DNA of 36,354 bases, from positions 1 through 36,354 of the IMG/VR virus record IMGVR_UViG_3300026105_000003. One strand, written 5' to 3'. Origin of the DNA: a virus (taxonomy: Duplodnaviria; Caudoviricetes). The notes beneath the pieces were generated by a model. The model did no database searches and was not told the origin of the DNA. It saw only the letters and a list, made by a program, of their open reading frames with translations. Made by a program: the position numbers and the translations under genes. Of the stretch, positions 1 to 36,354 are shown one piece after another (within the stretch, counting starts at the first letter, position 1; each line of letters begins with the position of its first letter).

Positions 1-2223
1 GAAAAAGTTTCTATCCGAATCAGCAAGCTGCAGCGCGTTCATCATGCGCTCGTCGTTTTGCTCTCTCTGCCGCTGGATAGTCTCCGCGTCCCTGTCTTTA
101 GCCTCGACAAACTCTTCTTCCTCAATGCTAGCTTCGATGGCCTTCCCATCTGCATCGCGAAAGACAGTATTAGTCTGAACGTCTACAAACCTAAAACGTC
201 TATTGTCAATCGGCTCTGGGCGCAAGCGGTCTGCCGCATAATTTTCCGGGACGTCCGCAAAAAACTGATTAAGTGTTGCCCGCGAAAGCTCCTGCTCGCG
301 GGGGCCATCGCCCAGCAAGCGTGTAGGAACTTCAAAACCGTTCGACAAACCTGTTATTTCAACGCCGCGAAGCTGCTCTTCGGCGTACTCAACTGCATCA
401 ACCCCCATGGTGGCCTCAGCACCGATTGCAACAGCTTGAAGCCCTCGGAGCGCAGCGCCATATAAAGTGCCGTCCCCGCCAGCGATTGCACGAAGGCTAG
501 CTTGCGCACCGGAGCTTAGATCCGCAGTACTAAACCGCTCAACGCCTTCAGTAGCAAGCCCTTGGGTTGCCATGTTAATAAAGGTAGCGGAATCGCGCGC
601 AGAAGGATCCATCAGGTGCGCAGACATAAGCATGGCACCACCAATCTCGGCGTCCATCTGAGCCAGATTACGCGCTCCAGCAATCATGTTACCCGAACGC
701 TGGTAAGGTGCTATGTAACGAGTAAAAGCTCTACGGGCAGTGTCAGAGTCAGGCGCGTTGCGCATAACATCTACCCAACCTTCGCGCTGTTCTTGCGTCC
801 AGTAAGGTACTGCCTGCACCGGCTGACCAGAATTAGCAGCGGCCCGACGGCGGCTGTTATCCATCATGCCCATGAATATATCGAACTGCCCGTCAGGCGT
901 GTTCATAATTTCGCCAGGGGCAACCTCTGCTACCTCTGGATCACCGAACTTTGTCCAATCTTGCTTAGCTTGTGCATCAGCAAAATAATCACGCCGTTGG
1001 TCAATCATGTTTTGCACACTGCGCCGAGTTTCCTCATCGAGCGACAGAATGCCTTCAGGCGACGTGATGGTTTGCTCAACCAAGCTTAGCTCGCCCGGCG
1101 TAGCCATGTTAACTTCGGATCTAAACTCGTTCTGGAACTGAAGGCTGCGGCGCGTCCTACGAAGCTCTTCGGCAGCCGCCGGATCATACGAATCCGCGAA
1201 AGTAATAGCCCGATCAATCAAAGCCTGCTGGTCGTCAGTGTATTCGTTACCTGCACTAACGGACTCAGAAACGGCGTCTGTCTGATCGCGATAGCGCTGA
1301 AGGCCAGCATCAAGCGCAGAATTGCGCTCGTTGGTAGCAGCGTTTAGATCCCGCTCAATAGAATTTGCAAGCGCTTCACCTTGACGGTTATCGTCAAACA
1401 GCTTACCGGCGCGGAGCTCGTCAATAACTACCTGCGCGCCTGCATAATCCTCGTCCGCGATTGCCTGATTTGCCCGGCCGCGCGAGTAAGCGTACGCATA
1501 CCGCTCGTTGACGCTGCGACGAAGTTTCTCCTGCTGCCTTGGACTAACTGCAGTGACCTCATCAAGCTGCGCAATGCTCTCGTACGCGCTAGCCGTAGCC
1601 TCTTGCAAGTTTTGTTCGTTAGGGCTGTTTAGCAGGTAATCCTCGCCCGCCGACAGTTCCTCCAAGATTGCGTTTTCAGCTTCGAGCGACTGGGATTCCA
1701 GATCATTTTTGAATACGTCCGTGTTGATCTGCTCGGCAACCTCAAACCCAACTTGGTCAATGTAAGTGCCAACGCTCTGAGCAAAAGTAGGATCCGTTTG
1801 TTCTACTGTCTGAACAGTGCTTTCGCGATAAGCCTGCAAACTATTGCTGAACCCATCAGGATCCATCATGTGCTGACGCCGGAGCTCGTTGGTTGTGCGG
1901 AATACGTCAGTCTTTAGCTTTTGCTCATAGATCGCACGGGCTTTTTCCTGAAACGCATTCTGATACGCCTCACCCCATTCGCGCTCGGGTTCGGCAAGCT
2001 GGGCAGTACCAAGCTCGCTCTGCTCACGAATAGCGCGCTCTTCGGCAACCCGTGTACCCTCAGCTACACGCCGCTGCTCAGCCTGTTCTGTAAACGCCTG
2101 CAACGAGCGCTGAATGCCCTCAAAGTTTGTCGCGCCAATCCTTGGAGCAGCTGGGGCACCGCCAGTCTGAAACGATACAATGCCGCCGCGAGGAGGCCGA
2201 ACTTCAAACTCTCGACTTGCCAT
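1..2223 (-). CDS. Large internal virion (DNA ejection) protein, 5' part; continues across the window junction into 36354..35863 (~904 aa in total)
   Basis: ATG at 2223 (MASREFEVRPPRGG...). I read the frame to position 1 without a stop. It is missing from the ORF track because it runs off the edge. Ala/Glu/Gln-rich helical protein located after the gp14-like gene, as in T7-like core protein order. Confidence 0.8.
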   Translation of the reverse strand, partial: MASREFEVRPPRGGIVSFQTGGAPAAPRIGATNFEGIQRSLQAFTEQAEQRRVAEGTRVAEERAIREQSELGTAQLAEPEREWGEAYQNAFQEKARAIYEQKLKTDVFRTTNELRRQHMMDPDGFSNSLQAYRESTVQTVEQTDPTFAQSVGTYIDQVGFEVAEQINTDVFKNDLESQSLEAENAILEELSAGEDYLLNSPNEQNLQEATASAYESIAQLDEVTAVSPRQQEKLRRSVNERYAYAYSRGRANQAIADEDYAGAQVVIDELRAGKLFDDNRQGEALANSIERDLNAATNERNSALDAGLQRYRDQTDAVSESVSAGNEYTDDQQALIDRAITFADSYDPAAAEELRRTRRSLQFQNEFRSEVNMATPGELSLVEQTITSPEGILSLDEETRRSVQNMIDQRRDYFADAQAKQDWTKFGDPEVAEVAPGEIMNTPDGQFDIFMGMMDNSRRRAAANSGQPVQAVPYWTQEQREGWVDVMRNAPDSDTARRAFTRYIAPYQRSGNMIAGARNLAQMDAEIGGAMLMSAHLMDPSARDSATFINMATQGLATEGVERFSTADLSSGAQASLRAIAGGDGTLYGAALRGLQAVAIGAEATMGVDAVEYAEEQLRGVEITGLSNGFEVPTRLLGDGPREQELSRATLNQFFADVPENYAADRLRPEPIDNRRFRFVDVQTNTVFRDADGKAIEASIEEEEFVEAKDRDAETIQRQREQNDERMMNALQLADSDRNFF

Positions 2224-2239
2224 TTACCCTGCCTCTTTA

Positions 2240-2827
2240 TTAAAAGCGCGTGCCCGCACTGCCGCCGGGTCGGCCGGGGTTGCTGCTCGGTGTACGTGTG
2301 GTACTTGAGGGAGTTTGCTCAAACAAGCTTACGTTTTGCGAAGCAATCCTGCCCAAGTCTCCAAACAAACTTGCAGTAGCTTGATCGGTCTGTGCTTGGG
2401 CTACGCGGCCAGCGTCACCCATTGAAAGGCGAGCATCCTCAATAGCTGTGCGCTCACGCTCTCTACTTGCCAAAAGCTGTAAACGAGTTTGCTGGTCAGC
2501 TAAAGCCTGCTCCCGGCTAAACGCCGCTTGTGACCGGGCCTGAGCCAAACGCTGCGTGCGACCACCAATAACACCAGAAGCAGCGGATGCGGCACGCTGC
2601 GAGGCAACGGTTTGACCAAGCTCGCGACGGCGGACGTTTTCCTGCGTTTCCGCCTGCTGCCTAACCTGAAAGCGCTCTAGCGGCCCCGCAAAAGCGGCTC
2701 GCCCTGCTGTCAGGCCAGCACGCTCAATACTGGCGGTCATCTGCTGCTCAGCCGCTTGCGCCTGCTGACGAGCGCCAAATAAACTTACGCCAACCTGTGC
2801 GGCTGCTAGAATAGCTTGCACGGCCAT
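2240..2827 (-). CDS. Internal virion protein (T7 gp14-like small ejection protein)
   Basis: Hydrophobic Gly/Ala N-terminus followed by a Q/A/R-rich helical body; directly follows tail tubular protein B. Confidence 0.65.
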   Translation of the reverse strand: MAVQAILAAAQVGVSLFGARQQAQAAEQQMTASIERAGLTAGRAAFAGPLERFQVRQQAETQENVRRRELGQTVASQRAASAASGVIGGRTQRLAQARSQAAFSREQALADQQTRLQLLASRERERTAIEDARLSMGDAGRVAQAQTDQATASLFGDLGRIASQNVSLFEQTPSSTTRTPSSNPGRPGGSAGTRF

Positions 2828-4875
2828 TATACCTGCACCTCCCGACTTACTGACCGCAGCTTAGCACGGTACAGGCTTGAAGCCTCTATTCTTGTATCAG
2901 GGCGTTCAGCCCACCCTAAAAAACGTCGCTCAAAAGTGCCGTTTCTCTCGGCAAACCCTGTCGTCTCATTGACAGCAAGTGTACCAAACAAAGGCTCGCC
3001 ATTGATTGACAGCTCGTAAGCTTCCTCGACTGACACCAAAACACGCAACAATCTATGCACGCGATTAAGTGTTCCGCCATCGTTTGTGTTACCAATAACA
3101 ACGGGCAGCATGTCTAACTTGGATGAGAAGGTAATGCCAACAGCTATTTCACCGTTGAAGTCGGCGTCACCAATATCCAGCTCGGTCGTAGTCTCAAAAA
3201 AGCCTTTGAACCGCGAGCCGTCCAACACTGCAACGGTCGTATTATGATGAATTGGACTAAGGCTAACGACACCATTTGTCGCAGTGTACGTTTTTGCCAG
3301 ATCCATCAGGTAAAAATCATCAGGGTCAATGTCGAGTACCGTCAGTGCATAGGTGTCATCCGCCGGGCAGCGCACCAGCGCAAAAAAGTCATCCGGCGAC
3401 GTGGCAAACGCCACAATGTCATACCCATCAGCCAGCGTAATCCTGTTCCACGCAATAACGTCCTGCGTCTCAGCAAACGTGCAAGAGCGCACCTCAAGGT
3501 TATCAGTGATAACAAAAATTCGCGGTGCCCGATCATTTTGCGTACCAGGCCGATACACAATGTCCTTGACTCGGTTAACAAGCAAATGCGGCGCCAGCAA
3601 GCTAATGTCATTGCCCACATAGCCAGACCGCGCATCATTAAATGTTACCGCCTGCACCCTAGTGCGCCCGCGGTTAACAAACACAGTGCTTGCGTTTGAA
3701 CTAAACGGCTGCAGCGACGTGCCCCCGTTATTCGATACACGATAAAAGCTAAATGTAGTCGGCGTTAGCGGCGCATCAGAAAGGCTGTCAATAATGTACT
3801 CGGCCTGTTCTGCGCCCAACAGAATCTTTTCGCCCGCTTCTACCCAGCGGAACGCTTCAGCACCCTCGGTTAGCAGCTCGACTTCAATCGGTGAGTCGTC
3901 ATACGTGCTACCAGGGCGAATAGTAAACGGGTCATTGGATTTGCTAGCCCACATGCCAACTGGCTTTTCCCGGCTAGAAAACAGCACCAACCGACCTTTG
4001 TAGAACGTACAAAGCCGCGGCCAGTCAGTATCAAAATAATCAGTTTTTTTACTGATCCGCTCGCCAGCAACGCCTACGCCACTGTAAGTCTCGTTGCTAA
4101 CCAGATTTTCTTGGTCAGTAACACTGCTAACTGTGTACTCTTCACCTTTGAAGAAAAAACTGTCGCCTGCCGAAAGCTGATCCTCAAAAAGCGTATCTGT
4201 TCCAGTCCAATCAGTGCTGTTACTTTCAATATCTACTTGGCCTAGCAGCTCTTCAAAAAAGATTACCTGCTCGAAATTTGCGATGTTGTCAGAATCCACA
4301 AATACGCGGTAAGGCGGAAACAGCGGCGAAGTAACAAACACAGCCGGGCCAACCTGAGCCAAGCAAATGTTACGCGCAAGGTTATCAAGAAACTCGTCCG
4401 GCACATTGCCGTCAAACGAATCCGGCGGCAGCGAAGTGCCCGCGTTGTTCAGTGCAGTAATTAAGTCCGTGGACGCGTTCGAGTAATGAACAATAAACTC
4501 ATCCTCAAACTGCTCAACCAGCGCATTGTTTGCACCAAAGCGATAGCAGGAAATCGTAATCGACTCCCAGCCCTCTGAGCAGATCCGACGGAACAAAAGC
4601 AAAAACGTCGTACCGCGGAACGAAAACGTACGCAGGTGAAACTCACCGCAGTCCACATCGCCAGGCACAATGTCTGGCCGACCCGGAAAGATCACCGGGT
4701 CAGTTTCTCCCAAAGGCTTTAGCGCAGGACGCCGTTCAATCGCACCGGTTACATCAGGAAACCAGTTCTCCACAAGTTTGCTTGCGGAACGGTAAAAATC
4801 TACGTCGAAGCGGTCAAACAGCGATGACTCAACTTCTCCGCGCGTAAACCCAGTGGTATGCGAAAAAACCGTCAT
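2827..4875 (-). CDS. Tail tubular protein B / nozzle (T7 gp12, P22 gp10-like)
   Basis: 682 aa with N-terminal F-T-R-G-E...R-x-D, G-A-I-E-R-R-P and W-P...F-Y-K-G-R-L motifs; follows tubular A. Confidence 0.85.
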   Translation of the reverse strand: MTVFSHTTGFTRGEVESSLFDRFDVDFYRSASKLVENWFPDVTGAIERRPALKPLGETDPVIFPGRPDIVPGDVDCGEFHLRTFSFRGTTFLLLFRRICSEGWESITISCYRFGANNALVEQFEDEFIVHYSNASTDLITALNNAGTSLPPDSFDGNVPDEFLDNLARNICLAQVGPAVFVTSPLFPPYRVFVDSDNIANFEQVIFFEELLGQVDIESNSTDWTGTDTLFEDQLSAGDSFFFKGEEYTVSSVTDQENLVSNETYSGVGVAGERISKKTDYFDTDWPRLCTFYKGRLVLFSSREKPVGMWASKSNDPFTIRPGSTYDDSPIEVELLTEGAEAFRWVEAGEKILLGAEQAEYIIDSLSDAPLTPTTFSFYRVSNNGGTSLQPFSSNASTVFVNRGRTRVQAVTFNDARSGYVGNDISLLAPHLLVNRVKDIVYRPGTQNDRAPRIFVITDNLEVRSCTFAETQDVIAWNRITLADGYDIVAFATSPDDFFALVRCPADDTYALTVLDIDPDDFYLMDLAKTYTATNGVVSLSPIHHNTTVAVLDGSRFKGFFETTTELDIGDADFNGEIAVGITFSSKLDMLPVVIGNTNDGGTLNRVHRLLRVLVSVEEAYELSINGEPLFGTLAVNETTGFAERNGTFERRFLGWAERPDTRIEASSLYRAKLRSVSREVQV

Positions 4876-5456
4876 GCCTGACTCAACGGGTTGGTGTTAC
4901 GTCGCGTATACACGCGCATCATGTTAAACACGTACGGCGGCGTCTGCAGCGAATCAATCGTCCGCGCCGTGCGTCGCTGCTCACCGGCCAGCTGGTACAT
5001 CAGCTGCGCGCGCGTATTGTTTTCAGTAAGGGTGATGGCAACAGCAGCTGCAAAAGCAAACGCCACCATCTGACTAAAATAGGAAGGCCAGCCACCCTCG
5101 TCCACATCCGCAACGTAGACCAGCCTGGCCTCGTCATCGTCTGTGTACAGCTGGTCACCAGCTATCCGGTAGGTGTAAGTGCTACGCAGCCCAAGTACCC
5201 GCAGCTTATCCGTGGGGAGCTGGTAGGCATAATCAAACTTGGTGTTGCGAATTTCCTCATCGGGCAGACTTAGCTTAGGCAGCAGAGTCTCAGTAATCCC
5301 GAACGACCAAGGATGCTCGGCCAAAGCTGATTCGCGAATCGTCTTGTAAATAGAATCCGCTGCAATCGCTTGAGCACTTTGATCTGATAAAGAAGCCAAG
5401 GGGGGAACCCCAAGTCGCACCAGTCCTTCGTTTACTACATCCAGACTGCTACTCAT
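4872..5456 (-). CDS. Tail tubular protein A / adaptor (T7 gp11-like)
   Basis: V-N-x-x-L-x-x-L-G, H-P-W-S-F and Y-A-Y-Q-L-P-x-D motifs; 194 aa; lies after the capsid genes. Confidence 0.85.
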   Translation of the reverse strand: MSSSLDVVNEGLVRLGVPPLASLSDQSAQAIAADSIYKTIRESALAEHPWSFGITETLLPKLSLPDEEIRNTKFDYAYQLPTDKLRVLGLRSTYTYRIAGDQLYTDDDEARLVYVADVDEGGWPSYFSQMVAFAFAAAVAITLTENNTRAQLMYQLAGEQRRTARTIDSLQTPPYVFNMMRVYTRRNTNPLSQA

Positions 5457-5493
5457 AGGGAACCCCCCCTCAGTTTTGGGTCATATCGACCTA

Positions 5494-5739
5494 TTAGGCC
5501 GGAGTGTCATGCACAGCGGCAACCGTTACAGCACCATCGGTGATGTCGGAAACACTGTAGAACACTACTCCATCTACATCAAACACGAGATCGCCTTCAC
5601 TGAGCTCTTCGGCAGCGTCGTCAAAAAAGCCCGACGCAGTAACCGTGTCGCCGTTGGTGTTGGAGTAGAACCAGAAAGCGTTCCCTCCGTTAGCACCCGT
5701 GTAGGCCATCTGGGCCAGTTCACTCTTTGCAAATGCCAT
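5494..5739 (-). CDS. Small acidic virion protein, probable capsid decoration/cement protein
   Basis: 81 aa, strong RBS (AAGGAGG), immediately downstream of the major capsid gene, beta-rich composition. Confidence 0.55.
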   Translation of the reverse strand: MAFAKSELAQMAYTGANGGNAFWFYSNTNGDTVTASGFFDDAAEELSEGDLVFDVDGVVFYSVSDITDGAVTVAAVHDTPA

Positions 5740-5752
5740 TGGTCAATCCTCC

Positions 5753-6571
5753 TTAGTTCTCGGTGAGCTTAATGACGCCGGGCTCATCAATGATGGTCGC
5801 GCCCATGCTCATGTACGAGTTCACAAGGAAGGCAACCTTCTCAGGCACGTAGTTCACCTCGGTGGTGACGTCCCGAGAAATACCATGACCAACGGACTGC
5901 ATGTGGAAGAAAAAGCCCTTCACACCGTCCGGCAGACCCGTGTGCATGATCCAGCGATAACCCATCCACATGGCCGGCTCACGAGCGTTCATGAGCAGCT
6001 GGGTGGTGGTGAAGTCACTGCTGGTTGCCTCGCTCAGCTGCAGGAGCTCCGCGTGCGTCTCAGGGTTAACAACGCAGTAGCGCATGTTGTCCATCGGGAC
6101 ATCAGCAGCGTTGTGAATCCGGGAGATACCAGCGATAACCGGCAGCGTCAGAGCACCACTAGCACTTCCGTCCAAAGCATTCGGATCGGTCGTGTTCGTG
6201 CTGGCGTCCATTGCGTCAATCAGGATCTGGTCAGTCTGGCGGCCCAGAGCGTTACCCGAGGCACGGGCGTACTCAGAAGCAAGCGACCAGTTGATCTTGG
6301 CCTGATCCAGCTCATCAATGTACTCCGGAGCATAGAAGTCCTCCATGTCCGCAGACACTCGGGTATGCTCAAGATTCATCGGCGTCACATCAGAATGACG
6401 CGCCTTGCTGGTGGCACTACCCTTACCGAGAACCGGAAAGTAGATGCGCTCAGCGTTAACCTGGGAACGATTCCGAACGGCCCCGCGCAGCAGCGAACCT
6501 TCACGCTGATAAACCTGCTTGACCTCGGCCTCGTACTGTTCGATAAACGAAGTAGGTACAGTCGTAGACAT
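5753..6571 (-). CDS. Major capsid protein
   Basis: 272 aa; F-I-x-Q-Y...Y-Q-x-x-G-S-x-L-R and A-L-G-R-x-x-D motifs of BPP-1-type capsid proteins; downstream of the scaffold with its own promoter and a GAGG RBS. Confidence 0.88.
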   Translation of the reverse strand: MSTTVPTSFIEQYEAEVKQVYQREGSLLRGAVRNRSQVNAERIYFPVLGKGSATSKARHSDVTPMNLEHTRVSADMEDFYAPEYIDELDQAKINWSLASEYARASGNALGRQTDQILIDAMDASTNTTDPNALDGSASGALTLPVIAGISRIHNAADVPMDNMRYCVVNPETHAELLQLSEATSSDFTTTQLLMNAREPAMWMGYRWIMHTGLPDGVKGFFFHMQSVGHGISRDVTTEVNYVPEKVAFLVNSYMSMGATIIDEPGVIKLTEN

Positions 6572-6618
6572 TTTGGTTTCCTCACACAGTTAGTAAATAC
6601 ATCTTCTTTACTGCCTGC

Positions 6619-6698
6619 ACTGGGTGAGCCATTTCGGGGCCAGTCTCGGCAAGTCTACTAGCAATCGGGGCCGCTACGCGGGTAAGCCAATTAACTAG
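6619..6698 (-). promoter_or_regulatory. Structured 5' leader of capsid mRNA: two hairpins with the same CUYAC/CC internal loop
   Basis: Hairpin 1 (6698-6658): CUAGU-U-AAUUGG-CUUAC-CCGC-GUA-GCGG-CC-CCGAUU-GCUAG. Hairpin 2 (6644-6619): ACUGG-CC-CC-GAAAU-GG-CUCAC-CCAGU. Confidence 0.6.
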
Positions 6699-6708
6699 AT
6701 CAGGGCCG

Positions 6709-6737
6709 AGCGTAAAACACGACCCCGCGTTTGTCAA
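6709..6737 (-). promoter_or_regulatory. Sigma70-type promoter for the capsid gene
   Basis: TTGACA (6737-6732), 17 bp spacer, TACGCT (6714-6709), just after the scaffold stop codon. Confidence 0.7.
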
Positions 6738-6742
6738 TTTAA

Positions 6743-7516
6743 TCAGTCGTATGCACGCTCAAACTGCTGTCGTACATACTCCCGATAATCTTCATCACCA
6801 TTCCAATATCGCTGGTCATTCATCATTTCCATCAGCTGGGTTTTATCCGGCCGTGGCTGACTAGACTCGCCAACTGCACGATGACTCTTAGCACCCTGCT
6901 CCATAAGCTGCGTCATGGTGGCAACGCCATTGGCCGTGCGTGAAAGCTCAGTCACTACCGATTCCGGCAGATTCTGATTGGCCCATGACTTCACCTGCGC
7001 AAGCTGCTGAGTGAACTCGTTACTGTTGGCATCCATGTTCCATTCAAGCGACAAACGCTGCTTTTCAATATCCGCTTTGGCCTCCATCAAACCAGGCACT
7101 ACGGACTCGTAAAAGTAATTTGTCAGTTTGGCGGCCTGCTCGTTATTCAGGCCCACGTCCTTGAACACTTCAACATCAGATTCCGTAAGCTCTACATCCG
7201 AGCCATCTTCGAGCTTTACCTCATACTGCTCGGGCGGCTCAGTTTTCTCACGGATCTTAGTGCCCATTTCGTTATAGGCTTTTACAAGCTCCTCGGGCGT
7301 TTTGAATTTCTCCGGTAGCCACTCGGGTCGCGCGTCCGGGTTCTCTGGCGTATCAACGTATTCCTGTTCCTGAGCAGGCTGCTCAGCCGGGGCCGGGGCC
7401 GCTTCCACACCATCAAAGATTGTCTCCTGACCGCCCTGAGTTTCCGTGGTTTCCGGTGTCTCCTGGGTCGAATCGGGGGCCACCTGTTCTGTGGCTTGTG
7501 CCTCTTCGTCCATCAT
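6743..7516 (-). CDS. Capsid assembly scaffolding protein (T7 gp9-like)
   Basis: Acidic disordered N-terminus, then RPEWLPEKFKTPEELVKAY motif; lies between portal and capsid. Confidence 0.85.
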   Translation of the reverse strand: MMDEEAQATEQVAPDSTQETPETTETQGGQETIFDGVEAAPAPAEQPAQEQEYVDTPENPDARPEWLPEKFKTPEELVKAYNEMGTKIREKTEPPEQYEVKLEDGSDVELTESDVEVFKDVGLNNEQAAKLTNYFYESVVPGLMEAKADIEKQRLSLEWNMDANSNEFTQQLAQVKSWANQNLPESVVTELSRTANGVATMTQLMEQGAKSHRAVGESSQPRPDKTQLMEMMNDQRYWNGDEDYREYVRQQFERAYD

Positions 7517-7776
7517 ACTTCTCCTGCTAGTTTAAGTAGTTGCAAAGCCAACGAGCGCTGCCCTTCATTAAAGGCAACCTCCTCAGCGGATGCTCCGGGG
7601 CGGTAGCTGACACTGTTAGCACGTGACTGCAAAAACCTCAGCAGTACGTCCTGTTTCTCGCCAGCAATCCCGCGTTTTGCGGCTGTACCAAGAGCACGCA
7701 AATGCTCCTGATGCTTTTCACTTTGTGCGTCGCGCTTCTCTTCACGATCCTTGGGATCAAATTCACTCCACCCCAC
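7513..7776 (-). CDS. Bbp19-like small head-module protein
   Basis: C-terminal A-F-N-E-G-Q-R-S-L-A-L motif. Probable GTG start at 7776 after GGAGG, rather than 7836 as in the track. Confidence 0.65.
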   Translation of the reverse strand: MGWSEFDPKDREEKRDAQSEKHQEHLRALGTAAKRGIAGEKQDVLLRFLQSRANSVSYRPGASAEEVAFNEGQRSLALQLLKLAGEV

Positions 7777-9307
7777 CGACAACTCCTCCGCCCTGCTGCT
7801 GCTCAGTAGTAGCCTGGGCTTGCGATGCTTGCTCAATTACATCCTGAATTTCCTGCTGGCTACGCAGCACCTCTGGCGGGATATGCTTGATCTCAGCAAT
7901 CTTGCTAAGCGCCTTGTGCACATCAATAATCAGGCCAGCCTTCGGATCAACCTCACCGAAGGTAACGGCAGTCTGCGTGTACTCAAGCAGGTTCTGCTCA
8001 TCAATAGCCCACTGGGCCTGGGCAAGCTGGCTGACGAATTCAAGATCCATCGCGCCACCTTCAACATCCAGATCCGGCGGAACCATTTCCATTTCGGCCA
8101 TAAAGCCGTACACGGCCCGGACAATCGGGAGCAGCATTTCATACTGCATCCTGCTGATCGTCGCGCCCATGTCCTGCGCAATAATGCGCGTGCGCGCCTG
8201 CACTTCTGTAGCCGTCATTGGCGTTGTGTCCGTCGGCCCATAGTTATCAGCCATAAACACATTCAGAATCGAAGCCCGCAGATCCTCCATGGTAAACATT
8301 GAGACGTTGAAATCACCGGAACTTGGTAGCTCAGCGATTGTCGGGTTCGTCCGGTCATTCGAGCCAACAGGCATAAAAGTGCCCGGCTCAAACGTCAGAG
8401 TGTACGGATTGACCACACCATCATCGACAACGGTGTAAATACCTGCCACTGCCTTCGCAGCGTTCTTGAGCTGTAGCTCTTTGACCTTGTTCAGCGCCCG
8501 TACATCAGAAAGCGCACGCAAACCTGGGCCACGGCCATAAACCGAGCCAGGAATCTTCGCCCAACGCGAAGCAAAAAAATACGGGTACATCCGCGTCTCA
8601 TCTTCCAGCACTGTGCCTGAGCCTTTGTGCACTACCATGTAGCGCCACATGCCCGTAGCCGTCTGGTCGTTGATTGCGATAATGTCCTGATCCTGGCGCT
8701 CCGTGCCCTGCTTAGCACTTTCACGCAGCTCTTTAGGCACCTTGTTACCGTAGCTGTCCTCCAGCTGCCGGGCGTTTAGCTTGTACTTACGCGCAATGGT
8801 GACAATCTTGCCCGTGTCATCCTCGGAAATAGCTAGCTCACCAAGCGGAATGCACTTAAAGCGCAGCGTCTGGTTGTCCGCGTCAGGGAACATCGCAATG
8901 CCATTCGTCCCGCCCACAATGCGGTCGAGGATCGTTGGCTGCATTTCCTGATAAAAGTTTGAGCGCGAAAGCATCGAGAACATCAGGTTCTCAATCTGCT
9001 GCAGGGCAGGGCGCAGCTGCTCGCGCTCGTCAAGCTCGGTCACATTAACGCCCGGTGCGACGCGGAACCACTTCTGCCACGGCGGGACAAGGCCCGAGAT
9101 AATCAGGTTGGTCAGGCGCTCCGCAGCGTCAATCGCTGTCGAGTCAAACACCTCATCCTGAATCTCACTGGGCGTCCGGCGCTTGTTGGTATAGATCAGC
9201 GCCCGCTCAGGGGCAATGTACTTGTACGCTGTTTCCCACAGAGCTTCATACTCAGCCCGATAGTCAAACAGCTGCTGTACGCGCGAGATCGCTTCGCGAG
9301 CATCCAT
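7763..9307 (-). CDS. Portal protein (head-tail connector, T7 gp8-like)
   Basis: 514 aa with F-D-S-T-A, P-P-x-x-x-W-F, S-N-F-Y, Y-G-R-G-P and M-T-A-T-E-V motifs. Confidence 0.95.
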   Translation of the reverse strand: MDAREAISRVQQLFDYRAEYEALWETAYKYIAPERALIYTNKRRTPSEIQDEVFDSTAIDAAERLTNLIISGLVPPWQKWFRVAPGVNVTELDEREQLRPALQQIENLMFSMLSRSNFYQEMQPTILDRIVGGTNGIAMFPDADNQTLRFKCIPLGELAISEDDTGKIVTIARKYKLNARQLEDSYGNKVPKELRESAKQGTERQDQDIIAINDQTATGMWRYMVVHKGSGTVLEDETRMYPYFFASRWAKIPGSVYGRGPGLRALSDVRALNKVKELQLKNAAKAVAGIYTVVDDGVVNPYTLTFEPGTFMPVGSNDRTNPTIAELPSSGDFNVSMFTMEDLRASILNVFMADNYGPTDTTPMTATEVQARTRIIAQDMGATISRMQYEMLLPIVRAVYGFMAEMEMVPPDLDVEGGAMDLEFVSQLAQAQWAIDEQNLLEYTQTAVTFGEVDPKAGLIIDVHKALSKIAEIKHIPPEVLRSQQEIQDVIEQASQAQATTEQQQGGGVVGGVE

Positions 9308-9310
9308 AAT

Positions 9311-9619
9311 TTACCCCAGGGTTGACCGGCCTTGGCTCTGACTCTGGCCAAGCACACTAAACAGCGACGGGCTAGGCTCAATCGCGCTTCTAAGCTGACG
9401 CCGACGGCGCTGCTCAGTTTCCTGCTGTTCTTCCTGCTGCTGTTCTTGCTCCTGCTGAACAATCTGCTCAGAGCGCTGCTGCTGCTCTTCAATGCGCTGC
9501 TCAGCCTGCTCTTGGGCTCGTTTTTGTGCACGCTCTGCGCTTTTTGCAGCATCCCTCTGCTGCTTAGCACTAAACAGAGCTGTGCCTCCAACAATCGTCG
9601 CTGTTACTGGATCAGCCAT
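9311..9619 (-). CDS. Small virion-associated protein (positional analogue of T7 gp6.7/7.3)
   Basis: MADPVT... hydrophobic N-terminus, Q/E-rich coiled coil, C-terminal ...TLG; immediately upstream of portal. Confidence 0.55.
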   Translation of the reverse strand: MADPVTATIVGGTALFSAKQQRDAAKSAERAQKRAQEQAEQRIEEQQQRSEQIVQQEQEQQQEEQQETEQRRRRQLRSAIEPSPSLFSVLGQSQSQGRSTLG

Positions 9620-9623
9620 AATT

Positions 9624-10103
9624 TTAACTCCAGAATTCTGATTCGTAGGATTCTATAGGCTCTCCATACCACATTGCAATCACAGGCGAAATGGTATCTA
9701 CCCACTCCATGCCGTAGAGCTTATATGCAAAGTAGCAGAAAAGATCAAAAAAACCTGCTCGGTAAACATACGCGACAGCTTTGTTCTCAGGTGTTGCATC
9801 TTTGTTTTGCTCAATAGCATTCGATGCTCGCCACTTGGCGTACTGCACTCTTGCTAGAGCAACAGCCCCAGCATCCCACAACCACGACTCGCTTATCTCA
9901 AACAGCGCACTAGAAAAAGCAGCGTTGATCTGCTCGGTTGTTACAGAGTCACGATCTACTAAATCATCCCAAACGTGAATTACCTTAAGCAGCTCCAAGC
10001 TAACCCGCGTAGCCTCAGCATCATCTTTGTATATAAACTTAAAGAGCTCCAGAAAACTATCAATGAATTCTGGCTTAAGTGATTTTTCTAAGCCGCCGTC
10101 CAT
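9624..10103 (-). CDS. Hypothetical alpha-helical protein with DDxxD motif (isoprenoid synthase-like?)
   Basis: HVWDDLVDRD motif; visibly AT-richer than flanking genes. Start is ATG 10103 or GTG 10112, overlapping the end of terL. Confidence 0.6.
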   Translation of the reverse strand: MDGGLEKSLKPEFIDSFLELFKFIYKDDAEATRVSLELLKVIHVWDDLVDRDSVTTEQINAAFSSALFEISESWLWDAGAVALARVQYAKWRASNAIEQNKDATPENKAVAYVYRAGFFDLFCYFAYKLYGMEWVDTISPVIAMWYGEPIESYESEFWS

Positions 10104-11563
10104 GCGTTCCACCCCTTGGGCTTGATTGGTTTAGCTTGACCTGGCCGGCCCCAGCGCCTGCCAGCCTTACCAGCAAGTTGCGGCCCCTCATAAACTACCA
10201 GCCCATGCTGTAAAGCGTCATGTACATGAGATTCAAATGTCTTGTTAGGCACATCGCGCGGCTCGCCCGTTTTGTCCTGAGTAACGTAGTGATACCCGCC
10301 CATAAAGCCCTCAAGTAACGTCTGGCATTCGGCGTTGACTAGCATCCCAGGCTTTCCGTCAACCATACGATTGAGAGGACGCCGAACGGCCCCAAGCCGC
10401 GTGTCCAGATCGCTCGGCCCCGCCCGTGGCGTAAAGCCCTCCTTGCGCAGGATCTCAAACGGCGTGGTGGCGTTAACCTGGTTGCGCTGGTTACCCGCGG
10501 GGTCACACCACATATCGTAGCGGTTGTTATCAGGAAATCGCGTGCGCAGAAAATTCTTGAGCTTCTTGGCAAATTCCTCGATGCCCATGTTCTGGCTCAC
10601 CAGCTCGGATAGCACCAGCCACTGGCCCAGCGCGTTCTGCTGGAAAATCACTGCAGCCGGCGTTAGCCCAAAGTCCACCCCGATCGACAGCGGGTTACTA
10701 GGCGAGGGTTCGAGCGGCACCTCAGACTTGTGCACCTTGACGTTAAACTGCGGATAGACAGGCAGCCCATCGCGCCGCGTGCCGTACTCACCGTGCACGT
10801 GCACATTCAGCCAGTCCTCGTCCCGACCAGAAGCTAGCAGAAGCTCGTAATACCCATCGGGCAGGTGCTCTTTGTTCTCCGCAGCGTCTGACATGCCCGA
10901 AGGCTGCTTGTAGAGCATTTTCACCGGTCGCCCAAACTTCTTTGCAAACTCTGCCAGGTTGGCATCGTGCTCCTCGGACTCAAATAGCTTGTGCCAGAAA
11001 GTGCTTACCGCCGGCGGGTTAGTATCCATAATCACCCCCACCCACGTAGGCGGCGCGTCAGACTGTTTTGGATACCGACCAATTCGACCGAGCAGGTTGA
11101 TAAAAATGTCCGGGTTGACCTCACGATACTCGTTAACCCAGGCACCGGTCAGCTCCAGCGAGAGCAGGTTGCGCACGTCCTCGGAGGATTCCAGCGGCCG
11201 GAACATCCACTCACTCTCGACCGTCGTGCCATCAGGCAGCGCGAAACTGAGCATGAAGGTATTGGTCGTTGCGTACCAGCGCCCCGCCAACCCGGGCGGC
11301 AACCAGTCGTGCACCGTCTTAATCGTCGTATCTTTCAACATCCGCACGGTGTTACGTATAATTGCAAAGCGCGTTTTACGAATTCCCTTCTTGTCAGGCT
11401 TTTGCTCGCACGCTCGACGCACCAGCTCCATAGCACACGCAACGGATTTACCCGAGCCCAGCGGGCCCATGAGCCCTCGCACCACGGCGTTGGACTGCAT
11501 GAACTCCGTTGCCACCGGAGACGGGGTGTAATTGATCCCGTTGAACTCCTCAGAATTATTCAT
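10088..11563 (-). CDS. terL: Terminase large subunit
   Basis: Walker A GPLGSGKS, Walker B GAWVNE, coupling motif DTNP, nuclease motifs GVDFG and SHVHDALQ. Confidence 0.95.
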   Translation of the reverse strand: MNNSEEFNGINYTPSPVATEFMQSNAVVRGLMGPLGSGKSVACAMELVRRACEQKPDKKGIRKTRFAIIRNTVRMLKDTTIKTVHDWLPPGLAGRWYATTNTFMLSFALPDGTTVESEWMFRPLESSEDVRNLLSLELTGAWVNEYREVNPDIFINLLGRIGRYPKQSDAPPTWVGVIMDTNPPAVSTFWHKLFESEEHDANLAEFAKKFGRPVKMLYKQPSGMSDAAENKEHLPDGYYELLLASGRDEDWLNVHVHGEYGTRRDGLPVYPQFNVKVHKSEVPLEPSPSNPLSIGVDFGLTPAAVIFQQNALGQWLVLSELVSQNMGIEEFAKKLKNFLRTRFPDNNRYDMWCDPAGNQRNQVNATTPFEILRKEGFTPRAGPSDLDTRLGAVRRPLNRMVDGKPGMLVNAECQTLLEGFMGGYHYVTQDKTGEPRDVPNKTFESHVHDALQHGLVVYEGPQLAGKAGRRWGRPGQAKPIKPKGWNAWTAA

Positions 11564-11985
11564 GTGTTGACCTGGATGTTCACCATAAACGGTGCTGCGT
11601 TGTTATTGCTGTCGCTATCAGTGTTGCTTTTCTCAAGCCCTGCGTACTTGCAGATGTTCTCAATAGCGCGAAGGCGCACCGCTGGCTCCATGCCACGATC
11701 CATGGCAATCGCCGCCGCTTCCTCCACCAGCACCGAGGCGAGTTTTTTGGTCTTAAGCCGCGCTTGCGAGGATTCCTCGTCAATCATCCGCCGATAGGCA
11801 GACACAGCACGTTTTACCGGGGGCGAACTGGCAACAGCCTCGTACTCCTCAGCAGGCAAGTTGTATTTTTCCTGCAGCTCCTCGGGAGGGTGGTACTCCA
11901 GAGCAATGTCATAGGCAAGCTCCTGCACCCACGTCTGTGGCTTAGCAGGAACCTCGGCCGGCGGTTGGTGTTTAGCTAGATCCAT
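11560..11985 (-). CDS. terS: Terminase small subunit (putative)
   Basis: 141 aa helical protein with 4-bp overlap to terL; C-terminal beta strand (FMVNIQV); first gene of the late arm. Confidence 0.65.
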   Translation of the reverse strand: MDLAKHQPPAEVPAKPQTWVQELAYDIALEYHPPEELQEKYNLPAEEYEAVASSPPVKRAVSAYRRMIDEESSQARLKTKKLASVLVEEAAAIAMDRGMEPAVRLRAIENICKYAGLEKSNTDSDSNNNAAPFMVNIQVNT

Positions 11986-11991
11986 AGGCGC

Positions 11992-12020
11992 CTTATACCA
12001 TCATGAAGCCGAGCCGTAAA
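11992..12020 (-). promoter_or_regulatory. Late-arm promoter (extended -10), probably giving a leaderless terS mRNA
   Basis: TTTACG (12020-12015), 17 bp, TG-G-TATAAG (-10 at 11997-11992), 6 nt, then ATG at 11985. No Shine-Dalgarno. Confidence 0.6.
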
Positions 12021-12103
12021 CGATTTACAAAGTGACAAAGGTACTTGACAGGCAAAACTGAAAATTGGCCTGAGTTGTGTGAGTGGCACGCTAAGGCTGA
12101 GCA

Positions 12104-12167
12104 CGCGCGCGATTTTTGGGGGTACCCCCTGCCAATTAGAAAAAAGAAAAAACGGGGCCGGGGGGTC
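12104..12167. other. Candidate packaging initiation / genome terminus region
   Basis: Perfect palindrome GGGGGTACCCCC (12118-12129), an A-tract and GGGGCCGGGGGG, just upstream of terS. Confidence 0.4.
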
Positions 12168-12275
12168 TAATTGTAAAAGGCGTTTGCCATTTAATTATTA
12201 AAACGCAAAACATCTTTTGCTTTTACTTTGCGAAAGTGTAAATGGAATTGTCTGTAAAAGAGTTTTTACAATAGC

Positions 12276-12526
12276 TAAGTGATTGATTCTGCTGCAATTC
12301 TGGCACAAGTTGGAACAATTGGAACAGCATGTACTAGCATAAGTAATTGATTTCATTAAATTGTTACCATTGTTCCAATTGTTACCATAATTCTAGAGCT
12401 TATATGGGTTTTTGCTTGTAAAAGGTAATAGACAGTTTGCCAATAATGTAAAGCAAAAATATTTTACCTCTGAAAAAACGGTAACAATTGGAACAAGCCG
12501 AACAATCGTTGCGAATCAATAACTTA
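12276..12526. promoter_or_regulatory. Three IHF-consensus sites
   Basis: WATCAANNNNTTR matches: 12276-12288 (minus, AATCAATCACTTA), 12340-12352 (minus, AATCAATTACTTA) and 12514-12526 (plus, AATCAATAACTTA). Confidence 0.7.
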
Positions 12527-12567
12527 TAAGGTAACAAGCGAAATTGTAAATTGGAACAATTGGAACA
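12310..12567. repeat. Iteron-like 9-bp repeats (GGAACAA/GGTAACAA core) in both orientations around an AT-rich spacer; candidate replication origin
   Basis: TTGGAACAATTGGAACA 12310-12326; inverted TTGTTACCATTGTTCCAATTGTTACCA 12361-12387; GGTAACAATTGGAACAAGCCGAACAA 12480-12505; GGTAACAA and TTGGAACAATTGGAACA within 12530-12567. Confidence 0.7.
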
Positions 12568-12594
12568 CGGCGTCACCCCTTTTGGCATTATCTC

Positions 12595-12648
12595 CCTGGT
12601 TAGCGTGCAAGGGGTTGGACACTATGCCTGTTAGCGCCTAAGGGGTTG
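12595..12648 (+). repeat. Imperfect direct repeat GTTAGCG-NNN-AAGGGGTTG (2 copies)
   Basis: Copies at 12595-12617 and 12627-12648; related AAGG(G)GTT(T/A)GAC words near 12729 and 12785. Confidence 0.55.
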
Positions 12649-12735
12649 TGCGTCATCCATGGTGCGGACGTGTACCGTCAAACCCTTGTGACACTAGGCG
12701 CGAGCGCTTGTCATGTTTGATTGTGTCCAAGGTGT

Positions 12736-12765
12736 TTGACATCTGTTGAGGTGGTGTGCAAGACT
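12736..12765 (+). promoter_or_regulatory. Possible early promoter
   Basis: Perfect TTGACA at 12736-12741, weak -10 (AAGACT) at 18 bp spacing, upstream of the first plus-strand gene. Confidence 0.35.
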
Positions 12766-12796
12766 GGCCACGAACTCAACGCAAAAGGGGTTAGAC

Positions 12797-13018
12797 ATGA
12801 CCGACCGAAACCTTACATATCGCGAACAAGTGTTGCTCGATGTTGCGCAGTCCCATGGGCTGTTTCCAAGTGAAGCCAAAGTGCTGCCAGTGTTGCTCGA
12901 TGCAATCGGCCGCAAATTGCAGCTGGACGAAAGCGAAACGCTATGGCACTTGAGCACCAACAAAGAATTGTCAGCATACGCTGCCAGCGTAGCGCGTGAC
13001 GTAGCGTTGACCGGGTAA
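12797..13018 (+). CDS. Early hypothetical protein (73 aa)
   Basis: ATG at 12797 after AAGGGG RBS (MTDRNLTYREQ...). Confidence 0.65.
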   Translation: MTDRNLTYREQVLLDVAQSHGLFPSEAKVLPVLLDAIGRKLQLDESETLWHLSTNKELSAYAASVARDVALTG

Positions 13019-13027
13019 CAAGTAACC

Positions 13028-13047
13028 GGCGGGCCTGCGGGCCCGCC
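13028..13047 (+). other. GC-rich intergenic hairpin with cUGCGg (UNCG) tetraloop, no U-tract
   Basis: GGCGGGCC-TGCG-GGCCCGCC. Confidence 0.6.
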
Positions 13048-13071
13048 CATCCAAAGCATAGGGGCTATGGC

Positions 13072-13275
13072 ATGAAACTGACACTTATTGCAAACATCGA
13101 GGGCAAGGGCATCCGCGCTTGTGTGATCGAGGTGGACACGTTCAACCCGGTGCGATACTTGCGCGATAACCCGCATGTCATTGAGGTGCAGACTGAAGTT
13201 TTCGATCATGATGCGGGCGAGTACGTTACCAGCGCGCCATTGCATCGTGACCAGGTTAACCCGGCTTACTTATAA
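13072..13275 (+). CDS. Early hypothetical protein (67 aa)
   Basis: AGGGG RBS, ATG start, part of a tightly packed plus-strand run. Confidence 0.6.
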   Translation: MKLTLIANIEGKGIRACVIEVDTFNPVRYLRDNPHVIEVQTEVFDHDAGEYVTSAPLHRDQVNPAYL

Positions 13276-13283
13276 GGGGCGGA

Positions 13284-13454
13284 ATGATGACATATAGCGA
13301 AAGTGCCGAGGGAATCACGATCACGCGAAAGCGTGCCATTGTTGAATTGAAGCGCCACGGGGTGCCGGCCAGTGAATGGCCGATGTTCTACCGCGAAATG
13401 GGCTACGCGCCTGAATATGCCGCCAGTGACGTGCTGGCATGGCTGGGATACTAG
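13284..13454 (+). CDS. Early hypothetical protein (56 aa, not in ORF track)
   Basis: MMTYSESAEGITITRKRAIVELKRHG...DVLAWLGY; AAGGGG RBS; fills the gap between neighbours. Confidence 0.7.
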   Translation: MMTYSESAEGITITRKRAIVELKRHGVPASEWPMFYREMGYAPEYAASDVLAWLGY

Positions 13455-13465
13455 GAGAAGCAATC

Positions 13466-13891
13466 ATGATTAAGGAAAACATTCTTGAGACGCTCGAAAC
13501 ATTCGTGAACAAGCGCCCGGGCCTGGAGCCTGCAAATTATGCCGGCCGGCCGGATCTGTACCGGCAGGACTATCGTGAAGGTTGCCTGCAGCCGTTGCAG
13601 GACTTTCGCAAGCTGGTTGCGGCCGTGCGGTGGCGCGATAGCTTGAGCGCGGATGACCTGCGCGAAGCGTTCCGCCGGGCCTTTGGCGGCCGCCTTAGCT
13701 TGCGCGATGATGGCTCGCTTGAATATACCCCGGGCCAGTATGGCGCGGTAGAGTATCGGCGGGCCGCTTGCGCGGTGCTGGCAGATGCGTTGTGGAATCA
13801 TTGGGCGGTGAATACGCCGCTCGCGAGTTTTCGAGCAGTAACAGCCCGTCAGGAGCTAGGCCGGGGCGTTGCCCGCCGGTGGTTTAATTAG
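13466..13891 (+). CDS. Early hypothetical protein (141 aa)
   Basis: AGGAG RBS before ATG 13466 (MIKENILETL...RPGLEPANY...GQYGAVEYRRAAC). Confidence 0.75.
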   Translation: MIKENILETLETFVNKRPGLEPANYAGRPDLYRQDYREGCLQPLQDFRKLVAAVRWRDSLSADDLREAFRRAFGGRLSLRDDGSLEYTPGQYGAVEYRRAACAVLADALWNHWAVNTPLASFRAVTARQELGRGVARRWFN

Positions 13892-13954
13892 CCGAAACGC
13901 CCCAGCTGGGGCGTCTGGCCGGGATTGTCTCCGGTCACTGATGAGGCAGACAAC
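13891..13954 (+). ncRNA. Hammerhead ribozyme, type II, with pseudoknot
   Basis: GCC-GAAA-[CGCCCC-AGCU-GGGGCG]-UC^-[UGGCCGG...CCGGUCA]-CUGAUGA-GGC. Complete core; GUC cleavage triplet at 13913-13915; stem I loop UUGUCU pairs with downstream AGACAA. Confidence 0.9.
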
Positions 13955-13969
13955 ATGAGGGAAGCAACA

Positions 13970-14218
13970 ATGGCTAAGGTTGAGACGATGGAAGTGATTG
14001 CGCCCGCGCCATGGGCCACGGCGTTATTATATGGCGATTTTTCTGGACTTATTGATGACGCGGAATGTGAGCGCGTGGAGGCGTTCATGCGTGAATTACC
14101 CGGCCCGGTGGTAGACGTGGAAGGCGAACCGGAGTTCCGCACCGCATTCGGCACCGATACGCCGGATGAATTAGCGGGTGATTTTCTCACTTATACCGTT
14201 CACGTACTGGAGAATTGA
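13970..14218 (+). CDS. Early hypothetical acidic protein (82 aa)
   Basis: GAGGG RBS, ATG 13970; W-A-x-A-L-x-x-G-D-x-S-G-L motif familiar from phage early proteins. Confidence 0.7.
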   Translation: MAKVETMEVIAPAPWATALLYGDFSGLIDDAECERVEAFMRELPGPVVDVEGEPEFRTAFGTDTPDELAGDFLTYTVHVLEN

Positions 14219-14221
14219 GCA

Positions 14222-14896
14222 ATGACTGACAAAACACTGGCGGCGTTCGCCGCTGATATCGAGCGCGATGGTGTACGTAAGTACAAGAAAGCCGAAGCGC
14301 AAAACGCCCTGAAGGTGATCTTCGAGGATCACGCGGAGCAGCTATCCGATGACGCGCTGTTTCACTTGGGCCAGCTATACCGTCATTTCATGCCACCGGC
14401 ACCGCGTGCAGCGAAAACCCTGGAGCAATGGGTGGCGAAGGCGGCCGGCAAAAAAGACGTCCGTTACTATCTCAATTATGTATACGCGGATCCGGCCGGG
14501 TACCTGGTCGCAACCAATGGCCACCGTATGCACGTGATTGACTTGCCCGAAGGGATGCAGCCGGGCTATTACTGCCCGAAAACGCTGGAATGGCTCCACG
14601 ATGCCGAAGAATGGCGCTATCCTGATTGGCAACGGATTACGCCGCGGCCGGGCACGTTACCGCTGCAGCGCCTGGACGTTAGCACCTGGGCGGTGGATGA
14701 AATACAGGGGAAGGCAGTGTATCGGATGCCCGATGGCGTGGCGCTCAATAAGCAATACGTGGACGATGCGCTGGCCATGCCTGGCGAAGGCATGGCGCAA
14801 TTCTACCGCGAACAGGGCAACGAAAACGCGCCGGTGCTGTTTATGGGCACTGACTTGGAGCGCCCGCGGGCCGTCATCATGGTGATGCGCGGCTGA
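14222..14896 (+). CDS. DNA polymerase III beta-clamp-like protein (partial homolog)
   Basis: DVRYYLNYV...LVATNGHRM and YPDWQRI resemble DnaN central-domain motifs (D-x-R-Y-Y-L-N-G, V-A-T-D-G-H-R-L, F-P-D-Y-x-R-V). Confidence 0.65.
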   Translation: MTDKTLAAFAADIERDGVRKYKKAEAQNALKVIFEDHAEQLSDDALFHLGQLYRHFMPPAPRAAKTLEQWVAKAAGKKDVRYYLNYVYADPAGYLVATNGHRMHVIDLPEGMQPGYYCPKTLEWLHDAEEWRYPDWQRITPRPGTLPLQRLDVSTWAVDEIQGKAVYRMPDGVALNKQYVDDALAMPGEGMAQFYREQGNENAPVLFMGTDLERPRAVIMVMRG

Positions 14897-14905
14897 GACT
14901 AACGC

Positions 14906-14935
14906 GCCCGCTGCTACGGTGGCGGGCCTTTTATT
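14906..14935 (+). terminator. Rho-independent terminator
   Basis: GCCCGCTGC-TACG-GTGGCGGGC followed by CTTTTATT. Confidence 0.65.
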
Positions 14936-14945
14936 GGAGAATGAC

Positions 14946-15056
14946 ATGACGCCGAAACAATACGAGGACCGCGTGCGTGAATTGGAAGCCGAAGGTCTGA
15001 CCCGCTCGGATGCGCAGGGTGTAGCAGATGCCGAAGCAATGCAGGAGACCAAGTAA
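14946..15056 (+). CDS. Small hypothetical protein (36 aa, not in track)
   Basis: MTPKQYEDRVRELEAEGLTRSDAQGVADAEAMQETK; GGAG RBS; TAATG coupling to the next gene. Confidence 0.65.
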   Translation: MTPKQYEDRVRELEAEGLTRSDAQGVADAEAMQETK

Positions 15057-15241
15057 TGACTGAGCGTTTATTGATAGGCGCAATCCTGGCCGCGTGCCTG
15101 GCTGCGTTGTATGTAACAGCGCCTGAGCAGAGTGAAGCCGAGCGGCAAGCCGAGGAATATTGCGAAATGGTGGAGATCTGGGACAAGACTAACGGGGACG
15201 CCGGATGGCCCCCGTATAAAGGACGTGAGGGGTGCGAGTGA
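15056..15241 (+). CDS. Small membrane-anchored hypothetical protein
   Basis: N-terminal hydrophobic helix; YCEMV..W...G..GWP.Y....C; coupled at both ends. Confidence 0.7.
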   Translation: MTERLLIGAILAACLAALYVTAPEQSEAERQAEEYCEMVEIWDKTNGDAGWPPYKGREGCE

Positions 15242-15483
15242 TGCGATTCGATGTTGAGGTTGACTTCGCAACGGTGACCGTTGAGGTGCTGCATTACAAC
15301 CCGGGCGCGGATATGATTCAGACCGGCATGGGCATGGGCGATTGTATCGAGCCGGAGGACGAGGACTTGGAGTTTGAGATTCTGTCGCACAACGGTGGCG
15401 CGGATCTGCTAGACCAGGAGATTGACGCCCTTCATGACAAGGTTCTGGACATTATGCGCCAGCCGGAGGATTACGATGCTTGA
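15241..15483 (+). CDS. Acidic hypothetical protein (80 aa)
   Basis: TGATG coupling at 15241; very D/E-rich. Confidence 0.65.
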   Translation: MRFDVEVDFATVTVEVLHYNPGADMIQTGMGMGDCIEPEDEDLEFEILSHNGGADLLDQEIDALHDKVLDIMRQPEDYDA

Positions 15484-15823
15484 GAATAGACTGGACAATG
15501 CCTATGTGCTCGAACTTGAGCAGCGTGAAGCCGAGCCCGAGCGGGTGTTGATCGCGCAAGTGTTAAACCGTGCCCTTATGGATGCGTGCGACCAGCGTGG
15601 ACAGCGCCCAGGACGCCGGCAGGTCTGCCAAACTTCACCGAGCCCGGAGCGCAAGTTTCGGGCCTATCAGTGGGTGATGAGCGATGACGCTGCGCCGATG
15701 TCATGCCGGTGGATCTGCGACATGCTGGGGCTGGACGTGGACGTTGTGCGCGAGCAGGTGCAAGCAAACCCAAAACATATCCACCATATCCTTTACCAGA
15801 TGCATCAGCCGGGGAGGGCGTGA
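15476..15823 (+). CDS. Hypothetical phage protein (115 aa)
   Basis: GGAGG RBS before ATG 15476; E..L..QV..RA..D...A..W...C..LG.D pattern. Confidence 0.65.
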   Translation: MLENRLDNAYVLELEQREAEPERVLIAQVLNRALMDACDQRGQRPGRRQVCQTSPSPERKFRAYQWVMSDDAAPMSCRWICDMLGLDVDVVREQVQANPKHIHHILYQMHQPGRA

Positions 15824-15957
15824 TGACTGACCGTGAGCGATTCGAGGATATACTGCGCCGGATTCGCCGGGGCATGGCTACAACCCAGGACGCCGATGCG
15901 CTCAAGGCCATGATGCACGAGGCATGGGCGAGGAATAAGCGGGAGCAGCGGGGATGA
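15823..15957 (+). CDS. Small hypothetical protein (44 aa)
   Basis: MTDRERFEDILRR...; TGATG coupling upstream and ATGA overlap with the polymerase gene. Confidence 0.55.
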   Translation: MTDRERFEDILRRIRRGMATTQDADALKAMMHEAWARNKREQRG

Positions 15958-17741
15958 AGCCGATCATATTCGTGGACTTCGAGACAAGCTACACGGCAAG
16001 GACGCCGAAAGGAGAAAAGCCGCACGGGCTACGCTCGCAAACGGTGCCGGAGTACCTGCACGATGAGCGCACGGAGTGCCTGGGGGCAGCGGTTGGCATT
16101 GGTGAACAGCGCCAGTATTTGCAGGGCGATGCGCTGGGGGTGTTTTTGCACAAGGCTGTGGACAAGATCGCCGAGGGTTCTGCGGTGCTGTCCTGTCACA
16201 ATGCAGCGTTTGATCTGTCCGCTTGGCAGCGATTTTATTGGAACAGCTACCGGCGGCTGCGTAGCCAGCTGTGGCGCGACAAGCTAGGGCTGCTCGATAC
16301 GCTGCATTTGTGCCGATGGGCCAGTGCCCAGGGGCTGCACCCGCACGACGTGGGCGTGAGCATTGCCGAGATCGGGCGCATGGTGGGCATGGACAAGGGG
16401 GACACGGCCGAGGCGGTGGATGCTGGTGGTGAGGCGTTGGCAAATTATGCGCTGCGGGATATTGAGATCGCCGGCGAGGTGGCGACGCGCTACTGGCAGC
16501 ATTGGCCCGAGCGGGAGCAGAAGCTATCGACGCTGCACGTTCTGATGAGCACGCCGGGGGCTGAGTCTCTGCGGGTGGACGCCGAGGTGCTGGTGCCCGT
16601 GGCCTATGAGAGCGAGGAGGAAGCCGAGCGGAAAAGCTGGTTGCGCAAGGATGAGAACTTTGCAGCGCTGCTAGAAAAGCTGGGGGTTGAGCCCGAGTAC
16701 AAGGACACCAAGACAGGCCGGCAGAAGCTGGCGCTGGCAAAAGATGACGCGTTTATGCGCAGATTGTTGGCGCATTCTGATCCACGTGTTCAAAAAGCGG
16801 CTGAATTGAGAAGTGAAGCTGGCAGTAACATCGCGCGGACTAGGGCGCAGCGAATGCTGGCTAGCAGTGGTGATGGCAAGCGGGCGTTGCCCATGAGCGT
16901 AGACTATTACCGGGCGCATACAGGACGCAGTGGTGGCAGCGGTGGGCTCAATCCGCAGAACATGCCACGGGGTGGGCCGCATCGCCAAGCGCTGATCGCG
17001 CCTCCGGGTCACAAGCTGGTTGTGTGCGACGCCTCGCAAATTGAGGTGCGGGTGCTGGCATGGCTGGCGCAGGACGAGCAGACGTTGGATGTTTTCAGGC
17101 GTGGGGCGGATCCTTACAAGGCGTTCGCGGTGGATCTGTACAACCTGCGCAGTGAGGACGACGTGACCAAGGGCCAGCGGCAGGTGGCGAAATCGGCGGT
17201 GCTCGGGCTTGGGTTCGGCGCTGGGCCCGGCGGGTTCCAGACGTATTGTGACGCAATGAATGTGCCGATGGACGCCGAGACAGCTGAGCATGTGGTGAGC
17301 ACGTATCGGAACGCGCGAAGTGCGGTGACCAGGTATTGGCGGGCGCTTAAGAAAATCGAGCGGGTGGGCTATCAGGAGCTGCCGACGGGGCGGTGCATGG
17401 TGTACCCGGAAATGAATGGCGAAACGTTCCAGCGCCCGCAGCCGTTCGCGCCAAAGGGTGTGGACACGAGGAGCAAATACTGGCACGGTTTATTCTGTGA
17501 AAACGCAGTGCAGGCGACGGCGCGGGATATTACCCTGCTGCACCATGCTGTGGATATAGCAGCGAAGTACCCGGTGGTGCTGGTGGTGCACGATGAGGTG
17601 GTGTGCAGTGTGCCGGAGAATGAAGCCGAGCAGTGCTTGCAGTATATGCAACAGGTGATGGATACCGCACCTGACTGGTGTTCTGATCTGCCCTTGGCGT
17701 CTGAGGGTGGCATTGTGAGTAACTACGCGGAGGCGAAGTAA
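15954..17741 (+). CDS. DNA polymerase family A with 3'-5' exonuclease domain
   Basis: ExoI DFETS, ExoII HNAAFD, ExoIII YALRD; TGR...NPQN; motif A DASQIEVR; motif B RQVAKSAVLGLGFG; motif C VHDE. Confidence 0.95.
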   Translation: MKPIIFVDFETSYTARTPKGEKPHGLRSQTVPEYLHDERTECLGAAVGIGEQRQYLQGDALGVFLHKAVDKIAEGSAVLSCHNAAFDLSAWQRFYWNSYRRLRSQLWRDKLGLLDTLHLCRWASAQGLHPHDVGVSIAEIGRMVGMDKGDTAEAVDAGGEALANYALRDIEIAGEVATRYWQHWPEREQKLSTLHVLMSTPGAESLRVDAEVLVPVAYESEEEAERKSWLRKDENFAALLEKLGVEPEYKDTKTGRQKLALAKDDAFMRRLLAHSDPRVQKAAELRSEAGSNIARTRAQRMLASSGDGKRALPMSVDYYRAHTGRSGGSGGLNPQNMPRGGPHRQALIAPPGHKLVVCDASQIEVRVLAWLAQDEQTLDVFRRGADPYKAFAVDLYNLRSEDDVTKGQRQVAKSAVLGLGFGAGPGGFQTYCDAMNVPMDAETAEHVVSTYRNARSAVTRYWRALKKIERVGYQELPTGRCMVYPEMNGETFQRPQPFAPKGVDTRSKYWHGLFCENAVQATARDITLLHHAVDIAAKYPVVLVVHDEVVCSVPENEAEQCLQYMQQVMDTAPDWCSDLPLASEGGIVSNYAEAK

Positions 17742-17860
17742 TGTGTGGGATCTTGAATGTGGGACTGGGGGTGCTGGCACTAGCGGCTGGAGTGTTGGTT
17801 CTGGCTTTCACCGGTCTGTTTGTGTGGATGGTTCTTGGTGAGGACAAGAAAGATGGATGA
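17741..17860 (+). CDS. Small single-TM membrane protein (39 aa, not in track)
   Basis: MCGILNVGLGVLALAAGVLVLAFTGLFVWMVLGEDKKDG; TAATG coupling with pol, GGAGG RBS. Confidence 0.55.
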   Translation: MCGILNVGLGVLALAAGVLVLAFTGLFVWMVLGEDKKDG

Positions 17861-18041
17861 TCTGGACTTTATGTGTGCGATTGCGGTGCAAGCGATGGAT
17901 GACAGCTGCATCGAGGGGCATGACGTACGGGGCGCAAGGGCGGCAGCATACGATGCGTTGCTCGACTTCGACGTTGAGGACTGGCGCAAGGAAATTGCTG
18001 TGGACACGGCAGTGGATGAGTATTTCGCGGGGCTGTACTGA
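17853..18041 (+). CDS. Acidic hypothetical protein (62 aa)
   Basis: ATG 17853 after GAGG; TGATG coupling to the nuclease gene. Confidence 0.6.
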   Translation: MDDLDFMCAIAVQAMDDSCIEGHDVRGARAAAYDALLDFDVEDWRKEIAVDTAVDEYFAGLY

Positions 18042-18679
18042 TGAAGCACTCAGCGTCCAGTCTTGAGACTTGGACAAACTGCCCGCGGCTATGGAAGGCC
18101 AAGTATGTGGACAAGGTGGTGCCGTACATTGAGCACCCGGCAGCACAACGGGGGACGCAGATACATGAGGAATTGGAAACAGGTCTGCAAACAGGGGTGG
18201 AGCCCGACGATATATGGACGCCGCCCGGCCTTATTGAAAAGCTGCACCGCAAGGGCGCTGCCGCTGAGGTTAAAGTGGGTTTGGGAGCGAGCGGAGAGCC
18301 CGTTGAGTTTGAGTCTGAAGAGGTCAGATTGCGCGGGGTCATGGATGTTTATTTGGCAACCGGCGATGCAGCGCTCGTTCTCGATTGGAAAACGGGAAAG
18401 GTTCGTCCGAAAAAGATTCAGGCAGACGTGTACACAACGTTCGCCCAAGCGCTTGCAGGCCGTAAGGTTCCGGTTGAATTCAGGTTTGTCTATGTAGACC
18501 AGCACCAAGTGGTGCCGCTGAACAGGGACGATAAGGCGCAGGATAGGATCTGGGATCTGATTCGCAAGGTCGAGGAAGATACCGAGCACCTGCCGCAGCC
18601 TGGCTGGTTGTGCCGATTCTGCGACTACTATGCCTGCCGCTACAATGAAAACCCGGTTAAATATCAGAAGGATGACTGA
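18041..18679 (+). CDS. Cas4/RecB-like PD-(D/E)xK exonuclease
   Basis: S-A-S-S...C-P-R, G-T-x-I-H, G-V-M-D, L-D-W-K-T-G-K and C-terminal C-R-F-C-x4-C (Fe-S type cysteines). Confidence 0.9.
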   Translation: MKHSASSLETWTNCPRLWKAKYVDKVVPYIEHPAAQRGTQIHEELETGLQTGVEPDDIWTPPGLIEKLHRKGAAAEVKVGLGASGEPVEFESEEVRLRGVMDVYLATGDAALVLDWKTGKVRPKKIQADVYTTFAQALAGRKVPVEFRFVYVDQHQVVPLNRDDKAQDRIWDLIRKVEEDTEHLPQPGWLCRFCDYYACRYNENPVKYQKDD

Positions 18680-18939
18680 TGGACTTGAAGAAACTAGCAG
18701 AGATTGAGAGCGATACCGAAGCGCAGACTGATCGGGTCAACCACCCGAGCCATTACACCCAAGGCAGCATCGAGTGCATCGACGCTATCGAGGAGCAGCT
18801 GACAGCATCGGAAATGCGGGGCTACTACAAGGGCAACGCTGTTAAGTATATCTGGCGCGAGCGGCACAAGAATGGTGTCGAGGATCTGAAAAAAGCTCGG
18901 TGGTATCTGGATCGGCTGATTGCCAAGCTCGATGCGTAA
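18679..18939 (+). CDS. DUF3310 protein (T7 gp1.7 / SaV-like)
   Basis: VNHPSHY...IECIDAI...GNAVKYIWR...KNGVEDLKKARWYL. Confidence 0.92.
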   Translation: MDLKKLAEIESDTEAQTDRVNHPSHYTQGSIECIDAIEEQLTASEMRGYYKGNAVKYIWRERHKNGVEDLKKARWYLDRLIAKLDA

Positions 18940-19249
18940 CGAGGCGGCGGTCAAAAAGAAGATCACGACTGAGCTGCGGCGGCGGGGTGCGTGGTACACG
19001 ATGCCCCACCAGCGAGGATTCTCAACGCCAGGGGTGCCTGACATTATCGGCTGGTACTGCGGCACGCCCTTTGCTATTGAGACAAAGTACAACGGCAACC
19101 AGCCCTCGGCTGCGCAGGAGCTGCAGCTGGACAAGTGCGAGGCCAACGGCGCTGCGGCGCTGGTGATTGATGAGACGAATGTGCGATTGGTTTGGTTTTA
19201 TTTAGATTGGATGGAGACACGGGATGCCAGTAAAAAAGTGCACCAGTAA
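18932..19249 (+). CDS. VRR-NUC / Holliday-junction-resolvase-like nuclease
   Basis: E-x-x-V-K, G-V-P-D-I-I, A-I-E-T-K and S-x-x-Q motifs; ATG 18932. Confidence 0.85.
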   Translation: MRNEAAVKKKITTELRRRGAWYTMPHQRGFSTPGVPDIIGWYCGTPFAIETKYNGNQPSAAQELQLDKCEANGAAALVIDETNVRLVWFYLDWMETRDASKKVHQ

Positions 19250-19361
19250 GGGCAAGAGCGGATACAAGTGGGGCGACGAGGGCACGTGCTACACGGGCTC
19301 CGGTGCCAAGGCGAAAGCTGAGCGGCAAGGTCGTGCGATTCAGGCGAGCAAAAACAAGTGA
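19224..19361 (+). CDS. Small basic hypothetical protein (45 aa, not in track)
   Basis: MPVKKCTSKGKSGYKWGDEGTCYTGSGAKAKAERQGRAIQASKNK; GGAG RBS; GTGA overlap with the helicase gene. Confidence 0.7.
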   Translation: MPVKKCTSKGKSGYKWGDEGTCYTGSGAKAKAERQGRAIQASKNK

Positions 19362-20899
19362 GCTGGCACCTGCACAGGGGGCACTATATCTGGCGGGGTG
19401 ATCTGCCAGTCGGGGTGCAGCGTGAGCTCGGTACGATTAAAGCGATGCGCGACGGTGAGCCAATAGGCCATGCGCTACGCGCCAGCGTGCCTAACTACCG
19501 GGCGATCCTCGCCACGGGCATGGATGCTGAGGCACCGACGCAGGACAAATACTGGCAGTTCGCCGGCCAGCACAAGCCCATGAGCCACCAGCGCCGGACG
19601 GTTGCGAGCACACTGCAGCACCACAAGTCTTTTGTGCTGGACGACCCAGGCACAGGCAAAACGCTCTCGGCAATCTGGGCCATGCAGGCTATGCGTGAGC
19701 GCAACGGGCACCAGCGGCACTTGATCGTGGCACCCATGTCGATTGTCCATGGCGTCTGGTGCAATGAATTGTTCCTGCACACGGACTGGAAGGTAGCAGA
19801 TCTGACCAAGCGCAGCCGGGAGCGCCGGTTGCAGATGGCAGCTGACGATCGCTACGAGGTGTTTCTGATTAACCCGGAGAGTTTGCACTCGGTGGTCGAG
19901 GTGCTGCCGCTGGTCGATGGCGTGATCGTGGATGAGTTCACTGCATTTAAGTCTGTGTCCGCCAAGCGCAGCAAGTCACTAAAGCAGCTGATAAAGCGCG
20001 ATGACCCGTGGCTTGTGATGATGTCTGGCACACCTGCACCGCAGGGGCCGATTGATGCGTACAACCCGATCAAGCTGGTCAACCCCAAAGCAGAGCGCAT
20101 GACGCAACGCTACTGGCGGGATTTAACTGAGATCAAGGTCAGTGAATTTACCTGGGTGCCAAGGCCCAACGCGCAGGAGACACTGACAAAATGGCTGCAG
20201 CCTGGCACGCGCACCAGCCGGGAGGAGGCGCTGGATCTGCCAACACTCTCGACGTTCACCCGGCACTATGAGCTGACCAGTGCACAGAAAAAAGCGATCA
20301 AGCAAATGCGCGATGACGCGCTGGCTGAGTTCGAGGGCGGCACGATTACTGCAGCGAACGCAGCGGTGGCCGCCAGCAAAGCGCTGCAGATTCTCACTGG
20401 CTCGGTCAGATACGAGGACGAGCGCACGGGCGAGCAAAAGATGCTGGAGCTCGATGCCACGCCATGGGTTGAGGCTGTACAGGAAGTTGTCTCTGAGCGC
20501 CATGAGCCGGTGCTGATTTTTGTGCCCTTCCGGGCAGCAGCTGGCAAGCTAGCCAAAGCACTGGACTGTCCTATTATCCATGGCGATATTGACCGGGACA
20601 CACGCGCCAGCATCTACAATCAGATAAACCGTGGCGAGGTGCAGGCGGTGGTGGCAGTGGCAGCTACCATGTCCCATGGGCTCACGCTGACCGGCTCAAA
20701 CTGCGTGCTGTGGGCGCTTCCGCCGACCAGTGCCGAGCAATACCAGCAAGCGAATGCGCGGGTGTACCGTAACGGACAGACAAAGCCTGTTGACATTATC
20801 CACCTGGTCGCCCACAATTTTGTCCAAGCCCTTTTCCAAAGAACGGATGCCAGGGTGAAGTTGCAGCAGGCAGTGCTCGACGCACTTGCCACAATTTAG
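19358..20899 (+). CDS. SNF2-family (superfamily 2) helicase
   Basis: DDPGTGKT, IVAP, VDEF, SGTP, HGLTL and QANARVYRNGQ motifs. Confidence 0.92.
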   Translation: MSWHLHRGHYIWRGDLPVGVQRELGTIKAMRDGEPIGHALRASVPNYRAILATGMDAEAPTQDKYWQFAGQHKPMSHQRRTVASTLQHHKSFVLDDPGTGKTLSAIWAMQAMRERNGHQRHLIVAPMSIVHGVWCNELFLHTDWKVADLTKRSRERRLQMAADDRYEVFLINPESLHSVVEVLPLVDGVIVDEFTAFKSVSAKRSKSLKQLIKRDDPWLVMMSGTPAPQGPIDAYNPIKLVNPKAERMTQRYWRDLTEIKVSEFTWVPRPNAQETLTKWLQPGTRTSREEALDLPTLSTFTRHYELTSAQKKAIKQMRDDALAEFEGGTITAANAAVAASKALQILTGSVRYEDERTGEQKMLELDATPWVEAVQEVVSERHEPVLIFVPFRAAAGKLAKALDCPIIHGDIDRDTRASIYNQINRGEVQAVVAVAATMSHGLTLTGSNCVLWALPPTSAEQYQQANARVYRNGQTKPVDIIHLVAHNFVQALFQRTDARVKLQQAVLDALATI

Positions 20900-20909
20900 G
20901 GGAAGAACA

Positions 20910-21275
20910 ATGAGCGTAGATCAGTTGATCCAGCTGTACGTACAGCTGCGAGACAAGAAAAAGGAAGTGGTGGATCGGCACAAAGCTGAGCTGGAGCCCT
21001 ATGACATGGGTCTGGCCAAGCTAGAAGCGCTGATGCAGCAGAAGCTCGACGAGTCTGGTGTCGAGAAAATGGGTGGTGAGCACGGCACCGTGTTCACTAA
21101 GGTAAACAGCTCAGTCACTGTTGATGACTGGGATAGCGTGCTCGAGTACGTACGTGATAACGAGGCATACGACGTGCTAGAAAAGCGCGTCAGCAAGCAA
21201 GCTGCGCTGGAGCGTGGCGATGTACCGGGCCTGCGGTTCTCGCAGGTCAAGACTGTAAACGTCCGTCGCAAGTAA
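20910..21275 (+). CDS. Conserved phage replication-module protein (coiled-coil N-terminus)
   Basis: ATG 20910; Y..LRD...V.DWD...Y...LEKRVS...VPG pattern; precedes the SSB-like gene. Confidence 0.7.
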   Translation: MSVDQLIQLYVQLRDKKKEVVDRHKAELEPYDMGLAKLEALMQQKLDESGVEKMGGEHGTVFTKVNSSVTVDDWDSVLEYVRDNEAYDVLEKRVSKQAALERGDVPGLRFSQVKTVNVRRK

Positions 21276-21286
21276 GGGGACAAGCA

Positions 21287-22246
21287 ATGAGTAATGATCT
21301 GGTAATTAACGAACGGCCCGACTTCCTGCCCGCTGCGGCATCGGATGGGTCAACGACTTCGGAGTTCATGGGCGGCCTGGGCGGCGGCGCTATCTCTGAC
21401 ATGCCCGTGCTCTCGGTGCGAGGCAAGGTGTTCCGGCTGCGCCGGGATGGTCAGGAGGTCAGCCTTAAAACCAGCACGCTCGACGTGATTCTGGTGGGCG
21501 CTCGCAACAACACAAGCCGCCGGTTCTACTTGGGTAACTACCAGTCCGGCGAGATCAAGGCACCTGCATGTGCCAGTGCTGATGGCGTTGAGCCTGATGC
21601 CAATGTGCAGGAGAAACAGTCGGATCTGTGTGCTACCTGCCCTCGCAACGTCTGGGCCAAGGGGCCGAACGGCACGATGCGCAAAGAATGCGATGACTAC
21701 AAGCGGGTGCTGGTGTTCCTGCCGGAGCACAAGATCTACGCCCCGGTGGTGCTGGACGTGGCTGCTACGTCGCTTCGCAAGCGCAAGGGTGAGACTGGCC
21801 CGGAGCTGCAGATGCGCGAGTACGTGCAGGCGCTAGCCCGCAATCAGTTCGAGCCGCACCAGGTGGTGACAACGCTCGGGTTTACCGATGACGAGTACCC
21901 ACGGCTGCAGTTTAGCTTCCATCGCGTGGTCAACAAGGACGAGTACGTGAGCATCGTGGAGTGCCGGCAGTCCGAGGAATTCAGCAAAGCGCTGGATCAC
22001 AAGGAAGAGGAAGGCCCGATTGTCGAGCAGAAGGTCGAGCCGCCGAAGCCCGCCAAGAAAAAGGCGGAGGCCAAGCCTGAGCCTAAGCCGGAACCGGAGC
22101 CAGAGCCAGAACCTGAGCCCGAGCCAGAGCCAGAGCCGGAGCCCGAGCCGGAACCAGAGGTGGTCGAAGAGACTGAAGAGCCTGAAGCCGAGGACAGCTC
22201 GGACGATGGCGAGTCGCTGGACGACATTCTAAACCTGCTTAAGTAA
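21287..22246 (+). CDS. Putative single-stranded DNA binding/annealing protein with Cys cluster, (EP)n linker and acidic tail
   Basis: C-A-S-x-D-G...C-x-x-C-P-x-N...C; acidic C-terminus ending LDDILNLLK; position in the replication module. Confidence 0.5.
   Translation: MSNDLVINERPDFLPAAASDGSTTSEFMGGLGGGAISDMPVLSVRGKVFRLRRDGQEVSLKTSTLDVILVGARNNTSRRFYLGNYQSGEIKAPACASADGVEPDANVQEKQSDLCATCPRNVWAKGPNGTMRKECDDYKRVLVFLPEHKIYAPVVLDVAATSLRKRKGETGPELQMREYVQALARNQFEPHQVVTTLGFTDDEYPRLQFSFHRVVNKDEYVSIVECRQSEEFSKALDHKEEEGPIVEQKVEPPKPAKKKAEAKPEPKPEPEPEPEPEPEPEPEPEPEPEPEVVEETEEPEAEDSSDDGESLDDILNLLK
22073..22159 (+). repeat. Hexamer tandem repeat encoding (K/E)P dipeptides
   Basis: GAGCCN/GAACCN units with degenerate third positions. 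Confidence 0.85.
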
Positions 22247-22254
22247 ACAGATTA

Positions 22255-22276
22255 GCTGGGGGCTGCGGCCCCCAGC
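22255..22276 (+). other. GC-rich hairpin with cUGCGg tetraloop directly before the HTH gene RBS
   Basis: GCTGGGGGC-TGCG-GCCCCCAGC then AGGAGG. Confidence 0.6.
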
Positions 22277-22287
22277 AGGAGGCTGAC

Positions 22288-22584
22288 ATGGAAACGATTC
22301 AGGAAAACAACGAGAAGCTCGAAGCGTTGAGCCGCAAGGCTTTGGCCCAGTTCCGCAGTAAGTGCGAGGGCTGGAACCTGACGCAGACAAGTGTTGCGAA
22401 GTTGCTCGGAGTATCCCGGCAGACGCTGCTAAATTGGGAGAAAGAGAAGTCGAAGCCTTGTATGGGAACGGCGCTGCGGATTAAGATGGTTCTCCCACTG
22501 CTAGAGAAGGCGGCAGAGAATGAGAAACTGCCGGCACCGTCCGTACGCAACCAGTCCGAACTCGTCAAAGAAATCATTGGGTAA
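22288..22584 (+). CDS. XRE-family helix-turn-helix protein
   Basis: LTQTSVAKLLGVSRQTLLNWEKEKSKP. Confidence 0.88.
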   Translation: METIQENNEKLEALSRKALAQFRSKCEGWNLTQTSVAKLLGVSRQTLLNWEKEKSKPCMGTALRIKMVLPLLEKAAENEKLPAPSVRNQSELVKEIIG

Positions 22585-22613
22585 AAAAATGCCCGGCCGT
22601 GGGTTGACCGGGC
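22583..22613 (-). terminator. Possible minus-strand rho-independent terminator
   Basis: On the minus strand: GCCCGGTC-AACCCAC-GGCCGGGC-A-TTTTTTT. Confidence 0.45.
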
Positions 22614-22641
22614 GAGGGGGCAGCATCGGGGAAGAGAAGCA

Positions 22642-25245
22642 ATGCTGACAGCAATAGTATCCATCGGCTCCGCTGGAGTCAAACATTACTGGTATCAAGA
22701 TCGGAACGAGGCGTTTCGTGCTGCCCTGGCAATGTCAAAGCAGGGTGGGCATGGCGACTTGTACTGGTCGATGGCCGAATTCACTGACCGCAAGCGCAGT
22801 CAGGACAATGCAGCGCAGTTGAAAAACTTCTGGCTGGATCTGGACTGCGGTGACGGCAAGGGCTATGCCACCAAAGCTGAGGCGCTGAAGGCGTTTATTC
22901 AGTCTGGTTTGCCTGAGCCGACAGTTGTGGTCGATAGCGGCAACGGGCTGCATCTTTACTGGACACTGGATAAGCCGGTGCCAGCTGAGGATTGGCAGCC
23001 GGTGGCCGAGCACTTCAAGCGTGCGTGTATCACCAAGGGACTGGATGCCGACCATGCCATAACGGCAGACGCGGCACGTATTCTGCGAGTGCCTGGCACC
23101 CAGAACATGAAGGATCCCGAGAACCCGCAGCCGGTCAAGCTACTGCGCCGCTCGGGTACGAAGTACACGCTCGAAGGGTTTCAGCAGACACTGCCCTCGG
23201 TTGGGCCGCTGCGTGACGCAAAGCCGCAGAAAGAGCCTGACGAGTGGAGCGTGGACGCAGCTGATCTGCCACCGGCGCAGATAGAGAATGTGCTGCAGGG
23301 CTGCAAGCAAGTGCGTGAGGCAGCTAAGGTGCAAAGCGCTGGCATTGCCGAGCCGTACTGGCGTGCCGTGCTGTCGGTAGTTTACCGCTGCGATGGTGGC
23401 GAGGATCTGATTCATAAAATCAGCCAAGGTGACCCCAGGTACGACGCTGCAGAGACTGACCGCAAGGCGGAGAACACCGCTGGCCCGGCAACCTGCGAGC
23501 ATTTCTCGGCAGTTAATCCCGGTGGGTGTGCAGGCTGCCCGTTTGCTGGTGCGGTGCGCTCGCCTATTTCTATTCCTGCACCTGCGCCGCAGCCGGAGGA
23601 CAGCGAGGAAGCGCCGGAGCGCCCGAGCAAAGTTAACGACTGGCACATTACGGCCAAGGGCGTTTACAAGGCGATGGAAGCTGACGATGGCAGCATCGAA
23701 AAACAGTTTGCCTCGCTCACGCCTGTGTATGGCGAGACGTTCCGCAGCCGCCGTGGCGAGACTGACATGGACGCCGATGATGCCAAGCTGCTTTTGGTTT
23801 GGCTGCGCCCGGATGGCCGCTGGCGTCGCACCCTCATGCCGCTGTCGCTGATTGGCAGCCCGACAAAAATGCTGGAGTGGGCTGGTGGCCAAGGGCTTGC
23901 CACGCTAATACCCAACGCGAAGGTATGGAATATGTATATCAGTGAGCTTACAAATAAGCTGCTGGCCGAGAGACAGGTGACCGAATACTATGCCCGACTT
24001 GGCTGGCACGCCGACGATTCAGAGTTTGTGCTTGGCACCCATAAGGTTACAGCTGACGGACTGGAGGCCACGACCATCGAGCGCAACGGGCCGCTGTCGC
24101 AGCTGGCACCGCAGGGTGATCTTGAAGAATGGAAGGCAGGCATTGATCTGCTCAACCGCCCAGGGCTAGAAAAACACCAGTTCTGCATCCTTGCTGGCTT
24201 TGGCTCGCCGCTACTGCAGCTGATGGACGTTGCTGGTGCGGCTATTTCATTGGCTGGTGCGTCTGGCCGAGGCAAAACGCTGGCTGCGCGTGCCGCGCTG
24301 TCGATCTATGGCCAGCCTGATGCTCTGTTTCAGTCTGCGGATGCCACCAAGAACTCCACGGACATGCACCTTGCAACGCTGCACTCGGTGCCGTATCTGA
24401 TGGACGAGGTGACTAGCCTTGCAGATAAACAGGTCGGTAACCTGCTCTACATGATTGCAAACGGCAGGGGCAAGGACTCGCTGAACCGTGCCAGGGACTG
24501 GCGCACCGGCGGCAACTGGCGGCTGGTAGCATTCCTTACTACCAACAATCCGATCATGGAGGCGAACCAGACGCACCTGACAGAAGCGCAGCGTAACCGG
24601 GCCATCGAGCTAATCATCGACACGGCTGTGCCATCGGATATAGCAGCTCAGATTTACCAAGCCACCAGTAAACACTATGGGCTGGCGGCTGCGCAGTTTA
24701 TGCAGTACGTGATCCAGAACCGCGATGAAGTCACCAAGCTCACGCACGAATGCGTGAACAAGGTAAAGGGCGCTTTCGAGGGACAGGACGCGCAGCGTTT
24801 TGGCGTCTGGGCACTGGCTGCTGCACTGGCAGGCGGGATGATTGCTCGCAAGCTGGAGCTCATTAAGTTTGACCCGTGGGAGATCGTGCAGGAGATCGTG
24901 CCGAACCTGCAGGAGCAGGGCGAGCGCACCATGACACCCGAGGAGCAGTTTGTTGAGGCGGTGCGAGAGTGGCTGACTGAGAACTCAGATCGCGTGACCA
25001 CGACGCTGAACGGTGGCCTTGGCTTTGCCGATGACCCGATTGCCAAGCTGGATGGGCCTGACATTTTTGTGCATAGCACCCGGTTTAGGAAGGCGCTGCG
25101 TGAGCGTCAGGTTAGCCTACAAATGCTGCGGCGCTACCTTGGCAAGTACGGTGAGACGAACATCAAGCAACGGCTGTCCAAAGGCACACCGCCTGTCACC
25201 TGCATCCGCTTGCCGAGAGAGTGGATCTACGGCGAGGAAGATTAG
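22642..25245 (+). CDS. Primase-helicase (RepB/AEP-type primase + DUF927-like region + P-loop helicase)
   Basis: W-L-D-L-D, V-D-S-G-N-G-L-H-L-Y-W, R-I-L-R-V-P-G-T; Cys cluster C...C-x-x-C-P; L-G-W; Walker A GASGRGKT; Walker B YLMDE. Confidence 0.9.
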   Translation: MLTAIVSIGSAGVKHYWYQDRNEAFRAALAMSKQGGHGDLYWSMAEFTDRKRSQDNAAQLKNFWLDLDCGDGKGYATKAEALKAFIQSGLPEPTVVVDSGNGLHLYWTLDKPVPAEDWQPVAEHFKRACITKGLDADHAITADAARILRVPGTQNMKDPENPQPVKLLRRSGTKYTLEGFQQTLPSVGPLRDAKPQKEPDEWSVDAADLPPAQIENVLQGCKQVREAAKVQSAGIAEPYWRAVLSVVYRCDGGEDLIHKISQGDPRYDAAETDRKAENTAGPATCEHFSAVNPGGCAGCPFAGAVRSPISIPAPAPQPEDSEEAPERPSKVNDWHITAKGVYKAMEADDGSIEKQFASLTPVYGETFRSRRGETDMDADDAKLLLVWLRPDGRWRRTLMPLSLIGSPTKMLEWAGGQGLATLIPNAKVWNMYISELTNKLLAERQVTEYYARLGWHADDSEFVLGTHKVTADGLEATTIERNGPLSQLAPQGDLEEWKAGIDLLNRPGLEKHQFCILAGFGSPLLQLMDVAGAAISLAGASGRGKTLAARAALSIYGQPDALFQSADATKNSTDMHLATLHSVPYLMDEVTSLADKQVGNLLYMIANGRGKDSLNRARDWRTGGNWRLVAFLTTNNPIMEANQTHLTEAQRNRAIELIIDTAVPSDIAAQIYQATSKHYGLAAAQFMQYVIQNRDEVTKLTHECVNKVKGAFEGQDAQRFGVWALAAALAGGMIARKLELIKFDPWEIVQEIVPNLQEQGERTMTPEEQFVEAVREWLTENSDRVTTTLNGGLGFADDPIAKLDGPDIFVHSTRFRKALRERQVSLQMLRRYLGKYGETNIKQRLSKGTPPVTCIRLPREWIYGEED

Positions 25246-26393
25246 TCGGCTAGCATTTCGGGCGTCAGAACCTGGCGTCCGACGTAGCCAAAACGTGAGT
25301 GGTAAGTAATCACCTGCGCTTGGCGTGCCGCGCTATACCCGTGCCGGCTTGCATACGAGTCACGAGCGGATAGGGTGCCATGCTGCTCGACTGTCATCAG
25401 GCCGCTTTCTTTCGAGGCCCAGTGGTGCAGGTGGCCAAGGTGGCAGTAGGAATGCTTGGTGCGGCCAAAGAGCTCACGGAACTCCGATGCCATGGCACGG
25501 TCGATCTCGTCGATCTTTTTCAGGTGGCCATGGTGAAAGAACAAGCTGGTCTGGCCATGCTCGATTGAATAAAACGGTGCTGGTGACTGGTCAATAATCA
25601 GGCGCGGCTGGTTGCGGTATCGGTCAGCAAAAGACTCACGCAGCCAGATCTCTGTGGTTTCGTCGTGGTTGCCCTCAGCCATAATCACTTCGACAGTGAC
25701 GTACTTGGTGAGCAGCATTTCGATGATCTGCCGGGTTAGGCGCACGGCAATTCGCACCAGTTTAGGAAAGCGCGTGTCCGTATCCAGCTGATGTTTGCTG
25801 GTGGGCGTCACGCTCTCGATGCCATCAAAGTGCAGGAAGTCACCCATCTGTGCGAACACTGCACGGTGGGCAGGCGGTGCCCGGTCAATCGCAGCGGCGA
25901 AGAACTTCAGCACCATCTCTTCTGCGATGCTTGCATCCCAGTCCTGCCCGGTTTCTTCGCCCCATGCCAGCATTCCAATGTGCGCGTCGGTCATCACAAA
26001 CAGATTTAGCAGCTCGTTGTTGTGCCGCACCTTCTGCTTAATTTTCGGCAGCGGCTGCAAATCTTCTTTCAGCGCCTCGATGGCAGCTTTTAGCTGATCG
26101 TACTGTGCCTGCTTGTCGCGGTCAGTCTTGTACCATTCGAGCTTGTGCTCACCCGTGCTGGGGTTCCATAGCACCGAGCGGCCCTTAAAGATTTCATCGT
26201 CACGCTGCTCAAACTGCTGCGCCGCTTCCATCTTTTGCTCTAGTGTTTTGCCGTCCCGCATCCGCTCCAGCCTGCGCTGCAAGGTGCGAAGGTTAATGCC
26301 AAGTAGGGCGGCTGCCCCTTCCTGAGTGCCAGTCTGCTCAATGGCAGCGAGGATCTGCGAGTTGCTTATTCCCCGTGGCCCAAGACTACTCAT
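25242..26393 (-). CDS. Calcineurin-like metallophosphoesterase with N-terminal HTH
   Basis: D-A-H-I-G, G-D-F-L-H, G-N-H-D, H-H-G-H and G-H-L-H-H motifs; N-terminal AAALLGINLRTLQRRL HTH. Confidence 0.85.
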   Translation of the reverse strand: MSSLGPRGISNSQILAAIEQTGTQEGAAALLGINLRTLQRRLERMRDGKTLEQKMEAAQQFEQRDDEIFKGRSVLWNPSTGEHKLEWYKTDRDKQAQYDQLKAAIEALKEDLQPLPKIKQKVRHNNELLNLFVMTDAHIGMLAWGEETGQDWDASIAEEMVLKFFAAAIDRAPPAHRAVFAQMGDFLHFDGIESVTPTSKHQLDTDTRFPKLVRIAVRLTRQIIEMLLTKYVTVEVIMAEGNHDETTEIWLRESFADRYRNQPRLIIDQSPAPFYSIEHGQTSLFFHHGHLKKIDEIDRAMASEFRELFGRTKHSYCHLGHLHHWASKESGLMTVEQHGTLSARDSYASRHGYSAARQAQVITYHSRFGYVGRQVLTPEMLAD

Positions 26394-26395
26394 GG

Positions 26396-26803
26396 CTATT
26401 CCTTTTTGTTACGTAGCTGCCCTGCTACCTTCTCCGCGCTGCGCCCAACCACGTACCCGCCGAGGCCCACGCTTAACAGCGACCATGCCTGATCCGGCAT
26501 GTCGAACATCACACTGGTGCCGAAGAAAGCATCCAAGTATGGGGCGATAATGTAGTTGTTGCCGATCATAACTGCGAACATCAGCATGACAATCGGCCGC
26601 CAGGCACTGGTCACCCAGTGCTCAGACTTAGCCTCGGCCACCACCACGTCACGGGCTACCTGCTGTGCAGTCTGCTCGTGCTCAAGCATAGCAAGGCGCA
26701 GCTCCTGCGCTGCTTTGGCAGCCTGATCCTTGTCCTCAAAAAACCTGCCGAGCACATTGTCTACTGCTTGGCCAAGCCCGGCACCCAGCAATTCTTTAAT
26801 CAT
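26396..26803 (-). CDS. Holin (3TM GTA-type holin family)
   Basis: E-A-K-S-E-H-W...W-R-P and L-G-G-Y-V-V-G-R-S-A-E-K motifs with TM helices; ATGA overlap with the endolysin gene. Confidence 0.8.
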   Translation of the reverse strand: MIKELLGAGLGQAVDNVLGRFFEDKDQAAKAAQELRLAMLEHEQTAQQVARDVVVAEAKSEHWVTSAWRPIVMLMFAVMIGNNYIIAPYLDAFFGTSVMFDMPDQAWSLLSVGLGGYVVGRSAEKVAGQLRNKKE

Positions 26804-27207
26804 TTGCCCCACCACCGTTTGGCATCAAAGCCAGGGCATTCCTTGTCCGATACGTCGCGATGACCGATCACCTGCAGCTCACCATGCTGGGCCATCAGAT
26901 CATCCACGCAGCGCTCTAGTGCATCCCACTGGCGCTTAGTAAAGTTGCAATCCGCATCGCCATCCTCGGTCAACCCACCAACAAGGCAGACGCCAATGCT
27001 GGTTTTGTTATGGCCGTAGGCGTGCGCGCCTGGTGTCTCCACGGGCCTGCCCCGCTCGATTGTACCGTCGCGCCGGATTACGTAGTGATAGCCTATGTCG
27101 TCCCACCCGCGCTCGTCCACGTGCCAGCGGCGAATATCATCCGCACCAACATCCATAGACGGTTTGGTTGCAGCCATGTGCAAAATGATTGTGTCGATGT
27201 CACGCAT
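26800..27207 (-). CDS. Endolysin, N-acetylmuramoyl-L-alanine amidase (T7 gp3.5-like)
   Basis: IILH, IRRWH..RGW.DIGYHY, GAH..GHN, GHRD...K.CP.F. Confidence 0.95.
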   Translation of the reverse strand: MRDIDTIILHMAATKPSMDVGADDIRRWHVDERGWDDIGYHYVIRRDGTIERGRPVETPGAHAYGHNKTSIGVCLVGGLTEDGDADCNFTKRQWDALERCVDDLMAQHGELQVIGHRDVSDKECPGFDAKRWWGK

Positions 27208-27213
27208 GGAAAG

Positions 27214-27429
27214 CTAGCCCGCAATCTTGTGCTTGAGCATATTCCAAAGGCCAAGTAAGCCTGTCCAGATAAAGCTGACCGTAACGAAAATGCCAAGGAC
27301 GATGCCACGCCATGACGTGACTGCTCTTTTAATATCCTTAACATCTTGGCGCATGTCCTGCAGCTGTTTATTTAGCTGCTCGTGCTGGGTTTCTAGCACC
27401 GCTATGCGCTCTTGCTCGTTTTTAGTCAT
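27214..27429 (-). CDS. Small membrane protein (coiled coil + one TM), lysis-cassette associated
   Basis: ERIAVLE coiled coil then a hydrophobic helix; upstream of the endolysin. Confidence 0.7.
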   Translation of the reverse strand: MTKNEQERIAVLETQHEQLNKQLQDMRQDVKDIKRAVTSWRGIVLGIFVTVSFIWTGLLGLWNMLKHKIAG

Positions 27430-27436
27430 GGGACAC

Positions 27437-27586
27437 CTACTTTTTCTTGGCTGTCTTTGCGGATTCCTTGAAATCCTTGTCGCTAGGACGGCCCTTTTCG
27501 CCCTTGCGCTTCATGCGCTCGCCAGAACCAGCCTCGATACGCTTACGTTTAGCGTGTATGTTTGCATATAAACCCTGGGCAACCAT
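27437..27586 (-). CDS. Small basic protein (49 aa, not in track)
   Basis: MVAQGLYANIHAKRKRIEAGSGERMKRKGEKGRPSDKDFKESAKTAKKK; GGAGG RBS; GLYANIHAKR motif that I recall from aquatic podoviruses. Confidence 0.8.
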   Translation of the reverse strand: MVAQGLYANIHAKRKRIEAGSGERMKRKGEKGRPSDKDFKESAKTAKKK

Positions 27587-27588
27587 TA

Positions 27589-28008
27589 TTATGCCTCCGG
27601 CTTTTCGGGCCATTCAATGTCATTAGGGAACCCAGCCTGCTGCGGAACATCCCGCAACGCTTGGCGGTAGGTTTTCCACGGCTCAACATCAGCAACAGGC
27701 GAATCTGGGAGCACAGCAAAATCACTTTCGTCGAGTAGCGTGTCGCGCTGCGTGCGAGCACCTTTAGCTTTTGCCTTAGTAATACGCTCAATTATGTCAG
27801 TCTGCTGCCATGTGCCATATACAGCATCTTCATCAGCTTTGTAAGTGTAGGGGTAGGTGTACTCATAGCCGCTACCATCCGTAGGCTTTGGCAATCCTTT
27901 AACTAAGCGCCAGCCAAGCGCATAGAGCCGATCTGGTTCTATAGTAAAAAGATTGTTAGGTAATCCAACCTGAACCACCTTATCTTCTTTAATTCGTGCC
28001 ATTGTCAT
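27589..28008 (-). CDS. Tail fibre assembly chaperone
   Basis: R..RD.LL.ESD...LPD...W..YRQALRDVPQQ.GFP..I.WP..P C-terminus. Confidence 0.85.
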   Translation of the reverse strand: MTMARIKEDKVVQVGLPNNLFTIEPDRLYALGWRLVKGLPKPTDGSGYEYTYPYTYKADEDAVYGTWQQTDIIERITKAKAKGARTQRDTLLDESDFAVLPDSPVADVEPWKTYRQALRDVPQQAGFPNDIEWPEKPEA

Positions 28009-28009
28009 A

Positions 28010-28075
28010 TCAATTCTCCTGTGTTCTGTAAGACTGCGCCTTTTTATAAACCGGTAGGCTTTTTGACTTTGCCAT
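28010..28075 (-). pseudogene. Truncated Avd/four-helix-bundle gene stub (21 codons)
   Basis: MAKSKSLPVYKKAQSYRTQEN*. The MA....LPVYK.A start resembles Avd-like proteins, and it sits where avd follows a DGR target gene. Confidence 0.5.
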
Positions 28076-28095
28076 TAAAGTTCAAAGGACAAAGG

Positions 28096-29592
28096 TTAAA
28101 GGACGACGCGCCGGACGGGACGCACCGAGAAGTCGGTGTCGCTCTTGGTTTCGCCAAACTGCCCGCCCTCATTTCCACCACGCGTGAAGTAATGGGCCCA
28201 GGCACGGCCATTTTCATCCGCGTCTGTGCTCGACCAGTAACGACCAAAATCAACCGCCTCAGCGCCGCCGTCCTGGAAGTCCGTCACACTCGTCTGCGAT
28301 GGATCGCCCGCGGTGTAGGCCGAGGCTGTAGGATCGCTTGACGGGTTAAAGCCGACGTCTTGCGATCCGGGGAAAGTGCGTGTGCTGTTGCCCGTATAGT
28401 TATCCGCCGTCACTGGCTTCAGGTTCCGATAGATAAGCTCGATCTCGTCCATTGCGGGCAGATACCAGTCTGAGCCGCCATCGCTTGGCACCGGGTCGCT
28501 CGTTCGGATTGAACGGATATGTTCGAAGGCGACGTAATTGGTGTCGTTTTTAGCGAGGATGTTTTCTGTCGATGACAGCCCATCCCAGCGCGTAAACGAT
28601 CCGGACTCACCGGCGCGATCCTGCGCATCCCATTCCGGACCAGGCTGAGTCTCCAGGCTCTTAGGCGCGACGACGAGGGCATACCGCTCACCGGTCTGGT
28701 AATCGTCCTGACTGTCGATCGTGCCCGCAACGGTGTCGATGACGCCGGCTAGGAATCCGCCAGCAAAAGCCTGACCGATGAACTGCGGGTCTTCCGGATT
28801 AAAAAAAGTTACTGAGGTTGTGAACGCGCTATCCGGCGAGTAAGCAGAAAACCCATATGTGTTGCCTTTGTGGCGAACCTTGACGGTGTAGCTCTCCTGG
28901 CCTTCATCGAGCACGCCCGCGGGCACGTCGATGCTCTCAAGGTTGCTAGTGTCCTCGCCTGAGTCGAACACCTCGACACTGTCGGAAACGCGGGTGATGA
29001 CCCACTGCGATGACTCATGGGTGTCGCTGCCGTTGACCGTGTTAAAGGCCGACGAGGTAATCGTTGGCGTCTCGCCAATGTCCGTTGCGTTGTCAGCCGG
29101 CGAGGTGATGGTTGGCTGGTCAGTAAAGATATTGGCAGTCTGAAAACTGGTGGCTTCAGAAAACTCTGACTGATCGCCATTGTCATCGGTGTAGCGCACG
29201 CGCCAAAAGTAACTGGTGTTAGGGTCAAGATTGCTGCTTGGCGTATACGTCGTGCTAGTCCCAGAAACAGTGTCATCGACGACTGTTGTCGAGAAGTCGG
29301 ATACTTCTGAAATCTGCCACTGGGCGGATGCCATAGGCACACTATAAAGGCTGCCATAGTCAGAAGCCTCAAGTTCAGGCGTCAGCAATGTGCCCGTTGC
29401 ATTGTCAGCGGGAGCAATGTTCTCAGGCTGCTGGACAAGCGGCCGGCCTTCTATCGGAAATCCACCAGGCGTTGAGCCATCGTGGACAACGACAGTATTT
29501 TTGTCAGTATCGACAGTGACTTCGGCATTTGCGCCTGTGAAGTTTTCATGCTGTGCGGTGGTGCCGCGGCGCAATTTAAGCTCTGTAGCCAT
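28096..29592 (-). CDS. Mtd-like receptor-binding protein: Mtd N-domain + two FN3/Ig-like repeats + C-terminal C-type-lectin-fold (DUF1566-like) domain
   Basis: The N-terminus LRRGTTAQHENFTGANAEVTVDTDKNTVVVHDGSTPGGFP is close to BPP-1 Mtd as I recall it. C-terminus has DWYLPA.DE and YWSST...AW...F...G.Q....K......VRPVRR. Confidence 0.85.
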   Translation of the reverse strand: MATELKLRRGTTAQHENFTGANAEVTVDTDKNTVVVHDGSTPGGFPIEGRPLVQQPENIAPADNATGTLLTPELEASDYGSLYSVPMASAQWQISEVSDFSTTVVDDTVSGTSTTYTPSSNLDPNTSYFWRVRYTDDNGDQSEFSEATSFQTANIFTDQPTITSPADNATDIGETPTITSSAFNTVNGSDTHESSQWVITRVSDSVEVFDSGEDTSNLESIDVPAGVLDEGQESYTVKVRHKGNTYGFSAYSPDSAFTTSVTFFNPEDPQFIGQAFAGGFLAGVIDTVAGTIDSQDDYQTGERYALVVAPKSLETQPGPEWDAQDRAGESGSFTRWDGLSSTENILAKNDTNYVAFEHIRSIRTSDPVPSDGGSDWYLPAMDEIELIYRNLKPVTADNYTGNSTRTFPGSQDVGFNPSSDPTASAYTAGDPSQTSVTDFQDGGAEAVDFGRYWSSTDADENGRAWAHYFTRGGNEGGQFGETKSDTDFSVRPVRRVVL

Positions 29593-29594
29593 GA

Positions 29595-31568
29595 TTAGAT
29601 ACTCCCGAGATCCAGAGTTTGTGCAAGTTTATCATCTGTAACTGCCTGATTTGCAATCTGTGCAGTGTCCACTTCATTCAGCGAGGCCAAAGCGCCCGCG
29701 TCAGAAATGCTAGCCAGTGTCTGTGTGCCAGTATGATTGGCACGGTCTAGGTAATATGTGCCCTGCTCACCATCTAAAGTGTCAGCGTTTACGTTCAGCG
29801 CATCGACAAAAGCCTTGTTGACCAAGCTGCTGACCCGAGCATCTGTGTAGTACAGATTGGTCGTGCCCTCATCCAGCCCGTCTGTCGTCTCAGCACCAAA
29901 GTCAATGGCAAAATCCGCTGAGTCGTACGCCGTGTCCTCATCCTGCGGCGTGTAACCAAGGGCGCCGGTAACATCAGCGCTCTGCAGCGAGACGGCGCCG
30001 CTGCGGCCGTTAAACGTGACCACTGCAGCATCAGCGGAGAAAGCTGCAACCTGCCAAACAGCACCATCGTAAATCAGGATCTGTTCTTGGTTTGTGTTGT
30101 AGTAAAGCGCCCCCACCTGCAGCGGGTCACCCTCATTGTCTGTGGTCGGGTCGCTTGCTTTAGCGCCGAGATACAATTCGGTCACTTCATCCCGTGCAGT
30201 CTCGGCCTCGTTAGCAAACGTCTCAGCGTTACTCTCACTTACAGAAGCATCGGATGCTGACTGGGATGCGTTCTGCTCGCTTGTCAGCGCATTGCTCTCG
30301 CTCGTAGCAGCATTTTGCTCGCTTGTCAGCGCGTTGCTCTCGCTCGTCGAGGCGTTCTGCTCGCTGGTTAGCGCATTGTTTTCAGACGTCTGCGCGTTGC
30401 TCTCTGAGCTAGCAGCTGCCTGTGCGGAATTCTGGGCGGCAAGCTCAGCAGCCTCAGCGTCCGATGCTGCCTGCGGGGCGTTCTGGATCGCAACGATGTT
30501 ATCTGCGGCCGTGGTCACATCAGCACTTACTGCAGCGAGGTTAGTAACATCCGAGCTAATGCCAGCAACAGTAGTAACGTCCGAACTGATGCCATCTACC
30601 GTGACGATTTCATCGCGGATATTGAAAACGCTGATAATGTAGCCATCCGGCGTGCCAATAACACCTTCTGTCGGCTGCGTGATAGTACCAAGGTCATAGT
30701 CAAACCCAGCACCAGCAAGATCGCTCGCTACAATGTCAATCTCATTGGTTGACTCCGAGACGTCTTGCACCTCGTTGCTTATTGAGGAGACATTTGTGAC
30801 GTCTGAAGCAATGCCAGCAACCGTTTGGATATCACCTTCAATGCCGACAACGGTTTGTATTTCAGACTCAATGCCAGCAACCGTCTGAATTTCGCTAGTA
30901 ATGTTAACAACGGGAGCAGCAATCTGTGCACTCGCTTCAGCTTTAGCTGAATAATGCAGTGCAGAAAAGCTACCAGATTCTACTTCACTGTCCTCAGGCT
31001 CTTCAGCCCACTGTTCAGCTTTATCCCGAGCAGCCTCGGCATCGTCAAGCGCTGCATCAATAGCCTGCTGGCCAGTATTAAAGTCTGCGTACAGATCCCA
31101 CTTGCCCTCGGACAAGTCAGTAGAAAAGTCATCAGCTTGGTGCTGCTGGCGCGAGATATAGATATTACCGTCAGGGCCAGTGACCACGTCGAGAACAAAA
31201 TACAGCTCGCCTGTGTCCCACTCGCCCCTGTACTCATTGAGCACGCCGTCCTGCACAATCTGCAGGATGTTATCGAACTCAGCGTTTAGCCCAGTTGCAG
31301 TGATTGAGAGATCATCGAGGAACGTCGATACGCGGTTTGCCTCGGTGCGCCGGGCAATGTTTAGCTCAGACTGCCCATCCCGCGGTGCGTTAGGATAACG
31401 GACAGTAACGCCATTAGCCGTGGCGCTTGTGCCAATGACCGTGTATTCAGACGACGGGAGCACCCCGCCAGGAATAAGAGATACAATAATCTCTCCCGAA
31501 GTCCGCACAGGAAACGGGAAAAAGAATTCAGTCGGCCCATCAAGGACGTATGTTTGTTCAGTTGCCAT
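29595..31568 (-). CDS. Tail fibre protein
   Basis: T7 gp17-like N-terminus (F.FPF...LNAEFD), 10-aa and 7-aa repeats, GALYYNT and V.TFNGRSGAV.L motifs. Confidence 0.85.
   Translation of the reverse strand: MATEQTYVLDGPTEFFFPFPVRTSGEIIVSLIPGGVLPSSEYTVIGTSATANGVTVRYPNAPRDGQSELNIARRTEANRVSTFLDDLSITATGLNAEFDNILQIVQDGVLNEYRGEWDTGELYFVLDVVTGPDGNIYISRQQHQADDFSTDLSEGKWDLYADFNTGQQAIDAALDDAEAARDKAEQWAEEPEDSEVESGSFSALHYSAKAEASAQIAAPVVNITSEIQTVAGIESEIQTVVGIEGDIQTVAGIASDVTNVSSISNEVQDVSESTNEIDIVASDLAGAGFDYDLGTITQPTEGVIGTPDGYIISVFNIRDEIVTVDGISSDVTTVAGISSDVTNLAAVSADVTTAADNIVAIQNAPQAASDAEAAELAAQNSAQAAASSESNAQTSENNALTSEQNASTSESNALTSEQNAATSESNALTSEQNASQSASDASVSESNAETFANEAETARDEVTELYLGAKASDPTTDNEGDPLQVGALYYNTNQEQILIYDGAVWQVAAFSADAAVVTFNGRSGAVSLQSADVTGALGYTPQDEDTAYDSADFAIDFGAETTDGLDEGTTNLYYTDARVSSLVNKAFVDALNVNADTLDGEQGTYYLDRANHTGTQTLASISDAGALASLNEVDTAQIANQAVTDDKLAQTLDLGSI
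30268..30393 (-). repeat. Three 42-bp tandem repeats (21-bp subperiod) encoding TSESNALTSEQNA-type heptads
   Basis: Units start at 30268, 30310 and 30352 on the plus strand. Confidence 0.85.
30775..30897 (-). repeat. 30-bp repeats encoding (E/D)IQTVxGIxx decamers
   Basis: EIQTVAGIES / EIQTVVGIEG / DIQTVAGIAS; a similar block lies near 30520-30615. Confidence 0.7.
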
Positions 31569-31569
31569 A

Positions 31570-33873
31570 TTAGAACCCTACCCGTTCCTCTTCTTTGAAC
31601 CTCTGTTCTTGTCGCCGGATGACTTCCGGATTCAAGCTCTGTATTGCACTCTGCACACTCGGCTGTATTACCGTTGCGTCAAACCATGAAATGTTAGGCG
31701 TTAAGCGTTCAGCAGCTTTAATTGCTTCGGCTGCTGCTTTATCCGTTTCACCTTCTATCACACGAGTGCTAATAGTACCAGCAGAACCCAGCAAACTCAT
31801 AGTCGTATCAAACACTGGGCCAAGCCCTGGCTGCATAAAACGATCCTTTGTTAAGCCGCCGTATGCCCACTCTCCAATAGGCGTCATAAGGCCAGAGCGA
31901 CGTGCTGCACGGCTAGCTAATGTGGGGCTGTCCCACTCAAACATCGGCTCGCCGCTGGTCAGTGCATAAAGCTGCTCTGTAACCATGCCACCAGCGAACA
32001 ATGCACCGCTAAATGCAGCGAAACCAGGCACACCTTTTTTGGCCTGCTGTAGCATTGCCACGCGAGTAAACTGAATTGGCCAGTTGAGGAACTGCGTTAC
32101 CGCAGCTGCTAGCTCCCCTGGAAGCGAGCCACGACGCCCACCAGCAAAAAGAATAGCCCTAACCCGGCTATCAGGGCGTAGCACACTGTGGTCGAGGGTG
32201 CGGTGAAAGTATGAGCCAACCGCTTCGCGAGACTGTGCCGGCAGGTCGTTCCAGTTGAAAAGCCCGAACTCGTCTGTTTGCCCGAATCTGTTGACATCGC
32301 GCCATACTCTTTCTGTTACACCACTGGCGTTAAGATCCTGCTGCAGCCGTGGATCAAGCTCATCCCATGGCACTTTTGCCGCATCGCCGAGCCCGCGCCC
32401 GATGCTGAATGACGTAGCCTGCCGTAGCCCCTGCTCAATGTCCCAAGCGCCTGTGGCCCGGTAAACGGCGTTACTTACGCGCTGGGCGCCAGCACCAAAA
32501 CCTTCGGCCGTCGGGTCAGAGCTGAATCGGCTGTTGGGCGAACCCATATACATCATCGACTCGTAGGCACCGTAGTAATCACGCAGCCGAGTGCGGAGCT
32601 CAGGGTTAAGCAGACCAATCGTTCCCTGCGCCTGCAGAGAAAACGACCGACCAAAGCCCTCGACCCGAGCCCGCTGCAGCGGAGCAATCAAACTGTCAGT
32701 GCCAATGATGGACAAGGCCACGCGGCCAAGCAAAAGCGGCGTCATCAGCGCGCGCACCCCGGAGGATACGTTTGCAGCCGTAACGTTCTGTGGTGTGTCG
32801 ATAGTGCCGCTCAGCGCATCGTAGGTCTGCCTTGCACCGTTTGCGATCAAGTCGCTTTTGAACTTCTGCGTCATCGGTGCGCCAAACATCGTGGTCATCG
32901 TTTTGTCGTCCGCCCGAGCAATCTCCTCACGAAAACGCCGCGTAGCAGCTTTGACTACCCGGCCAGGATCAGGCCCAAACTCCTCGGCCATAGCGAGCGC
33001 TCGTGTTTCCCGTCGAATCTGACGCTGGATCTGCTTTACTAGCGTGTCCTCGCCGTAAGTTTCCAAAAAGTTGTGCAACCGGTCGGGATCATCAGTGCGG
33101 TAGTGTACCTGCCGGCCCATGGTCAGCGGCTGATCGCCAGGCTCCAACGTGTGCCGGGTCTGCAACGTCTCAAAAATTGCTTGCGCTGAGGTAAGTGCAT
33201 CAGGGTGGTACTCGGGATCTAACAGTGCAGCCATTTCCTGAATTGCTACGTCTTTATCTTTGGCCAAACGCCCAGGCGATAATGCCTGCGGCCGATAGTG
33301 CGGCAAATCCTCGACGTAAACCCCAGCTTGGCGCAGTCGGTCACGCAGCTCTTTGTTTACGCGAGCAAATTCTTTGGCTGCTTTTTGCGCGATGGGGTCT
33401 GCAGTTTCAAACCCCAACATGGCACGAGAAAGCTCGGTGGTGTCTTTAGATCGCGGATTAAAAGCACCGACAAAATACTCGTCAAACACCGCGTTGAGCT
33501 TCTGAATGTAATAATGCTCAAGAAACCGCATCCGGGACGCCACAGAAGGCCGATCCCTAGCAACCGTTGGGTCAGGACTCTCCTCAATGCGGTCAACAAA
33601 ACGTTGCAGCTGCTCAGGACTAAAGTTGTCGAACTCAACGCCCATCTGCTCCAGTCGCCGGGCAGAGATTTCATCAGCTACTTTTTTGCGCACTGCTGCT
33701 TTTTGCAGCGTGCCTAGTTGCTGGGTGGCTTTTGCGAGTTTAACTTCCTCGCTAATTTGATTGTCCTCAATGAGCCGTCGCAGCGTGCTTTCCATAAACT
33801 GCTTATCAGTATCGGCGTCATCGAGCTTGCGAACTTCCTCAAGCGCTACTCGCAGGCAATCTAGGGCGCTCAT
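31570..33873 (-). CDS. Large internal virion protein
   Basis: 767 aa helical protein; Y-R-P-Q and Q-F-x-x-W-P motifs and hydrophobic C-terminal helices typical of gp16-like ejection proteins; precedes the tail fibre. Confidence 0.7.
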   Translation of the reverse strand: MSALDCLRVALEEVRKLDDADTDKQFMESTLRRLIEDNQISEEVKLAKATQQLGTLQKAAVRKKVADEISARRLEQMGVEFDNFSPEQLQRFVDRIEESPDPTVARDRPSVASRMRFLEHYYIQKLNAVFDEYFVGAFNPRSKDTTELSRAMLGFETADPIAQKAAKEFARVNKELRDRLRQAGVYVEDLPHYRPQALSPGRLAKDKDVAIQEMAALLDPEYHPDALTSAQAIFETLQTRHTLEPGDQPLTMGRQVHYRTDDPDRLHNFLETYGEDTLVKQIQRQIRRETRALAMAEEFGPDPGRVVKAATRRFREEIARADDKTMTTMFGAPMTQKFKSDLIANGARQTYDALSGTIDTPQNVTAANVSSGVRALMTPLLLGRVALSIIGTDSLIAPLQRARVEGFGRSFSLQAQGTIGLLNPELRTRLRDYYGAYESMMYMGSPNSRFSSDPTAEGFGAGAQRVSNAVYRATGAWDIEQGLRQATSFSIGRGLGDAAKVPWDELDPRLQQDLNASGVTERVWRDVNRFGQTDEFGLFNWNDLPAQSREAVGSYFHRTLDHSVLRPDSRVRAILFAGGRRGSLPGELAAAVTQFLNWPIQFTRVAMLQQAKKGVPGFAAFSGALFAGGMVTEQLYALTSGEPMFEWDSPTLASRAARRSGLMTPIGEWAYGGLTKDRFMQPGLGPVFDTTMSLLGSAGTISTRVIEGETDKAAAEAIKAAERLTPNISWFDATVIQPSVQSAIQSLNPEVIRRQEQRFKEEERVGF

Positions 33874-35870
33874 ATTTCACACTCCCGGATGGCGCGTGCA
33901 GCTGCACCGTAGCTGTTATCAATTTGTTCCACATCTACCCCTTGTTCGCGAGCATACTGCAGTATCTCATCTAACTGATCTTCGCTCACTGGTTCAGTTG
34001 ACCGCTCAGGTGCTCGTGTTCTAGAGACGTCAGAAACACGGTCAACGTCAAGATCCCGAGTATTAGCAAACGTGCTCCTGCTATTGCCCTGCTGTTTGAA
34101 ACCATAGCCAGTCATAATCTCTGCCAGATCATCCACTGACATTTCCCGGGCAGGTTTCATTTGACGGCGGCGAACGCCATCAAGCAATTCCTCCAGCTCA
34201 CGGGCACCAGCCAGAATCTCTTCCTGCAGGCGCTGCTCAGCCTTGGTCGGGCGGCCACGCCGTCCCCGGCGCTGCTCTTTAATGTAGCCAAGCTGCGCGG
34301 ATTTTTCGTCAAGCTCAGCTTCCTTGCGCTCAATAAACCGACGGCGCACACCTTCAATGCCATTGCGCTGTAGGGCTTCCCAGTCACCGCGGGCATTCTC
34401 TGGCATTTCATCAAGCAGCCGCTGTGCGATCTGTTTTTTGGCCCGCAGGTTGCCGTTGGCCGCAGACTCGACTGTGCGAAGCAAATCATCCTCACGACGA
34501 AAAGCGACACGGCGTGTCGGCTGGTCAAGATCACTGACTTCAATAAGCTGGCGCGCAACCTGACGGAACTCCGCTGGTGCAGCGTTGGCGTTACGATCAC
34601 GAATTGCTTTGGAAAGCTGCGTCACAACCTCATCTACCTGAGCTAGCGGACGTGTCGAATCTGCACCCGCCCGAGAATACTCTCTCCAGCGCAAAGCATC
34701 GCGTGCTTCTGGGAATCGTGCCTCGACCTCCGCACGGCGCTCCTGCAGGCTTTTTACAGTCAGCCGCTGCTCTGGGGTACGAGCAAAGTCAGGAGCTGCC
34801 TCAGCGGCTCTGGCTTCTTCTGCAACATCAATTAGGCCACGCTCGGTTAGGCGAGCAACTTGGCCCGGCGACGGCGTTTCGCTAGTCGCGTATTCAACGA
34901 TTGCGTCCAAGTCGCGAATTTCATCCTGACCAATCGGCGTCCGGGAACTTTCCTCGAACAGCCGTTGGCGCACCTCAAGAATGCCGTCATCAGGCAAACC
35001 AATGCCCCTAGCATATTCAAACGCCTCTTCGCTGTTATTGGCCACGTCATCAAGCCAACGCTCAACGCCGCCCTCGTATTCAGTAAACTGGTCACGAAAC
35101 TCTACTGGAACGTAGTCATCAGGTGGCTGCTGGGTGCCAGTCGGCACATCTGACGTTGCTGCTTCGGCAGCTGCTCGCTTTTCAGTAGCAGTAAATGCCC
35201 GAGAGAAAGCAGCCGCAGGTGGCACAAACGCAAAGGGTGCAACACCTGTCAGCACTGTCTCCATCGGATCAACTTCGCCATACACAGCAGTCTGAGCCGC
35301 GATGTTTAGCGGCACCGAGGCAGAAGAAATCTGAGCACTAGCGACAAAACTGTTGCGTAGCATCCCCGCGGTCGTTGTAGCTCGGGTAGCTGCAGAAATG
35401 GCCGGGCCGCCAACCCAGACTGTGGACAGGACTTCGGGGGCAACCATGCCACCGCCCATGGCACCAACAAAATGCGAGATATGACCAGCAGCGCTGCGCT
35501 CGTACGTTTGCAAAAAATTATCCCGCTTCGCCCTGCGCACGCGGTTACGGAACTGGCGCTCAGTAATTCCAGCCTCAAAGGGAATGTTTAGTTTGTCCCC
35601 AGTCATGGGGTCAGTGCGCAGCTCTTCGTACCGCTCGCTAGTCAGCGGCTGCGTTTCAGGATCCTGCACATGATCTTTGATCGACCGCCACTGATCTCTG
35701 GCATAACCAAAACCAGTAACCGCAACGCCTTGGCCCAGCGACTTCCAAAAACCGGCTTGGCGCTCGCCTTGGTTCAGCTTGCCCTGAATCGGAGTGCCAA
35801 ACAGAGACTCGCGCTCGTCACGGTAGACTGTTGCGCTTTTAGCTCCCAGCGTGCTTTTCAGCTCAGCCAT
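33870..35870 (-). CDS. Internal virion protein
   Basis: ATG 35870 (MAELKSTLG) overlapping the upstream stop; Gly/Ala hydrophobic segment then a charged helical region; within the ejection-protein cluster. Confidence 0.65.
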   Translation of the reverse strand: MAELKSTLGAKSATVYRDERESLFGTPIQGKLNQGERQAGFWKSLGQGVAVTGFGYARDQWRSIKDHVQDPETQPLTSERYEELRTDPMTGDKLNIPFEAGITERQFRNRVRRAKRDNFLQTYERSAAGHISHFVGAMGGGMVAPEVLSTVWVGGPAISAATRATTTAGMLRNSFVASAQISSASVPLNIAAQTAVYGEVDPMETVLTGVAPFAFVPPAAAFSRAFTATEKRAAAEAATSDVPTGTQQPPDDYVPVEFRDQFTEYEGGVERWLDDVANNSEEAFEYARGIGLPDDGILEVRQRLFEESSRTPIGQDEIRDLDAIVEYATSETPSPGQVARLTERGLIDVAEEARAAEAAPDFARTPEQRLTVKSLQERRAEVEARFPEARDALRWREYSRAGADSTRPLAQVDEVVTQLSKAIRDRNANAAPAEFRQVARQLIEVSDLDQPTRRVAFRREDDLLRTVESAANGNLRAKKQIAQRLLDEMPENARGDWEALQRNGIEGVRRRFIERKEAELDEKSAQLGYIKEQRRGRRGRPTKAEQRLQEEILAGARELEELLDGVRRRQMKPAREMSVDDLAEIMTGYGFKQQGNSRSTFANTRDLDVDRVSDVSRTRAPERSTEPVSEDQLDEILQYAREQGVDVEQIDNSYGAAARAIRECEI

Positions 35871-36354
35871 TCGGCAGACCCCTACGCACAAACGCCTTTA
35901 TGTCATCGCCCATGCTGTCCAGCCATTCATCACCACCAATTTCGATGGCATCGTTCACTTCAGCCTCACCCGCTGCTACAGCAGCCAAAGCTTTTTTGGT
36001 GTCGTTATCAAACTTCTCAAGCATGTCTGCATAGAACGTAATCGTACCGGCACGCAGTTCACTTTGGCGGTTAATAAACCCAAGGCCAGTACCCTCTCGC
36101 ATTTCCTGCGGCGAGCGAACCTCTGCTTGCTCTTGGTCAATCAAACGCAAACCGCGAAGCGCATACTCTGAAGGCTCAACAGCCGTACGCGGAGCGCCTG
36201 CACCTGGGCGCGAGCGAGCAAATTCTGTTTCTTCTGAATCGACTGGACGACTGCGCGGCTGAGCTTCTGGCACAATGCCGTCAGGCAACCGCTCAATCGA
36301 CTTGGCCGGCGACAGAGAGATAGCAGTAAACAGCGCTTTGGACTGATCCTCACT
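35863..36354 (-). CDS. 3' part of the internal virion protein that starts at 2223
   Basis: Open from 36354 (SEDQSKALF...) to the stop at 35863 and in frame with ...DSDRNFF ending at position 1. Confidence 0.8.
   Translation of the reverse strand, partial: SEDQSKALFTAISLSPAKSIERLPDGIVPEAQPRSRPVDSEETEFARSRPGAGAPRTAVEPSEYALRGLRLIDQEQAEVRSPQEMREGTGLGFINRQSELRAGTITFYADMLEKFDNDTKKALAAVAAGEAEVNDAIEIGGDEWLDSMGDDIKAFVRRGLPNG

What the first reader, a model, noticed from the sequence alone, without database searches (positions are those of the whole stretch)
13891..13954. Self-cleaving hammerhead ribozyme splitting the early operon
Seen: all core nucleotides (CUGAUGA 13938-13944, GAAA 13894-13897, GUC 13913-13915), stems I and III closed, short open stem II (GCC/GGC), and a 6-bp pseudoknot between the stem I loop (UUGUCU) and AGACAA. 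It begins on the last base of the upstream stop codon and ends 15 nt before the next ATG. Knowledge: pseudoknotted type II hammerheads are known from bacterial and phage sequences, but their role is unresolved; cleavage leaves a 5'-OH that resists RNase E 5'-end-dependent decay. Inference: it replaces T7-style RNase III processing and makes a stabilised mRNA from 13916 to the terminator near 14935 encoding the 82-aa acidic protein and the beta-clamp-like protein. A ribosome terminating at 13889-13891 would cover stem II/GAAA and could gate cleavage.
Basis: partly seen in the sequence, partly recalled or inferred. Interest (0 to 1): 0.8.

Follow-up and report, generated by a model that had tools for sequence, protein, structure and literature searches.

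The report
Phage hammerhead ribozyme between early genes
A 64-base stretch wedged between two small genes of an uncultured phage matches a known self-cutting RNA family (type II hammerhead) and likely cuts the multi-gene message in two; this layout has been described in phages since 2011, so it is a sound but ordinary find.

Summary
Rfam RF02276 (Hammerhead_II) matches 13890-13955 at 63.4 bits (cut-off 37) and is the only RNA-family hit in this 36.4-kb podovirus-like genome. All core bases are canonical, and the loop-I/3'-tail pseudoknot covaries in related copies. It is a new member of a known kind: Perreault 2011 described such ribozymes between prophage genes and proposed polycistron processing. 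Five related phage contigs keep the ribozyme in this region while the genes on either side change, once with ArdC upstream. It therefore behaves as an operon-punctuation module, not a controller of these two genes. Sitting flush against the upstream stop is a general rule: 138 of 177 viral copies lie within 8 nt, against about 5% in controls. Terminators keep away from stops, but ordinary gene junctions are nearly as tight, so ribosome gating is possible but not shown. Best reading: likely constitutive cleavage after C13915, leaving a hairpin on each new end. Cleavage, stabilisation and the 13916-14935 message are untested. This scan has reported the same arrangement in other genomes.

The parts
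13466..13891 (+). Upstream gene, 141 aa, unnamed widespread phage family; its TAG overlaps stem II by one base
   Evidence: ORF (one search lists it from an earlier ATG at 13439, 150 aa); 113 database proteins including itself; no Pfam or PHROG family at useful E
13891..13953 (+). Type II hammerhead ribozyme with loop-I/3'-tail pseudoknot
   Evidence: Rfam RF02276 63.4 bits; covariation
13891..13893 (+). Stem II 5' strand GCC (pairs with GGC 13945-13947)
   Evidence: sequence; 22 of 22 paired at all three positions, one compensatory position
13894..13914 (+). Core GAAA and stem III hairpin (7 bp, -13.3 kcal/mol); would be the 3' end of the upstream product
13915..13916 (+). Predicted cleavage site, 3' of C13915 (GUC triplet)
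   Evidence: position by hammerhead consensus (alignment); not assayed
13916..13937 (+). Stem I hairpin (-11.2 kcal/mol) with pseudoknot loop; would be the 5' end of the downstream product
13938..13944 (+). Catalytic core CUGAUGA
   Evidence: alignment
13948..13953 (+). Pseudoknot tail AGACAA, complementary to loop UUGUCU 13925-13930
   Evidence: three central pairs formed in 21 of 22 sequences, two of them with 8 and 10 double changes
13957..13962 (+). Shine-Dalgarno-like GAGGGA for the ATG at 13970
   Evidence: sequence
13970..14218 (+). Downstream gene, 82 aa, acidic; weak lead to DUF6926
   Evidence: 9 other database proteins at 74-87%; Atlas score 0.76 to DUF6926 (lead only); distant homologues E 0.002-0.05 to PF21977
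14222..14896 (+). 224-aa protein with a beta-sliding-clamp-like segment
   Evidence: weak fold support
14906..14935 (+). Terminator-like hairpin (9 bp, -17.3 kcal/mol) with CUUUUAUU tail; probably leaky
   Evidence: next same-strand gene starts at 14946

Best explanation
This is a type II hammerhead ribozyme motif in the gap between two genes of the phage's probable early operon, and it likely cuts the shared transcript after C13915 largely constitutively, acting as portable operon punctuation. The cut would leave the upstream piece with its stop codon, a 7-bp GC-rich hairpin (stem III) and a 2',3'-cyclic phosphate. The downstream piece would start with a 5'-OH and a terminal hairpin (stem I) ahead of an intact ribosome-binding site. 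Both ends would resist end-dependent decay, so the downstream genes would get a uniform, RiboJ-like leader whatever gene lies upstream. The module stays in this part of the operon while accessory genes (141-aa family, ArdC, 82-aa, clamp-like) are swapped around it. It abuts the stop codon mainly because nothing needs to lie between them: unlike a terminator, it can fold after the ribosome has left. Shown: motif, structure, covariation, placement, gene swapping. Inferred: cleavage in vivo, co-transcription, product stability, the reason for flush placement.
For: Rfam match with canonical core. Pseudoknot and stems covary: score 0.537 vs 0.156 shuffled, 0 of 500 shuffles, slid controls at most 0.114; stems I and III in 57 sequences. 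Perreault 2011 (PMC3088659): 14 of 18 consensus hammerheads tested were active; tandem prophage copies cut about 2-kb polycistronic RNAs in vitro and, for A. tumefaciens, in E. coli; a halovirus transcript 5' end maps within 3 nt of a hammerhead site. Five distinct related contigs (L259, L336, L416, L421, L434) keep the ribozyme with different neighbours; ArdC lies upstream in L416. Contigs from lake and saltern runs join the ribozyme and RBS to other gene starts. A near-identical stem III copy sits after a stop codon in the unrelated Mu-like phage B23. 138 of 177 viral copies have sense genes on both sides. RiboJ raises mRNA about twofold and protein two- to tenfold in E. coli (PMC6206723).
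Against: No cleavage or RNA data for this copy. The operon's promoter was not found (3 sigma-70-like sites vs 3.1 expected), so co-transcription is inferred from gene spacing. In pseudoknot-free folding models the naked upstream coding sequence competes with stem I (probability 0.07-0.42), though no more than shuffled flanks do. RNase E direct entry ignores the 5' end (PMC4191395 abstract). Type I hammerhead-like elements, which would leave no 5' hairpin, fill the same slot in 10 of 119 junctions behind homologues of the upstream gene, so the hairpin-cap benefit is not universal. 106 of those 119 junctions show no hammerhead. The host is unknown.
Confidence: 0.6

Rival explanations
1. Translation-gated ribozyme: a ribosome terminating at TAG 13889-13891 covers stem II, GAAA and the start of stem III, so cleavage reports on translation of the upstream gene (blocked while it is busy or stalled, allowed when it is free).
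For: 138 of 177 viral type II copies start within 8 nt of a stop, against 8 of 177 antisense and 5.1% random. 113 of 166 start within 2 nt, against 1 of 83 terminator-like hairpins. Ribosomes cover about 10 nt past the A site and repress terminators a few bases from a stop (PMC4824070 section 10). 5' slack (median 1 nt) is smaller than 3' slack (6.5-12 nt).
Against: Ordinary junctions are nearly as tight: SD starts within 2 nt after the stop, or earlier, in 131 of 237, against 113 of 168 for ribozymes. The offset is spread over 1-8 nt, not a fixed register. Upstream genes are unrelated to each other, with no sign of a sensing leader peptide. No conserved alternative helix. A ribozyme has no kinetic window and can refold after ribosome release (inference).
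Confidence: 0.13
2. Differential decay: the cut serves to shut down one side. It uncouples the earliest (anti-defence) genes from the rest and lets one piece decay quickly, rather than stabilising the downstream message.
For: Reviewed as an open possibility (PMC6765202 section 13); glmS cleavage leads to decay there. There is one ribozyme per contig in this clade, after ArdC or the 141-aa gene and upstream of the 36-aa/61-aa/PolA block.
Against: Both products would end in stable hairpins (-13.3 and -11.2 kcal/mol). The downstream SD is kept, and 165 of 177 copies have an SD-led ORF downstream.
Confidence: 0.14
3. The element is mainly a repeated DNA spacer (stop-ribozyme-RBS) that serves as a recombination joint for shuffling small accessory genes; cleavage is tolerated but of little consequence.
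For: Near-identical copies in unrelated phages. Several copies per locus in 29 of 133 loci (overlapping loci of one contig count separately). Joints at the ribozyme/RBS in relatives.
Against: The catalytic core is invariant while stems change with compensation, which is selection on RNA structure, not on DNA identity. This genome has a single copy.
Confidence: 0.1
4. This copy is inactive or misfolded in context.
For: 4 of 18 consensus hammerheads were inactive in Perreault 2011. Competing helices are predicted with the upstream flank and with the downstream start region.
Against: Perfect core, full pseudoknot, conservation in relatives. The models omit pseudoknot and tertiary energy.
Confidence: 0.03

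Closest known systems
Type II hammerhead ribozymes, Rfam RF02276 (Perreault et al. 2011, PMC3088659)
   Same: Permutation with open stem II, canonical core, loop-I/3'-tail pseudoknot, location between phage genes; neighbours include antirestriction genes (ardA in the paper, ArdC in relative L416).
   Different: Single copy rather than a cluster; lytic-looking podovirus with PolA and no integrase among the 38 ORFs scanned; 3-bp stem II with a GUC/GAC pseudoknot core where the Rfam consensus has GGu/GCC. No functional difference is shown.
HHphage of haloviruses HF1/HF2 (described in PMC3088659 discussion)
   Same: A hammerhead a few bases upstream of a start codon in the early region of a dsDNA virus; the transcript 5' end was mapped near the cleavage site.
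   Different: HHphage has a variant core and an archaeal host; this copy has the consensus core.
RiboJ insulator (synthetic; PMC6206723)
   Same: Ribozyme cleavage gives a fixed 5' end with a hairpin in front of the RBS.
   Different: Engineered and placed after a promoter; here natural and placed after a stop codon inside an operon.
RNase III processing of the T7 early transcript (recalled, no call)
   Same: Intergenic RNA structures cut a polycistronic early message.
   Different: Protein-catalysed, leaving 5'-phosphate ends; this phage shows no T7-type RNA polymerase among the 38 ORFs scanned.

Membership tests
Hammerhead ribozyme type II (RF02276) | Score above the Rfam gathering threshold over the whole model | tested here: met
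   63.4 vs 37 bits, positions 1-66 of 66
Hammerhead ribozyme type II (RF02276) | Core CUGANGA, GAAA and NUH triplet | tested here: met
   CUGAUGA 13938-13944, GAAA 13894-13897, GUC 13913-13915
Hammerhead ribozyme type II (RF02276) | Stems I and III closed by loops, stem II open | tested here: met
Hammerhead ribozyme type II (RF02276) | Loop-I / 3'-tail pseudoknot | tested here: met
   5-6 bp possible here; three central pairs formed in 21 of 22 sequences with compensatory changes at two
Hammerhead ribozyme type II (RF02276) | Mg2+-dependent self-cleavage 3' of the NUH triplet | not testable with these tools
   needs an in vitro assay
Intergenic phage hammerheads that process polycistrons (Perreault 2011) | Lies between same-strand genes in a phage genome | tested here: met
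Intergenic phage hammerheads that process polycistrons (Perreault 2011) | Several copies flanking single genes | tested here: not met
   one copy only in this genome; it works like that group but is not a cluster
Translation-controlled RNA switch (attenuator-like) | Conserved alternative helix or leader peptide coupling translation to the RNA fold | tested here: not met
   stop-region/start-region pairing of 6 bp in 2 of 119 (null mean 0.5; mean length 2.80 vs 2.73, sd 0.06); upstream flank no more disruptive than shuffles, n=139, p=0.12. Simple steric gating is not excluded.

The most novel reading that the evidence does not exclude
Phage hammerheads are built flush onto stop codons so that the terminating ribosome gates them: a general, ligand-free way of coupling mRNA cutting to translation of the upstream (often anti-defence) gene. 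Cleavage would switch on when ribosomes thin out or off when termination stalls. The placement rule is strong (138 of 177) and opposite to that of terminators; I did not find it stated in the papers searched.
Probability: 0.13. Interest if true: 0.7.

Novelty: new member of a known kind. Interest (0 to 1): 0.2.

Why it matters
The role of self-cleaving ribozymes in bacteria and phages is still called largely elusive (PMC6765202 section 13). This copy does not settle that, but it is a clean single-copy test case. Relatives with and without the ribozyme beside the same genes (L259 and L336 against L257 and L258) give natural controls. The measured stop-flush rule makes ribosome gating testable by moving one stop codon.

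Tried and rejected
Chance match: rejected. A second ribozyme that would release a single-gene or circularisable RNA: none found. A switch helix UUAGCC 13888-13893 / GGCUAA 13972-13977, which wins over stem II in pseudoknot-free models (probability 0.72-0.9): 6-bp pairing in only 2 of 119 copies, one being this window, so treated as coincidence. Upstream coding sequence as an anti-ribozyme strand: 35% of 60 shuffles were as disruptive, it is absent in five relatives, and there is no trend over 139 copies (the first attempt, timed out). A fixed link to either neighbour gene: rejected. Promoter scan uninformative. The search for related loci with the single 224-aa protein found nothing. No RNA holder listed, so expression and ends could not be examined. 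The single-sequence structure model was poor (pLDDT 54); the alignment model was moderate (67) with no fold hit at E<=0.001. The first plain-junction control (n=352) used a loose rule and was replaced. The genome-contig scan gave five matches in MAG contigs and did not identify a host. Literature searches listed no paper on stop-flush placement of phage hammerheads, and 'stop codon' does not occur in the main text of PMC3088659. Its supplementary figures were not read and may show the placement; most subscription papers are outside the library.

Full report
Observation. Rfam RF02276 Hammerhead_II matches 13890-13955 on the + strand over the whole model at 63.4 bits (gathering 37, E 4.8e-11), and nothing else in the genome matches any Rfam family, even at E<=5. 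Folding 13890-13955 gives stems I, II and III as drawn. U13930 is claimed by both stem I and the pseudoknot, so the fold is 8+5 or 7+6 bp.

Setting. The window is the whole held genome, 36,354 bases in one contig. Of 38 ORFs scanned against PHROGs, the minus-strand block holds terminase, head-tail adaptor, major head, tail and lysis genes. The plus-strand block holds small unknown genes followed by a family A DNA polymerase, exonuclease, helicase and primase; none matched an RNA polymerase or integrase family. The major head protein is at most 38% identical to cultured phages (Pelagibacter, Methylophilales, Vibrio). The ribozyme lies among the first small plus-strand genes, which I take to be the early region (inference). 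The host is unknown. Partial holders of the region are lake, aquatic and saltern metagenomes.

Structure support. In 57 copies with the same stem I span, stems I and III were 96.6% paired with covariation 0.78 against 0.17 shuffled. These copies had been filtered for stems, so this is partly by construction. The pseudoknot was not filtered for. In 22 of the 57, picked by eye for the 3-bp stem II register (which fixes the first two tail bases), its three central pairs formed in 21 of 22 sequences, two of them with 8 and 10 double changes. The outer pairs formed in 12, 17 and 14 of 22. Close relatives carry A in place of T13926, so the conserved pseudoknot is about 3-4 bp.

Is it tied to its neighbours? 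No. Of 119 distinct 3' junctions behind homologues of the 141-aa upstream gene (the window's own contig included), my pattern found a type II hammerhead in 2 (window, L259). L336 has a third, with one extra U after the core, confirmed by Rfam. Ten junctions carry a type I hammerhead-like element directly after the stop (8 flagged by pattern, 2 by eye; the 4 sent to Rfam did not reach gathering). The closest homologue, L257 (73%), has no ribozyme and carries an 82-aa homologue further on without one. Five related contigs keep the ribozyme with changed neighbours: 141-aa then 36-aa gene (L259, L336); ArdC then 82-aa (L416; ArdC by Pfam); a protein with the same ends as that ArdC then a 54-aa gene (L421); a 116-aa then a 162-aa gene near PolA, 36-aa and 61-aa homologues (L434). 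Contigs in related metagenomes join the ribozyme and RBS directly to the clamp-like gene or to other gene starts. A copy with a nearly identical stem III follows a stop codon in the Mu-like Alteromonadaceae phage B23. The element is thus a portable module. In L259 and L336 it directly precedes the homologue of the gene at 14946, so the 82-aa, clamp-like and terminator-like block is variable. The proposed 13916-14935 message may exist here but cannot be the conserved purpose.

The stop-codon placement. From 303 unique pattern hits, 184 passed stem and flank filters and 179 were non-redundant; dropping the window and B23 left 177. In 138 of 177 a stop codon closing an ORF of at least 45 codons ends within 8 nt of GAAA (91 within 4 nt), against 8 of 177 on the antisense strand and 5.1% at random sense positions. 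165 of 177 have an SD-led ORF downstream, median 28 nt from the core. Terminator-like hairpins in the fetched loci lie a median 26 nt from the stop (1 of 83 within 2 nt), against a median of 1 nt for ribozymes (113 of 166 within 2 nt). This fits the known repression of terminators by ribosomes near stops (PMC4824070, abstract and section 10). But at 237 ordinary junctions the next SD begins within 2 nt after the stop, or before it, in 131 (55%), against 113 of 168 (67%) for ribozymes (simple ORF caller). So the ribozyme does not avoid the ribosome, but tight packing can explain the position without gating. Tests for a designed switch were negative.

Mechanism. Most likely the RNA folds once the terminating ribosome has left and cuts after C13915. 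The type II permutation leaves stem III (-13.3 kcal/mol) on the 3' end of the upstream piece and stem I (-11.2) at the very 5' end of the downstream piece. Established hammerhead chemistry gives a cyclic phosphate and a 5'-OH. A stabilising effect is inferred from RiboJ (PMC6206723, abstract and Discussion) and from recalled knowledge of RNase E 5'-monophosphate sensing. It is tempered by RNase E direct entry (PMC4191395, abstract) and by type I-like elements in the same slot. No step after the sequence analysis was tested.

Known work. Perreault et al. 2011 (PMC3088659; I read passages, section 6 and the first part of the Discussion, not the supplements) introduced natural type II hammerheads, the pseudoknot, the prophage context, the polycistron-processing idea, the ardA link and the halovirus early-gene case. 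Weinberg et al. 2019 (PMC6765202; passages and section 13) repeat the idea and call the role unresolved. PMC13725137 (abstract only) shows ribozyme cleavage aiding translation initiation in RNA viruses of fungi and plants, a different setting. Earlier notes of this scan report the same arrangement, including the stop-flush rule, in other genomes; these are unchecked leads, and my counts were made before reading them.

Verdict. A real, well-supported type II hammerhead and a new member of a known kind. Interest 0.2. The bolder reading, ribosome-gated cleavage as a general design, is not excluded (about 0.13) and has a simple test.

Noticed in passing
L336:1929-1993, L416:2423-2487, L422 near 610, L435 (minus strand): Close relatives of this ribozyme carry one extra base between the core CUGAYGA and stem II; L336 and L416 still score above Rfam gathering.
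   Followed up: partly
L299, L311, L318, L363, L369, L389, L392, L403, L407, L412, directly after the stop of the 141-aa homologue: Type I hammerhead-like elements starting at the first base after the stop codon; the four tested were below Rfam gathering.
   Followed up: partly
L277, L294, L296, L345, L357; L278, L292; L273, L275, L291, L335, L368, after the stop of the 141-aa homologue: Other folded-looking elements of about 55-70 nt fill the same stop-to-RBS slot; no Rfam hit in the seven tested (L273, L275, L277, L278, L291, L335, L368). They could be terminators, RNase III sites or undescribed ribozymes.
   Followed up: partly
L417 and L418, about 75 nt upstream of position 2501: Long irregular hairpin-like sequence, by eye resembling an RNase III substrate, in front of distant homologues of the 82-aa gene; no Rfam hit.
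   Followed up: partly
L022/L023, L137-L139, L148/L149, L194-L198, L423, L426: Viral contigs with arrays of about 5 to 12 type II hammerheads, one per small gene.
   Followed up: partly
window 13028-13047: Very stable hairpin (8 bp, -19.6 kcal/mol) 10 nt after the stop at 13018; terminator-like on the minus strand, no U tract on the plus strand.
   Followed up: no
window 12100-12620: AT-rich stretch between the divergent gene blocks with several repeats of TTGTTCCAA/TTGGAACAA in both orientations; possible origin, packaging or regulator sites.
   Followed up: no
window 14222-14896: Protein with an N-terminal helical part and a beta-clamp-like segment, a family that other phages annotate as DNA polymerase III beta subunit or RusA-like; accessory in this clade.
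   Followed up: partly
window 25242-26393 (minus strand): A 383-aa 'DNA repair exonuclease' family gene (phrog_704) ends the late block right after holin and amidase.
   Followed up: no
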